This document shows, piece by piece, positions 1 to 64,000 of a DNA stretch of 64,000 nt. Within the stretch, counting starts at the first letter, position 1, and every line of letters begins with the position of its first letter. The notes below the pieces were generated by a model that saw nothing but the letters and a program-made list of their open reading frames with translations, ran no database searches and was not told the origin of the DNA. The translations under genes were made by a program, and so were the position numbers. This DNA comes from Thermoanaerobaculia bacterium (GTDB lineage Bacteria; Acidobacteriota; Thermoanaerobaculia; Multivoradales; Multivoraceae), in NCBI GenBank assembly GCA_963666565.1, contig OY762911.1, positions 3,232,001 to 3,296,000 of the forward strand. Reading direction: 5' to 3'.

Positions 1-473
1 GCAGCCGCTGACGCTGGTCGCGATCTTCGGCAGCGTCGTCTTCCTCGACGGGCACAACGTGGCGAGCCTGGACATGCACTCGGTGCGCGGCCGCGATCGA
101 GGACGACATCCGGGCGATGCCGAAGGGCATGCACACGCGGCTCCCGGAAGGCGGCGCCGGTCTCTCGGTGGGCCAGAAGCAGCGCCTGCTCATCGCCCGG
201 GCGCTGGCGCTCAAGCCGCGCGTGCTGCTCTTCGACGAGGCGACCAGCGCCCTGGACAACGGTTCCCAGGACGTCGTCCAGGAGTCGCTGAAGGACCTGG
301 GCGTTACCCGGCTGGTCATCGCCCACCGCCTGAGTTCGATTCGCAACGTCGACCGCATCCACGTGCTCCAGGACGGCCGCGTCGTCGAGACCGGCGGCCA
401 CGACGACCTGATGCGCCAGGACGGCGTCTTCGCGACGCTGGCCAGGCGGCAGTTGGTTCAGACGTCCGCCTGA
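1..473 (+). pseudogene. 3' remnant of an NHLM-bacteriocin-system type ABC transporter ATP-binding protein, with apparent internal deletions and a frameshift (partial at window edge)
   Basis: Frame 3 gives IEDDIRAMPKGMHT..LSVGQKQRLLIARAL..LLFDEATSALDN..IAHRLS..LARRQL (signature, Walker B, H-loop; resembles TIGR03797 C-termini). Frame 2 gives QPLTLVAIFGSV-VFLDGHNVASLDMHSVR. No Walker A or Q-loop segment lies where expected; the frame changes near 85-95. Confidence 0.7.
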
Positions 474-1672
474 GGGCTCCCGCCGGTGCGCGGCAGGCGG
501 CGGTTCAGGCCGCACCAGACCTCGTACGGCGCGACGCCGGCCCGCGCGGCCAGTTCGCCGACGTCGATCCGATCGCTCCCCTGTGAGCCGAGCAGAACGC
601 ACTCGTCTCCCACCGCGACTCCGGGAACGCCGGTGACGTCGACGGTCAGCGAGTCCATGCTGATCCGGCCCGCGATCGGGCAACGCATCCCGCGGACCAG
701 GACGTCGCCGCCGCCGAAGCCGGTGCTGAATCCGTCGCCGTAGCCGACCGGCACCAGGCCGATCGTCGCCTCAACCGGCGCCCGCCAGGTCCGACCGTAG
801 CCGACCCCGGCGCCGGCCGGCACGCGGCGCAGGTCGACGATCGGCGCCCGGACGCTCATGACCGGCCGCAGTTCTACCGCCGGCGGCGTGCCGGCAGCGG
901 CTAGCGTCGCGAGGTCGAGGCCATAGAGAGTGCCGCCGACCCGCACCGCACTCCATCGGTTTGACGTACGCCGCAGTGCGGCCGAAGAGTTCGCGAGGTG
1001 AGTGCTGACGGACCGCCGCTCCCTGGCGTCGAGAAGCTCCGCGGCGGCGGCAAAGCGGCGCTCCTGCTCGCCGGTGAAGGAACTTGCCGCGAAGTCGGAC
1101 TCGGCCAGGTGGGACATCAGCCCCGTCAGCCGGAGTTCCGGCGCGGCCCGCAGTTCCTCAAGCGCCGCCGGCCAGTCGCCCAGGTTCAGGCCCGACCGGC
1201 TCATGCCGGTGTCCAGTTCCACCACGACGTCCAGCGGCGGGCTTCTCCGGTCCGCGGCCGTGCCGCCCGCGACGCCCGGGCGGCGCCGGAGCGGAAGCCC
1301 CGGCCCCGGGAGTTTTCGCAGCCAAGCGACCCAGGCCGCGATCTGGCCCCGCCGGCAGAGTACCGGCGTCGCCTCCAGGCGGACGACCGACCTCAGATCC
1401 TCGAACGAGTCCACACCGCCGAACAGCAGCAGCGGGCCGACGCAGCCCGCCGCCCGAAGCTCCTCGACTTCGCGGATACGCGCCACCGCCAAGCCGTCGA
1501 TGCCGAGCCGCTCGAGTTCCAGGCCCACCGGGACCGCGCCGTGCCCGTAGGCGTCCGCCTTGACAACGCCGCAGACGGCCGCCCCGCCCACCGCCTCCCG
1601 CACCGCGCGCAGGTTGACGGCCAGCGCGCCGAGGTCGATCTCGACCCGCGCGACCGGGCCGATGGAGCTCAG
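458..1672 (-). CDS. alr: alanine racemase
   Basis: VEIDLGALAVN, VVKADAYGHG (PLP Lys), DTGMSR, SHLA, GVGYG, GYGDG, GRISMD. Probable CTG start overlaps the dnaB stop, with GGAGG 7 nt upstream. Confidence 0.92.
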   Translation of the reverse strand: MSSIGPVARVEIDLGALAVNLRAVREAVGGAAVCGVVKADAYGHGAVPVGLELERLGIDGLAVARIREVEELRAAGCVGPLLLFGGVDSFEDLRSVVRLEATPVLCRRGQIAAWVAWLRKLPGPGLPLRRRPGVAGGTAADRRSPPLDVVVELDTGMSRSGLNLGDWPAALEELRAAPELRLTGLMSHLAESDFAASSFTGEQERRFAAAAELLDARERRSVSTHLANSSAALRRTSNRWSAVRVGGTLYGLDLATLAAAGTPPAVELRPVMSVRAPIVDLRRVPAGAGVGYGRTWRAPVEATIGLVPVGYGDGFSTGFGGGDVLVRGMRCPIAGRISMDSLTVDVTGVPGVAVGDECVLLGSQGSDRIDVGELAARAGVAPYEVWCGLNRRLPRTGGSPQADV

Positions 1673-3030
1673 TTCAGCCCCTCCGGCGCCTCGTGGTAGC
1701 CGTCGTAGTTGCGGAACGTCGTCGTGTCGCCGAGAAAAACGAGCCGCACGGAGCCGGTCTCGCCGTTCCGGTGCTTGGCGACGATCAGGTCGGCCAGGCC
1801 CTCCACGTCTGGATCCTCCGGCTCGTAGACCTCCTCCCGGTAGACGAACATGACGATGTCGGCGTCCTGCTCGATGTTCCCGGACTCCCGGAGGTCGGCA
1901 AGCTGCGGGCGGTGGTCCTTGCCCCGGCGCTCCGGCAGCCGCGACAACTGCGACAGGGCCACCACCGGCACCTCCAGTTCCTTGGCCAACTGCTTCAGGC
2001 CCCGGGTGATGGCGCCGATCTCCAGGTTCCGGTTCTCGTAGCGCCCGCCCGCGTTCATCAACTGGAGATAGTCGACCACCAGCAGCGCGAGACCGCTCTG
2101 CGCCTTCAGGCGCCGGGCCTTCGAGGCCACCTCCAGCAGCGACGGGTTGGCGGAATCGTCGACGAAAAGGGGCGAGTCGCGGCTGCTGTCCACCGCCTCG
2201 TGCAGGCGGCGCCAGTCCCGCGGCGACAACTGGCCGCCGCGCAGCCGGTGGAACGGAATGTCCGTCGTCGAGCACAGCACCCGCATGGCGATCTCGCGCT
2301 CGCTCATTTCCAGGGAGAAGAAGCCCGCGGCCCGGCCCTCCTGCTGGGCGACGTGGGCGGCGATGTTCAGGGCCAGGCTCGTCTTCCCCATCCCCGGCCG
2401 GCCGGCGACGATGACCAGGTTGCCGGGCTGCAGGCCGTGGGTCATCCGGTCCAGGTCGACGAAGCCGGTCCGCAGGCCGGGGAACTCGTTCGCGTTGCGC
2501 CGTTCGAGTTGCTCGATCGTCTCGCGGTAGATCTGGTCGAGCGGCACGAAGGTGCGGGACACCGCCTCCTCGCTCAGCTCCAGGACCTCCTGCTCCGCCC
2601 GCGCCAGGGCGTCCTGGGCCTCCAGGCCGCCGTCGAGCGCCGTCCGGTAGATCGTCGTGCAGGCGTCGATCAGGCGCCGCCGCAGGGCCCGTTCCTTGAT
2701 GATCTCGACGTAGCTGTCGACCCGGCCCAGGTCCGGCAGGTCCACCTCGAGGGTGGCGAGATAGGCCACGCCGCCAGCGGACTCGAACTCGCCCCGTTGC
2801 TCCAGGCGCGCCTGCACCGTGCGCAGGTCGATGGGACTCTCCGACTCCTGGAGCGCCAGCATCGCCTCGTAGAGCAGCCGGTGCCGCTCGAAGTAGTAGT
2901 CGGTCGGGTTCAGCCGGATCGAGGTGGCGGCCAGGTGCCGTTCCGAGTCGAGCAGGATCGCGGCCAGCACGGCGCGCTCGGACTCTTCGCTGTGGGGCAG
3001 GCTGTGAGTCTCTTCGACTGGCGCGCGCAC
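1669..3030 (-). CDS. dnaB: replicative DNA helicase
   Basis: PHSEESERAVL, GRPGMGKT, VDYLQLM, SQLSR, DLRESGNIEQDAD, KHRNG. Confidence 0.98.
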   Translation of the reverse strand: MRAPVEETHSLPHSEESERAVLAAILLDSERHLAATSIRLNPTDYYFERHRLLYEAMLALQESESPIDLRTVQARLEQRGEFESAGGVAYLATLEVDLPDLGRVDSYVEIIKERALRRRLIDACTTIYRTALDGGLEAQDALARAEQEVLELSEEAVSRTFVPLDQIYRETIEQLERRNANEFPGLRTGFVDLDRMTHGLQPGNLVIVAGRPGMGKTSLALNIAAHVAQQEGRAAGFFSLEMSEREIAMRVLCSTTDIPFHRLRGGQLSPRDWRRLHEAVDSSRDSPLFVDDSANPSLLEVASKARRLKAQSGLALLVVDYLQLMNAGGRYENRNLEIGAITRGLKQLAKELEVPVVALSQLSRLPERRGKDHRPQLADLRESGNIEQDADIVMFVYREEVYEPEDPDVEGLADLIVAKHRNGETGSVRLVFLGDTTTFRNYDGYHEAPEGLN

Positions 3031-3168
3031 GTCTTCCTCCGAGGGGCTGGCCTAGCCTAGCCTTCGGCAGGTGCCGCCGGACACGCGGCTGCGGATCTTG
3101 CGGAGGCCCGTGCGAAGATCGAGCGGCGCCGCACCGGACCGAACCTGTGCCAGCCGCGCCTGAAGTCC

Positions 3169-4266
3169 ATGGACCGACGAACTCCGTTCGCGCCGCCCGC
3201 CTGGCTGGCGACGGCCTGCCTGGTCCTGTTGCTCGGCGCTCCGGCCGCAGCTCAGCCGCCCGAGGGCGAGGCGACCTCCGTGCCGGCCACCGAAGCGAAC
3301 GAAGCAGAGGCGGCCGAGGAACCCCACCCCTGCGCCTCCGAGTACCTGGAGGGCCGCTCCTGGATCGACTGGCTCAACCGGGGCCTCCACCGCACCGCCT
3401 GCGAAACCGCCCTCTGGTTCGACCACCTGTTCGGCGACTACCGTCTGGACGACGAACTGGAAGCGACTCACGGGCGCGCCATGTTCGGAGTCGTCTGGGA
3501 CGAGCAGGACGGCTTCGAGGACGATCTCCGGCTCCGCGCCCGCCTGCACTTCCCGATCGCGGAGCGGCGCTTCAACGCGTTCATCGGCCGCGACGACCGC
3601 GAGGACGTGCTGGAGGACGCCCAGCGCCGCGAGGCGGCCCCCCTGCCCCGGATGTTCGACCCGGAAGAAGACGAGTGGCTGGTGGGGCTCGGCTACCGGC
3701 CGATCTCGGGCGGCGCCGGCGACCTCGACTTCGATCTCGGCATCAACTTCAAGTTCCCCATGGAGCCGTGGGTCCGCGCCCGCTACAGGCACCGCACCTT
3801 CCTCTCGGAAACCAACCTGGTCCGGTTCCGGCACACGCTGTTCTGGGAACGGGAGGACGGCTGGGGCCTGGCGACCCGGATCGACTACGAGCACGCCTTC
3901 GCCGGCGGCGCGATGCTGCGTTGGCGCGGCGCCGGCAAGGTCTCGGACCTCACGCGGGGAACCGACTGGTTCACCGAGCTGAGCTACTACCACCGCCTGG
4001 GCCGCCGGCGCGCGCTTGCCCACCAGGTCGGCGCGAACGGCGAGACCGGCGCGCCGGTACTGGTCGAGAACTGGTTCGTGCGGTTCGTCTACCGCCAGCA
4101 AATCCTCCGGGAGTGGCTCTTCCTCGAGATCGGGCCCGGCATGGCCTGGCGCCGCGAGGAACCTGGCGAACCGAGGGACTCCGTGCCCATCCTCCGGTTC
4201 GGCGTCGAGATGCTGTTCGGCGACTACCGGGGCCAGGGCACCGCGGCGCCGGTGCCGGGCCGCTAG
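3169..4266 (+). CDS. exported protein, probable outer-membrane beta-barrel
   Basis: N-terminal signal peptide, alternating aromatic beta-strands, C-terminal RFGVEMLF. Confidence 0.7.
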   Translation: MDRRTPFAPPAWLATACLVLLLGAPAAAQPPEGEATSVPATEANEAEAAEEPHPCASEYLEGRSWIDWLNRGLHRTACETALWFDHLFGDYRLDDELEATHGRAMFGVVWDEQDGFEDDLRLRARLHFPIAERRFNAFIGRDDREDVLEDAQRREAAPLPRMFDPEEDEWLVGLGYRPISGGAGDLDFDLGINFKFPMEPWVRARYRHRTFLSETNLVRFRHTLFWEREDGWGLATRIDYEHAFAGGAMLRWRGAGKVSDLTRGTDWFTELSYYHRLGRRRALAHQVGANGETGAPVLVENWFVRFVYRQQILREWLFLEIGPGMAWRREEPGEPRDSVPILRFGVEMLFGDYRGQGTAAPVPGR

Positions 4267-4492
4267 CGGCGCGGGCGGCGTCGGCGGCTGCCGCCCGTCT
4301 TGGGGCGGGAGGGGTCGGCGCCCAGGTGACGCGCGCGCTCGAGAGGAGATTGGAGGGGTTGCGCTTGCTCCGCTTCACTCGCTTCGGGCGGGCGTCGGTT
4401 GCCGGGAGGGCGCCGGCCGTCGCTCGTTCAGAGGCACCTGGACTCCGACCCCTCCCGCCCCGACTGGGCTGGACGGCGGTGCCGGGAGTCGG
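4267..4492 (+). repeat. intergenic structured element with ~27-bp imperfect inverted repeat; related copy at 18499-18584
   Basis: GGGGCGGGAGGGGTCGG (4302-4318) pairs with CCGACCCCTCCCGCCCC (4445-4461); flanks match the reverse complement of 18499-18584. Confidence 0.65.
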
Positions 4493-4548
4493 AGCGCCGT
4501 CGTCAGGCTAGAGTCCGGCCTCGAAACCGACGAGCGAGGATCACGGGA

Positions 4549-5334
4549 ATGAGCAGCACGACCACCCCCAGCGGCGAAGTGACGGTCACGGTCGGCGACG
4601 ACCTGGTCGCCGAGATCGAGATCCACCGGCCGCCGAACAACTTCTTCGACCTCGATCTGATCGGCGAACTGGCGACGGCGATCGGCGAGCTGGACGAACG
4701 GGACGACTGCCGTGCGGCCGTTCTCTGCTCGGAGGGCAAGCACTTCTGCGCCGGCGCCAACCTGAACGCGCGGCGGGACGCGACCGGCGCCGGCGGCGAG
4801 CGCCATCTGTACGACGAAGCGGTCCGGCTGTTCGACACGAAGACGCCGATCGTTGCGGCGGTCCAGGGCGCGGCGGTCGGCGGCGGCCTGGGACTGGCGC
4901 TGATGCCGGACTTCCGGGTCGCCTGCCCGGAGGCGCGCTTCTCCGCCAACTTCGCGCGCCTGGGCTTCGTCCAGGGATTCGGGCTGACCGTCACCCTGCC
5001 CCGCCTCGTCGGCCGTCAGCGGGCGATGGAGATGTTCTACACCGGCCGCCGCGTCAAGGGCGAGGAGGCGCTGCGGATCGGCCTCTGCGACGATCTCGTG
5101 CCCCAGAGCGAGGTGCGACCGCGGGCGCGGGAACTGGCCGCGGAGATCGCCACGTCCGCGCCGCTCGCCGTGCGTTCGATCCGCGAGATGATGCGCGGCC
5201 GGCTGGCCGCGGAGATCCGGACCGCCACGGACCACGAGAAGGCCGAGCAGAACCGCCTGCGGCAGACCGCGGACTTCGCGGAGGGCGTGCGGGCGATGAC
5301 GGAGCGGCGGCCGCCGCGCTTCGTCGGCGCCTGA
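4549..5334 (+). CDS. enoyl-CoA hydratase/isomerase family protein
   Basis: FCAGANL, PIVAAVQGAAVGGGLGLAL, DFAEGVRAMTERRPPRF; ATG at 4549. Confidence 0.93.
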   Translation: MSSTTTPSGEVTVTVGDDLVAEIEIHRPPNNFFDLDLIGELATAIGELDERDDCRAAVLCSEGKHFCAGANLNARRDATGAGGERHLYDEAVRLFDTKTPIVAAVQGAAVGGGLGLALMPDFRVACPEARFSANFARLGFVQGFGLTVTLPRLVGRQRAMEMFYTGRRVKGEEALRIGLCDDLVPQSEVRPRARELAAEIATSAPLAVRSIREMMRGRLAAEIRTATDHEKAEQNRLRQTADFAEGVRAMTERRPPRFVGA

Positions 5335-5371
5335 TCGGCGCCGGCCTGACGGCCGGCGCGTTCTTGTGGTC

Positions 5372-5411
5372 GCCTTCGGCGGCAAGCGGGTCAGAGGACC
5401 CGCGCACCCGG
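5372..5411 (+). repeat. REP-like palindrome (GCGGGTC-RGAR-GACCCGC-GCACCC family)
   Basis: Same motif at 8 loci in the window. Confidence 0.85.
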
Positions 5412-5434
5412 TGTGCGTCCGCCTGGAACCTGGG

Positions 5435-7363
5435 TCAGGCGCCGGCCGCCGACGCGATCAGGAAGGTCAGCCAGGCGCCCAGCCAGGCCAGGCCGTTCAT
5501 GTAGGCGAACGTGAAGGCGGGCCATCGCCAGCCTCCCGTCTCGCGCCGGATGACGGCCAGCGTCGACATGCACTGCATCGCGAAGGCGAAGTACACCAGC
5601 AGGGCGAGCGCCGAGGCCCGGGACAGGAGCGGCGGCGCGCCGCCTTCGCCGCGGCCGGCCAGCAGCACACCGAGCCCTTCGCCGCCCTCTCCCTCGTGGG
5701 CGTAGATCTGGGCCAGGGTGGCGACCATCACCTCGCGCGCGGCCTGCGAGGCGACCAGGCCGACGTTGATCCGCCAGTCGAAGTCCATCGGCGCGAAGAC
5801 GGGTTCCAGCAGCCGCCCGGCGGAGGCCGCGTAGCTCCCCTCGAGGACCATCTGCTGGTTCTCCGCGGCCGAGAGTTGCGGATCGGCCGGCCGCCGGGGC
5901 AGGTTGAGCAGAAACCAGAGGACGACGCTGGCGGCGAGGATGATCGTGCCGGCGCGGCGCAGGAACATCTTCGCCCGGTCCCAGACGCCGAGCGCGATGT
6001 CGCCGGGCCGGGGCAGCCGGTACGGCGGCAGTTCCAGGTAGAACGGCAGCGTCGCGCCTCGCAGCAGGCCGCGCTTGAAGACGGCCGCCGAGAGCAGCGC
6101 CGCGCCGGTGCCCAGGAAGTAGAGGCCGGTCAGCGACAGGCCCTGCCAGGTGAAGGGGCCGAAGGCCGGATCGGCCGGGATGAACGCGGCGATCAGCAGG
6201 ATGTAGACGGGCAGCCGGGCCGAGCAGGTTGCGAACGGCGCGACGAGGATCGTGGTCAGCCGGTCGCGCGGCGACGGGATCGTCCGGGTCGCCATGATGC
6301 CCGGAACGGCGCAGGCGTAGGAAGACAGGAGCGCGATGAAGCAGCGGCCCTCCAGCCCCACCCAGCCCATCGCGCGGTCGACCACGAAGGCGGCGCGCGC
6401 CATGTAGCCGCACGCCTCCAGGAACAGGATGACCGTGAACAGCAGCACGATCTGCGGCAGGAAGACGATCACCGCGCCGACGCCCCGGATCACGCCGTCC
6501 GCGACGAGGCGGGTCAGAGCCGTATCGGGCAGCGTCGCCAGGACCCGGTCGGCGAGCCCGTCCATCAGCCCCGAGAGGAGGTCCATGGCGGGCGTGGCCC
6601 AGGTGAAGATGGCCTGGAAGAAGAACGCGACGAACGTCAGGAAAACCGCGGCGCCGACGAACGGATGCAGCAGGAGGCGGTCCAGGCGCCGGGTCCAGCG
6701 ATTCGGTTGCGGCGACCGGCGGCGGCAGGCGCCGAGGACCTCGGCGGCCCAGGCGAAGCGTTCCTCCGGCGTCTTTGCCTCGGCGCCCCGCGCCAGGGCC
6801 GGCTTCGCCGTCCAGTCCCAGGGCTCGCTCAGCAATGCGCCGAGATCGTCGATGCCGATTCCCCGGTTGCCGACGACGCCGAGCACCGGCACGCCGAGCT
6901 GCCGCTGCAGGTCCTCGACGTCGATCTCGCCGCGCCGGGCCTTCAGCTCGTCGATCATCGTCAGGGCGACGGAGACCGGCAGGCCCAGGGCCGCCGCCTC
7001 GGCGAGCAACGGCAGGCCCCGCTCGATCGTCGTCGCGTCGACGACGACGACCACGCCGTCCGGCGGCGGCTCGCCGAAGCCGCCCCGCAGGACGCCCACC
7101 GCGACCGACTCGTCCTCCGACTGGGCTTCCAGGCTGTAGACGCCCGGCAGGTCGATCAGGCGGACCTCGCCGGCGCCGAAACGCTCGCGCAGATCGCCCT
7201 CGCGGCGGTCGACCGTGACGCCGGGGTAGTTCCCGGCCTTGGCCCGGTGGCCCGTGAGGGCATTGAACAGGGTCGTCTTGCCCGAGTTCGGCGCCCCCAG
7301 GATGGCGATGCGCTCCGGCCGGCGTGCCGCCGACGCCGACCCCAGCCGGACCAGCGCCGTCAT
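5435..7363 (-). CDS. feoB: ferrous iron transporter B
   Basis: GAPNSGKTT, GNYPGVTV, DLPGVYSL, CSARLPVY, ELPPYRLP, many TM helices; ATG overlaps the feoA stop. Confidence 0.96.
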   Translation of the reverse strand: MTALVRLGSASAARRPERIAILGAPNSGKTTLFNALTGHRAKAGNYPGVTVDRREGDLRERFGAGEVRLIDLPGVYSLEAQSEDESVAVGVLRGGFGEPPPDGVVVVVDATTIERGLPLLAEAAALGLPVSVALTMIDELKARRGEIDVEDLQRQLGVPVLGVVGNRGIGIDDLGALLSEPWDWTAKPALARGAEAKTPEERFAWAAEVLGACRRRSPQPNRWTRRLDRLLLHPFVGAAVFLTFVAFFFQAIFTWATPAMDLLSGLMDGLADRVLATLPDTALTRLVADGVIRGVGAVIVFLPQIVLLFTVILFLEACGYMARAAFVVDRAMGWVGLEGRCFIALLSSYACAVPGIMATRTIPSPRDRLTTILVAPFATCSARLPVYILLIAAFIPADPAFGPFTWQGLSLTGLYFLGTGAALLSAAVFKRGLLRGATLPFYLELPPYRLPRPGDIALGVWDRAKMFLRRAGTIILAASVVLWFLLNLPRRPADPQLSAAENQQMVLEGSYAASAGRLLEPVFAPMDFDWRINVGLVASQAAREVMVATLAQIYAHEGEGGEGLGVLLAGRGEGGAPPLLSRASALALLVYFAFAMQCMSTLAVIRRETGGWRWPAFTFAYMNGLAWLGAWLTFLIASAAGA

Positions 7364-7605
7364 GCGTCGGTCCGGCGGACGCGGATCCGCCGCGCCTCGG
7401 TCCGGCGCAGGCTGAGGAGCGCGCCCCGGAGCTCGTACATCGCCGGGTCGCCCAGCGGCGCCCGGCGCACGAACCGGACCGGCGCGCCGGCGCAGAAGCC
7501 GATCTCCCGGAGCCGCCTGCTTTCGGCGCCGTCGCCGCTCACCTCGGCGATCTCCACCGGCCGCTCGTCGCGGGCGTCCGACATGTCGGCCAGGGTCCGG
7601 TCCAT
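7360..7605 (-). CDS. feoA: ferrous iron transport protein A
   Basis: RRLREIGF, RRAPLGDP, LSLRRTEA; directly upstream of feoB. Confidence 0.93.
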   Translation of the reverse strand: MDRTLADMSDARDERPVEIAEVSGDGAESRRLREIGFCAGAPVRFVRRAPLGDPAMYELRGALLSLRRTEARRIRVRRTDA

Positions 7606-7664
7606 TTCGGACCGGGAATGTACCAGTTTCCTGAACCCCGCGACGCCGGCCGCTCAGCCGGCGA

Positions 7665-7859
7665 TCAGAGGTGCGGGTGGTTCTCGCAAGTGCACTGCGC
7701 CGAATTGCTGTACTCGCAATTGCAGCCCAACTGCAGGCACGGATCGGTATCCGGGCCGGGCCCGTCAGCCCCGAAGTCTTCGCCGCCAACGACGGTCTTG
7801 GCCTCGTCCTCCGACATCGGAGTCGGCTCGTTCCCGGTCCGGTCTTTCTCGTTCGCCAT
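7665..7859 (-). CDS. 64-aa Cys-rich peptide with double-glycine leader (putative RiPP or metal-binding precursor), copy 2
   Basis: MANEKDRTGNEPTPMSEDEAKTVVGG|EDFGADGPGPDTDPCLQLGCNCEYSNSAQCTCENHPHL; SD GGAGGAG 5 nt before ATG; paralogue adjacent. Confidence 0.85.
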   Translation of the reverse strand: MANEKDRTGNEPTPMSEDEAKTVVGGEDFGADGPGPDTDPCLQLGCNCEYSNSAQCTCENHPHL

Positions 7860-7944
7860 CGCTACTCCTCCATCGGTTGGGGTTCGACGCTCGAAGGTGC
7901 GGACCGCCGGCCTGCCGACCGGCGCTCCGCCACTCAGTCGGCGG

Positions 7945-8151
7945 CTACATGGTGGTGTGCGAGTGTCCGTCGCAAGTGCATGCCGGCCCCCCATTCACCG
8001 TGCAAAAGCAGTCCGGCTCGTAGCACGGCTCCCCGCCGTCGAAGGGGTCTTCCACGGGGTCGGCATTGTTCTGCCCGCCGACGACGCCTTCGGCCTGATC
8101 GTCCGACATCGGGGTCGGCTGGTACCTGGTCCGGTCTTCGTTCTTCGCCAT
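7945..8151 (-). CDS. 68-aa Cys-rich peptide with double-glycine leader, copy 1
   Basis: MAKNEDRTRYQPTPMSDDQAEGVVGG|QNNADPVEDPFDGGEPCYEPDCFCTVNGGPACTCDGHSHTTM; SD GGAGGAGGAG. Confidence 0.85.
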   Translation of the reverse strand: MAKNEDRTRYQPTPMSDDQAEGVVGGQNNADPVEDPFDGGEPCYEPDCFCTVNGGPACTCDGHSHTTM

Positions 8152-8219
8152 CGCTTCTCCTCCTCCGGTTAGGGGTTCCACACTCGAAGAGTCGACCTCA
8201 GGCTGGCCCGTCCAAGAGA

Positions 8220-8280
8220 CGGTGAAGTACCTGTTAGGTGAGACTATACACGTGGTTTCTGATTCCAGAGACATTTCTGG
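8220..8280 (-). promoter_or_regulatory. putative promoter of the peptide genes with a palindromic operator-like site
   Basis: Locally AT-richer; TATAGT on the minus strand (~8243-8248); CCAGA-N6-TCTGG palindrome at 8265-8280. Confidence 0.4.
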
Positions 8281-8344
8281 GGCGGTTCGGGGGATGCGAC
8301 GCCGGGACGTGCCGCTGGCGGCGACTGGCGCGCCGTGTCGGGAA

Positions 8345-8620
8345 CCGTGGTGCCGGAGGCGGGAGTCGAACCCGCATGGCCTAAGAGGGGCGCGGGAACG
8401 GGGCAAGTCCCCGCAGGGGACGTGCATGGCCGGGAGCCGTGGTGCCGGAGGCGGGAGTCGAACCCGCATGCCCTCAGAGAGGCGCGGGAACGGGGCAAGT
8501 CCCCGCAGGGGACATGCATGGCCGGGAGCCGTGGTGCCGGAGGCGGGAGTCGAACCCGCATGCCCTAAGAGGGGCGCGGGAACGGGGCAAGTCCCCGCAG
8601 GGGACATGCATGGCCGGGAG
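8345..8620 (-). repeat. three tandem 92-bp units, each containing the 3' ~45 nt of tRNA-Leu (tRNA-linked repeat)
   Basis: CCGTGGTGCCGGAGGCGGGAGTCGAACCCGCATG begins at 8345, 8437, 8529 and 8621 (the last is the real tRNA end). Confidence 0.95.
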
Positions 8621-8623
8621 CCG

Positions 8624-8712
8624 TGGTGCCGGAGGCGGGAGTCGAACCCGCATGCCCTCAGAGAGGGCGGAGGATTTTAAGTCCCCTGCGTCTGCCGTTC
8701 CGCCACTCCGGC
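8624..8712 (-). tRNA. tRNA-Leu(TAA)
   Basis: GCCGGAG acceptor, GGGGA-CTTAAAA-TCCTC anticodon arm, long variable arm, GGTTCGACTCC, CCA. Confidence 0.96.
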
Positions 8713-8735
8713 TCTTGCGGCACCAACGGGAAGTC

Positions 8736-8810
8736 TGGAGGCGACGGCCGGATTCGAACCGGCGAATAAGGGTTTTGCAGACCCTCGCCTTACCACTTGG
8801 CCACGTCGCC
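8736..8810 (-). tRNA. tRNA-Cys(GCA)
   Basis: GGCGACGTGGCCAAGTGGTAAGGC..CTGCAAA..GGTTCGAATCC..CCA. Confidence 0.97.
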
Positions 8811-8852
8811 TCTGAGGGACTTCGCCGCCGGTCGCGCCCGGCATGGATCGCA

Positions 8853-8927
8853 TGGAGCGGGAAACGGGATTCGAACCCGCGACCCCAACCTTGGCAAGGT
8901 TGTGCTCTACCACTGAGCTATTCCCGC
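8853..8927 (-). tRNA. tRNA-Gly(GCC)
   Basis: GCGGGAATAGCTCAGTGGTAGAGC..TTGCCAA..GGTTCGAATCCC..CCA; classic Gly-Cys-Leu cluster. Confidence 0.97.
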
Positions 8928-9085
8928 GCCCGAGCGAACCGAACCGTGCAACCGGCGGGCCCTGAAGCCGCGAGGATACGGCCCTCCTCTGGACAGTGTC
9001 AACTCGCGGGCGGCTCCGGACCGCCGGGGGCGGCGCCGCCACCGGCGAGCGGCATCGTTCGCGGACGGTCGACCCGCCCGGCGGG

Positions 9086-9505
9086 TCAGAGCCAACTTCG
9101 GCGACCGGCGTCGTCCACCGTGAAGGCGTCCCGAAAGTGGGTGAAGGTCCAGGCGCCCTCGTCCTCCGACCAAGTCGCGGCGACCACGTCGAAACGGCAG
9201 GGGCCGTGCCGGAGCGCCGACCGCTCCGGCTGGCAGAGGAAGGCCTCGGCGGCCCGGACCAGGCGGCCGCGCTTGCGGCGGTCGACCGCCGCGGCGCCGC
9301 CGCCGAAGCGCGGGTCGAACCGCGCCTTGACCTCGACGAAGCAGAGCGTGGCGCCGTCCATCGTGATCAGGTCGATCTCGCCGACCGGCGAGTCGAAGTT
9401 CCGCTCGAGGATCCGGTGGCCGCCGGCGCGCAGCAGTTCCGCGGCCGCGTCTTCGGCCTCCGCGCCGCTCAGGCGCGGCGGCGATTCCCGCCCGGCGCGC
9501 GCCAT
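9086..9505 (-). CDS. YraN/UPF0102 family protein
   Basis: GAEAEDAA, ILERNF, GEIDLI, FVEVKAR, RFDVV. Confidence 0.93.
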   Translation of the reverse strand: MARAGRESPPRLSGAEAEDAAAELLRAGGHRILERNFDSPVGEIDLITMDGATLCFVEVKARFDPRFGGGAAAVDRRKRGRLVRAAEAFLCQPERSALRHGPCRFDVVAATWSEDEGAWTFTHFRDAFTVDDAGRRSWL

Positions 9506-9515
9506 CGCCGCCGGC

Positions 9516-10934
9516 TCAGGACCGCTTCCAGCGGCTGCCGCCGGGCGCGTCCTCCACGACGACTCCGGCCTCGGCCAGTTCGTCGCGGATGCGGTCGGCG
9601 GCGGCGAAGTCGCGCGCCGCCCTCGCCTCGCTCCTCGCTTCGACCAGGGCGTCGATCTCGGCGTCGCTCAGGCCGCCTTCCCCGTCCACGGCGCCGGCGG
9701 CGTCCACCCAGGTGCCGGCGTCCAGCACCGCCAGCACCTCGTCGGCCCGGTCCAGGACGCCTTCCACCCGCGACCGGGCGCCGGCAGGCAGGCCGCGGTC
9801 GATCGTGCCGTTCACCTCGTGGACGAAGGTGAAGACCGCGCCCAGGGCGGCGGACGTGTTCAGGTCGTCCGCCAAAGCCGCGGCAAAGGCGCTCTCGAAC
9901 TCGCCGGCGGCCCGCTCCAGCGGCGCCGGGTCGGCCCCGTTCTCGGGCGCGTGGGCGAGCCGGAAGCGCATGTCGTCGACGCGCTTGAGCGCGCGTCCGG
10001 CCTCCGCGACCTTGTCGAACGTGAAGTCCAGTTGCTGGCGGTAGTGCACCGAGATCAGCAGGTAGCGGATCGAGCGGGCGGAGAGGCCGCGGCCGGCGAG
10101 ATCGCCCATCGTGTAGCAGTTGCCGAGCGACTTGGACATCTTCTCGCCGTCGACCGTCAGGTGCTCCGAGTGGAGCCAGTAGCGGGCAAGCGCGCAGCCG
10201 TTCGCCGACTCGCTCTGGGCGATCTCGTTCTCGTGGTGCGGGAAGAGGTTGTCGACGCCGCCGCAGTGGATGTCGAAGGTCGTCCCCAAGTACTTCTGGC
10301 TCATCGCCGAGCACTCGATGTGCCAGCCCGGCCGTCCCGGCCCCCAGGGCGACGGCCACTCCGGCTCGCCCTCCTTGGCGCCCTTCCAGAGGACGAAATC
10401 GCGCGCGTCCTCCTTGCCGTACTCGTCGCTCCGGACCCGTTCTCCCTGACGCACCTGTTCGACGTCGATGCCGGAGAGCTTCCCGTAGTCCTCGTCCGCG
10501 GCGATGCGGAAGAACACCGAGTCGTCGGCCCGGTACGCGTAACCCTCGTCCAGCAACCGCTCGATCATGGCGATCATCTCGGCGACGTGCCCGGTGGCCC
10601 GCGGATAGTGTTCCACGGGTTCGACGCGGAGTGCGGCCAGATCCTCGAAGAAGGAGTCGACGTGGGGCGCCGTGAAGTCGCCGATGTCGACCCCGGCCTC
10701 AAGCGCCGCGGCGATGATCTTGTCCTCCACGTCGGTCAGGTTCATCGCCTGGGTCACCCGGTAGCCGAAGTACCGGAGTGTCCGCCGCAGCACGTCCTCG
10801 AACAGGAACGTGCGCAGGTTGCCGATGTGGACCCGGTCGTAGACCGTCGGTCCGCAGGTGTAGAGGCGGACCTGGCCCGGCTCGAGGGGCTCGAACTCCT
10901 GCAGGCGCCGACCGAGGGAGTTGAACAGTTTCAC
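9516..10934 (-). CDS. cysS: cysteine--tRNA ligase
   Basis: CGPTVY, HIGN, PGWHIECSAM, KMSKSLGN. Confidence 0.98.
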   Translation of the reverse strand: MKLFNSLGRRLQEFEPLEPGQVRLYTCGPTVYDRVHIGNLRTFLFEDVLRRTLRYFGYRVTQAMNLTDVEDKIIAAALEAGVDIGDFTAPHVDSFFEDLAALRVEPVEHYPRATGHVAEMIAMIERLLDEGYAYRADDSVFFRIAADEDYGKLSGIDVEQVRQGERVRSDEYGKEDARDFVLWKGAKEGEPEWPSPWGPGRPGWHIECSAMSQKYLGTTFDIHCGGVDNLFPHHENEIAQSESANGCALARYWLHSEHLTVDGEKMSKSLGNCYTMGDLAGRGLSARSIRYLLISVHYRQQLDFTFDKVAEAGRALKRVDDMRFRLAHAPENGADPAPLERAAGEFESAFAAALADDLNTSAALGAVFTFVHEVNGTIDRGLPAGARSRVEGVLDRADEVLAVLDAGTWVDAAGAVDGEGGLSDAEIDALVEARSEARAARDFAAADRIRDELAEAGVVVEDAPGGSRWKRS

Positions 10935-11124
10935 GGGGCTTCGGCGGCGGGAATGAGCGGTCGGGCGTGGGCCGCCGACAGTAGCAATGCGCGCCGGCTG
11001 CGGTCCAGAACGGAGATGCGCGGCGGTGGCTGAGGCGGGTCGGCCGCCCGCGCACGCCCGGATGCGGGCGGTGAAGTCGCGGCCGACGATCGGCAGGCTC
11101 TCGGGCGCCCGCGCACGCCCGGAT

Positions 11125-11153
11125 GCGGGTCAGAGGACCCGCGCACCCAGCGG
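11125..11153 (+). repeat. REP-like palindrome copy, preceded by duplicated CGCCCGCGCACGCCCGGATGCGGG
   Basis: Matches the family consensus. Confidence 0.8.
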
Positions 11154-11164
11154 CGGGCGCGGCG

Positions 11165-11686
11165 TCAGAGGTTGATCGTGACGGTCCCGCCGAGCCACTT
11201 CAGAGCCAGCCGGTCGCCGAAGCTGTCGAACGCCGCCTCGTCGCCGAACTCGAAGCGGCCGCTGCCGTTCGCGGTCGCGCTGAAGCGGGCGACGAGGATC
11301 GTGGCCCCGCCCGACAGGCCGGCGACCGGTCCCAGGTGCGTGGCGCCCACGAGAAGCCGGCCGGTTCCCGCCTCCCGGACCTCCAGGCTGGGGAACGCGC
11401 CGCCGTCGTGGCTCTCGTAGCGGAGCAGGTTGGCGGGAAACAGGAGCTCGAAGCTCAGGCCGTAGAGGTCCTCGACGGCGGCGGCGTACACCTCGATCTC
11501 CAGCGTCGAGCCGGTGGCGGCGCCCCGCAGCGCGATCGCCGCATCGGCCGGCGCCGCGGCCGAAAAGTCGACTCCCCTGGCCGGCGGCGGGGGCGACGGC
11601 GACGGAGCGGTGGGGCTCCCTCCCCCGCCGTTACAGGCGAAGGCGGCAAGCGAGGCGGCGACCGTCGCTGCAACCGGAAGGCGCAC
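11165..11686 (-). CDS. lipoprotein with cohesin-like domain
   Basis: Lipobox LAAFAC, Pro-rich linker, DLYGLSFELLFPANLLRY..GSGRFEF pattern typical of cohesin-like beta-sandwiches. Confidence 0.65.
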   Translation of the reverse strand: MRLPVAATVAASLAAFACNGGGGSPTAPSPSPPPPARGVDFSAAAPADAAIALRGAATGSTLEIEVYAAAVEDLYGLSFELLFPANLLRYESHDGGAFPSLEVREAGTGRLLVGATHLGPVAGLSGGATILVARFSATANGSGRFEFGDEAAFDSFGDRLALKWLGGTVTINL

Positions 11687-11710
11687 GGATCGCGGCCGCC
11701 GGACCCGGTC

Positions 11711-12238
11711 TCAGGCGCCGCCGGCGACCGCCGGCTCGGGCGCGCGCAGGCGGCGGAGGAAGCTCCTGGCGCGCTGCCGGCGCAGACCCCGCAGGCGGTC
11801 CACGAACAGGATGCCGTCGAGGTGGTCCAGCTCGTGCTGGATCGCTCGCGCTTCGAGCCCCTCGGCCTCGAACTCGCGGCGATTCCCGTCCAGGTCCAGG
11901 GCGGCCACGCGAACGGCGGCCGGGCGCGTGACCCGATCGGTGAAGTCGGGAATCGAAAGGCACCCCTCGGTATCCGTGTCGACGCCCGCGGAATCGAGGA
12001 TCTCCGGGTTGACCAGCACCCGGACCGCCTCCGGGTCCACCCCCGCCGTGGCGTCCACCACCGCGACCCGCAGCTCGACGCCGACCTGCGGCGCCGCGAG
12101 CCCGACGCCCGGTGCGTCGTGCATCGTGTCGATCATGTCCCGGACCAGCCGGTTCAGGTCGGGACCGAACTCCCGGACGGGGGCGCACTCGACCCGCAGC
12201 ACGGGATCCGGGTAGAGGCGAATGGCGAGCAGGGACAT
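11711..12238 (-). CDS. def: peptide deformylase
   Basis: GVGLAAPQVG, EGCLS, QHELDHLDG. Confidence 0.98.
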   Translation of the reverse strand: MSLLAIRLYPDPVLRVECAPVREFGPDLNRLVRDMIDTMHDAPGVGLAAPQVGVELRVAVVDATAGVDPEAVRVLVNPEILDSAGVDTDTEGCLSIPDFTDRVTRPAAVRVAALDLDGNRREFEAEGLEARAIQHELDHLDGILFVDRLRGLRRQRARSFLRRLRAPEPAVAGGA

Positions 12239-12348
12239 GACGTGCGCGGCGGGCCGGTGCGGGGCGGCGCAATCATACGGAACGGAAAGGCGGCGGGCCG
12301 GGCGTCCACTGCAGATGACAAGGCGTCCTCACGGCGGCGCCGGCCTCT

Positions 12349-12565
12349 CCGCTGGGTGCGCGGGTCTTCCGACCCGCCCCACGGGTGGCGCCGCGGAGCG
12401 GCGCAGCCCGAACAACAGGGCCGCTCGGCCGGTGACGATGTCCGCAGGCCGCCTTCGGCGGCAAGCGGGTCAGAAGACCCGCGCACCCGGTGGGCCGGAA
12501 GACCCGCGCACCCGGTGGGCCGGAAGACCCGCGCACCCGGTGGGCCGGAAGACCCGCGCACCCGG
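12349..12565. repeat. REP-like cluster: one inverted copy (12349-12377) plus a 25-bp tandem array of four cores (12451-12565)
   Basis: GAAGACCCGCGCACCCGGTGGGCCG repeated with period 25. Confidence 0.92.
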
Positions 12566-12568
12566 CAC

Positions 12569-12584
12569 TGGCACGCGGATTGCT
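12569..12584 (+). promoter_or_regulatory. sigma-54 (-24/-12) promoter
   Basis: TGGCAC-GCGGA-TTGCT matches TGGCAC-N5-TTGCW, ~55 nt upstream of the ATG at 12639. Confidence 0.8.
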
Positions 12585-12638
12585 CCAAGCCTGCGAGTGG
12601 TAGTTTCCATCCGTTCCGAACCCGTGGGGGACCGAGAG

Positions 12639-14933
12639 ATGAGACATCCGTTCCTGACCGTCGTCCTTGCCGTTCCGATCGCTGTCCTCGCGGCGGGCGC
12701 CGCCGGCGCCGTCAACACGCCGGGCCAGGGCCAGACCGAGGGCCTCGGCGGCGTCTACAGCTTCGTCGGCGCGCTGGAAGGGGACGCCACCCTGTTCGCG
12801 GCCCGTTCCGGCGCCCGGAGCGAACTCGAGCTTCACCTGCCGATCCTGCGCGGCGACCGGGTCTGGACGACTCCGGGCGCGCGGCTCGCAGTGCTCATGT
12901 CGGACCGTTCGATCCTGGCCCTGGACTACGACACGGAGGTGACCCTGGAACGGATCGCCGGATCGCCGGACGGCGAGGACCGCGACTCGCTCTACGTCCT
13001 CCACCGGGGCCGTTTGAGCCTGGAGGTCGAGGACCGCCTGCTCGATGCGGAACTGCCGGCGGTGGATACGGCCAACGCCAGGATCTACATGAAGCAGGGC
13101 GGCCGCTACCAGGTCCACAGCGACGGAGACCGCTGGACGGAGGTGACGGTCCTGACCGGCTTCACGGAGGTCGTGACGCAGCGGGGTTCCGTGATCGTCC
13201 GCGGCGGCGAAACGCTGGTGGCGAACGGTCTCGACAATCCCTGGATCGAGCTCCAGAGCGGCGCGGCGGCGGCCGCCGCCATGCTCGACGATTGGACCGC
13301 GGGCCACCGCGCCCGTCTCGTCGCCTACGCCGGCGTCGATGCCGGCGCGTACGGCAACGCCCTGGACGCTCATGGCGACTGGGTGGAAGTGGACGATCGA
13401 AGGGCCTGGAAGCCGCGCGTCGCAGGCGACTGGCAGCCCTACAGCCGCGGCCGGTGGACGGACACTCCCGCCGGGCTCTACTGGGTGGCCCGGGATCCCT
13501 GGGGTCCGCTCCCCTACCACTACGGCAGTTGGTCCATGCATCCGGCCTGGGGATGGCTCTGGTACCCGGGCCTGGTCTATGCGCCCAGCCACGTCTACTG
13601 GTACTGGGGGCCGTCCTACGTCGGCTGGATCCCGAGCGGCTACTACCGGCACTACTACCGGGGCCTGGGTTTCGGCCTCCGCTTCGGCCTCTACGGCTGG
13701 GCCGGCGGCCTGTGGGATCCGTTCAACTCCTGGATCTTCTGCCCGAGCGGCTACCTGGGCTACGGCCGCGGTTACACGTACGGCCGTTCCCTGCGCCGCC
13801 ACCATCCGAAGCTGGAACGCGGCCTGATCACGACGGACACGCGCGGCATCGACCGCCGCAACTGGCACGATCCGACGAGGGCACAGCGGGCCCTGCTCGG
13901 ACGGCGCAGCGGACTGGCCGGGAGCGAACTTCCGGACGTCGACAGCTTCGTGGCGCGGGGCGGCGACCTGGACCCCGCCGTCCGGACGAGGATCGTGCGG
14001 AGCAAGCAGGATCCGCCGGCCGTCTCCGTGCGCCGCGTGCCCGTTCCGGGAAGCGGCGCGGGGGCGACGAGCGTCACGGCCGGCGGCGTCCGCGCGAAGC
14101 CGTCGAGCCCGGCGAGCGCCTCGGCCGGCGGCATCCGCGCCGCGCCTTCGGGACCCACGCGCGCGACGGCCGGCGGCATCCGCGCGGCGCCTTCGAGCCC
14201 GGCGGGACGGGCGGACGTCGTGCGTGACGGCGGCGCCGGGATCCGGCGGGCCGGACGCGCTCCCGCTACACGGGACGAGGACGGCGACACGGCCACGGGC
14301 ACGACGGTCACGAGAACCGTGCCGTCGAGTCCCGGCGCGGCGCCCGCGCCGAGCCGGCGGCCGACGCCCGGCCGCCGGGTTCTGGACGCGATTCGGAGCC
14401 GGGATGGCGCCGCGACTCCCACGCGGGTGAGGTCCGCGCCGAGGACCTCGACGCCCAAGGCCGCGCCGCCGACGCGGGTGCGCTCGACGACGCCCAGGAC
14501 CGTGACGCCCGGATCGGCCCCGCCCACGCGAGTCCGGTCGACGCCGAGGACCTCGACGCCGAGGTCGGCGCCGCCTACGCGAGTGCGGTCGACGCCGCGA
14601 GCCACCACGCCCAGGTCGGCGCCGCCCACGCGCGTGAGGTCGACGCCGAGAACCTCGACGCCCAAGGCCGCGCCGCCGACGCGGATCCGGTCCGTGCCGC
14701 GGAGTTCCACGCCCAGGGCGACTCCGACGCGGGTGCGGTCCACCCCGAGGAGTTCGTCCCCGAGGAGTTCCTCGCCCCGATCGTCTTCGGCGCCGCGGAG
14801 CTACTCTCCGCCGCCGTCGTCGAGCCCGTCGAGCTACTCTCCGCCTCCCAGTTCCTCGCCATCCTCTTCGTCGCCGCCGCCGTCGTCGCCCCCTTCGGGC
14901 GGCGGCGGGCAGACGCCTCCGTTCGGGTTCTGA
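12639..14933 (+). CDS. secreted FecR-domain / DUF6600-like protein with long Pro/Arg/Ser/Thr repeat tail
   Basis: Signal peptide; GDRVWT FecR-like domain; Trp/Tyr/Gly-rich WQPYSRGRW..PWGPLPYHYGSW segment; ~17-aa PTRVRSTPR repeats. Confidence 0.85.
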   Translation: MRHPFLTVVLAVPIAVLAAGAAGAVNTPGQGQTEGLGGVYSFVGALEGDATLFAARSGARSELELHLPILRGDRVWTTPGARLAVLMSDRSILALDYDTEVTLERIAGSPDGEDRDSLYVLHRGRLSLEVEDRLLDAELPAVDTANARIYMKQGGRYQVHSDGDRWTEVTVLTGFTEVVTQRGSVIVRGGETLVANGLDNPWIELQSGAAAAAAMLDDWTAGHRARLVAYAGVDAGAYGNALDAHGDWVEVDDRRAWKPRVAGDWQPYSRGRWTDTPAGLYWVARDPWGPLPYHYGSWSMHPAWGWLWYPGLVYAPSHVYWYWGPSYVGWIPSGYYRHYYRGLGFGLRFGLYGWAGGLWDPFNSWIFCPSGYLGYGRGYTYGRSLRRHHPKLERGLITTDTRGIDRRNWHDPTRAQRALLGRRSGLAGSELPDVDSFVARGGDLDPAVRTRIVRSKQDPPAVSVRRVPVPGSGAGATSVTAGGVRAKPSSPASASAGGIRAAPSGPTRATAGGIRAAPSSPAGRADVVRDGGAGIRRAGRAPATRDEDGDTATGTTVTRTVPSSPGAAPAPSRRPTPGRRVLDAIRSRDGAATPTRVRSAPRTSTPKAAPPTRVRSTTPRTVTPGSAPPTRVRSTPRTSTPRSAPPTRVRSTPRATTPRSAPPTRVRSTPRTSTPKAAPPTRIRSVPRSSTPRATPTRVRSTPRSSSPRSSSPRSSSAPRSYSPPPSSSPSSYSPPPSSSPSSSSPPPSSPPSGGGGQTPPFGF

Positions 14934-14970
14934 GCCGCGGCGCCCGCGGCCTGGAATCGCTCTCGCCGGG

Positions 14971-15654
14971 ATGGCCGGCAGCCGCCCCTCCGGGAACGCC
15001 GGCGACCGGCGCGGGCGGCGCACCGTGAAGGAACGCCCCGCGGTTCCTGCTCTCCTCGCGATCGGCGACCGGCGGCTTTTCCGCGACGACGGCGGACTCG
15101 CGGACTGGGCGCGGTCCCTCCCGTCCGGGATCGCGGTTCAGCTTCGGGAGAAGGACCTGGAGCGGGCCGACCTGGTCGATCTCGGCCGCGCTCTCCGCGC
15201 CGCGTTCGACGGCGTCCTGATCGTCAACGGCGATCTCGAGGTCGCCCTGGCCTGCGACGCCGACGGCGTCCACCTGCCCTCCGGCCAGCGGTGGCGGGAG
15301 GCCGGGCCGCGCGCCCGCGAGCGCGGCCTGCTGCTGGGAGTCTCCACGCACAGCCTGGAGGAACTCGAGGCCGCCGGGGAGATCGGCGCCGACTACGCCC
15401 TCTTCGGCCCCGTCTTCGACACGCCGGAGAAGCGGCGCTTCGGGCCGGCCCAGGGCCTGGAGCGGCTTCGTCGGGCCGCGGCCGCCGGCCTGCCGGTGCT
15501 TGCCGTGGGCGGCGTCGATGCGGGCGCCGCGGCTTCGCTCGCGCGCGCCGGGGCGCACGGCGTGGCGGCGATCAGGGCCTTCGCCGAACCCCGCGCGACG
15601 GCGGAGCTCCGGGACGCCTGGCTCGAAGCGGCTGGTACGATCCCGGCGCCGTGA
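14971..15654 (+). CDS. thiE: thiamine-phosphate synthase (ThiE/TenI family); start may be GTG 15025
   Basis: VQLREKDL, DGVHL, GVSTHS, GPVFDTPEK, LAVGGV. Confidence 0.85.
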   Translation: MAGSRPSGNAGDRRGRRTVKERPAVPALLAIGDRRLFRDDGGLADWARSLPSGIAVQLREKDLERADLVDLGRALRAAFDGVLIVNGDLEVALACDADGVHLPSGQRWREAGPRARERGLLLGVSTHSLEELEAAGEIGADYALFGPVFDTPEKRRFGPAQGLERLRRAAAAGLPVLAVGGVDAGAAASLARAGAHGVAAIRAFAEPRATAELRDAWLEAAGTIPAP

Positions 15655-15793
15655 GACAGAGCGACGGACACGCCCATCGCGACGGCGGCGCCCGGCGCCG
15701 TCTCCCCGACTCCTCGCCACGGAGTACGCCGAACCGGCGCGAGAGAGAACGTGGCGCCGCGGCGAGCGCATCCGCGCCCGCAGCAGGAGATCG

Positions 15794-16330
15794 GTGAACG
15801 TGCGGGCCAGGTTCCTGGTCGTCTCGGCCCTGGTTCTCGCGCTCGACCAGTGGACCAAGCTCTGGATCGAGGCCACCCTCGATCTGCACGAGCGCTTGCC
15901 GGTCGTGCCGGGGTTCTTCGATCTGGTTCACGTTCAGAACACCGGCATCGCCTTCGGCCTGTTTCCGGCCGGGCGCGAACTTGCCGGCACCCTGGTCCTG
16001 ATCGGCCTCGGCCTGGCCGCGCTCGCCATCGTCGCCTTCTACTTCCGGATGACCTCCGACGACGAACCGCTGCTGCTCCTCTCGCTGTCCCTGGTCCTGG
16101 GCGGCGCGGTCGGCAACCTGGTGGACCGCATCCTGCTGCGGGCGGTGACGGACTTCCTGGACGTCTACGTCGGCACGCACCACTGGCCGGCCTTCAACGT
16201 GGCCGACAGCGGGGTCACGGTCGGCATCGTCCTGATGCTCGCCCACAGCTTCCTGCCGTCGCTGCGAAACCGCGCCAGCGAAGCCGGAGCGCGCCGGAGC
16301 GGGCTGGTCCGCGCCGGTACGCCGGAGTGA
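15794..16330 (+). CDS. lspA: lipoprotein signal peptidase II
   Basis: LDQWTK, NTGIAFG, GGAVGNLVDR, VTDFL, WPAFNVADS; AGGAGA before GTG 15794. Confidence 0.97.
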   Translation: MNVRARFLVVSALVLALDQWTKLWIEATLDLHERLPVVPGFFDLVHVQNTGIAFGLFPAGRELAGTLVLIGLGLAALAIVAFYFRMTSDDEPLLLLSLSLVLGGAVGNLVDRILLRAVTDFLDVYVGTHHWPAFNVADSGVTVGIVLMLAHSFLPSLRNRASEAGARRSGLVRAGTPE

Positions 16331-16355
16331 CGCCGGCGCCCCGGCCGGGCGCTCG

Positions 16356-17399
16356 ATGACTCGCGGGCCGAGCGGTTCGCGGGCGGGCGAGCGCGGCGCC
16401 CCGCCGAAGGCGCCGGTCCCGGCGGCGGACCAGCGCGTCACGCGGCTGCGGGCGCCGGCCTCGGCGGCCGGCGAGCGAGTCGACGTCCATCTGGCGCGGG
16501 TGCTGGACCAGCCCCGCAACCGGGTTCGGGGACTCCTACGCCGCGGCCTGGTGACGGCCGGCGGCGCCGCGCTGAAGCCCTCGTACCTGCTGCGGGGCGG
16601 CGAGGAGATCGTCTGCCGGCAGCCGCCGCCTCCGCCCGACGGGCCCCTTGCCGAGGCCGGTCCGCTTCCGGTGATCCACGAGGACGAGGAACTGCTGGTC
16701 GTGGACAAGCCGGCGGGCCTGATCGTCCATCCCGGCAGCGGCGTCTCCGGCGGCACTCTGGTCAACCGGCTGCTCCACCACCGGCCCGGCGTCGCCGGAG
16801 TGGGGTCGGCGGAGCGGCCCGGCATCGTCCATCGTCTGGACGCCGGCACCAGCGGCGTCCTGGCCGTGGCGTGCAGCGACGCGGCGTACCGGCGCCTGAG
16901 CCGCGCCTTCGCCGAGCGGCGCGTCGGCAAGACCTACCTGGCCGTGGTCCACGGCCGGCCCGAACCGGCCGAGGGGGAGGTCGACCTGCCGATCGGCCGC
17001 GACCGTGCGGTGCGCACCCGGATGGCCGTGGTGGACCTCTCCAGAGGCGGCCGCCCGGCGGTCAGCCGCTACCGCGTGGTGGCGGCGACGCCCGGCGTTT
17101 CCCTGCTGGAACTGAGGATCCTGACCGGCAGAACGCACCAGATCCGGGTCCACTGCAAGGCGATCGGGCATCCCCTGGTCGGCGACCCGGTCTACGGCGA
17201 GTCCCGCTGGCGGAACCTCGAACCGTCCCTGCGCCGCCCGGTCCGCGAGTTCCCGCGGCCGGCCCTCCACGCGCTCCGGCTCACTCTGCCCGGCGACGAC
17301 GGGGACTCTCCCCGTACCTTCACCGCCCCCGTGCCCGAGGACCTGAGGGCCCTGTGCGCGGCGTGCCGGCTGGACCGAGGCCTCCCAGACGCCGGTTAG
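16356..17399 (+). CDS. rluD: RluA/RluD family pseudouridine synthase
   Basis: S4 domain, VDKPAGLIVHP, HRLDAGTSG, TGRTHQIRVH, GDPVYG. Confidence 0.93.
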   Translation: MTRGPSGSRAGERGAPPKAPVPAADQRVTRLRAPASAAGERVDVHLARVLDQPRNRVRGLLRRGLVTAGGAALKPSYLLRGGEEIVCRQPPPPPDGPLAEAGPLPVIHEDEELLVVDKPAGLIVHPGSGVSGGTLVNRLLHHRPGVAGVGSAERPGIVHRLDAGTSGVLAVACSDAAYRRLSRAFAERRVGKTYLAVVHGRPEPAEGEVDLPIGRDRAVRTRMAVVDLSRGGRPAVSRYRVVAATPGVSLLELRILTGRTHQIRVHCKAIGHPLVGDPVYGESRWRNLEPSLRRPVREFPRPALHALRLTLPGDDGDSPRTFTAPVPEDLRALCAACRLDRGLPDAG

Positions 17400-17842
17400 T
17401 CGCTCGCGGCCGCCCGGGACGGCGTCGCACCGATCGCCAGGGTGCCGCTCATCTCGATCCTGCCGTTGCAGATGCCGCCCTCGGCTATGGATACGAGAGG
17501 CGCGGTCAGGTCGCCTTCGACCGAGCCGGAGGACAGCACCTCGATCTTCTCCGAGGCGCGGACGTCGCCCTTGACGTGACCCGAAATCTGGACGGAATGA
17601 GCCATCACGTCCGCCTCGATCCGGCCGCGCCGTCCGAGCACGAAACGTCCCTCGAGCTCCACGGTTCCGGCCAGCGAGCCGTCGACCAGCACCTCGGCGT
17701 CGCCCGTGATGCTCCCTTCGATGCGCGAACCCGGCGCCACGTAGGTGCGCGCCGGCGCGGCCGAAGCCGACCTGACGTCTCCGGGAGGCGTCAGCGCGGC
17801 TTCCGCCGCCGACTCTTCGAGGTCCTTCCTGAAGAACGCCAT
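17396..17842 (-). CDS. bactofilin (polymer-forming cytoskeletal protein)
   Basis: Repeated V/I-x-G beta-helix motifs, IAEGGICNGRIEM. Confidence 0.92.
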   Translation of the reverse strand: MAFFRKDLEESAAEAALTPPGDVRSASAAPARTYVAPGSRIEGSITGDAEVLVDGSLAGTVELEGRFVLGRRGRIEADVMAHSVQISGHVKGDVRASEKIEVLSSGSVEGDLTAPLVSIAEGGICNGRIEMSGTLAIGATPSRAAASD

Positions 17843-17905
17843 TTGCTCTCCGTAGCCTTGCTGTAGCTGGTTTCGTTTCGACGGCGCCACGCTGGTCGAG
17901 GCGGC

Positions 17906-17981
17906 TGGAGCGGGCAACGGGACTCGAACCCGCGACATCCAGCTTGGGAAGCTGGCACTCTGCCAACTGAGTTATGCCCGC
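17906..17981 (-). tRNA. tRNA-Gly(CCC)
   Basis: GCGGGCATAACTCAGTTGGCAGAGT..TTCCCAA..GGTTCGAGTCCC..CCA. Confidence 0.96.
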
Positions 17982-18150
17982 AAACGCTCGGACCGCGTCA
18001 AGGTAACCCAGCCCCCGCGGACGGTCAAGCGTTCCGGCCCGGAGGCCCGCCGGGACGCGGAGTGAACCTGGTCTGGAGCGGCCTGCGAGCGGGAACGCCG
18101 GCCCGGCCGGCGCCGAACGCCGTGCAGCCGGCGGCGCCGGCAAAGGCGCT

Positions 18151-18450
18151 ATGATGCACTCGCTTCCGCTCCCCCTCCTCCCCGTCTTGATGGAACGCCG
18201 CGCTCAGCCCCTCTACTTCTTCCCGGAGCGGGACGTGACGGCCGAGGAACTGGAGCGGATGCTTCACGGCGGCGACCGCCAGGCCCGCTGCGCCGCGATC
18301 TCCTGCATGCTCCGCTACGCGCAGTGGGAGGACATCTGGGACTACGTCACCCGTGACGACGTGCGGGAACTCTTCGACGACCTGGACCTGCCCGAGAGCC
18401 TGCGCGCCGCCTGGGCCCGGATGCTGAAGATAGAGCCGGTCGCCACCTGA
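18151..18450 (+). CDS. small hypothetical protein (start may be ATG 18190)
   Basis: High GC3 coding pattern; helical, LRYAQWEDIWDY motif. Confidence 0.7.
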   Translation: MMHSLPLPLLPVLMERRAQPLYFFPERDVTAEELERMLHGGDRQARCAAISCMLRYAQWEDIWDYVTRDDVRELFDDLDLPESLRAAWARMLKIEPVAT

Positions 18451-18498
18451 CCGCCGCAGACTCCTGGCGCCGCGAAACCTGTCGCAGGCCCCGTGTTT

Positions 18499-18584
18499 CG
18501 CTCCAGGCAGCGACGTCCAGCCCAGTCGGGTCGCCTGGGCGGCGACCCCTCCCGACCCAGGACGGGCGGGTGCGTCCGACGCCG
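18499..18584 (-). repeat. short, internally deleted relative of the 4267-4492 element
   Basis: Shares CGGCGTCGG..CCGCCCGTCYTGGG.CGGGAGGGGTCG.CGCCCAGGYGAC and CCCGACTGGGCTGGACG; follows a TAG stop as at 4266. Confidence 0.7.
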
Positions 18585-19589
18585 CTAGCGCCGGTCGCCC
18601 ATCACCAGGCCGCCGAGGCCGCCGAGCACGGAACCTTCGCCCTTGCGGGCGCCGCCGGTCTGGGGAGCGGCGGCGTAGACCCGGCTCGCCAGCCGGCTGA
18701 ACGGCAGCGACTGAATCCACACCTTGCCGGGTCCGGTCAGGGCGGCGAAGAACAGCCCCTCGCCGCCGAACAGCGCCGTCTTGATCCCGGGCACCGTCTG
18801 GATGTCGTACTGGACCTGGCGTTCGAAGGCGACCAGGCAGCCGGTGTCGAGCCGGAGCGTCTCGCCGGGACCGAGGTCGCGTTCGACGACCGTGCCGCCG
18901 GCGTGGACGAAGGCCAGTCCGTCGCCTTCGAGTTTCTGCAGAATGAACCCCTCGCCGCCGAACAGTCCGGCGCCCAGCCGGCGCTGAAACGCGATGCCCA
19001 CCGAGACGCCCTTGGCGGCGCACAGGAAGGCGTCCTTCTGGCACAGGATCGTGTTGCCGTGGGACGGAAGGTCGAGCGGGATGATCCGTCCCGGATAGGG
19101 AGAGGCGAACGCCACGTTCCGGCGCATCCCGGCGCCGTTGCCGAAGACCGTCATGAACAGCGACTCGCCCGTCAGCACCCGTTTGCCGGCGGAGAGGAGC
19201 TTGTCCATGAAGCCCCCGCCGCCGCGGTCCGAGCCGTCGCCGAAGATCGTGCTCATCTCGATACCGGGGTCCATGTACATGAAGGCGCCCGCTTCCGCGA
19301 TGCAGGCCTCGCCCGGGTCGAGCGTGATCTCGACGAACTGCATCTCCTCGCCGACGATCACGTAGTCGATCTCGTCGGCGATGCCGCCCGGCGGCTTGGG
19401 CACCGTCGCGCCGAACGCCGCCGCGAACCGCGGCTCGCTGACCACCGGCGCCCAGTTGCCCATGCCGTCCCGGTACACGTGGGCGCCCCGGGGAACCGCG
19501 CCGGACCGGATCCTCTCCTCGATCTCCTCGGCCGGGAAGGGTCCTTCCTGCCTGCCGTCGGTTGCCAGGTACCAGATCGCGTCGCTCAT
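18585..19589 (-). CDS. TIGR00266/AIM24 family protein with N-terminal GYF_2 domain
   Basis: [19 protein letters not shown]; [42 protein letters not shown]. Confidence 0.92.
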
Positions 19590-19676
19590 CTTCTCAACTA
19601 CTCCTGTTGGGCGCGCCGGGTTTCAGTGGGGCCGCGACGAAACCGCTTCGTCGCCGCGCGGTGACGGCAGCCGGGG

Positions 19677-20507
19677 TCAGGGATCGTAGCCCAGGATCCG
19701 GACCTCGAAGACCCAGGGCCAGTACTTCCCGGTCAGCAGGAAGGTCCCCGTGTCGGGACGCCAGGCGATCCCGTTCAGGACGTCCGCCTCGGCCGCCTCC
19801 TCCGCCGTCAGCAGGCCCGAAGCGTCGACGATCGCCGCCACGGCGCCGGAGTCCAGGTCGATGGCGGCGATCTCGTCGCTGCCGAACAGGTTGGCGAACA
19901 GCAGGCCGTCGACGAGCTCCAGTTCGTTCAGGTCGTCCAACGGCATGCCGCCTCTCGTGACCCGCAGGCGCCGCCGCACCTCCAGAGTCTCGGGATCGCG
20001 GAAGGCGAGGACCGGCGTACCGTCGCTCATGACGAGTTCGTCGCCGTTCCAGGCGAGGCCCCAGCCTTCGCCGCCGTAGCGCAGGCTGCCGCGCTCGGCG
20101 AACGGCGCCAGCGACCAGACCAGGGCGACGCCGCGCCGCCAGGTCAACTGGATCAGCCGTTCCTCCGCGTCCTCCGGGCCGGTGACGACGGCGATGCCCT
20201 CGCCGAACAGCTCCGGGTCGAGCTCCGCGCGGTCCAGTTCGGCGCCGTCGCTCCACCGCCATGCGCGCAGGCTGGAGGCGCCGTAGGAACCGGTGCTCTC
20301 GTAGACGACGCCGTCTCGCCAGAGGAGCCCCTGGGTGTAGGCCTCCGTGTCGTGCGGGCGGCGATCGACGACTTCCAGTTGCCAGCGCTCGGGTTGCGGC
20401 GGCGGCGCCTGCGCTCTGCCGCCCGGCGCCGACTCGATCCAGCCGACCGGCCCGCAGGCCGGGACGGCGAGCAGCGGGAGAAGGAGCCCCAGCCAGAATC
20501 CGCGCAT
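19677..20507 (-). CDS. glutaminyl-peptide cyclotransferase (plant/bacterial type), lipoprotein
   Basis: PHD..AYTQGL, YESTG.YG.S, FGEG, QLTW, EGWGL, SDG, LNELE, VLNGIA, TGKYWP. Confidence 0.93.
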   Translation of the reverse strand: MRGFWLGLLLPLLAVPACGPVGWIESAPGGRAQAPPPQPERWQLEVVDRRPHDTEAYTQGLLWRDGVVYESTGSYGASSLRAWRWSDGAELDRAELDPELFGEGIAVVTGPEDAEERLIQLTWRRGVALVWSLAPFAERGSLRYGGEGWGLAWNGDELVMSDGTPVLAFRDPETLEVRRRLRVTRGGMPLDDLNELELVDGLLFANLFGSDEIAAIDLDSGAVAAIVDASGLLTAEEAAEADVLNGIAWRPDTGTFLLTGKYWPWVFEVRILGYDP

Positions 20508-20645
20508 CGTGAAGACGCTACCAGCCGACAAGGTCGCCGCTCCGCGGCGCGTCTTGTTCAGAAGCCGACGAGGACGTGGGCGCACCCAGTGTGCGACACC
20601 GTCGCCGACCGTCAGGCCGGCATCGATCCGCGGCGGTGCCCAAGG

Positions 20646-20674
20646 GCGGGTCGGAGGACCCGCGCACCCAGCGG
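20646..20674 (+). repeat. REP-like palindrome copy
   Basis: GCGGGTCGGAGGACCCGCGCACCCAGCGG. Confidence 0.85.
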
Positions 20675-20717
20675 AAGGCTTGACCGTTCCGGCGGCGGTT
20701 GGAAGAGTGTCGCGGCC

Positions 20718-22319
20718 ATGAGGTCCTCCATCCTCGGAAGAGCCGGCCTGCTTGCCGCGGGCGCCCTGCTGGCCGCGGCCTGGTTCGCGTTCGCCCAACC
20801 GGCGGCGGACGAGCCGCTCTTGAGCCCGCGGGAGACGATGCGCGCCTTCCTCGAGGCCTTCGCGACGGAGGACGGCCGTCCGGATCTCGACGCCGCGGCC
20901 CGTTGCCTGGACCTGGGCGACCTTCCCTTCCCGGTGCGGGCGCGGCAGGGCCGGCGCCTCGCCGGCGAACTGAAGAACGTCATCGACCGGCTGGAGTTCG
21001 TGGAGTTCGACGCCATCCCGGCCGAGGGCGATCTGGACCGCTGGACCTTCAGCGACGAACTGTCCGCGCCGATCGCGCTGGCGCCGGACGGGAACGGGAA
21101 CTGGCTGTTCACGCGGGCGACGGTGGCGGCGATACCGGCGCTGTACGACGAGCTGCGGGACCGGTCGATCGTCGAGGGGGTCGAGGAAGCGCCGGTGGCG
21201 GCGGCGACCTGGCTACGGGACCGCGTTCCCGCCCCGCTGCGGACCGGGGGCTTCATTCTCCACCCGTGGCAGTGGCTGGCGTTGCCGGCCCTCGTTCTGC
21301 TAGGCCTTGCGATCGACCGGATCGTCGCCTGGATCGCCAGCGGCCTGTTCGCCGGGCCGCTGAACCGGCGCTACCGCTCTCTCGATCTCCCGGGCGCCCG
21401 CCGCATCCTGCGCCCGACCGGGCTCGTGGCGATGGCGGGGATCTGGTGGCTGGGGCTCCAGTGGCTGGGCCTGCCGCCCCGGATTCACGCCTGGCTGGAC
21501 GCGGTCGTGCTGGTGCTCTTCCTGTTGGCGCTCGGCCGCGTCGCGTTCGCCCAGATCGACCTGCTGGGAACCGCACTTCGGGCGCGGGCCGCGCGGGCCG
21601 AGAACCGGTTCCAGGACCAGTTGGTCCCGTTCGTCACGAAGACGCTCAAGGCGGCGGTCGCCGTCTTCGGCATCGTTTTCCTGCTGGCCCAGCAGGGCCG
21701 CGACGTGACGGCGCTGCTCGCCGGTCTCGGCCTGAGCGGCCTGGCGGTCGCGCTGGCGGCCCAGGACCTGCTGAAGAACCTGTTCGGCTCGGTCACCGTG
21801 CTGCTCGACCGCCCGTTCCGCGCCGGCGACTGGATCAAGGTCGGCGACGTCGAGGGCGTGGTCGAGGAGATCGGCTTCCGCAGCACCCGCGTGCGGACGT
21901 TCTACGCCTCGCTGATCACCCTCCCCAACGCGAGGCTGATCGACGCCTCGGTCGACAACTACGGCGCCCGGGCCTTCCGCCGCTGGAGCACCCGCATCGG
22001 CATCACCTACGACACCGCGCCGGAGACCATCGACGCCTTCTGCGAGGGCATCCGGCAGATCGTGCGGGACAACGAGTCGATGCGGCAGGACGCCTTCGAG
22101 ATCCACCTGAACGAGTTCGGCGCGGACGGCCTGGAGATCATGCTCTACGTCTTCTTCCTGGCGCCTGACTGGAGCACGGAACTGCGGCTGCGCCACGAGA
22201 TGGCGCTGGACATCCTGCGGCTCGCCAACCGCCTCGGCGTCCGCATCGCCTTCCCCACGCGGACGATTCACCTGGAGGCGCCGGAGGCCGGCGATCCGGC
22301 CGCCGGCGCGGCAGGCTGA
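20718..22319 (+). CDS. MscS family mechanosensitive channel with periplasmic N-terminal domain
   Basis: LAVALAAQDLLKNLFG, DRPFRAGDWI, GVVEEIGFRSTRVRT, IAFPTRTIHL. Confidence 0.94.
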   Translation: MRSSILGRAGLLAAGALLAAAWFAFAQPAADEPLLSPRETMRAFLEAFATEDGRPDLDAAARCLDLGDLPFPVRARQGRRLAGELKNVIDRLEFVEFDAIPAEGDLDRWTFSDELSAPIALAPDGNGNWLFTRATVAAIPALYDELRDRSIVEGVEEAPVAAATWLRDRVPAPLRTGGFILHPWQWLALPALVLLGLAIDRIVAWIASGLFAGPLNRRYRSLDLPGARRILRPTGLVAMAGIWWLGLQWLGLPPRIHAWLDAVVLVLFLLALGRVAFAQIDLLGTALRARAARAENRFQDQLVPFVTKTLKAAVAVFGIVFLLAQQGRDVTALLAGLGLSGLAVALAAQDLLKNLFGSVTVLLDRPFRAGDWIKVGDVEGVVEEIGFRSTRVRTFYASLITLPNARLIDASVDNYGARAFRRWSTRIGITYDTAPETIDAFCEGIRQIVRDNESMRQDAFEIHLNEFGADGLEIMLYVFFLAPDWSTELRLRHEMALDILRLANRLGVRIAFPTRTIHLEAPEAGDPAAGAAG

Positions 22320-25300
22320 CCGGCCGGCAGGACGATGCGAACCGCGAGCCCTCCGGCCGGCCGTAGCGAGGCGGCGATCGAGCCGCCGTGCTGCCGGACG
22401 ATCCGCCGGGCGATCGGCAGGCCCAGGCCGGTGCCCCCGCTCGAGGTCGAGAAGTAGGGCTCGAAGATCCGCTCCAGGTCGCTCTCCGGGACGCCCGGCC
22501 CCCGGTCGGCGACCGTCACGGCCAGCCCGCCGTCCTTGCCGCCGGGCTCGATGCGGACCCGCACCTCGCCGTCCTCGGCGCTCGCCCGCACGGCGTTCTC
22601 GATCAGGTTGCGGAGCGCCCTCTGCACCATCCGCCGGTCGAACGCGAGCACGGCCTTCTCCCCGTCGAGCCCGCACTCGAAGCGGACCGCCACCGTCCCG
22701 TGGGCGGCGCTGGCGTAGCCCTCGACGACTTCCCGAACCGCTTCGCCGAGGTTGCCGGCCGCCGGCCGGGCGAGCGGGATCCGGCTGTAGGTCGAGAACT
22801 CGCCGGCGGTGCGGGCCAGTTCCTCCACCTGCGCCAGGATGTTGTCCGTGCAGCGCTCGAACACCTCCTCCAGGCGGTCCGGCGCATCCCGCCAGACCTG
22901 CCGCAGGTGCTCGGTCGAGAGCCGGATGGGGGTCAGCGGGTTCTTCACTTCGTGGGCGATCAGGCGCGCCATCTCGGCCCAGGCCTCGAGCCGCTGGGCC
23001 CGCACCAGGTCGGCTCGCGCCGACGCGATGCGCGACGCCATGCCGTCGATCGCCTGGCCGAGGGTCTTCAGTTCCGTCTCCTCCGGTTCGAAGCCGAGCG
23101 AATCGGCACCGCCCGCGATGCGGTCCGTGCCGTCGATCATCCGCACCAGGGGACGGGTGAACCCCCGCGCGAGCCGGGCGCCGACCGTGACCAGCAGCAG
23201 CACGAGCGCGGTCGTGACGACCAGAGCCTGCCGCCTCAGGGCGGCCAGTTCCCGCGTGGCCGCCTCCTGCTGCGCCAGCAGCGGCACGGACACGAACAGG
23301 CCCGATTCTCCCGGCCGCACCTCCCCGAGAGACACCGGCGTGTAGAGCTCCAGGTAGGACGTGCCCTGCTGCGTGGTCTGGACCCGGGCGGCCGTCCGGT
23401 GGCCGAGCAGCGCCAGCCTGCTGTACACGTTGCCCGGAATCCGCTTCGGCATCAGGCCGGCCGTGAAGAGGTCCGGCTTGCTCGAGGCGTAGACGCCGCC
23501 GCGCCAGTACAGGTTCACTTCGTGGCCCACGACCTCCGCCAGCCAGGCCAGCAGTTCGTCGTCCAGTTGGGCGTCCATCGAGAAACCGGCCTCGAGGCCG
23601 AGGAGAAAGTCCGTCAGGACGTACTCGAGCGACACGAGAGCGGTCCGGCCGGCGGCCTCCTGCTCCGCCTGAACCCGGTTGGAGAGGTTCCGGAAGAGAA
23701 GTCCGTTGAGCAGCGTCAGGGGCACGATGGCGATCAGGGCCAGCACCGCGGTGAGCCGGACCGAGTAGCGGCGGACGTCGGGCAGGAGGCGGCGGCGCAG
23801 CTTCGCCGTGGGCAGGCTGATCAGCAGGACGGCGAAGGCCGCGGCAAGCCCGGCCAGCATCAGCCGCGCGGCGACCGCCGCCACTCGCCAGAGGCGATCC
23901 GCGATCGGCTCTTCCGGCAGGAGCGCGGCAATCCAGAGGCCCGGCTGGCCGGTGGGCGCGAACCAGGCCAGGGCCGGCCCCGCCGGCGTCGCGACCCGCA
24001 TGACCCGGCTCGGATCCACCGCCTCCGACGGCGCCGGCAACGTCCAGTCCTCCTGCCACGGCGAGACGAGGGGGCGGCCCGCGCCGTCGACGTAGGCGAG
24101 CTTCGCACCGGCCGGCGGCTCGGCGCCGCTGCGGCTCCGATCCGGGCCGCCGCGAAGGAGACGTACCTCGAGTTCCGCCGCGGAGCGCGACGTGGCGTCG
24201 CTCCAGACGCCGGTTCTCGGCGCCGCGGCCGTCCAGAAGCGCACCGTGCCCCAGTCGCGGCCGGCGGCGCTCATCGGGAGCTCGCCCGACGCGCTTCGCT
24301 GGCGCCTCCAGCCCGGAAGATCGCCCGACGGCGAGCGCGCGCTGCCCGCGTCGAGGCCGCCGGTGACCGGGTCGACCGGCAGGCCGTAGGAGAAGGTCGA
24401 GATGGCGCCGTCGCCGATCACGGCGAGGGCGGAGAGCGTCTCGGATGCGGCCAGGGGCGACCGGCGCCAGAGCTCCAGGGCCAGGTCCTGGCGATCGTCG
24501 AGTTCCCGCGGATCGCCGAGCGCCAGTTCCCTCAGGTCGGTCGCCGCCAGGAAGGAACTCGTGCTCCGGGCCAGCGCCGCGACGTCCTCCGGCGCCGGGG
24601 CGTCGAGACCGTCCCGGGCGTACTCGGAGAGCGCCGCGCGCAGGGCCGGCCGGTTCGTCGCCTCGACCAGCAGGCCGACACCGGCGGCCGCCGCGGCGGC
24701 GGTCAGGAGCACGTGCATCCAGTCCCGGCCCTGCCGCCAGCCGGAGGCCCAGAACGCGGCGCCCGCCAGCAGGGTCCAGCACCCCAGCAGCGCTGCCCAG
24801 TCGCCGAGCGGCCCGCCGAAGGAGGCGCCCGGGTCCGGCGGCGCGCCGGTCGCTTCGATCGTCCAGATCCTCCACCGGAAGAGCCCGTAGCCGGCCGCCG
24901 CCGCCACCGCGGCGAGACCGGGAACGGCCACCGCCGGGCGAGGCCGAGCGGGCGAACGGGCGCTCCACCGGCGGAAGAGCCAGACCAGCGACAGGCCGGC
25001 GCCGAGAACGGCCGCGGCCAGGGCGAGCGCGGCGCCGATTCCGGGCAGCCGTCCGGCCGCCGGCTCGAGTCGCAGCCGCAGCCACGGGCCGGGAACGCCG
25101 TCCGGCGGCGCCAGTTCGCGGATGCCGAGGGCCTCGAGAGCCGGCGTCAGCGGCTCCGCGGCGTGGTCGCGAACCGACCACCTGACGCCGTGGCGCCGAA
25201 GTCCCGCGGGCGCCGGGAACGGCAGCGAATCGGTCGGATGGCTGTCACCGACGATCAGCCGCCAGCCGCCCTCCCCCGCGGTCATGTCGACCGCCGCGTA

Positions 25301-25753
25301 GAGCGAGACCGCCGTGAAGCCGGCGGTCTGGTTGATCCCTCCGGGCAGGAGGCGGTCCAGCGGCAGGTCGTGCCGGAGTCCCGGACCGGCCCAGGCCTGC
25401 GCCAGATCGTCGGGATCGACGAGAACCAGCGTGCGCCCGCCTTCCCGGCTGGCGCGATCCAGTTCCTCGAACAGGCTCTGCCGGGCCTGCGCCGAGCCGA
25501 TAGGGACCGCCATGGCGCCCCGGACGCTCCCGGCCGCCCGTTCGGCGTCCGCCAGGAGATCGAGCAGCAGGTCTTGGTAGGCCGACTCCATCGCGGCCGT
25601 CTGTCCGCGCGTGGGGAGCGGCGGGTCGCCGCCGCCGTTTCGCGGCCAGCGATCGAACGCGAACAGGACGGCCGCGAGCGCGAACAGGCCGAAAACGACG
25701 CGGAGCTCGGCGGCGGCCCCGCCGCGCCGGTCCGCGGCCGCGGGGTCGGTCAT
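22268..25753 (-). CDS. large membrane sensor histidine kinase, NtrY-like
   Basis: HAMP, AWAEMARLIAHEVKNPLTPIRL, NLIENA, DRGPG, FEPYFST, GTGLGL. Confidence 0.9.
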   Translation of the reverse strand: MTDPAAADRRGGAAAELRVVFGLFALAAVLFAFDRWPRNGGGDPPLPTRGQTAAMESAYQDLLLDLLADAERAAGSVRGAMAVPIGSAQARQSLFEELDRASREGGRTLVLVDPDDLAQAWAGPGLRHDLPLDRLLPGGINQTAGFTAVSLYAAVDMTAGEGGWRLIVGDSHPTDSLPFPAPAGLRRHGVRWSVRDHAAEPLTPALEALGIRELAPPDGVPGPWLRLRLEPAAGRLPGIGAALALAAAVLGAGLSLVWLFRRWSARSPARPRPAVAVPGLAAVAAAAGYGLFRWRIWTIEATGAPPDPGASFGGPLGDWAALLGCWTLLAGAAFWASGWRQGRDWMHVLLTAAAAAAGVGLLVEATNRPALRAALSEYARDGLDAPAPEDVAALARSTSSFLAATDLRELALGDPRELDDRQDLALELWRRSPLAASETLSALAVIGDGAISTFSYGLPVDPVTGGLDAGSARSPSGDLPGWRRQRSASGELPMSAAGRDWGTVRFWTAAAPRTGVWSDATSRSAAELEVRLLRGGPDRSRSGAEPPAGAKLAYVDGAGRPLVSPWQEDWTLPAPSEAVDPSRVMRVATPAGPALAWFAPTGQPGLWIAALLPEEPIADRLWRVAAVAARLMLAGLAAAFAVLLISLPTAKLRRRLLPDVRRYSVRLTAVLALIAIVPLTLLNGLLFRNLSNRVQAEQEAAGRTALVSLEYVLTDFLLGLEAGFSMDAQLDDELLAWLAEVVGHEVNLYWRGGVYASSKPDLFTAGLMPKRIPGNVYSRLALLGHRTAARVQTTQQGTSYLELYTPVSLGEVRPGESGLFVSVPLLAQQEAATRELAALRRQALVVTTALVLLLVTVGARLARGFTRPLVRMIDGTDRIAGGADSLGFEPEETELKTLGQAIDGMASRIASARADLVRAQRLEAWAEMARLIAHEVKNPLTPIRLSTEHLRQVWRDAPDRLEEVFERCTDNILAQVEELARTAGEFSTYSRIPLARPAAGNLGEAVREVVEGYASAAHGTVAVRFECGLDGEKAVLAFDRRMVQRALRNLIENAVRASAEDGEVRVRIEPGGKDGGLAVTVADRGPGVPESDLERIFEPYFSTSSGGTGLGLPIARRIVRQHGGSIAASLRPAGGLAVRIVLPAGQPAAPAAGSPASGASR

Positions 25754-26415
25754 GGGCCGGTCGCCGCCCGCACGGACCGGAGAATCCGCGCCGCCACCCG
25801 CTCGGCGTCCCCGGTCGAGGTGTCGATCGCCTGGTAGGTGTCGTCGCGCCGCAGGGGCGACGCGGTGCGGCGGATGTCCCGCTCGTCGCGGGCCCGCATC
25901 TCCCGCAGCAGCCGGTCGCGGTCGCCTCCGGCAACGTCGGCGAGCTGGCGCAACCGGCGTTCGACCCGCACCTCCAGCGGCGCCTCCAGGTAGAACTTGT
26001 ACGGGGTCTCGGGGAAGACGACGGTGCCGATGTCCCGCCCCTCGACCACCGCGCCCTCCCTGCGGGCGAACTCGCGCTGCTTCCCGACCAGCCAGGAGCG
26101 CACCGCCGGATGGACGGCCACCCGCGAGGTCGCGGCGTCGACGCTCGCGCTGCGAAGCCGGGCGCCGGGAACCATGCCGTCGACCGCCACGTCCGCCTCG
26201 TCCCGCCGCGGCCGCAGCTCGAAGCGAAGCCTCGCGATCAGTGCTCTCATCGCCGGCTCGTCGGCCGGGTCGAGCCCCTCCTCCAGCGCCTTCCAGGCCA
26301 CGGCGCGGTACATCGCGCCGGTGTCGAGGTAGGGCACGCCGAGCCCGGCCGCCACCCGCCGCGCCACCGTGCTCTTGCCGACGCCGGCCGGGCCGTCGAT
26401 CGCCACGACGATCAT
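25750..26415 (-). CDS. cmk: cytidylate kinase
   Basis: IDGPAGVGKST, LDTGAMYRA, EGRDIGTVVFP. Confidence 0.97.
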   Translation of the reverse strand: MIVVAIDGPAGVGKSTVARRVAAGLGVPYLDTGAMYRAVAWKALEEGLDPADEPAMRALIARLRFELRPRRDEADVAVDGMVPGARLRSASVDAATSRVAVHPAVRSWLVGKQREFARREGAVVEGRDIGTVVFPETPYKFYLEAPLEVRVERRLRQLADVAGGDRDRLLREMRARDERDIRRTASPLRRDDTYQAIDTSTGDAERVAARILRSVRAATGP

Positions 26416-27302
26416 CGGCGCCGCGGTTTCCGGCGCCCCGCGCCAGGCGTGCCAGCGCCCGGAGGACCCGCGGTCGACTTTCGCCGGGTCCGTGCGGATG
26501 CGTTCCGGCGCCGGGCGCCCTGGCCGGCCCTGCCCGCCGGCCGCGCCACGCCGGCGCGGAGCGCGGCCACTTCGGCGGCCGAGAGTTCCCGCCAGGCGCC
26601 GAGCGGAAGTCGGGCGTCCTGCAGGCCGCCGATCGCCACCCGGCGCAGCCTCTGCACGGGGTGCCCGACGCGGAAGAACATCTCGCGGATCTGACGGGTC
26701 CGGCCCTCGAACAGCTCCACCCGCCACCAGCTCGAAGCGCGCGCGGCGCGGGCGCCCCGGCGCGCCGGCGCCCGGCTCAGCTTCATCGGCGCTGTGCGCC
26801 GGCCCGCGATCGTCATGCGCCCCCGCAACCGCGCGATCGCCGTGTCGCCGGGGATGCCGCGCACCTTGACCAGGTACCGCTTGGGACAGCCGAACCGGGG
26901 GTGGGTCAGGCGGTAGGCCAGGTCGCCGTCGTCCGTCACCAGCAGCAGGCCCTCCGTGCCGTAGTCGAGCCGGCCGACCGGCTTGAGCCGGCTGCGCCAC
27001 TTCTCGGGCACGAGGTCCATCACGGTCGGGCGTCCCTCCGGGTCCGAGCGGGTGGTCACATAGCCGGGCGGCTTGTTCAGCAGGACGTACCGGGCCGCTG
27101 CGCTCCGGCGGATCGGTTCGCCGTCGACCAGGACCGTGGCGGGAGGATCGCCCGCCGGAGCGACCCGGTCGCCGAGCACGGCCACCCGCCCGTCGATCGT
27201 GACCCGCCCCTCCCGGATCAGCTCCTCGGCGCCGCGGCGCGAGGCGATCCCCGCGCGGGAGAGCACCTTCTGGAGCCGGTCGCCCCGCGGCCGCTCAGTC
27301 AT
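26412..27302 (-). CDS. rluB: RsuA/RluB family pseudouridine synthase
   Basis: RLQKVLSRAGIASRR, NKPPG, VGRLDYGTEGLLL, EGRTRQIR; follows scpAB. Confidence 0.92.
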   Translation of the reverse strand: MTERPRGDRLQKVLSRAGIASRRGAEELIREGRVTIDGRVAVLGDRVAPAGDPPATVLVDGEPIRRSAAARYVLLNKPPGYVTTRSDPEGRPTVMDLVPEKWRSRLKPVGRLDYGTEGLLLVTDDGDLAYRLTHPRFGCPKRYLVKVRGIPGDTAIARLRGRMTIAGRRTAPMKLSRAPARRGARAARASSWWRVELFEGRTRQIREMFFRVGHPVQRLRRVAIGGLQDARLPLGAWRELSAAEVAALRAGVARPAGRAGQGARRRNASARTRRKSTAGPPGAGTPGAGRRKPRRR

Positions 27303-27945
27303 CCCCCGGGTCCACGTTCCCCGCGTCCGCGTCCGTCGAGTCCGCGGGGCCCAGCGCGAGTGCCGGCTGCGGGGCCGCCTCGCCTTCGGCGGCGGCCAGG
27401 AAGGTCTCCTCGAACTCCTCCAGCGGCGGCAGTTCCGACAGCGACCGGAGTCCGAAGTGAAGCAGAAAGTCGCGGGTCGTGGCGTACAGGAACGGGCTGC
27501 CGACGACTTCCTTCCGGCCGGCGATCCGGATCAGCCGCCGTTCGAGCAGGGTCTTCAACACGCCGCCGGAGTGCCGGCCCCGGAGATCGTGGATCTCGGG
27601 GCTCGTCACCGGCTGCCGGTACGCGACGATGGCGAGGGTCTCCAGCGCCGCCATCGACAGCTTGCTGCGGCCGGCCACCTCGAAGTACTTCCGCAGGTAG
27701 GCGTGGAGGTCGGGGCGGGTGACCAGGCGGTAGGCGTCGCCGACCCGGTCGAGAACGACGCCGCGGTCCGGCTCGGTCCCGGACCCGTCGGCGCCGTAGC
27801 GGGCGAGGACGGTGCGAAGGGCTTCGCGGGCCTCGTCCCGGTACTCTTCGCCGAAGACGCCGAGCAGCTTCGCCTCGGGTTGCGGATCCGGGCTGGCGAA
27901 GAGCAGCGCCTCGAACACGGCGGCCATCTCGGACCGGTCGGTCAT
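27295..27945 (-). CDS. scpB: SMC-Scp complex subunit ScpB
   Basis: EALLFAS, LSMAALETLAIVAYRQPVT, YATTRDFLLHFGL. Confidence 0.96.
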   Translation of the reverse strand: MTDRSEMAAVFEALLFASPDPQPEAKLLGVFGEEYRDEAREALRTVLARYGADGSGTEPDRGVVLDRVGDAYRLVTRPDLHAYLRKYFEVAGRSKLSMAALETLAIVAYRQPVTSPEIHDLRGRHSGGVLKTLLERRLIRIAGRKEVVGSPFLYATTRDFLLHFGLRSLSELPPLEEFEETFLAAAEGEAAPQPALALGPADSTDADAGNVDPGDD

Positions 27946-28733
27946 TCCGCGAACTCCTCGAGCAGGATCGGATCCAGGGGGCGGGTGGTGCGGAAGAGCA
28001 GCACCGAGCCGGCTCCGGCGGCATGAAGCCGGACCAGGTTCAGGCGCGCCATCTCCAGCACCGCCAGGAAGCAGGCGATCGCCTCGGCCCGGCTCGACAG
28101 GGCGAACAGGTCGTCCTGGAGATCGAGCGACCGGCCGCCCTCGAAGCGGCGCAGCAGCCGCTCGATCTGGCCGCGGACGCTGAAGTTCTCGCCGCGGTAG
28201 ATCAGCGGGCTCGGGTTCTCTTCGTCGTAGCGCTTCATCACGTTGCGCAGGACCTGCAGGAGGTCGAAGAGGGACAGGTCCCCCATGTCGAACTCCTCGC
28301 CGTCTCCGGGCGCGGCCGCCGGCGTGGCGCTCCGGGACCAGAGGCCGTGGCGGAGGTCGTGGACCTCGGCCAGGGTCTGCGCCGCCTCCTTCAGCCGCTG
28401 GTACTCGAGCAGCCGCTCGATCAGCTCGCGCCGGGGATCCTCGGGCTCTTCGCCCGGCGCCGGTTCGGGCCGCGGCAGCAGCACCCTGGCCTTGAGCTGG
28501 ATCAACAGCGCCGCCTCGTAGATGTACTCCGCGGCGATGTCCAGGTCGAGTTCGTCCATCAGCGCCAGGTACTCGTGGAACTGGTCGCAGACCAGCGCGA
28601 CCGGGATGTCCACGATCTCGATCTCGTTGACGCGGACGAGCTGGAGGAGCAGGTCGAGCGGACCCTCGAAGGCCGGGAGCCGGACCTGCCACGACTCCGG
28701 CAACAGGCTGCCGCGACCGTCCACGAGCCTCAT
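27942..28733 (-). CDS. scpA: segregation/condensation protein A
   Basis: FEGPLDLLLQLV, EDPRRELIERLLEY, FLAVLEM. Confidence 0.96.
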   Translation of the reverse strand: MRLVDGRGSLLPESWQVRLPAFEGPLDLLLQLVRVNEIEIVDIPVALVCDQFHEYLALMDELDLDIAAEYIYEAALLIQLKARVLLPRPEPAPGEEPEDPRRELIERLLEYQRLKEAAQTLAEVHDLRHGLWSRSATPAAAPGDGEEFDMGDLSLFDLLQVLRNVMKRYDEENPSPLIYRGENFSVRGQIERLLRRFEGGRSLDLQDDLFALSSRAEAIACFLAVLEMARLNLVRLHAAGAGSVLLFRTTRPLDPILLEEFAE

Positions 28734-29935
28734 CCGGGCCGATTCTCCCACATTGCCGGCAAGGGAACGCCGGCGTCGCCGACGGCCTCGAGCCAGGACC
28801 GGGCGGCGTGACGCGGGCGGTACCGCCGGTCGAGGCGGCGCCGCCCCGCCTCGCCGCGGGACCGCGCGTCGCCGGGATCGGCGGCCGCCTCGATCAGAGC
28901 CCCGGCGAGGGCGGCCGAGCGCTCCGGCGGCACGAGCCAGCCGGTTTCGCCGTCGACCACGACTTCCGGGATGCCGCTGACCGCGGAGGCGATCACTGGG
29001 ACGCCGGCGTCCATGGCCTCCAGCACGACGAGGGGCATGCCCTCGTAGGTCGAGGGGACCACCAGCGCGGCCGCCCGCCGCAGCAGGCTCGCCACCTCCG
29101 ACCGGGAGCACCGCCCCTTCCACCGGACGCTGGACGCCAGCCCGAGCCGCTCGCACAGTGCGCCGAGCGCCTCGCGCCGCTCGCCGTCGCCCGCCACGAC
29201 CAGCCGCGGGAGGCGGCCGCGGTCGCGGGCCTCGGCCATCGCGTGCAGGAGGATCTCCATCCCCTTGCGGATGCGCAGCCGGCCCACCCCCAGCAGGAAC
29301 GGTTCGTCGGCGGCGGGGGCTTCCGGGCCTTCGGCGCTCGCCGTCCGCGCCTCCCCGGCGCCGCCTTCGAGCGGAGCGCCGGTGACGTTCGGCACCACCC
29401 GCACGCCCTCCACGCCGTAGTCGCGCTCGATCTCCCGCGCCGTGGCCAGGCTCGGGGCCAGCCGCAGGTCGCACCGCCGTGCGGTCAGCCGCCCGAGCGC
29501 GATGTGGACCGGCGTGCGGAACGCGCGGAACACGCGTTCGCTGCCGACCGGCCGGGCCACCGCCCCGCCGTTCCGGTCGCCGTCGACCAGCGGACGGACG
29601 GCCCGGCGCTCCCGGACGTAGCTCACCTGCTGCAGGGCGGCCAGGAGGGGCCTGGACGAACGATCGGTCCGTGCCAGATCGCGCACCACGAGGCCGCCGT
29701 CGCTCTCGTGTACCTGCACCACGTCGGGCCGCCACTCGCGAACCGCGCGCCGGACGGCCGCACGGGCCCGCCACGGGAAGGCGGCCTTGGAGACCCCCGG
29801 CCCGCAGCGGTCGCGGCCCAGGACCTCGACCTCGCAGCCGGCCTGCCGGAGGCCCCAGGCGAGCTGCAGCACCTGCTCGCCGGCGCCGGAGAGGTCCCGC
29901 GGCGGCAGAACGTTGGCCACCAGGAGCACCCTCAC
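28730..29935 (-). CDS. GT4 family glycosyltransferase
   Basis: MRVLLVAN..SGAGE, VGRL..RKG, EGMPLVVLEAM, GETGWLV; GTG overlaps the recG stop. Confidence 0.92.
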   Translation of the reverse strand: MRVLLVANVLPPRDLSGAGEQVLQLAWGLRQAGCEVEVLGRDRCGPGVSKAAFPWRARAAVRRAVREWRPDVVQVHESDGGLVVRDLARTDRSSRPLLAALQQVSYVRERRAVRPLVDGDRNGGAVARPVGSERVFRAFRTPVHIALGRLTARRCDLRLAPSLATAREIERDYGVEGVRVVPNVTGAPLEGGAGEARTASAEGPEAPAADEPFLLGVGRLRIRKGMEILLHAMAEARDRGRLPRLVVAGDGERREALGALCERLGLASSVRWKGRCSRSEVASLLRRAAALVVPSTYEGMPLVVLEAMDAGVPVIASAVSGIPEVVVDGETGWLVPPERSAALAGALIEAAADPGDARSRGEAGRRRLDRRYRPRHAARSWLEAVGDAGVPLPAMWENRPG

Positions 29936-32074
29936 GAGGTATCGCTTCCTTCCTCCGGGGCCGCGAGGCCGGGGATGCGCCGGCCCAACTGCCGCCGCAG
30001 GGCCCGGTTCTCCGGCGCCGCCAGCCGGTCGAGCAGGTCCGCCGCGTCCTGGCGGGCCGCGACCAGCCACTTCCAGTCGCGAGCCACGTCGCCGAACCGG
30101 AACCGGGGCACGCCGGCTTGGCGGGTGCCGAGGATCTCGCCCGGTCCCCGCTGCTTCAGGTCTTCCTCCGCGATCCGGAAGCCGTCCGTCGTGGCCGCGA
30201 ACGCCTCCAGGCGCCTCCGCGCTTCCGGCGACGGCTTGCCCGCGAGCGCGATGCAGAGCGGGTCCCCCAGCGCCGGATCCGTGCCGCGGCCGATCCGCCC
30301 CCGAAGCTGGTGCAACTGCGCCAGGCCGAAGCGCTCCGCGCCCAGGATCACCATCGCGGTCGCCTCGGGGACGTCGACGCCGACTTCGATCACGGTGGTC
30401 GCGAGCAGCGCCTGGATCGAGCCGGAGGCGAAGCGGCTCATGGTCTCGTCCCGTTCCCGGCGGTTCAGGCGGCCGTGCACGACGCCGCAGGGCGTGCCGA
30501 GCGCCCGCTCCCACTCCCGGCCGGCCTCCTCCAGCGACGGCAGGCCGGCGGCCGTGCCCTCGCCGCCGTCGATCAGGGGGAAGACGACGTAGGCGCGGCC
30601 GCCGCTCGCCAGCCGGCGCCGCACCTCCTCCACCGCCTCCTCCATCCGGCCGTCCGCCAGCACGCGGGTCTCGACCGGGCTGCGGCCGGGCGGCATCTCG
30701 TCCACGATCGACACGTCGAGATCACCGTACACCGTGAGCGCCAGCGACCTGGGAATCGGGGTCGCCGTCATGACCAGAAGGTCCGGCCGCAGGCCCTTCT
30801 CCGCCAGCGACTGGCGCTGGACGACGCCGAAGCGATGCTGCTCGTCGATCACGGCGAGGCCGAGCCGCGCGAACCGGGTGCGTTCCTCGATCAGCGCGTG
30901 GGTGCCTATCGTCAGGTCGATCCCGCCGTCCGCGATCCGCTCCGCGACCGCGCCGCCGTCGCTGGCCGCGCGCTGGCTCGAGGTGACGAGCGCGAGGGCG
31001 AGCCGGGAACCGAGCAGGCGCTCCAGCGAGGCGAAGTGCTGCTCGGCGAGGAGTTCCGTCGGCGCCATCAGCGCCGACTGGAGTCCGCTCCGGGCGGCGA
31101 TCAGGCAGGAGAGGGCCGCCAGGACCGTCTTGCCGCAGCCGACGTCGCCCTGGACGAGGCGCAGCATGGGCTCCGGCGCGGCCAGGTCGCCGGCTATCTC
31201 GCCGAGGACCCGTTCCTGCGCTCCGGTCAGGCGAAAGGGCAGGAGCTCCGCGGCCTCGCTCCACTCGTCGCCGCCGGCGCGGTAGCGGTGGGGCTTGCCC
31301 GACCGGCGGCGTCGGCGGCGGGCCGCGGCGAGCCGCAACTGCTGGAGCAGGAACTCCCCGTAGGCAAGGCGGGCATGGGCCGGGCTCCGCCTCGCGTTCA
31401 GGTTCTCGATCGACGCCTCGGCCGACGGCAGATGAACCTCGGTCAGGGCCTCCGCGAGGCGCGGAAGTCCGTGCCGCGCCCGTTCCTCGCGCGGGAGCCA
31501 CTCCTCGATCCAGTCCGGCCCCGAGGCGTCCCGCAGACTCCGGACGGCGTCGGCGGCGAGATGGGAGACACGGGACGGCGGCACCTCGCCGATGCGGCCG
31601 TAGACCGGCCGCACGCCGCCGCCGGCGACGGGGCCGTCGCCGTCGAACCGCTCGACGGACGGATTGGAGAGTTGCCAGGGGCCGTCTCCGCCGCGCCGCC
31701 GGAGCGAGCCGTGCAGCAGGTAGGGCACGCCCTCTTCGAGCTGGTTCGCCAGGTAGGGCCGGTTGAACCAGACGACCTCGACGCGGGCCTCGCCGTCGCG
31801 GGCGACCGCCTCCACGCGGGAGAAGCGCCGCCGCCCGAACAGCCGCTTCAGGTTCTCGAGCCGCGCGACCACGGTGAGGGCCCCGGGCGTCGCGGAGTCC
31901 GCCGTCCGCGCGGTCCTCGGCGCCGGGCAGCCGCCCCAGGGTGCGGCGGTCCTCGTAGCGCAGCGGCAGGTGCGCCAGCAGGTCCAGGATCCGCCGGCAG
32001 CCAGCCTCGGCCAGCCGCCGTCCGAGCACGGGACCCACGCCGCGCGCGCGGGTTATCGGATCGCGCGGGTCCAT
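29932..32074 (-). CDS. recG: ATP-dependent DNA helicase RecG, split by a frameshift near 31902
   Basis: N-terminus (GVGP..DLLAHLPLRYEDR) in one frame; GDVGCGKT, DEQHRFG, MTATPIPRSL, QLHQLRGRIGRG in another. Confidence 0.93.
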
Positions 32075-32083
32075 GGGTCGGCT

Positions 32084-33025
32084 CTACTCCCCCACTTGAA
32101 GAGTCGCCGTGCCTGGGTCGAGGCGGGCCCTGGCGCCGAGGGGAAGCGTGTGGTTCGGCGCCTCGTGGCCGGCCGGCAGCCCGGCGAACAGCGGCGCTCC
32201 CAGGGCATCGGCGAAGTCGGTCAGGCTGGCGCGGGCGTCGCAGTTCGTGAAGTGGCCGGCGACCACGGCGCGGACGCCGGCCGCCTGGCCGGACGCGCGA
32301 AGCTGGGTGAGCAGGCGGTCGATCCGGTACTCCGGCTCGTCGATGTCCTCCAGCATGAGAATCGAGTCCCGGAAGCTCGGCAGCAGCCCCGTCCCGACCG
32401 TCGCCGCCAGCATGGTCAGGCAGCCGCCGAGCAACGGACCCTCGATCGGCGCCGGTCGGCCGGCCGACACGCCCGAAACGGCCTCCAGCGCCCAGGGCGG
32501 CGGCCGCCGCCCCGCCAGCGCGTCCAGGAAGGAGTTCCGCTCCCCGGCCGACAGGCCCCGCGCGAAGTCCACGGCCATCGGACCGTGGAAGGCGACCGTG
32601 CCCGTCCTGGCGACGAGTGCCAGCAGCAGTGGCGTCAGGTCCGAGTAGCCGACGTACGGACGCGGCCTGGCGGCCAGCAGATCCCAGTCCATCTGCCCGA
32701 GAACCCGCGGGACGCCGTATCCCCCGCGTGCGAACACGATGGCGGCGATCGAGTCGTCGTCGGCCAGTTCATGGAAGGCGTCGAGCCGCTCGGCGTCCGC
32801 TCCCGCGAACAGCGGCCGGCCGCCGAGGTGCGCGCCGGGCCTGAGGTTGGAGCCGAGGACGGTCCGGAAGCCGAGTTCCTCCAGCGCGGCGACGCCGGCC
32901 GCCAGCCGGTCCGGGTCGATGCGGCCGGAGAGCGCGGCGATCCCCACCCGATCGCCGGGCTTCGCCGCGGGCGGACGTTCGGCGGCGACGGGGGAGAGCC
33001 CGCCAGGGCCAGATTGCAAGGTCAA
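32084..33025 (-). CDS. LD-carboxypeptidase (peptidase S66)
   Basis: ARGGYG, GYSDLT, HGPM, GGCL, LEDIDE, AGH..PN..LPLG. Confidence 0.93.
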   Translation of the reverse strand: MTLQSGPGGLSPVAAERPPAAKPGDRVGIAALSGRIDPDRLAAGVAALEELGFRTVLGSNLRPGAHLGGRPLFAGADAERLDAFHELADDDSIAAIVFARGGYGVPRVLGQMDWDLLAARPRPYVGYSDLTPLLLALVARTGTVAFHGPMAVDFARGLSAGERNSFLDALAGRRPPPWALEAVSGVSAGRPAPIEGPLLGGCLTMLAATVGTGLLPSFRDSILMLEDIDEPEYRIDRLLTQLRASGQAAGVRAVVAGHFTNCDARASLTDFADALGAPLFAGLPAGHEAPNHTLPLGARARLDPGTATLQVGE

Positions 33026-33027
33026 GT

Positions 33028-33417
33028 GCCGGAGGACCTCGTAAGCCGGATTCTGTTCGTCCCGCTGCCCTGGGGCTTCGGGAGGCGGCCATTCATCTTT
33101 GCGACCTACCCGGAGTGCGCTCCGCGCCGCGAACGGCGCTTGTGCCGGGACGGACAGCCCGATCCGCTCTCCCTATTTGGTCTTGCTCCACATGGGGTTT
33201 GCCATCGCCTCGGACCGTCGCCGGCCGAGCGGTGCGCTCTTACCGCACCGTTTCACCCTTGCCCGCCCCGGCGCACCGGGACCGGCGGTCTGCTCTCTGC
33301 TGCACTTTCCGTCGCGTCGCCGCGCCTTGCCGTTAGCAAGCATGCCGTCCGTTGGAGTCCGGACTTTCCTCCCCCGGCGGATGGGCCACCGGGAGCGACC
33401 GCGTCCGGTCCTCCGGC
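33028..33417 (-). ncRNA. rnpB: RNase P RNA, class A
   Basis: GAGGAAAGTCCGGACTC and ACAGAATCCGGCTTA conserved motifs; terminal P1 stem GCCGGAGGACC/GGTCCTCCGGC. Confidence 0.96.
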
Positions 33418-33453
33418 GCGGCGAAGCGTAGCAGGCGGAGCGACAGTGTTGCC

Positions 33454-33635
33454 GTCTCGGCTGGACGGACCGAAGGGAAGGGCGCCCGGCGGCCGCTCGC
33501 GCTCTCCAGGTGAAGGGGATTACGGCGCTCGCTTCGGTCGGCTGCGTTCCGCCGCGGCGTCGGACCAGGCGACGTCACGGGGAGTCACTTGCCTCCAGCC
33601 CGCCGGGCGCCCTTCCCTTCGGTCCTTGCCGAGAC
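33454..33635. repeat. long inverted repeat element upstream of rnpB
   Basis: Perfect 26-bp arms at 33467-33492 and 33600-33625, plus outer GTCTCGGC/GCCGAGAC. Confidence 0.8.
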
Positions 33636-33660
33636 TGGACGTCGCGCACCCGGCGGGAGG

Positions 33661-35454
33661 CTACTCGGCTCTTGTCGCCTCGTAGACGGAGTGCCCGAGT
33701 TTCGGTCCGAGGACGTCGCTGAGTTGCCGCTCCGAAGCCTGGGCGACGCCGGCGTAGCTGCCGAAGCGACGCACCAGCAGCTTGCGGCGTTGCGGTCCGA
33801 TACCGGGAAGGTCGTCGAAGCGGCTGTGGAGGGTTCGCTTCGCCCGCCGCCGGCGGTGGCGGGAGACGGCGAAGCGGTGCGCTTCGTCCCGCACCTGCTG
33901 GAGCACGCGGAGGCCGGCGTGGCGCCGCTTCAGCTTCAGCGGCGCGGGCCGGGCCGGCAGGTAGAGCTCCTCCTCCCGCTTGGCGAGGCCGACCACCGGC
34001 GTTTCGTCGACGCCGAGCTCCATCAGCGCCTCCAGCGCCGCGTTCAACTGGCCGCGGCCGCCGTCGATCAGGATCAGGTCGGGCATCTCCCCGACCTCGT
34101 CCAGCACGCGCCGGTAGCGGCGGCTCACGGCCCGGTGGATGGAGGCGAAGTCGTCGGCCTCGGAGAGGCCGCGGATGTTGAAGCTGCGGTACTGGCCCTT
34201 GACCATCCGGCCGTCGCTCCAAACGACCAGCGAGGCGACGGTCTGGCTGCCGCCGAAGGTCGAGATGTCGAAGCCCTCGATCCGGCGCGGCGGATCGGCG
34301 AGGTCGAGCGCCTCCCGCAGCGCGTCGCCGGCCTCCCCGGCGGCCCCGGCGCCGCGGAAGCGGCGACGGAACGCCATCGCCGCGTTGCGGTTGGCGAGTT
34401 CGATGCGCCGGGCCTTCGGCCCGCGCGAGGGCATGCGGAGGTAGACCTTCGACTCCCGGCGGCCGCTCAGCCACTCGATCAGCGCCTCCTCGCCCTCGAT
34501 CGGCGCCGGCAGGTGAATCTCCTTGGGAATCAGCGTCGTCCGGTCGTAGAGCTGAGGCAGCAACTCGGACAGCAGGCGTTCGGCTGTGATCTTCGCCACG
34601 CCCTCCCAGAACAGCTCGCGCCGGTCCAGGACCTGGCCGCCGCGCATGACGAGGACGGCGACCGCCGCGTTGTCGCCGCTGACGTGCACGCCGAAGATGT
34701 CGACGTCCTCGCCGCGGGCGGAGCGGAGCTTGCGGCGCTGACTGACCTCGTCGATCTCGCGGATCGTGTCCCGCAGCCGGGCCGCCGCCTCGAACTCGAG
34801 CTCGTCCGCGCACTCCCGCATCCGGCCGCGCAGTCCCTTCACCAGTTCGTCGTTCCGGCCGGCCAGGAACAGGCGGGCCTTCTCGACCGCGCCGGCGTAC
34901 TCCTCGTCCGTGGTCAGTCCGTCCACGCAGGGACCGAGGCAGCGCTTCATGTCGTGGTAGAGGCAGGGGCGCGGCAGGCTGCCGTCGATGTCGATCCGGC
35001 AGACCCGGATGCCGAACAGCTTCTGGGTCAGCTTGATCGCCTTGCGCGCCAGCCCGGCCGGCAGGTACGGGCCGTAGTACTCCGCCCCGTCGCGGCCGAT
35101 GCGGCGGGTGAAGGCCAGCCGCGGATGCCCGTCGGCCAGGGTCAGCTTGAGGTACGGGTAGGTCTTGTCGTCCCGGAGGCGGATGTTGAAGCGGGGCTGG
35201 CGCCGCTTGATCCAGTTGTTCTCGAACAGCAGGGCCTGGGCCTCGGAGTCGGTGACGACGAACTCGACGTCGGCGGCGTCGTGGAGCATCAGCGCGATGC
35301 GCGGGTCGCCGGCCGGCTTGCGGTAGGCCGCGGCGCGGCGCTTGAGCGACTTCGCCTTGCCGACGTACAACGCCTCCCCCGCCTCCGACTTGAAGATGTA
35401 GATCCCCGGCTGGTCCGGCAGTTCCTCCAGCTTGAGCGAGAGGTCCGCGCGCAT
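33661..35454 (-). CDS. uvrC: excinuclease ABC subunit C
   Basis: PGIY..YVGKAK (GIY-YIG), RDDKTYPY, IEGFDIS, DGGRGQL, RDEAHRFA, HhH. Confidence 0.98.
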   Translation of the reverse strand: MRADLSLKLEELPDQPGIYIFKSEAGEALYVGKAKSLKRRAAAYRKPAGDPRIALMLHDAADVEFVVTDSEAQALLFENNWIKRRQPRFNIRLRDDKTYPYLKLTLADGHPRLAFTRRIGRDGAEYYGPYLPAGLARKAIKLTQKLFGIRVCRIDIDGSLPRPCLYHDMKRCLGPCVDGLTTDEEYAGAVEKARLFLAGRNDELVKGLRGRMRECADELEFEAAARLRDTIREIDEVSQRRKLRSARGEDVDIFGVHVSGDNAAVAVLVMRGGQVLDRRELFWEGVAKITAERLLSELLPQLYDRTTLIPKEIHLPAPIEGEEALIEWLSGRRESKVYLRMPSRGPKARRIELANRNAAMAFRRRFRGAGAAGEAGDALREALDLADPPRRIEGFDISTFGGSQTVASLVVWSDGRMVKGQYRSFNIRGLSEADDFASIHRAVSRRYRRVLDEVGEMPDLILIDGGRGQLNAALEALMELGVDETPVVGLAKREEELYLPARPAPLKLKRRHAGLRVLQQVRDEAHRFAVSRHRRRRAKRTLHSRFDDLPGIGPQRRKLLVRRFGSYAGVAQASERQLSDVLGPKLGHSVYEATRAE

Positions 35455-37493
35455 CAGCCCATCACCTTGAGTTCGCGGAGCTCCTTCAGCCGGTCCCGGA
35501 ACACCGCCGCCTGCTCGAACTCCAGCCGCCTCGACGCCTGCTTCATCGCCTTCTCCAGCCGCGCGATGCGCCGCTCCAGCGGCATCTCGGGAGCGTCCTC
35601 GCGCAGCAGATCCTCCGCTGCGGCCTCCGCCTCGGCGCCGGCCTTGTGCAGGTAGTCCAGGTTGCTCATCTGGACCAGCGGGCTGTGAACCTCCTTCAGG
35701 ATGGAGGCCGGCTCGATTCCGTTCCGCTCGTTGTAGCTCTCCTGGACCCGGCGCCGGCGCTCCGTCTCCACCACCGACCGGTCGATGGACTCGGTCCGCC
35801 GGTCGGCATAGAAGATCGCCCTGCCGTTCAAGTTGCGGGCCGCCCGGCCGGCGGTCTGGATCAGCGACACCTCGCTGCGCAGGAAGCCCTCCTTGTCCGC
35901 GTCCAGGATGGCGACGACGGAGACCTCGGGCAGGTCGAGGCCCTCGCGCAGCAGGTTGATCCCGACCAGGATGTCGAAGTCGCCCCGGCGCAGGGCGGTC
36001 GTGATCTCGACCCGCTCCAGGGTGTCGATGTCGCTGTGCAGGTAGCGCACCCGCAGGTCGAGTTCGGTCAGGTACTGGGTGAGCTCCTCCGCCATCCGCT
36101 TGGTCAGCGTGGTCACCAGGACCCGCTCGCCGCGGCCGATCGCGTCGCGGGCCTCGGCCACCAGGTCGTCGATCTGGTTCGCCGAGGGCCGCAACTCGAT
36201 CTTCGGGTCGAGCAGGCCGGTCGGCCGGATGATCTGCTCCACCACCACGCCGCCCGTCCGTTCCAGCTCGAACGGCCCGGGGGTCGCCGACACGTAGATG
36301 CGCTGGCCGCAGCGTTCCTCGAACTCGTCGAAGCGAAGCGGCCGGTTGTCGAGCGCGCTCGGGAGACGGAAGCCGAACTCGACGAGCGTCTCCTTGCGGG
36401 CCCGGTCGCCTCGGTACATGCCGCCGACCTGCGGGATCGTCTGGTGGCTCTCGTCGACGACGAGCAGGAAGTCCTCGGGCAGGTAGTCGAGGAAGGTCGG
36501 CGGCGCTTCGCCCGGCGCCCGGCCGGAGAGGTGGCGGGAGTAGTTCTCGATGCCGGCGCAGGCGCCGAGCTCGCGCAGCATTTCCAGGTCGTAGCGGGTA
36601 CGCTGCTCCAGCCGCTGCATCTCGAGCAGGCGGTTTTCCCGCTCCAGAACGGCGAGGTGCTCGCCGAGCTCGTCGCGGATCGACGCGATCGCCCGCCGCA
36701 TCCGTTCCTCCGGCGTCACGTAGTGGTTGCGCGGGAAGACCGGGATCCGGTCGACCTCTTCGAGGACCCGGCCGCTGACGACGTCGAACCGGCTGACGCG
36801 GTCGACCTCGTCGCCGAAGTACTCGACCCGGATGCCCCGGTCGTCGTAGGCCGGCAGGATCTCGAGCACGTCGCCGCGCACCCGGAAGCTGCCGTGGAAG
36901 AGGTCGAGCCGGGTGCGCTCGTACTGCATCTCGGCCAGACTGCGCTGGGCCCGCTCCAGCGGCAGTTCCGCGCCGCGCTCGAAGAACTGGAGCATCGAGA
37001 AGAACACGTCCGGCGCGCCCAGGCCGTAGATGCAGGAGACGGACGCCACGACCAGCACGTCGCGGCGCTCGAACAGGGAGACCGTGGCCCGCAGCCGCAG
37101 CCGGTCGATCTCGTCGTTGATGCTCGTCTCCTTCTCGATGTAGGTGTCGGACTGCGGGACGTAGGCCTCGGGCTGGTAGTAGTCGTAGTAGGAGACGAAG
37201 TACTCCACCGCGTTGTGCGGAAAGAAGCTCCTGAACTCCTGGTAGAGCTGGGCCGCCAGGGTCTTGTTGTGGGAGAGGACGAGCGTCGGCCGGTTGACCG
37301 CCTCGATCACCTTGGCCACGGTGTAGGTCTTGCCCGAGCCGGTGACCCCGAGCAGCACCTGCTCCGGAAGGCCCGTCCGCACGCCGTCGGCGAGTTCGGC
37401 GATCGCCGCCGGCTGGTCGCCCTGCGGGCGGAAGGGCGAGACCAGCTCGAACCGGCCTCCCCGTCCGGCCCCGGCTGCTCGCGCCGAGGGCAA
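35454..37493 (-). CDS. uvrB: excinuclease ABC subunit B
   Basis: [44 protein letters not shown]. Confidence 0.98.
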
Positions 37494-37494
37494 G

Positions 37495-37962
37495 TCAGCC
37501 CTCCGGATCGGCCGCCGCGACCCGTTCGAGGCGCTCGGTCAGGCGCTGCAGGTCCTCCCGGTCGAAGAGCCCGCGTTCGATCCGCCCGAGGGCGTCGGTG
37601 AGCGCCAATTGGAGCCGGCGGTTGTCGGCCGGCGTGGCGGCACGACTTCGATAGAGCTCGAGGACGGAATCGAACGCCTGCTCCAGGCGTTCCCTCTCCG
37701 CGTGCGACGCGTCCTCCGGCAGCTCGGCCACGATCCGCTCCCGGCCGAAGTCCAGGGCGAACTCCAGCAGCTCGTCGGCCTGGGAGATCAGGACGGCGAG
37801 GCCGACGACGACCAGGACCAGGATCAGGCCGCAGCCCGCAAGCCCGGCGACCAGGCAGCCCCGGCGCGTCCGCTTCGGATCGGAGGGCTTCGCCGTCGAC
37901 GGCTCGGGGAAGGGTTCCGGCAGCGGCGGCAGGCCGGTCGCCGGGTCGGCTTCGGGAGTCAT
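37495..37962 (-). CDS. hypothetical single-pass membrane protein
   Basis: [24 protein letters not shown] segment followed by a helical domain. Confidence 0.75.
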
Positions 37963-37988
37963 GGAACGGGCCGTATGATATTCGGGCG

Positions 37989-40469
37989 ATGAAGGCGGCG
38001 CGCAAAGCCTCGGAGACGTTGCGGAGCCGGTGCGTCAGGCACTGGCGCTGGCTCGTTCCGGTCGCCGCCGCCCCGGTGGCCGGCGTCCTGCTGGGCATCG
38101 GCGTGGCGGCGGCGATCGACCTGCCGCAGGTGGAGAGCGTGGCCGAGCTGACGCCGAGCCAGATTACCCGGCTCAGCGACCGCGACGGCGAGGCGTTCCG
38201 GAGCTACTCCGTCGAGAAGCGCATCCTGCTCGCCGAAGGAGAAGCGCCGGAGACCTTCACCCAGGTCCTGCTCGCCGCCGAGGACCGGAACTTCTACGCC
38301 CACGGCGGCTTCGACATCGTCGGCGTGTTCCGGGCCGTGGTTCAGAACTGGCGCCGGGGGGAGCGCTTCTCGGGCGCCTCGACGATCACCATGCAGGTGG
38401 CGCGGATGCTCTTCCTGGACCGGGCCAAGGTCTGGCGGCGGAAGATCCGGGAGACCCTGCTCGCCGTCGAACTCGAGAAGCGTCTCAGCAAGCAGCAGAT
38501 CCTCACGCTCTACTGCAACCTGACCTACTTCGGCCACGGCAACTACGGCGTGGAGTCCGCGTCCCGCTACTACTTCGGGAAGCCGTCGGCCGAATTGAGT
38601 CACGCCGAGTCCGCGACCCTGGTGGCGATCGTGCCGAGCCCGAGCGTCTGGACGCCCTACCTGCGGCCCGAGATCGTGCGCACCCGCCGCGACGCGATCC
38701 TGCGGATGCTCGGAGAGCGCGGCGTGCTGACGCGGGAAGAGGCGGACGAGGCGGCGGCCGGGCCGCTCGACGTCGTCACGCAGCGGGAACCGGCGCCGGT
38801 GGCCCCCTACTTCGCGGAGAAGGTGCGCGTCGACCTGTACGACGCCTACGGCCGGAAGGGACTCTACGAGCGCGGCCTGCAGGTGCGGACGACTCTCGAC
38901 CGGCGGATGCAGGCCGCGGCCCGGCAGGCGCTGCGCGGCGGGCTGACGAGGATCGACCGGCTGCGCGGCTTTCGCGGTCCGGTCGCCCGGGTGGAGGGCG
39001 ACGACCTGACGGCGCCCGACCTCGCCGAGTCGTTTGGCGGCGTGCTGGCCGAGTGGGTCGGCTTCGAGCCCGAAGCGGGCGCCTGGGCGCCGGGCCTCGT
39101 GCTCGAGAGCGGGCCGGAGACCGCGGAGATCCGGATCGGCGACCACCGCTTCGCGCTGGAACCGGCCGGATACCGGTGGACCCGGAGGAACTCCCCGCCG
39201 TTGCGGCGCGGCGACGTCGCGTGGTTCGAGCTGCGGGCCGGCGAGGACCCGCCGGCGGACGGGGACGAAGCCGGCGCGGCCCGGTTCGCGCTGGAGCTCG
39301 TCCAGGAACCGGCGATCGAGGGCGCGGTCCTGCTGCTCGAGTCGGCGACCGGCGCGGTGCGGGCGATGGTCGGCGGCTGGGACTACGACCGCAGCGAGTT
39401 CAACCGCGCCTTCCAGGCCCGGCGCCAGGTCGGGTCCCTGTTCAAGCCGCTCGTGTTCGGCGCCGCGTTCGAGCACGGATTCACTCCCGCCGACACCCTG
39501 TTCGACGCCCCTGCCGTCTTCGTCGGCACGGACAACCGGCTCGACTACAGTCCGCGCAACTTCTACCGGGAGTACCTGGGCATCCTGACCCTGCGCCGGG
39601 CCCTGGAACGGTCGGTCAACGTCACCTCGGTCAAGCTCCACGACATCGTCGGGGCGGAGCGGGTCGTCGACTTCGCCCACCGCACCGGGGTCCGCTCCCC
39701 GCTCCTGCCCTATCCGAGCCTCGCGCTGGGCGCCGCGGACCTGACCGTGATGGAGGTGGCGACCGCCTACGCCACGATCGCCAACCTGGGGGTCCACGTG
39801 GAACCGTACTTCGTGGACCGCGTCACGACCCGCGACGGCCGCGCACTCGACGCCCACGTGCCGCGGGCGGCGACCGTCGTCACGCCGGAGGTCGCCTACC
39901 TGCTCACCCACGTGCTCGCGGGCGTGGTCCAGCGCGGAACCGCGCAGTCCGCGCGGTCGCTCGGCCTGGCCGCGGTGGCCGGCAAGACCGGCACGACGGA
40001 CGGGTTCACGGACGCCTGGTTCGCCGGGTTCACGCCCAGATACACCCTGGTCGTGTGGGTCGGCTACGACCAGCAGCGGCGCATCGGCCGCAACATGACC
40101 GGCGCCGTGGCGGCGCTGCCGATCTGGAACGAGGTGCTCCGCCTGGGCGTCGAGGACGGCTGGATCGACCCGGCCCTCGCCTTCACGCGGCCCGAGCAGG
40201 TACGGCTCCGGCAGGTCGAGTACCGGTCCGGCCTGCTCCCCGCGCCGCGGCGGTCCGGCCAGCGCGTCATCGAGGAGGCCTTCATCGCCGGCACCGAGCC
40301 GGTGCTCACCTTCGATCCCGAGACCCGGGCCGTCTACGACCTGCCGTGGTACCAGCAGCGGGCGCTCTACGGCGAGCCGAAGGCGGGCGAGAACATGCCG
40401 GAAGACCTGGCCGACTGGCTGCCGGTCATGCAGGGCTGGCAGCGGGGCGACCGGGCCGACGGTTCCTGA
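37989..40469 (+). CDS. class A penicillin-binding protein (PBP1A family)
   Basis: EDRNFYAHGG, GASTITMQ, RKIRE; SLFK, SVN, KTG transpeptidase motifs. Confidence 0.95.
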   Translation: MKAARKASETLRSRCVRHWRWLVPVAAAPVAGVLLGIGVAAAIDLPQVESVAELTPSQITRLSDRDGEAFRSYSVEKRILLAEGEAPETFTQVLLAAEDRNFYAHGGFDIVGVFRAVVQNWRRGERFSGASTITMQVARMLFLDRAKVWRRKIRETLLAVELEKRLSKQQILTLYCNLTYFGHGNYGVESASRYYFGKPSAELSHAESATLVAIVPSPSVWTPYLRPEIVRTRRDAILRMLGERGVLTREEADEAAAGPLDVVTQREPAPVAPYFAEKVRVDLYDAYGRKGLYERGLQVRTTLDRRMQAAARQALRGGLTRIDRLRGFRGPVARVEGDDLTAPDLAESFGGVLAEWVGFEPEAGAWAPGLVLESGPETAEIRIGDHRFALEPAGYRWTRRNSPPLRRGDVAWFELRAGEDPPADGDEAGAARFALELVQEPAIEGAVLLLESATGAVRAMVGGWDYDRSEFNRAFQARRQVGSLFKPLVFGAAFEHGFTPADTLFDAPAVFVGTDNRLDYSPRNFYREYLGILTLRRALERSVNVTSVKLHDIVGAERVVDFAHRTGVRSPLLPYPSLALGAADLTVMEVATAYATIANLGVHVEPYFVDRVTTRDGRALDAHVPRAATVVTPEVAYLLTHVLAGVVQRGTAQSARSLGLAAVAGKTGTTDGFTDAWFAGFTPRYTLVVWVGYDQQRRIGRNMTGAVAALPIWNEVLRLGVEDGWIDPALAFTRPEQVRLRQVEYRSGLLPAPRRSGQRVIEEAFIAGTEPVLTFDPETRAVYDLPWYQQRALYGEPKAGENMPEDLADWLPVMQGWQRGDRADGS

Positions 40470-40551
40470 GCCCGGAGGGCCGGCGCCGGACCGAAGCGCC
40501 GGGCGCCTCGGCTTCCGAGCGACGCCTTCGGTACCATCGCCCGCCGGACCG

Positions 40552-43167
40552 ATGAAACGACCTGGCGCTTCAGACCCGGTTCTTCCGCGTTGGGTGCGCG
40601 TGGCGGCTCCGGCAGCCCGTCTCGGCCGCGCGATTCTGCCCCGGCGACCGCGCCGCGACGCGCCCAACGCAGCGCGCCTCGAAGCGCTCCATCTGACGGC
40701 CCTGTGGAGCATTGCCGTCGCCCACCCGATCTTCGACGTCGTGGGGCGCAGCCCGGAGTTCTTCGTCGCCCATGACGCCGGGGCGGCCGACCTGCTGGCG
40801 CTCGTGGCGTGCCTCTGCTTCGGCATTCCGGCAGGCTGCGTGCTCCTCGTTCATCTCGTTGGCCGTTTCCGCGGCTGGCGCTGGCGCCGACGGGCCGCCG
40901 CGACGGCCATCGGCGGCCTTGCCGGAGCGGTCGCCCTCGCGGCGTTCAAGCCCCTCGGCGGAGAGTCGTACGGCGTGTCCGCCGCCATCTTCCTCGTCAC
41001 GGCCTCCGCCGGCGCCGCCGCGTACCTGCGATTCCCGCCGGTCCGCTCGTTCGCCTCCTTTCTCGCGCCGGCGATCGTGGCCGTACCGGCCGCCTTTCTG
41101 CTGAGTCCCGGCGTCGGCCGCGTCCTGGCGCCCACCGACGAAGTCGGCGCGCTCGACGGCGTGTCGTTCGCCTCCACGCCGCCCGTGGTGGTTGTCGTCT
41201 TCGATCAGTTCCAGCTCGCGGCGTTGCTCGATTCCGCCGGCAACATCGACCGCGCGACCTTTCCGCACTTCGCCGCGCTGGCCGAGGACGCCACCTGGTT
41301 TCGGAACGCCACCGCCGTAGCCGAGATGACGATCCATGCCTTGCCGGCGGTCGTCACCGGGAGGTATCCGGCTCGCGGCCGCCTGCCGGTGGCCGCGGAC
41401 CATCCGGCCAACCTGTTCACGTTGCTGGGAAGCCGGTACCTCCTGCACGTCGAGGAGCCGTTGACCGAGCTGTGCCCGGAGTCGCTGTGCCCCGCTGAAC
41501 GCCCGTGGCTCGGCGGCCGGCTGTCGGGAGTGCTGCGAGACCTGGCGATCGTGTATCCGAGAGTGCTGCTGCCGGAGGCGCTGGTCGCGTTCCTCCCACC
41601 CGTGAACCAGACCTGGAACGACTTCGCCGTGATTGCCGCCGACGAGACGGTGCACGGCCGCTGGCTGACGGCGCGGGCCGAGGACCGCCGGGCGGCAGCC
41701 AACCGTTTCATCGAGTCGATCGCCGCAACCGGGCCGGCGCTGCACTTTCTCCACGTGCTTCTGCCGCACGAGCCCTGGACCTACCTGCCGACGGGGCAGC
41801 AGTTCACGTTTCAACGGCACAGTATCGGCCTGCGGAACGGCAAGTGGGTCGACGACGACTGGGCCGCCGCGCTCAACTACCAGCGCTACCTGCTCCAGGT
41901 GGGCTACGCCGATACCTTGCTCGGCAGGCTGGTTGCGCGCCTGCGCGAGGTCGGCATCTACGACGATGCGTTGATCGTCGTCACTGCCGACCACGGCGCC
42001 AGCATGCGGCCCGGCACGTCGTTTCGACGGCCGAACGAATCCACGTTCGAGGAGATCGCGGCCGTGCCGCTCTTCCTGAAGCGGCCCGGGCAGTCCCGGG
42101 GATCGGTGAGCGATGCCAACGTGGAGGTCGTCGACATCGTCCCGACGGTCGCCGCCGAGCTCGGCGCCGCGCTGCCGTGGACAGCCGACGGCACGAACGC
42201 CCTGGATGCCGCTCGGGCCCCGCGTCCGACGAAGACCATGTTCTACGACAGGGCGACCAAACGCATCGAGACTTCCGCCAATCTTCGTCGGGCCCTGATC
42301 GAGAGCGCCGCGCGGAAGTTCGGTTGGCTCGAAACAGGCAATCCCCTGGACGTTCCAACCCCGGAAGGCCGCTACGGGGATCTGATCGGCCGCGCAGTCG
42401 ATCCGCTGCGCGCCGCGCAGCCGGCGGCTGTCGACGTCATCGTCGATGCCCTGCCGCTGATCCAGGAAGCCGATCCGGATGCCGACTTCGTCCCCGCCCA
42501 CATCACGGGCGCCGTGGTCGGCAGCGGGGACGGTACGCCGGCGCCGGTGCTGGCCATCGCCCTGAACGGCGCCGTGGCCGCGGTGACCCGCCCGTTTCCG
42601 TTTCCGGTGGCGGGTCGTCGCGCCGCGTGGGAGGCGATCGTCGATCCGCGTCGGTTCGTTCCGGGCGCCAACACCCTGGAGGTGTTCGAAGTTCGCGAAC
42701 GGGGCGGCGACGGCGCGGTCGCGCTTGCCGCGGCCCATGGCGCCACGGCCGGCAGTCGCTGGCCGAACCTCGTTCGCGAAGAGCAGATTCAGGCCCTGGG
42801 CGGGCGGACTTCCGGTTTCCACGCCGTCGAGTGGATCGGCGACGCTCCCTTCCGCTGGACCGATGGCGATGCACGGCTGCGCGTGCCGTTCGATCCGCGG
42901 TCGCGGCCGACGGAACTGGTGGTGGAGGTCGTGATGACCGGCGGCGACAAACGGCTCCGGATAGCCGCCGCCGACTGCCTGCTCTTCGACCGGACCATCC
43001 GGGACCGCTGGAAGGCGTCGTTCGATCTCGGAGATTGCGCGCTCCCGCCGCCCAACGTGGAGATCTCGCTGCTTGGCGATGCGCGCGTTCCCGCGTCGGG
43101 CGACAACCGCAGCCTGGGCGTCGCGGTCGGCCGGGTCGAGATGCGCGCAGCGGTTCCCGATCCATAG
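40552..43167 (+). CDS. membrane-anchored sulfatase-like / phosphotransferase (alkaline phosphatase superfamily) protein
   Basis: ~5 TM helices, VVVVVFDQ, Thr at the nucleophile position, LPHEP, TADHG, VPLFLK, VDIVPT. Confidence 0.8.
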   Translation: MKRPGASDPVLPRWVRVAAPAARLGRAILPRRPRRDAPNAARLEALHLTALWSIAVAHPIFDVVGRSPEFFVAHDAGAADLLALVACLCFGIPAGCVLLVHLVGRFRGWRWRRRAAATAIGGLAGAVALAAFKPLGGESYGVSAAIFLVTASAGAAAYLRFPPVRSFASFLAPAIVAVPAAFLLSPGVGRVLAPTDEVGALDGVSFASTPPVVVVVFDQFQLAALLDSAGNIDRATFPHFAALAEDATWFRNATAVAEMTIHALPAVVTGRYPARGRLPVAADHPANLFTLLGSRYLLHVEEPLTELCPESLCPAERPWLGGRLSGVLRDLAIVYPRVLLPEALVAFLPPVNQTWNDFAVIAADETVHGRWLTARAEDRRAAANRFIESIAATGPALHFLHVLLPHEPWTYLPTGQQFTFQRHSIGLRNGKWVDDDWAAALNYQRYLLQVGYADTLLGRLVARLREVGIYDDALIVVTADHGASMRPGTSFRRPNESTFEEIAAVPLFLKRPGQSRGSVSDANVEVVDIVPTVAAELGAALPWTADGTNALDAARAPRPTKTMFYDRATKRIETSANLRRALIESAARKFGWLETGNPLDVPTPEGRYGDLIGRAVDPLRAAQPAAVDVIVDALPLIQEADPDADFVPAHITGAVVGSGDGTPAPVLAIALNGAVAAVTRPFPFPVAGRRAAWEAIVDPRRFVPGANTLEVFEVRERGGDGAVALAAAHGATAGSRWPNLVREEQIQALGGRTSGFHAVEWIGDAPFRWTDGDARLRVPFDPRSRPTELVVEVVMTGGDKRLRIAAADCLLFDRTIRDRWKASFDLGDCALPPPNVEISLLGDARVPASGDNRSLGVAVGRVEMRAAVPDP

Positions 43168-43258
43168 CAGTCGGCCGAGGCCGCGGCCCGAACCTGGCGA
43201 CGCGGGGCGGAAAGCCCCTTGACCCCGGTACGGATGCTCGGCCCGCGAGTACGGCGGG

Positions 43259-44506
43259 TCAGGCCGGGCTGCCGGGCCGCACGCCGATCAGGGCGTAGTC
43301 GCGGTAGCCGAACAGAAAGTCGTCGAGGTCGTCCCGCAGGCGATTCAGCCGGTCCGCGAGTTCCAGGCTCTGGCCGTCCAGTCCGTCGAGCGGGATCTCC
43401 GGCAGGCGCTCCTCCTCCGGGTAGGGCCGGAGGTCGAGCCGTTCGATTCCGGTGAAGCCCGCCTGCTCGTAGGAGGCCGCCAGCGCCTCGGGATGCACCG
43501 GTCTCCGGTGGGTCGGATCGAGCCAGAAGCTGCGCGCCGTGACCGCGACGGAGAGCGGGTTCGGCGTCTCGAGCACGAGAATCCCGCCCGGACGCAGAGC
43601 CGCCCAGGCGAGGCGCACCAGGCGGTCGACGTCCTCCGGCGCCATGTGCTCGATGACGTGGAAGGAGACGATGCCGCCCAGGGACGCCGGCTCGGTCCCG
43701 GCCAGCTCGGCCAGCGCGTCGTTCCGTTCGACGGCAAGGCCCCGCTCCAGGCAGCGGCGCACCATCGCCGAGGACGGGTCGACGCCGCGGCACTCAACGT
43801 CCTCCGCCTGCAGCAAGGCCAGCGCTTCGCCCCGGCCGCAACCCAGGTCGAGGACCGGCGCCGCCTGGCGGAGCCGCGGCAGGTAGACGCGGACGCGCTC
43901 CCGGATGTCCTCCTCGGCGCCACGGAACCGGTGCTCGAAGCCGATGTAGGAGACGTCCGCGTCGGCCTCCCGGAGCGTGGTCTCGCGCTCGCCGGTCCTG
44001 GCCAGGGCCGATCTCAGCAGGCCCGCCAGTTCGTCCGCCTCCCGCCGGTAGCGGTCGAGTTTCCGGTCGACCCGGCCGAACAGGGCGTCGTCGTGACGCA
44101 TGACTTCGTCGAGCCCCTGGCGCAGGAAGTTCTCCAGGTGCCGGGTGCGGTGGTCCAGGTCGCCGATGCGCTGCTCGAACATCCGCTCCACCCGCTCCTG
44201 GTGGTCTCTCCACTCCTGGAGATGGTGTTCGAAGACGTCGAGCAGGATCAGGTTGAAGACGCGCTGCCGTTCCCAGAGGTCGTTCTGCGGCAGCGAGACG
44301 AACGGCCGCAGCAGCCGCTTGAAGACGACAAGGAGACGTCCGGCCAGGCCGCGATGGCTGCGGATGGGGAACGGAACGTCCCGTTCCCAGAGATGGCGCC
44401 AGTCCGCCAGCCTGCGGGTCGGCCGTTCGCCCAGGAAATCGGCGATGTCCGGCGGAGCGCTCGCGCCGGAACTCTCGCTGTCGGCCTTGTGCGGGTCAGG
44501 TTTCAG
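43259..44506 (-). CDS. class I SAM-dependent methyltransferase with N-terminal coiled coil (glycan chain-terminator-like); probable CTG start
   Basis: FEHRFRG, VLDLGCGRGE, HVIEH, ETPNP, DPTH; frame stays open and coding-like ~105 codons upstream of GTG 44191. Confidence 0.85.
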   Translation of the reverse strand: MKPDPHKADSESSGASAPPDIADFLGERPTRRLADWRHLWERDVPFPIRSHRGLAGRLLVVFKRLLRPFVSLPQNDLWERQRVFNLILLDVFEHHLQEWRDHQERVERMFEQRIGDLDHRTRHLENFLRQGLDEVMRHDDALFGRVDRKLDRYRREADELAGLLRSALARTGERETTLREADADVSYIGFEHRFRGAEEDIRERVRVYLPRLRQAAPVLDLGCGRGEALALLQAEDVECRGVDPSSAMVRRCLERGLAVERNDALAELAGTEPASLGGIVSFHVIEHMAPEDVDRLVRLAWAALRPGGILVLETPNPLSVAVTARSFWLDPTHRRPVHPEALAASYEQAGFTGIERLDLRPYPEEERLPEIPLDGLDGQSLELADRLNRLRDDLDDFLFGYRDYALIGVRPGSPA

Positions 44507-44942
44507 GCACGACCTCGATGGCGACTTCGGCGATGACCTCCGTGTGCAGGTCGACGCGCACCAGGTGGTCGCCCACGGTCTTGATGCCGCCGGTGAGATC
44601 GATCGTGCGGCGGTCCACCTGCACGCCGGCGGCGGCGAGCGCCTCGGTGACCTCCGTGGGCGTCACCGAGCCGTAGAGCGTTCCCGTCTCGCTGGCCCGC
44701 TTCGGGATCGTCAGCTTGACCGCGGCGAGTTCCGCCGCCACCTCGGCGGCGGCGGAACGCTCGGCCTCGTGGCGGGCGTCGAACTTCTTCCGCTGGGACT
44801 CGAACCAGAGCCGGTTCGCCTGGGTGGAAGGCGCCGCCAGTTCCCGCGGATAGAGGTAGTTGCGCGCATAGCCGGGCTTCACGTCGACCGCCTCGCCGCG
44901 CGCGCCCAGCCCTCTCATGTCTTGCAGCAGGATGACTTCCAT
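44496..44942 (-). CDS. rplI: 50S ribosomal protein L9
   Basis: MEVILL..LG..G..VDVKPGYARNYL, LYGSVT. Confidence 0.98.
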   Translation of the reverse strand: MEVILLQDMRGLGARGEAVDVKPGYARNYLYPRELAAPSTQANRLWFESQRKKFDARHEAERSAAAEVAAELAAVKLTIPKRASETGTLYGSVTPTEVTEALAAAGVQVDRRTIDLTGGIKTVGDHLVRVDLHTEVIAEVAIEVVPET

Positions 44943-44982
44943 CGCCTCGTTCCTCGCCGTCTCGGTCGCCGCCGCGCGGCGC

Positions 44983-45216
44983 TCAGTCCGTGGTGTAGGG
45001 AATCAGCGCCAGAAAGCGGGCCCGCCGGAGCGCCCGGGCGAGCATGCGCTGGTGGCGCGCCGAGTTGCCCGAGATCCTGCGGGGCAGGATCTTGGCGCGC
45101 TCCGGCACGAAGGACCGCAGCAGGGCCACGTCCTTGTAGTCGATGTACTCGATCCCGTCGGCGGTGAACTTGCACACCTTGCGGCGACGGAAGAAGGTTC
45201 TGCGCTTCTTCGGCAT
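44983..45216 (-). CDS. rpsR: 30S ribosomal protein S18
   Basis: [24 protein letters not shown]. Confidence 0.98.
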
Positions 45217-45220
45217 ATCT

Positions 45221-45607
45221 CTAGGCCCCTCCCGCCGCCTGGCCCGGCACGTTGCCCATGACCGTCGTCTGGACCGGCGCCTTGCCCTTGCTGGCGGCGC
45301 GCTTCAGGTCGAGGTCGGTCCGCACCGCCAGGTGGCGCAGGATCTTCTCGTTCTGGAGCATCCGCTGCCCGATCTCGGCGAGGCCGTTGTCGCCGCCGTC
45401 GGACTCCAGGTAGTAGATGTGGTAGCGGCCCTCGGTGAACTTCCGGATCGGGTAGGCCAGCCGCCGCTTGCCCCAGGACTCCTCCTGGGCGATCCGCAGC
45501 CTGCCGTCCGCCGTCAGCAGCTTGCCGAAGGCGTCGCTCAACTCCACGGCCTCTTCATCGGTGAGGCGCGGGTCGGCAATGAAGACGAGTTCGTATGTGC
45601 GAGTCAA
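45221..45607 (-). CDS. rpsF: 30S ribosomal protein S6
   Basis: [20 protein letters not shown]. Confidence 0.97.
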
Positions 45608-45761
45608 TCGTTGTTCCTCTTCGTGTGGGCGCCGGATCGCCCGACGATGGGCGTTTCGGCCGCGACGCTGGCGGCGCGTTCCCGCGCCGTCAGGGTGCGC
45701 CGGTCCGCGGACCGGAGCGAATCGGCGGCGGAATCTATCACGGTCGGTCGCCAGCCCTCCG

Positions 45762-47840
<2,079 letters not shown>

Positions 47841-47853
47841 TATCCGTTTCCTC

Positions 47854-48459
47854 TCATCCGTTGTACTCGTTCATCGTGACGTCGACGCCGCGGTCGACCC
47901 AACTCAGGACACAGTCGGCGGCCCGGCGCACCATCCGTTCCGCGGTCTCGACCTCGTCCGCCGCGAAGGGCGCGAGAACGAAGTCCGGGAGTTCTCCCCC
48001 GCGAGCGGCCGCGGCCGCCGACCTCGCCGCCTCGTCGTCCGGCGCGATGCCCAGCCGCAGCCGCGGCACCGCCGTGGTGCGGAGGTTCTCGACGATCGAT
48101 TCCATGCCGCGATGTCCGCCGGGACTCCCCTTGCCGCGAAGCCGGAGCCGCCCCAGGGGCAGATGGACTTCGTCGTAGACGACCAGGATACGTCCGGGAG
48201 CATAGCCATTCCGTTCGGAGAGGCAGCGCGCGCTGTAGCCGCTTCGGTTCATCCAGGTCTGCGGAAGGGCCAGGTCCAGCCGGTCGGTCGAGGCCCAGAG
48301 CGCTCCGCAGACCTCCAGGCGGGGGCGGACGCCCAGGCGCTTCGCCAACTCGCCGACCACCCGGAAACCGAGGTTGTGACGAGTGTCGGCGTAGCGCCCG
48401 CCCGGGTTGCCCAGACCGAGGACCAGGCGCGCCTCCTCGCCCTCGCTACTCGTCTCCAT
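47854..48459 (-). CDS. pth: peptidyl-tRNA hydrolase
   Basis: [29 protein letters not shown]. Confidence 0.96.
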
Positions 48460-49114
48460 TCGCCGATTCGTCTTCGTCGCCGACCCGTTCGGGCTCCTCG
48501 CCGAAGGCCTCGAGCAGTTCGTCTTCCTCCGATTCCTCGACTTCCTCCTCGGCCAAGCGGGCGGCGGCGACCGACACGATCACCTTCGTCTCGTCCTCGT
48601 TGAGCGTCACCGCGTCGGGAAGCTGCAGCTCCCCCGCTTCGACGTGCTGGCCGATGTGCAGCGGCGAGACGTCGAGTTCGATCGAGACCGGGATGTCGCC
48701 GGGCAGGCAGACGACGGCCACTTCCCGCGAGATGAACTCGAGCAGTCCGCCCTCGTTGCGCACGCCCTCGGGCGTTCCGACGACTTCGACCGGCACCGAG
48801 ACCTGGACCTCCTGGTCCATCTTCACGCGCTGGAAGTCGATGTGGACGAGCGCGCCGGTCAGCGGGTTCCACTGCAGGTCGCGGATCATCGTGTGGCGCG
48901 TCTGCTCCGTGCCTTCGAGCTGGAGCAGGAAGACGGCGTTCTCGCCGCCCTCCCGGATCAGGCTCAGCACGCGCTTGCCGTCGACGCGGATGGCGGCCGC
49001 GTCGGCGCCGCCGCCGTAGACGACCGCGGGAATCTCGCCGGCCGCCCGCAGGCGCCGGTTCGCGTTCTTGCCGGTCTGCTCGCGCAGCCGGACGCTGACG
49101 GTGGGTTCGCTCAC
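48446..49114 (-). CDS. rplY: 50S ribosomal protein L25 / Ctc
   Basis: GKNANRRLR..G.IPAVVYG, HIDF, C-terminal Ctc domain. Confidence 0.97.
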   Translation of the reverse strand: MSEPTVSVRLREQTGKNANRRLRAAGEIPAVVYGGGADAAAIRVDGKRVLSLIREGGENAVFLLQLEGTEQTRHTMIRDLQWNPLTGALVHIDFQRVKMDQEVQVSVPVEVVGTPEGVRNEGGLLEFISREVAVVCLPGDIPVSIELDVSPLHIGQHVEAGELQLPDAVTLNEDETKVIVSVAAARLAEEEVEESEEDELLEAFGEEPERVGDEDESANGDE

Positions 49115-49154
49115 TATCGAACTCCTGGGCTAGAGGGCAAAGGGGACGGACGGC

Positions 49155-50096
49155 TCAGACGAAGAGCGACGTCACGGAGCTGTTGTCGTGGATTCTGCGG
49201 ATGGCCTCCCCGAGCAGGGCGGCGACGCTGTGGGGTCGCAGCCTGGTGCTCCGGGCCAGCTTCTCTTCGAGCGGCGTCGTGTTCGTCACCAGGACGCCCT
49301 CGAGCTTCGACTCCTCGATCCGCTCGATGGCCGAGGCGGAGAGGACGCCGTGGATGCCCGCGGCGAAGATCCTCCGGGCGCCCTGTGCCGCCAGGGACTC
49401 GACCGAGTTGATCAGCGTGCCGGCGGTGTCGATGATGTCGTCGAGAATCAGCACGTCGCGTCCATCGACGTCGCCGATCACGTTCATCACCTCCGCCTGG
49501 TTCGCGGCCACCCGGCGCTTGTCGATGATCGCGAGTTCCGTTTGCAGCCGCTTGGCGATCGCCCGCGCCCGGGCCACCCCGCCGGCGTCCGGCGCGACGA
49601 TCATCAGGTCCTCGATGCCGAGCGCGCGGATGGCGTCCAGCAGGACCGGCGCGGCGAACAGGTGATCGACCGGGATGTCGAAGTAGCCCGAAATCTGCTG
49701 GGCGTGGACGTCCATCGTCAGCAGTCGGTCGGCGCCGGCGGCGGTCATCACGTCCGCCACCAGCTTGGCGGTGATCGGCACGCGGGGCTTGTCCTTCTTG
49801 TCCTGGCGGGCGTAGCCGTAGTACGGCAGGACCGCGGTGACGCGCGCCGCGGACGCCCGCTTCACCGCGTCCAGCATGATCAGCAGTTCGACGAAGTTGT
49901 CGTTGACCGGCGTGCAGGTCGGCTGGACGATGAAGACGTCGGCGCCGCGCACGTTCTCCTGGATCTGGCAGAAGATCTCGCCGTCGGCGAAGTTGTAGGC
50001 GGTCACCTGGCCCGGCGCCATCCCGAGGTAGTTGCAGATCTCGTTCGTCAGCGCGGGGTGGGCGCGGCCGCCGAAGACCTTGAGCTCGGTATACAT
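49155..50096 (-). CDS. prs: ribose-phosphate pyrophosphokinase
   Basis: FADGEI, PYYGYARQDK, PDAGG, DDIIDTAGT. Confidence 0.98.
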   Translation of the reverse strand: MYTELKVFGGRAHPALTNEICNYLGMAPGQVTAYNFADGEIFCQIQENVRGADVFIVQPTCTPVNDNFVELLIMLDAVKRASAARVTAVLPYYGYARQDKKDKPRVPITAKLVADVMTAAGADRLLTMDVHAQQISGYFDIPVDHLFAAPVLLDAIRALGIEDLMIVAPDAGGVARARAIAKRLQTELAIIDKRRVAANQAEVMNVIGDVDGRDVLILDDIIDTAGTLINSVESLAAQGARRIFAAGIHGVLSASAIERIEESKLEGVLVTNTTPLEEKLARSTRLRPHSVAALLGEAIRRIHDNSSVTSLFV

Positions 50097-50166
50097 GGCC
50101 CGTTCGACGTTGTTGGCGTGGACGGTCACTTCGACGAACCCGAGTCAGCGGTCCGGCGCGCGACCG

Positions 50167-50241
50167 TGGTTGGGGCGGGAGGATTCGAACCCCCGAATGC
50201 GAGATCCAAAGTCTCGTGCCTTACCACTTGGCGACGCCCCA
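50167..50241 (-). tRNA. tRNA-Gln(TTG)
   Basis: TGGGGCGTCGCCAAGTGGTAAGGC..CTTTGGA..GGTTCGAATCC..CCA; usual position between ispE and prs. Confidence 0.97.
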
Positions 50242-50317
50242 GACGGGCCGGCGGATTGTACATGAAGCGGCGGCGAGTTTCCGGGCCGGCGGCGAATCGG
50301 GAAAGCGAAGGGGCACT

Positions 50318-51292
50318 CTACGTCCGCTGGCCGCGCGAGCGCGGCAGCGTCCGCGTCCGGAACACCCGCGCGTCCATGCCCGCCAGCGCCCGTTCGGCGC
50401 CGGGCCACTCGCCGATCGCGAACACGGCGCCGCCGCTGCCCGACACCTGCGGACCGCCCAGCCGGCGGGTCCGCCCGCGCCGCTCCAGGGCGCGGAGCAG
50501 ACGGTCGACCTCCGGGTGAAGCCGGCGCACGACCGGCGCCAGGTCGTTGCCCAGCACCCAGCCGGCCGCGTCGCCGCGGCGCGACGGCGGCGGCAACGGC
50601 GGGCAGTCGCCCCACCGGGTGCGCGGATCTTCCGACCCCACCGGGTGCGCGGGTCTTCCGACCCGCTGGGTGCGCGGGTCTTCCGACCCGCTACCGCCGG
50701 CGGCGACGCGCGGCGCTGACGCCGGAGTCCATGCCCGGTAGACCTCGGCGGTCGACACCTCGACCGCGGGCACGGCGAGGAGGACCGGCGTCTCGGGAAG
50801 ATCGTCCAGGGGCGTCACCTTCTCGCCCCGGCCGGTGGCGAGCGCCGTTCCGCCGGCCAGGAAGAACGGGACGTCGGAACCGACCGCCGCCGCGACCGCC
50901 CGCAGCCGTTCCCGGTCGAGCGGGTTCCCCAGGAAGCGCTGGAGCAACACCAGCGAGGCCGCCGCGTCGCTGCTGCCTCCGCCGAGCCCGCTGCCCGCCG
51001 GTATCCGCTTCTCCAGTGCGAAGCGGACGCCGCGGGCCGGTTCCCCGACCGCGGTGAAGAAGGCGCGCGCCGCCCTCAGCACGAGGTTCGAGCCGTCGGC
51101 CGGAGCGCCGCCGCCCGGCACGTCGATCCGGAGCGGCGCGGCCCCGGCCGTCCGATGCAGGGTCAGACGGTCGCACAGACCGATCGTCTGCAGGACGGTC
51201 GAGACCTCGTGGAATCCGTCGGGCCGGCGGCCGTGGACCCGGAGGCTGAGGTTCACCTTGGCCGGGCAGGAGATCGCGATCCGCGAGGGCAT
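50318..51292 (-). CDS. ispE: 4-diphosphocytidyl-2-C-methyl-D-erythritol kinase carrying an in-frame REP insertion
   Basis: PAKVNLSL, RRPDGFHE, KRIPAGSGLGGGSSDAAA, GSDVPFF, NDL, SGSG. Confidence 0.95.
   Translation of the reverse strand: MPSRIAISCPAKVNLSLRVHGRRPDGFHEVSTVLQTIGLCDRLTLHRTAGAAPLRIDVPGGGAPADGSNLVLRAARAFFTAVGEPARGVRFALEKRIPAGSGLGGGSSDAAASLVLLQRFLGNPLDRERLRAVAAAVGSDVPFFLAGGTALATGRGEKVTPLDDLPETPVLLAVPAVEVSTAEVYRAWTPASAPRVAAGGSGSEDPRTQRVGRPAHPVGSEDPRTRWGDCPPLPPPSRRGDAAGWVLGNDLAPVVRRLHPEVDRLLRALERRGRTRRLGGPQVSGSGGAVFAIGEWPGAERALAGMDARVFRTRTLPRSRGQRT
50611..50691 (-). repeat. three tandem REP-like cores inside ispE
   Basis: GGGTGCGCGG(G/A)TCTTCCGACCC x3. Confidence 0.9.
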
Positions 51293-52095
51293 CAGGCGTC
51301 CGGGCCGCAGCGTCCCGGCTGGAAGCCGCCGGGAACATCCGGCGGTGGAACCGGCCCGGTCAGCCCGGTCGCGGGACGCTGCTGGCGCCACCGGAGTTCG
51401 AGCCCGTCGTCGGACTCCACCAGCCGGGCCATGCCCTCGGCGTCCCGGGACCAGGAGGCCCGCTCCCGGCCGTCGCGCCACAGGGTCCAGCGGCTCGGCC
51501 CGCCGGCGGTGGACTCCGCCGTCCAGCGGCGCCCGCGGCGGTCCGCGAAGGCGAACTCGACCGGAGCGCCGCGCTCGCTGGCGGCGGTCGCCCTCTCCCA
51601 CGCTCCGGGGTCCGCCGGCGGCGCCGGCAGCCGCCGCATCAGCAGAGCCGCGACCGCGCCGGCCGGCACCGGACCCAGCGAGAGCGCGGGAACCTCGAGG
51701 TCTCCCGCGTAGCGGCAGAAGGTCCGTTCCCGCACCCAGAGAACGAGGGCGCTCCCGGCCTCCACGTTGAGGTCCCACCATCTTCGGCCGAGCCGGTCCG
51801 AGGCCGAGACGTGGAAGCGCTCCGGGTTCTCGAAGCGCAGGACGAGCCGGAGCGTGCCGTTGCCTTCCGGGCCGTCGTAGTGCATGCGGACGATGCGCTG
51901 GGTTCGCCACTCCGTCTCCGGAATCTCCCAGGGCGCCGCGACCGCCGGCAAGCCGCCGGCGCGGGCCGTTGGCCTGGCGTCGGCACGGGACGCTGCCTCG
52001 CCGCCCCTTCCGGGCGTCGCGCCTGCACCGGTGCTGGCGCAGCCCCAGTGCCAACAGGACAGACCGAGCAGAAGCAGCGGGAGCGACCGCCGCAT
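51292..52095 (-). CDS. lipoprotein in the lolB syntenic position
   Basis: MRRSLPLLLLGLSCWHWGC signal/lipobox; beta-rich; between TPR gene and ispE. Confidence 0.7.
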   Translation of the reverse strand: MRRSLPLLLLGLSCWHWGCASTGAGATPGRGGEAASRADARPTARAGGLPAVAAPWEIPETEWRTQRIVRMHYDGPEGNGTLRLVLRFENPERFHVSASDRLGRRWWDLNVEAGSALVLWVRERTFCRYAGDLEVPALSLGPVPAGAVAALLMRRLPAPPADPGAWERATAASERGAPVEFAFADRRGRRWTAESTAGGPSRWTLWRDGRERASWSRDAEGMARLVESDDGLELRWRQQRPATGLTGPVPPPDVPGGFQPGRCGPDA

Positions 52096-52114
52096 GGGGA
52101 TCGGGAGCGCCCGG

Positions 52115-54241
52115 TCAGCGCCGGGCAAGCTCGCCCAGCTTGCGGCGCACGGACTCCACGTTCTCCTCGTCGTTGAGCGCCAGCGCCTCTTCGTAGGCGT
52201 CCCGGGCGCGTCGGTCGTCGCCGAGGGCGACGTAGACGTCGCCCAGGTGTTCGAGGATGGTCGAGTCTCGCGGCACGAGTTGGTTGGCCCGCTCCAGGTG
52301 GCGGCGGGCCTGCTCGAACTCGCCGAGCCGGAACAGCGCCCAGCCCAGGGAGTCGACGAAGGCGCCGTTGTTCGGGTCGAGATCGACGGCGCGCCGGATG
52401 AGGTCCAGCGCCTGCTCCAGGTTCTCGCCGTTGTCCGCCCACATGTAGCCCAGGTAGTTCATCGCGAGGCTGTTGTCCGGCTGGAGCTCGAGTACCGACT
52501 GGAACTGATCGGCCGCCTCGTCGTAGCGGCGGCTCCGTTCGTAGGCCTCGCCCAGTTGGAAGCGGAGCGCCGCGAGCAGCGCGTCCCGCTCCACGTCCAG
52601 TCCGGTCTCGGCGCCGGCGTCGACTCTCGACAGCGCACGATGGAGGAAGGGAATGGCCTCGGCGAACCGTGCCTGCGCGCGGCAGAAATCGGCCACCAGC
52701 ATGAGCCGCCGGACGTCGCCGTTCGCGGTCAGGTCCTCGTACACCCGCAGGGCGAGCCGGTCGGCGTCCAGGCTGAAGTAGATCCGGGCCTTCTTCTCGA
52801 TCGCCTGGAACTCCGGTTCGCCCTCGTCGCCCGCCCGGAACAACCGTTCGTTGGCGACGATCTCCCGTCGCAGCATCGCCATGGCCCGGCGCTTCCTGCC
52901 GGCCTCGGCCAGGAGTTCGGCCTGGCTCAGCACGAGTTCGATGGATTCCCCCGCCCGCGCCTCCTCGGCCCGCAGCGCCTCGAGCGCCCGGTCGGTCTCG
53001 CCCAACTGGCGGAGCGCCTCCACCACCAGGCTGAGGCCGAGGTCCGCCGCCTGGGCGCCCCGCTGGCCGTTCCGGTCGGCGCCGTCGACCATCGTCCGGC
53101 CGAGCTCCAGGATGCGCCGCCACTCGCCCTCCTGCATCAGCAGTCCGACCAGTTCCCGGACGATCCGCGGGTCGCCGCCCGACTCCCGGCGCAGGTCCTC
53201 GAGCAGTTCGATCGCCTCCGGCCTCTCGCCGGACTCGGCCAGGATCTTCGCCTCCAGCAGGCGGGCCGGAGGGCTCGCGCGGGCAACGCGAGGCAGCGCG
53301 TGCAGGCGCCGCAGCGCCTCCGCGAGATCGTCGTCCCGCTGGCGCGGGGTCCGTCCCCGAGCCACGCCCCGGTTGTAGAACTCCTCGACCAGGGCGCCGC
53401 GCAGCCGGATGTCCTCCGGGTTCTCGGCGATCCCCTCCTCGAGCAGCTCGATCGCTCTCGTGTGATTGCCCTGCCGGCTCTGTCGCAGAGCCGCCTCCAT
53501 CCTGCCCTCCTGCGAGAACTGGAGCATCTCGTCCAGGAGTTCCTGCGCCCGGTCGTCGCGGCCGGCGCGCCGGAAGGCATCCACCAGCATGCTCTGAAGC
53601 TGCCGGTTCCCGTTGTGGTAACTGACCAGTTCCTCGAGCACGGAGGCGGCTTCGTCGAACTCCTCCCGTCTCTCGCGGATCCGGTAGAGCAGGATCATTC
53701 CCTGCATGTCGCCCGGCGCCAGCTCGCGGAGTTTCTCCAGGGCCTCGAGCGCCCGGTCGATGCCGCGGTCGCCGCCGCCGGCGCGGGGTTCGACCTGGGC
53801 GAGCGCGTAGGCGCGGAGCACGTCGACGTCGTCGGGCGCGAGGCGGTAGGCGGCCGCGGCATGTTCGGCCGCGTCCTCGAAGCGGCCCTGTCCGGCCAGG
53901 AACTCGGCGAGGCCGAGGCGAAGGAACGGCGCCTCCGGATCGGCCGCCGCGGCGCGCTCGAACAGGTCGAGCGCCTCTTCCTCCCGGCCCGGTTCGGCGG
54001 CCGTCATCCTCGCCGCGGCAAAGAGATAGGGGCCGCTCTCGGACGCTGGCGCGCCACCGGCTGCGCGGGTCTTCCGACCCGCTTCCGCCGAAGGCGGCGA
54101 GGAAACGGGCGGCGCGCCGGCGGCTTCCTGCGCCGGCGCCGCCTCTACTCCGAAACAGCAAATGACGATCGCGGACACCGCCGTCGCGCCGCGCGGAGCG
54201 CGGACGATGGGCGATCGGCTGCCGGGGCGCGGGCGGAACAT
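52115..54241 (-). CDS. tetratricopeptide repeat protein
   Basis: Multiple TPRs; C-terminal NYLGYMWAD, DSLGWALF, EHLGDVY. Confidence 0.93.
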   Translation of the reverse strand: MFRPRPGSRSPIVRAPRGATAVSAIVICCFGVEAAPAQEAAGAPPVSSPPSAEAGRKTRAAGGAPASESGPYLFAAARMTAAEPGREEEALDLFERAAAADPEAPFLRLGLAEFLAGQGRFEDAAEHAAAAYRLAPDDVDVLRAYALAQVEPRAGGGDRGIDRALEALEKLRELAPGDMQGMILLYRIRERREEFDEAASVLEELVSYHNGNRQLQSMLVDAFRRAGRDDRAQELLDEMLQFSQEGRMEAALRQSRQGNHTRAIELLEEGIAENPEDIRLRGALVEEFYNRGVARGRTPRQRDDDLAEALRRLHALPRVARASPPARLLEAKILAESGERPEAIELLEDLRRESGGDPRIVRELVGLLMQEGEWRRILELGRTMVDGADRNGQRGAQAADLGLSLVVEALRQLGETDRALEALRAEEARAGESIELVLSQAELLAEAGRKRRAMAMLRREIVANERLFRAGDEGEPEFQAIEKKARIYFSLDADRLALRVYEDLTANGDVRRLMLVADFCRAQARFAEAIPFLHRALSRVDAGAETGLDVERDALLAALRFQLGEAYERSRRYDEAADQFQSVLELQPDNSLAMNYLGYMWADNGENLEQALDLIRRAVDLDPNNGAFVDSLGWALFRLGEFEQARRHLERANQLVPRDSTILEHLGDVYVALGDDRRARDAYEEALALNDEENVESVRRKLGELARR
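54056..54095 (-). repeat. REP-like copy within the 5' part of the TPR gene
   Basis: GCCTTCGGCGGAAGCGGGTCGGAAGACCCGCGCAGCCGG on the minus strand. Confidence 0.8.
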
Positions 54242-54389
54242 CGGACGCGAAGGGTAACACTCCCGCGGTCCCGCCTCGGGCACGCCGACCCCTTTACCGG
54301 CGCCGCCGGCCGGGCTAGAATCGGCGATTCACGCGCGAGCCGCGCGCCGATTCGCGGCGGCCGTCGGATTCAGGGAGGAGGCGCTGCAG

Positions 54390-54656
54390 ATGATCAAGGC
54401 GGACATCGTCAACCGGGTCGCCGAGAACTCCGATCTTCCCCGGGTCAAGGCGGCGCGAGCGGTCGACACGATCCTGGGCGCGATGAAGGACGCTCTCGGC
54501 GACGGCAGGCGCATCGAGCTGCGGGGCTTCGGCGTCTTCCAGGTGCGCGACCGGAAGCGCGGCGTCGGCCGCAATCCGAAGACCGGCGTCGAGGTGACGA
54601 TCTCGCCCGGCAAGACGGTCCGCTTCAAGCCCGGCAAGGAACTGAAGAACCTGTAG
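54390..54656 (+). CDS. HU/IHF family DNA-binding protein
   Basis: MIKADIV, IELRGFGVF, GRNPKTG, VRFKPGKEL. Confidence 0.96.
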   Translation: MIKADIVNRVAENSDLPRVKAARAVDTILGAMKDALGDGRRIELRGFGVFQVRDRKRGVGRNPKTGVEVTISPGKTVRFKPGKELKNL

Positions 54657-54721
54657 CCGCTGGGCGCGCGGGTCCTCCGAGCCGAAGCCGCCGGAGGCCG
54701 GCCGGATGCTCGCGCCGGCCG

Positions 54722-55201
54722 TCAACCGGGCGCCGCTCTGGCGGCGGGTTCCGCCGCCGGCTGACGAAAGTCCAGCACGAAGGTGACCGGTCCGTCGTTC
54801 ACCAGGTCCACCCGCATCCGCGCACCGAACCGTCCGCCCTCCACCTGAACGCCCGCGGCTTCGAGCAAACGGCGCAGTTCCCCGAGCAACGGCTCCGCCG
54901 CGTCCGGCGGCGCCGCCCGGTCGAAGGACGGGCGCCTCCCCTTGCGGGTCGAGGCGGCCAGGGTGAACTGCGACACGAGGAGGATCGCTCCGCCCGACTG
55001 GCGCACGTCGAGGTTCATCCGGCCCCGTTCGTCGTCGAAGAACCGGAGCCCGGCCAGCTTCGACGCGGCCGCCTTCGCCTGGTTCGGGCCGTCGCCGGAT
55101 TCCACGCCGGCCAGGACCAGCATGCCGGCGCCGATCCGGCCCACCGTCCGGCCGTCGACCGCGACCTCGGCCCTCGCCACCCGCTGCACGACCAGGCGCA
55201 T
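54722..55201 (-). CDS. dtd: D-aminoacyl-tRNA deacylase
   Basis: MRLVVQRV, SQFTL, KGRRPSF, NDGPVT. Confidence 0.97.
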   Translation of the reverse strand: MRLVVQRVARAEVAVDGRTVGRIGAGMLVLAGVESGDGPNQAKAAASKLAGLRFFDDERGRMNLDVRQSGGAILLVSQFTLAASTRKGRRPSFDRAAPPDAAEPLLGELRRLLEAAGVQVEGGRFGARMRVDLVNDGPVTFVLDFRQPAAEPAARAAPG

Positions 55202-55372
55202 GTCCCGGACGATAGCTCCGATCGCCCGCCGGGGTTACGATGGACGGTCCAGGCCGGCGGCGCGCCCGGTCGCCGCGACGCGGTCCCGGGCGCTGGCGCC
55301 GGCCGGCGAATGCGAGCTACCAACAGCGGGGCGGCGCCGCGCCGCCCCGAGCCATCCTGAAAGGACGAATCC

Positions 55373-55813
55373 ATGTTGAACAAGGTGATCCTCATCGGCA
55401 ATCTCGGACGGGACCCGGAGGTCCGAACCACCCAATCCGGCCAGTCGGTCGCGAACTTCAGCGTCGCCACGACCCGCCGCTGGCGCGACCGCGACGGCAA
55501 CCGGCAGGAAGAGACGGAGTGGCACTACATCGTCTGCTGGGGCCGGCAGGCCGAGATCGCCGGCCAGTACCTGACCAGGGGCCGCCTGGTCTCGGTCGAG
55601 GGGCGGCTGCAGACCCGCTCCTGGGACGACCAGCAGACCGGCCAGAAGCGCTACCGCACGGAAGTCATCTGCGACAACTTCCAGATGCTGGGCGGCCGCG
55701 GCGACAGTTCGGGACAGGGCTATGGCGGACGCGGCCGGCAGGAGGCCGCCCAGCCGGCGCCGCAGGACCAGGGCTTCGACGCCGGCGAACAGGACGACGA
55801 CATCCCGTTCTAG
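55373..55813 (+). CDS. ssb: single-stranded DNA-binding protein
   Basis: [29 protein letters not shown]. Confidence 0.98.
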
Positions 55814-56023
55814 GCGCCTGCGCCGCGGAACGCCGCGAAGCAAGTCTGAGGCGCAGGCGCCGCCGTGCGGACGGGATGGGCCGAAACACCGAGTCCGCGA
55901 GGGGTTTCGGGGCGCTAGGCGCCTGCGCCGCGGAACGCCGCGAAGCAAGTCTGAGGCGCAGGCGCCGCCGTGCGGACGGGATGGGCCGAAACACCGAGTC
56001 CGCGAGGGGTTTCGGGGCGCTAG
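55810..56023. repeat. two identical tandem 105-bp structured units bounded by CTAG
   Basis: CTAGG at 55810, 55915, 56020; each unit has two hairpins. Confidence 0.93.
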
Positions 56024-56052
56024 GAGCTTGCGCCGCGCACCCGGCAGGCGAG

Positions 56053-58776
<2,724 letters not shown>

Positions 58777-58803
58777 GGACGGCCGCCAGTATAGTGAGCC
58801 GCG

Positions 58804-59526
58804 ATGCACTGGCAGAAGCCGCTGCTCGCGTTCGACACCGGTTCGCCCGTCGTCAGCGTGGCGCTCGCCCTGCCCGACCGGGTCGCCACCCTGACCGCGC
58901 CCCAGGGACGCTCGTCGCGCGAACTGATCGCGATGATCGACGAACTGCTGACCGGCGCGGGGCTCGATGTCCGGGAACTCGGCGGCATCGGCGCCGCCAG
59001 TGGGCCGGGCAGCTTCACCGGCCTGAGAGTCGGCCTCGCGACGGCCCTCGGCCTGCACCAGGCCGCCGGGGCGCCCGCGGGCGCCGTGTCCACGTTCGAG
59101 ATCCTGGCCGCGCACTACGCCGGGAACGCCGCCGAGCCGGCGCCGGCGGTCCGGGCGGCGGTCGACGCCCACCGGGACCGCTGGTTCGCGCAGGCGGTGC
59201 GCCTCGCGCCCGGCGGCGCGATCCGGGAGGAATCGCCGCCGGAAATCCTGAGCCGGGCCGACCTGGAAGCCAGCGACCTCCCCGTCGTCGGTCACGGAGT
59301 CGCTTCGCTGGCCGTTCCCGCCGGCGCGGTCGAGGCCGCGGATCTGGCCCCGACGCTGCTGCGGCGGATGGCGGACGGCGGACTGGCCTGGGACGCCTCG
59401 ACGCTCGTCGAGCCTCTCTACCTGCGGCCGCCGGCGACGAGCGCTCCCAGGCGGGCGCCGGGCAGCCCGCGTCCGGGCCGGCGCCGGGGCGCTGGACGAT
59501 CGCCGCTGGTGCGCGAGCCGGGCTGA
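58804..59526 (+). CDS. tsaB: tRNA threonylcarbamoyladenosine biosynthesis protein TsaB
   Basis: LAFDT, GPGSFTGLRVG, EPLYLR. Confidence 0.93.
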   Translation: MHWQKPLLAFDTGSPVVSVALALPDRVATLTAPQGRSSRELIAMIDELLTGAGLDVRELGGIGAASGPGSFTGLRVGLATALGLHQAAGAPAGAVSTFEILAAHYAGNAAEPAPAVRAAVDAHRDRWFAQAVRLAPGGAIREESPPEILSRADLEASDLPVVGHGVASLAVPAGAVEAADLAPTLLRRMADGGLAWDASTLVEPLYLRPPATSAPRRAPGSPRPGRRRGAGRSPLVREPG

Positions 59527-59528
59527 GC

Positions 59529-59559
59529 CGGAAGCGGGTCGGAAGACCCGCGCACCCGG
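59529..59559 (+). repeat. REP-like palindrome copy
   Basis: GAAGCGGGTCGGAAGACCCGCGCACCCGG. Confidence 0.88.
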
Positions 59560-59629
59560 TCCAAGCTGCTAATCTTCCAACGGCCATGCCGAAGGCCGCG
59601 GAACGACCACGGAAGGAGGCGCGCACCGA

Positions 59630-59857
59630 ATGAGCGATGACGCAGTCAAGGAAGAACTTCTGGCACAGGAGGGCGAGTTCAGGAAGCTCTACGAGGAGCA
59701 TCAGGCATGCGAGAGTCAACTGGAGGAACTCGTCGGCCGCCCCGTCCTCTCGCCGACGGACCACTCCGAGGCCAAGCGCATCAAGCTCCACAAGCTCGCT
59801 CTCAAGGACCGGATGGAGTCGATCATCCGGTCCCACGGCCTCCAGGCGGCCAGGTAG
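59630..59857 (+). CDS. DUF465/YdcH-like small coiled-coil protein
   Basis: FRKLYEEH..KLHKLALKDRM; GGAGG SD. Confidence 0.8.
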   Translation: MSDDAVKEELLAQEGEFRKLYEEHQACESQLEELVGRPVLSPTDHSEAKRIKLHKLALKDRMESIIRSHGLQAAR

Positions 59858-59947
59858 GCGCGGCGCGGCCGCTCGCTCTCCCGCCGTCGCGTTCCCGCCC
59901 CTGCGAACCCCGATGGCGAGACCGTCAGCGGCGTCGCGCCTGAACGC

Positions 59948-60664
59948 ATGAGATTCGCCCGGGAGGCCTGGCCCTTCGTGCTGCCGTTCCTGGCCGCGGC
60001 GGCCGTGTTCTGGCCGCTGGGCTGGCAGGTCGCCGCAGGCGCGGCGGCGCTCCTCGGCGTCCTCGTGCTGCTCTTCTTCCGGGATCCCCGGCGCAACTAC
60101 GAGGGTCCCCCCGACGTCGTCCTTTCGCCCGCCGAGGGTACGGTCACCGCGGTGGAGGTGATCACCGACAGCGCCCTCGGCGAAGAGACGTGGCGGCGCA
60201 TCTCCATCTTCCTGTCCGTCTTCAACGTCCATACCCAGAAGACCCCGGTCGAGGGCGTGGTGATCGGCAGCATCGCGACGCCGGGAAAGAAGCTGCCGGC
60301 GTTCCGCAAGGAGGCGGGCGACGTGAACGAGAACCACCTCACGCTGCTGCGGAGGTCCCGGGGCGACCTGATCGCGGTGCGGCAGATCGCGGGCCTGGTG
60401 GCGAGGCGGGTCGTTTCCCAGCTCCGGGCCGGTCAGCGTGTGGTCCAGGGCGAACCGCTGGGCCTGATCAAGTTCGGCTCGCGGGTCGACGTGTTCGTGC
60501 CCCTCTCGTACGACCCCCTGGTCGAGAAGGGCCAGCGCGTGATCTCGGCCGAGACGCCGATCGCCATGCCGACCGATCCCTCGACTCCGCCGCCGGAGGA
60601 CTTCCCGGTCCGCAGGCCTGCGGTTCGGAAGGGGGACGGCGCTCCCGGGGAGGACGGCCGGTGA
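59948..60664 (+). CDS. psd: phosphatidylserine decarboxylase proenzyme
   Basis: [38 protein letters not shown]. Confidence 0.95.
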
Positions 60665-61431
60665 ACTGGAAGAAGAGCAAGCCGAGGCCGCTGCGGGCGG
60701 GGGCCTACGTGATTCCCAGCCTGTTCACCACGGCGAACATGCTGCTGGGCTTCTATGCCCTGCTGGCCGGGCTCGAGGGACAGTTCCGGACCGCCGTGCT
60801 CATGCTGTTCGCCGCCGCCTGCCTGGACACCCTGGACGGACGGATCGCCCGCCTGACCGGCACCGCCAGCCCGTTCGGCCGCGAGTACGACTCGCTGGCC
60901 GACCTGGTGTCGTTCGGGCTCGCGCCGGCGCTGCTCTGCTACCTCTGGGGCCTCCACGAACTGGGCCGCGTCGGCTTCGCGGCGCCCGCGGTCTATCTCC
61001 TCTGCAACGCGGCCCGGCTCGCCCGCTTCAACGTCAGCCTCCGCCAGGCCGACCCGGCCTGGTTCGTCGGCCTGCCGGCGCCGGCCGCCGCCGGCGCCAT
61101 CGGTTCCATCCTCTTCTTCGTCGACACCCGCGGCGATTCGTTCGTGCTCCAGATCGTCGTCCTGTCGGCGCTTGTCGTCGTCGGCCTGCTTGCCGTCTCC
61201 ACGTTCCGCTACGTCAGCTTCAAGGAGATCGACTTCCGGCGCCGGCGGAGCTTCCGCGTCGTGCTGGTGATCGCCTCGATCGCGGTGCTCGCCCTGATCC
61301 ACATCGGCCTCTTCTTCCTGATCGGCGCCGCCAGCTACGCGCTGTCCGGGCCGACCGCGTGGGTCGTCCGCCGGCTGAAGCGGCGACGGCGGGCGATCCG
61401 CCTCCGCGCTGCTACGCTCCGCGGCCGATGA
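60661..61431 (+). CDS. pssA: CDP-diacylglycerol--serine O-phosphatidyltransferase
   Basis: [40 protein letters not shown]. Confidence 0.95.
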
Positions 61432-62381
61432 CGACCGCTCCATCCGCTTCTCCGGACCGCCATCGGCTGACGATCCTCGGCTCCGGACCGGCCGGCCTCA
61501 CCGCCGCCCTCTACGCGGCGCGCGCCGACCTCTCGCCCCTGGTGCTGGAAGGCAGCCAGCCCGGCGGCCAGTTGACGATCACGACCGACGTCGAGAACTA
61601 CCCGGGGTTCCGGGACGGGATCATGGGCCCGGAGCTGATCGACCGGATGCGGGCGCAGGCGCAGCGTTTCGGGGCCGACGCCCGCTTCGAGACGGGTCTG
61701 GCCGTGGACCTGAGCGAGCGCCCGTTCCGGCTCGAGACGGACGGCGGCGAGTACCGGACGGACGCGCTGATCGTCGCCACCGGCGCCTCGGCCCGCCAAC
61801 TCGGCCTGCCCTCGGAGGCCGAGTTGATGGGCTACGGCGTCTCGGCCTGCGCCACCTGCGACGGATTCTTCTTCCGCGACAAGGAACTCGTCGTCGTCGG
61901 CGGCGGCGACACGGCGATGGAGGAAGCCACCTTCCTGACCAAGTTCGCGAGCAAGGTGACGATCGTCCATCGCCGCGGCGAGTTGCGGGCCTCGGTCATC
62001 ATGCGCGAGCGCGCGGCCGCGAACGAGAAGATCGAGTGGCGGTTCCACGCCACCGTCGAGGAGATCCACGGCACCCAGGCCGACGGCGTCCACGGCGTCC
62101 GCCTGCGCGACCCCCGCAGCGGCGAGGAATCGGACTTCCCCTGCCAGGGCGTCTTCATGGCGATCGGCCACAACCCGAACACCGAACTGTTCCGGGGCCT
62201 TCTGGACATGGACGACGTCGGATACCTCAAGGTCGCCCATCCCGGCACCGCCACCAACGTCGAGGGCGTGTTCGCCTGCGGCGACGTGATGGACCCGATC
62301 TACCGGCAGGCGGTCACCGCCGCCGGCACCGGCTGCCAGGCGGCGATCGACGCGGAACGCTGGCTGAGCGAGGCCCACTGA
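61428..62381 (+). CDS. trxB: thioredoxin reductase
   Basis: [42 protein letters not shown]. Confidence 0.97.
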
Positions 62382-62590
62382 CGGCCGAGGGGAGCACGCG
62401 GCGTCGCGGCGTTGGACGGCGGCCATCGCGGCCGGCGACCCCCGGCCGCCCGGGCACGGCCCCGCGGGCGTTGCCGCCGGCAGCCGCCGTCGAGGCCGGC
62501 GAGCCCCGGCAGGCGGAGACGCGCCGGTTCGCGTAGACTGCCCGCCGCCACCACCGAGAAGAACGGGACCGACGAGAACGGGGAACGCGG

Positions 62591-63703
62591 ATGACCGAAC
62601 GAAACCGCAGGGACTTCCTGGGCACGGCCGCTCTGGCCGGCGCCGGCGCCGTCGCCGCCTGCGGCGGGGCGGCAACGACCTCCGAGGGCGCTCCGGGCGT
62701 CGTCGCGAGGCCGCGCCTGACCTGGCGCCTGGCCTCCAGCTTCCCGCGCGGCCTGGACACCATCTTCGGCGCCTCGGAGGTCTTCGCCAGCCGGGTCGAG
62801 AGCCTGACCGAGGGCCGATTCCGGGTACGGCCCTACCCCGCCGGCGAGCTGGTCCCGGCCCTGGGCGTGCTCGACGCCGTCCAGCAAGGCACGATCGAAC
62901 TCGGCCACAGCGCGACCTACTACTACACCGGCAAGAACCCGGCGCTCGCCTTCGACACGGCGATGCCGTTCGGCCTGATGGCGCGCCAGCAGAACGCCTG
63001 GCTCTACCACGGCGGCGGCCTGGAACTGATGCGCGAGGTGTTCGCCGACTTCGACATCGTCAACTTCCCCTGCGGCAACACCGGCTGCCAGATGGGCGGC
63101 TGGTTCCGCCGCGAGGTGAACACGCTGGCCGAACTGCGCGGCATCAAGATGCGGATTCCCGGTCTCGGCGCCGAGGTTCTGAGCCGCCTCGGCGTCACCG
63201 TGCAGACCATCCCCGGCGGCGAGATCTACCCCGCGCTCGAGCGCGGCGTGGTCGACGCGGCCGAGTGGATCGGCCCCTACGACGACCTGAAGCTCGGCTT
63301 CCACCGGGTGGCGAAGAACTACTACTACCCCGGCTGGTGGGAGCCGGGGCCGACTCTGTCGCTCTACGTCAACCGCACCGCCTGGGACTCGCTTCCCGCC
63401 GAGTACCAGGCCGTCGTCGCCGCCGCCGCGGCCGAGACGAACATCGACATGACCGCCCGCTACGACGCCCAGAACCCGGGCGCCATGCAGGCCCTGGTAG
63501 AGGAAGGCGTCTCGCTGCGGCCGTTCTCGGACGAGATCATGACCGGCTGCCGCGACACCGCCTTCGAGCTGATGCACGAGAACGCCGCGGCCGACCCCGG
63601 CTACCGAAAGATCTTCGAGTCCTGGAACGAGGCCCGCGAGTCCTACTTCCGCTGGTTCAGCGCGGCGGAACAGACGTACGCCCGGTTCTCCTTCGGCGGT
63701 TGA
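62591..63703 (+). CDS. TRAP transporter substrate-binding protein (DctP/TakP-like), Tat signal
   Basis: NRRDFL, GNTGCQMGGWF, KMRIPG, EWIGPYDD, YYPGWWE. Confidence 0.92.
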   Translation: MTERNRRDFLGTAALAGAGAVAACGGAATTSEGAPGVVARPRLTWRLASSFPRGLDTIFGASEVFASRVESLTEGRFRVRPYPAGELVPALGVLDAVQQGTIELGHSATYYYTGKNPALAFDTAMPFGLMARQQNAWLYHGGGLELMREVFADFDIVNFPCGNTGCQMGGWFRREVNTLAELRGIKMRIPGLGAEVLSRLGVTVQTIPGGEIYPALERGVVDAAEWIGPYDDLKLGFHRVAKNYYYPGWWEPGPTLSLYVNRTAWDSLPAEYQAVVAAAAAETNIDMTARYDAQNPGAMQALVEEGVSLRPFSDEIMTGCRDTAFELMHENAAADPGYRKIFESWNEARESYFRWFSAAEQTYARFSFGG

Positions 63704-63782
63704 TCAGTAGGCCGCCGGTTGGGCTGGCACACTGACCATGACACCGCGATTCGCCACGGAGTAACATCCCGCCAACCAAAGT

Positions 63783-64000
63783 GGCTCTTCAGGGTTTCGA
63801 GTGGAACGTGAGCGAATCGGGGTAGAGGTTCAGGCCGCCGAGATGGAAGTAGATGGCGTCGCGGAACCGGTCCCGATTCCGGTAGCCGCGGGCGGACTTC
63901 TTGAGCGACTGGATGACCGAGTTGATGCCTTCGAGGCGCGCGTTGGTGACGCCCCGCTCGATCGCGTTCAGCACGCCGTCGAGATGAGCCTTGATCATGC
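63783..64000 (-). mobile_element. ISL3 family insertion sequence, 3' end of transposase and terminal repeat (partial)
   Basis: TNARLEGINSVIQSLKKSARGYRN..F..AIYFHLG; GGCTCT terminus at 63783 just past the stop codon. Confidence 0.88.

Follow-up and report, generated by a model that had tools for sequence, protein, structure and literature searches.

Tandem peptide genes at the locus

The stretch analysed here (the window, 64,000 nt) carries two small paralogous genes on its minus strand, each with its own untranslated leader region and followed by a potential hairpin:

7945..8151, minus strand: P0002 precursor, 68 aa
7665..7859, minus strand: P0001, a paralogue with the same architecture as P0002, 64 aa
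8152..8189, minus strand: 5' UTR of P0002 with GGAGGAGGAG ribosome-binding site, conserved, the duplicated counterpart of 7860-7896
7860..7896, minus strand: 5' UTR of P0001 with GGAGGAG ribosome-binding site, conserved
7901..7928, minus strand: hairpin 3' of the P0002 stop codon, GC-rich, 8-bp core stem, without U tract (z -2.0)
7641..7667, minus strand: hairpin overlapping and following the P0001 stop codon, GC-rich (z -1.1)

The two open reading frames are exactly as a preliminary description of this DNA had given them, namely paralogues of 64 and 68 aa with a strong Shine-Dalgarno sequence and a 26-aa leader ending in VVGG, and the acidic Gly/Pro spacer and scaffold of five Cys and two His that it described are present in both products. 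In P0002 the leader is followed by a 16-aa acidic Pro/Gly linker and then by the C5H2 module (C43, C48, C50, C58, C60, H63 and H65). P0001 and P0002 share 40% identity (26/65, BLASTP E 9e-15), and the columns invariant between them read MA..DRT...PTPMS.D.A..VVGG in the leader and P-C-x4-C-x-C-x7-C-T-C-x2-H-x-H in the tail. Their DNA is 81% identical across the 115 nt of 5' UTR and leader, and alignment at the DNA level is lost in the cores. Both genes have the GGAGGAG ribosome-binding site 6-8 nt 5' of the ATG, and their GC values by codon position (0.60/0.49/0.83 and 0.61/0.49/0.86) are the coding signature of a 70% GC genome. Both products are also recorded as called proteins in public collections. 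These results confirm that P0001 and P0002 are real paralogous genes.

The hairpin behind P0002 may serve as an attenuator or stabiliser, weakly supported at this z value, while the one at the end of P0001 is no better than shuffled sequences. A promoter scan found no sigma-70-like site at the locus, and the two terminator-like matches there are on the wrong strand, inside P0002. Rfam matched three tRNAs only in the interval 7300-9100 of the window, with no match in the conserved UTRs. A candidate IdeR- or Fur-like box 5' of P0002, sought by eye, came down to the half-site-like TTAGGT and was rejected, the linkage to feoAB being accidental.

Distribution and conservation of the family

The preliminary description did not recognise the family, and indeed neither Pfam nor NCBIfam contains one that matches the peptides. 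When five members were scanned against Pfam at E up to 10, none (0/5) matched any family, Bowman-Birk inhibitors and metallothioneins included. Outside P0001 and P0002, nine further clusters at 90% identity were found, all metagenomic, giving a total of 11 clusters from collections of about 15 billion proteins, and a sample of about 1,100 genomes from the same phylum contains no member. The family is rare and unnamed. Tandem paralogues recur in it: a contig of 126,140 nt is given for both P0008 and P0010, and one of 897 nt for each of P0004, P0007 and P0009. The contigs that encode P0003, P0005, P0011 and P0012 measure 43, 286, 174 and 6.4 kb.

Across the family alignment M1, P12, A20, G25, G26, the five Cys and the two His are invariant, and the linkers and inter-Cys loops vary. 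The predicted cores of P0001-P0005 have 2-8 Asp/Glu and hardly any Lys/Arg; five Cys are found in 5/5 of them, two His in 4/5 and three His in 1/5. The loop between the Cys pairs has 6 residues in four family members. Selection on the leader and cysteines, on which the preliminary description had made its reading depend, is evident: since the same set of 12-16 invariant positions is kept in homologues of other organisms, the pattern is under selection and not the product of chance.

Several other searches returned the query or noise. A word-indexed search with P0002 alone matched only P0002 itself. P0005 and P0003, run singly against genome contigs, gave either nothing or a spurious antisense match in a Bradyrhizobium LacI-type gene, and tblastn of P0003 against plasmids and phages gave no match. 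As a DNA pattern, the Cys/His motif hit at least 120 loci of CAC/TGC repeats and other noise in genome contigs, with no family member among the matches listed. The leader pattern produced one chance match in genome contigs (an antisense Gemmataceae site) and another in metagenome contigs (an internal stretch of a HAD hydrolase). The motif is undescribed in the full-text literature searched on double-glycine Cys-rich or metal-binding peptides, microcins, NHLP/Nif11 and Bowman-Birk proteins. AlphaFold2 returned no usable fold for P0002 (5-row alignment, mean pLDDT 52.1) or P0009 (11 rows, 54.6), and the ESM Atlas returned unnamed clusters only, at 0.89, below the level counted as evidence.

Leader and predicted recognition by C39 peptidases

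The consensus of double-glycine leaders, in the excerpted text of PMC3140520, is M(R/K)ELX3E(I/L)X2(I/V)XG(G/A), in which positions -4, -7 and -12 are hydrophobic and position -8 is acidic. The leader of the peptides agrees with it at G-1, G-2, V-4, E/Q-8 and M/I-12. G25 and G26 are invariant in 11/11 members. V or I stands at -4, with F in P0010 alone, while the residue at -12 varies between M, I and L and that at -8 between E, Q and D. At -7 an invariant A takes the place of the I/L of the excerpted consensus (PMC3140520). Among five members scanned, only P0001 aligned to NCBIfam NF038167 (CTB bacteriocin), below threshold (E 0.078, 13.2 bits against a cut-off of 32) and over the leader only, residues 1-32 matching model positions 1-28.

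In a complex model, the leader paired with the stand-alone C39 domain of this genome scored 0.75 against 0.05 for the best of three controls, passing a mark reached by 58/80 solved complexes and 2/110 mismatched pairs. The runs share at least 80% of contacts, with a partner pLDDT of at least 58. Peptide residues 10-15, 17 and 20-27 are predicted to contact C39 residues 61-65 (with Cys64) and 136-139 (with His138), although the pass could reflect likeness to solved C39-substrate complexes. The C39-type leader claimed in the preliminary description is supported by the fit to the consensus at -1, -2, -4, -8 and -12 and by its modelled place in the C39 active site, and we consider the N-terminus of P0001 and P0002 a putative double-glycine leader.

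The insertion site

The peptide genes stand between feoAB and a tRNA gene:

7634..8344, no strand: species-specific peptide insert, 711 nt, missing at the same site in same-genus relatives
8345..8620, minus strand: three tandem 92-nt units, each made of 47 nt plus the 3' half of tRNA-Leu
5435..7605, minus strand: feoB (~5435-7354) and feoA (7360-7605), native genes downstream of the insert

Apart from the two peptide genes with their UTRs, the insert contains only 193 nt upstream of them. The GC content of its genes and upstream part is 62-65%, compared with a genome value of 70%, and identical copies of the insert occur in contigs of three runs from three samples of one study. There is no room in the 711 nt for an immunity gene, and the lack of one beside the peptides is unusual for a toxin-type bacteriocin. 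The 92-nt units separate the insert from the true tRNA-Leu(TAA) at 8624-8712; this array is probably native and not part of the insert, since similar arrays are carried at the tRNA-Leu loci of relatives.

In relatives, feoA lies 28-69 nt from tRNA-Leu. Because same-genus relatives lack the insert, the position of the peptide pair in front of feoAB is an accident of insertion, and since the pair was inserted there, the neighbourhood is unusable as support for metal binding, which is itself possible. The feoAB genes are not part of the peptide system, and they may now be transcribed by read-through from the peptide genes. We propose that the pair was acquired horizontally, as a 0.7-kb insert beside tRNA-Leu.

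Remains of an export cassette

The preliminary description had suggested locating C39 transporters in the genome, and the remains of an NHLP-type peptidase/ABC export cassette are present 7 kb from the peptides:

1..487, plus strand: right-hand end of a second species-specific insert (whole insert G000:C1:3229689-3232487)
12-470, plus strand: C-terminal ATPase fragment of an NHLP-type ABC2 exporter (TIGR03797 positions 554-686)

Just left of the window lie an HlyD fragment, an ABC1 without its C39 domain and the membrane part of ABC2, and fragments matching TIGR03794, TIGR03796 and TIGR03797 were found at G000:3229911-3232470. This second insert contains the deletion-riddled remains of a three-gene NHLP-type bacteriocin export cassette (HlyD, C39-ABC1 and ABC2), and its DNA is absent from 9/9 same-genus relatives. 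A 7.1-kb stretch of native genes intervenes between the two inserts, made up of alr, dnaB, one unknown gene, a gene for an enoyl-CoA hydratase and feoBA. The wreck may be the former exporter of the peptides, the link being one of proximity and shared species-specificity only. The GC3 of the HlyD and ABC1 fragments is 0.93-0.96, that of the ABC2 pieces 0.81-0.90 and that of the peptide genes 0.83-0.86, a difference which counts against the explanation preferred below.

C39 matches in the genome are limited to a stand-alone peptidase of 206 aa and a stub of 24 residues. The preliminary description had assigned maturation to proteins acting in trans, but there is no intact C39-ABC transporter in this genome. 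The stand-alone peptidase (G000:1903481-1904101) is membrane-anchored and belongs to a conserved cluster of its own; its gene is a core gene of 18/18 same-genus genomes without the peptides. Seven full-length ABC exporters of the same superfamily, all without C39 domain, are also present. No NHLP or Nif11 precursor, as rival cargo, was found at cut-off in the genome. The Nif11 model matched inside a 682-aa frame with 17.8 bits (cut-off 32.3), and the match to the NHLP model is a true nitrile hydratase alpha subunit, rejected as a precursor.

Modifying enzymes

The enzyme searches covered a genome with a completeness of 97%. There were no matches to the LanC-like domain (PF05147) or to DUF692/MNIO (PF05114), and the sole YcaO match, inside a 1184-aa frame, had 17.1 bits against a cut-off of 25.7. 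Thioether or MNIO chemistry, which the preliminary description had favoured for the cysteines, thus finds no LanC-like, DUF692 or YcaO enzyme over cut-off here. Two radical-SAM/SPASM proteins are encoded, at 0.76 and 2.82 Mb, and the peptide insert has no such gene. One of them is AhbD/NirJ-like and resembles an enzyme of the heme pathway; the second is conserved in 9/9 same-genus relatives without the peptides, and a dedicated radical-SAM maturase is supported by neither. The latter protein and the stand-alone C39 peptidase are genus-wide and not dedicated to the peptides. In the family alignment there is no arrangement of Ser/Thr that matches the five Cys in a lanthionine pattern, the one semi-conserved position being the middle residue of the last C-x-C, mostly Thr or Ser. 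RiPP chemistry for P0001 and P0002 is unsupported in this genome. NHLP-type exporters often serve modified peptides, and the donor lineages may have had a dedicated modifying enzyme.

Proposed origin and possible functions

The explanation we prefer, to which we give an even chance, is that P0001 and P0002 are unmodified double-glycine export cargo, stabilised by disulfides and/or metal and stranded after loss of the exporter. The 26-aa leader would be recognised by a peptidase of the C39 type, which as a rule forms the N-terminal domain of an ABC exporter partnered by an HlyD-type adaptor. Cleavage, presumably after VVGG, would be coupled to export of an acidic peptide of 38-42 aa, in which a flexible tail of Pro, Gly, Asp and Glu bears a compact C5H2 module of 23 residues. 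Once outside the cytoplasm, the module would be held by disulfides and/or a metal ion bound to Cys and His, and not by enzyme-made cross-links; we infer the unmodified state of the mature peptide as well as its fold and function. Five Cys are an odd number for a purely disulfide-stabilised peptide. After the horizontal arrival of the pair beside tRNA-Leu, the likely exporter, the NHLP-type HlyD/ABC1/ABC2 cassette on the second insert, would have been destroyed by deletions. The cargo genes are intact but, with their likely exporter destroyed, probably stranded, and they are probably the leftovers of an acquired bacteriocin-like system.

A more detailed proposal, improbable in our view, makes the C5H2 module an enzyme-independent extracellular knot, in which two disulfides would close a hypervariable Tyr loop in the Cys register of Bowman-Birk inhibitors, and the fifth Cys together with H-x-H would hold Zn or Cu or link two paralogues as a double-headed dimer. 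If true, this family would be the first bacterial case of a metallopeptide, or of a canonical-loop protease inhibitor, with double-glycine export, and tandem paralogues would be a source of different loop specificities.

The peptides may instead be RiPP precursors. In this case the leader would bring in a modifying enzyme from another locus, of the radical-SAM thioether, lanthionine, MNIO or a similar type, ahead of C39 cleavage, and the five Cys would be cross-link sites. A conserved leader, hypervariable core and invariant Cys are the classic RiPP layout, the genome has its two radical-SAM/SPASM genes, and NHLP-type export cassettes are described, in the excerpted text of PMC3140520, as partners of modified peptides. 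One member also weakly matches TIGR04149, a radical-SAM-modified RiPP family (E 0.61), and protein-language-model neighbours at 0.84-0.86, a lead only, include lantibiotic and QH-AmDH gamma clusters. We nevertheless regard this explanation as unlikely, considering that LanC-like, DUF692 and YcaO enzymes are missing from the genome, that one radical-SAM/SPASM protein is AhbD/NirJ-like and the other is present in 9/9 relatives without the peptides, that the insert carries the two peptide genes alone, and that no Ser/Thr pattern fits the five Cys. Equally doubtful is a system that is still live, with the stand-alone C39 peptidase and a C39-less ABC exporter processing and exporting the peptides as a bacteriocin, signal or metal-binding peptide. 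The two ORFs are intact, with no loss of a ribosome-binding site or an invariant residue, the identical insert recurs in the three samples (three runs, one study), seven candidate exporters are available, and the leader is predicted to dock in the stand-alone C39 domain (0.75 against 0.05). However, the gene of that peptidase is a core gene of 18/18 same-genus genomes that lack the peptides and belongs to a conserved cluster of its own, and the exporter of the dedicated type is destroyed.

Two further explanations concern the mature module. In a secreted Bowman-Birk-like inhibitor, the reactive loop would be C-x-C-x7-C-x-C, closed by disulfide bonding and with Tyr as its P1 residue, and two paralogues would be joined through the odd Cys as a double-headed dimer. 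The sole PDB profile matches are two Bowman-Birk inhibitors (E 0.55 and 0.67) with identical Cys register, the second loop residue is Tyr in 8/11 aligned members, Pro stands two residues ahead of the closing Cys in most members, with Pro-Pro in several, and tandem paralogues recur. These E-values are non-significant, with the Cys driving the alignment, and the Pfam scan of five members matched no family at all. The Bowman-Birk loop is defined by P1' Ser and P3' Pro, which are not conserved in the peptides; four members have a 6-residue loop, and the invariant H-x-H has no Bowman-Birk counterpart. We consider such an inhibitor very unlikely. Least probable of all is a small protein of the cytoplasm, similar to metallothioneins or handling iron or other metals, that acts together with FeoAB and whose N-terminus is not a leader. 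The pair is directly upstream of feoA-feoB on the same strand, the peptide is acidic, and its C-x-C pairs with His resemble those of small bacterial metallothioneins. Against this, the linkage is accidental, the relatives having feoA 28-69 nt from tRNA-Leu and the pair having been inserted later; the most conserved part is a GG-type leader that docks in the C39 site in the model, and no metallothionein family is matched.

Comparison with known systems

Class II microcins and bacteriocins, which are exported unmodified by C39-ABC (PCAT) and HlyD-type proteins, share with the peptides a GG-terminated leader that is hydrophobic at -4 and -12 and acidic at -8, a small Cys-containing product and PCAT/MFP-type export genes in the neighbourhood. 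Their leaders, however, have 15-19 aa instead of 26, and here the mature peptide is strongly acidic with a fixed C5H2 scaffold, there is no adjacent immunity gene, the exporter is a wreck and the producer is not an enterobacterium. Among the CysRS matches listed for this genome, the best named relatives reach at most 52% identity and belong to mixed phyla, with Acidobacteriota-like lineages. Multi-Cys microcins that rely on disulfide formation are described in the excerpted text of PMC12219008.

The NHLP/Nif11 families use the same type of cassette, the three-gene NHLM cassette (TIGR03794/03796/03797; Haft et al. 2010, cited in PMC3140520). Their precursors are mostly negatively charged according to the excerpted text of PMC3140520, and the GG-terminated C-terminus of our leader is acidic. 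However, this leader is about one third as long as theirs and has no homology to nitrile hydratase alpha or Nif11; of five members scanned, none matched TIGR03793 or TIGR03798 at E up to 10. HlyD, ABC1 and ABC2 are present here as fragments only, on a separate insert 7.1 kb from the peptides. The CTB bacteriocin family (NF038167) is similar in its weak, leader-only alignment, but there is no core similarity and only one of five members aligns, at 13.2 bits against the cut-off of 32. Bowman-Birk inhibitors have the C-x-C-x7-C-x-C register, and several of the peptides have the Pro-Pro before the closing Cys. They are, however, plant proteins with 14 Cys in two subdomains, while the H-x-H tail is unique to the peptide family, in which the reactive-loop residues vary. 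Cysimiditides (Zn-tetracysteine RiPPs) are likewise small ribosomal peptides with conserved Cys, which in their case bind a structural metal, as excerpts of bioRxiv 10.1101/2024.10.02.616296 describe; in P0001 and P0002 a metal is a candidate only. Cysimiditides have two CXXCXGXG units, a PIMT-type methyltransferase in the cluster and no GG leader, whereas P0001 and P0002 have neither such units nor such an enzyme and do have a GG leader.

Significance of the locus

Peptides exported by way of a double-glycine leader form a major class of bacterial weapons and signals, of which the map is still poor. The family adds to this class a core scaffold unseen by profile libraries, with five Cys and two His in fixed register and an acidic tail. 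Should the mature product bind metal or inhibit proteases with no enzymatic tailoring, it would offer a new peptide scaffold that is easy to express. The locus is also a probable example of decay in which the export machine goes first and the small cargo genes stay intact, which should caution genome-mining efforts that score only precursors. Furthermore, feoAB shows that a neighbour can look meaningful and yet owe its position to a chance insertion next to a tRNA gene.

Peptide genes and their family

Two paralogous genes for small double-glycine-leader peptides, P0001 and P0002, represent a core family that is real, rare and new, in a kind of system already well known:

Window 7665-7859, minus strand: P0001, translated ORF of 64 aa
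Window 7945-8151, minus strand: P0002, translated ORF of 68 aa

The preliminary description of paired ORFs sharing a GG leader and a Cys/His pattern was borne out by their translations, which are 40% identical (E 9e-15), with invariant columns MA..DRT...PTPMS.D.A..VVGG in the leader and P-C-x4-C-x-C-x7-C-T-C-x2-H-x-H in the core. A GGAGGAG motif precedes both start codons. Their GC content at the three codon positions (0.60/0.49/0.83-0.86) is what real genes show in a genome of 70% GC (4.79 Mb). The 5' UTR and leader are 81% identical in DNA over 115 nt and the DNA of the cores is no longer alignable, the arrangement known as 'conserved leader, hypervariable core'. Each stop codon is followed by a GC-rich hairpin lacking a U tract; compared with shuffles, one is marginally better (z -2.0) and the other not at all (z -1.1). 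A low-depth contig from run X3 (658 nt, depth 2.9) aligns to the leader region of P0002, differing by 8 changes and a deletion of 3 nt, and, within window 7628-8159, skips 463 nt, rejoining the feoA side at 7628; it may represent a related strain with a single, diverged copy.

The family was also as unfamiliar to the databases as had been supposed. Pfam matched no family in the members scanned, and NCBIfam gave sub-threshold matches only, to CTB bacteriocins over the leader alone (13.2 bits, cut-off 32) and, for one member, to a radical-SAM-target family (E 0.61). An exhaustive HMMER search over 1.84 billion representatives returned three outside homologues, and two profile rounds in a 5.8-billion-cluster collection brought the total to nine clusters from outside (P0003-P0012), every one of them unnamed and derived from a metagenome assembly. 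Among the genomes searched, only the source genome (G000) carries the family: the best match in a first search of 60 other genomes was no better than E 0.012, and no genome but G000 matched among 300 order, 401 class and 401 phylum genomes (overlapping samples), nor did the plasmid and phage collections searched give any match.

An alignment of 11 sequences has M1, P12, A20, G25, G26, five Cys and two His as its invariant positions; linker and inter-Cys loops vary freely. Four members have a 6-residue loop, and the distant members P0011 and P0012 carry a sixth Cys adjoining the fourth. P0006, in the same 90% cluster as P0004, has Cys in place of Tyr at the second loop position, which is conserved otherwise, and so carries six Cys. 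P0003 is identical to the two window paralogues at 35/60 and 33/61 positions and these to one another at 26/64; being nearer to either than they are to each other, it indicates an old duplication with the scaffold kept in both copies. P0008 and P0010 are reported from contigs of equal length (126,140 nt), and P0004, P0007 and P0009 each from an 897-nt contig; judged by these lengths, paralogue pairs or triplets appear to recur in the family.

Genomic context

The pair lies between tRNA-Leu(TAA) and feoA-feoB, all on one strand. In 12/12 same-genus genomes DNA similarity spans the enoyl-CoA hydratase gene, feoB and feoA to window ~7631 and picks up again at the tRNA-Leu gene; in one relative, G001, ~28 nt separate the feoA-side similarity from that gene. 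BLAST against three relatives showed the same break, and in a public run a contig from another organism has positions 7633 and 8665 linked through 69 other letters.

Window 7634-8344: unique insert of 711 nt, containing only the two peptide genes, without counterpart in relatives

The insert's genes and upstream part have 62-65% GC, against 73% for feoBA. The gap from insert to tRNA holds three 92-nt units, in each of which 47 nt are joined to the tRNA-Leu 3' half; they are likely native since similar arrays occur after tRNA-Leu(CAA) 15 kb away and in relatives. Because the pair was inserted between tRNA-Leu and feoA, arguments for an iron or metal function based on feoAB fall. In the relatives feoA joins tRNA-Leu without the pair, and by this comparison the neighbourhood is an accident.

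A second species-specific block lies nearby:

G000:3229689-3232487 (ends at window ~487): second block, between purC and alr
Within it: HlyD-type adaptor fragment, TIGR03794 positions 4-43, then an in-frame stop
Within it: ABC1 fragment, positions 1-24 fused to 208-376
Within it: ABC2 membrane part, TIGR03797 positions 107-366
Within it, in a different frame: ABC2 ATPase end, positions 554-686

Its counterpart is missing in three aligned relatives, and its DNA is unmatched in 9/9 same-genus genomes. The ABC1 fusion has thereby lost its C39 domain and first helices. Together the fragments are the remains of an NHLP-type bacteriocin export cassette of three genes (PMC3140520), which no longer functions in G000. 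There are no C39-ABC transporters elsewhere in this genome, and the sole complete C39 domain is that of a membrane-anchored, stand-alone 206-aa protein at 1.90 Mb, kept in 18/18 same-genus genomes. The maturation in trans that had been envisaged is not supported in G000, which has no intact C39-ABC transporter.

The peptides are the only candidate cargo found for this cassette, a link that we infer from proximity and the shared species-specificity of the two inserts. They are separated by 7.1 kb of native genes, and GC3 is higher in the HlyD/ABC1 fragments than in the peptide genes. No NHLP or Nif11 precursor in G000 scored above cut-off: the Nif11 match was weak, and the NHLP match was rejected as rival cargo, being a genuine nitrile hydratase.

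The stand-alone C39 gene itself is part of a separate, genus-wide C39 system of three genes (G000:C1:1903164-1904597), which also encodes a thioredoxin-like protein of 168 aa and a secreted one of 106 aa; the latter combines a signal peptide with a GG motif and a tail rich in Pro and Cys. The models nearest to the membrane-anchored peptidase (206 aa) are the NHLM ABC1 N-terminus, FapD and FilB.

Leader, core and proposed function

The published double-glycine leader consensus is M(R/K)ELX3E(I/L)X2(I/V)XG(G/A) (PMC3140520). The family has G-1, G-2, V/I-4, A-7, E/Q/D-8 and M/I/L-12 at its positions, and the leader assignment was further upheld by a complex model of leader residues 1-40 (11-row alignment) with the stand-alone C39 domain of G000. 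The model scored 0.75 (best of 3 controls, 0.05), passing a mark reached by 58/80 solved complexes and 2/110 mismatched pairs, with at least 80% contact agreement between runs and partner pLDDT of at least 58. Predicted contacts involve peptide residues 10-15, 17 and 20-27, exactly the conserved leader residues, and C39 residues 61-65 and 136-139, including by hand count Cys64 and His138, which from family motifs we take to be catalytic. Since solved C39-substrate complexes exist, the pass shows likeness to a C39 substrate, not cleavage of this copy.

The tabulated cores (P0001-P0005) are acidic, with 2-8 Asp/Glu and at most one Lys/Arg, and AlphaFold gave no confident fold for family members. 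PDB profiles gave matches to two Bowman-Birk inhibitors only, neither of them significant (E 0.55 and 0.67), with alignment in the same C-x-C-x7-C-x-C register. In the peptides the second loop position is Tyr in 8/11 members, and Pro stands two residues ahead of the closing Cys in most. However, the P1' Ser and P3' Pro of the Bowman-Birk reactive loop are not conserved in them, nor did the Pfam scan yield any family for the members scanned.

RiPP chemistry, also put forward for these cores, found no support in G000 (97% complete, one contig). LanC-like and DUF692/MNIO domains are absent and nothing exceeds the YcaO cut-off. There are two radical-SAM/SPASM proteins, neither apparently dedicated: one is AhbD/NirJ-like, and the other, whose best match is unassigned and far under cut-off, occurs in 9/9 same-genus relatives without the peptides. 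Judged by gene content, nothing in this genome points to a dedicated maturase. Five Cys with H-x-H fits two disulfides plus a Cys-His-His metal site or an intermolecular disulfide, and equally an all-ligand metal cluster.

Most likely, the products of the two genes are double-glycine export cargo. Cleavage after VVGG by a C39 peptidase/ABC exporter would release an acidic peptide of 38-42 aa, and its C5H2 module (the five Cys and two His of the tail) would fold by oxidation, around a metal, or both. Candidate roles are antagonism, metal binding, inhibition and signalling. In G000 no immunity gene lies beside the pair and the exporter of the dedicated type is destroyed. The genes are probably stranded remnants; less probably, the resident C39 and another ABC exporter may still process and export the peptides.

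Other observations

The 91-92-nt tandem arrays directly follow two tRNA-Leu genes, TAA (window 8345-8620) and CAA (G000:C1:3224761-3225158), in 3 and 4.4 copies. Each unit comprises the tRNA 3' half and a ~47-57-nt spacer with a CCCCTGCGGGG hairpin; ARAGORN and Rfam called the full tRNA and nothing else. Three same-genus relatives (G001, G002 and G009) have similar arrays at the same loci, with varying copy number.

Upstream of the enoyl-CoA hydratase gene lies a dispersed repeat of ~185 nt (window 4300-4490). Across G000 there are at least 14 more copies of it at 85-89% identity, and same-genus genomes hold many others; it resembles a MITE or REP-like element. A second short one (~75-90 nt, window ~5320-5412), between that gene and feoB, has further copies in G000 and relatives (86-93% identical). 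Between dnaB and the enoyl-CoA hydratase gene, a 365-aa ORF (window 3169-4266, plus strand) is unmatched in Pfam/NCBIfam and shows 83-84% DNA identity in relatives, and is hence conserved.
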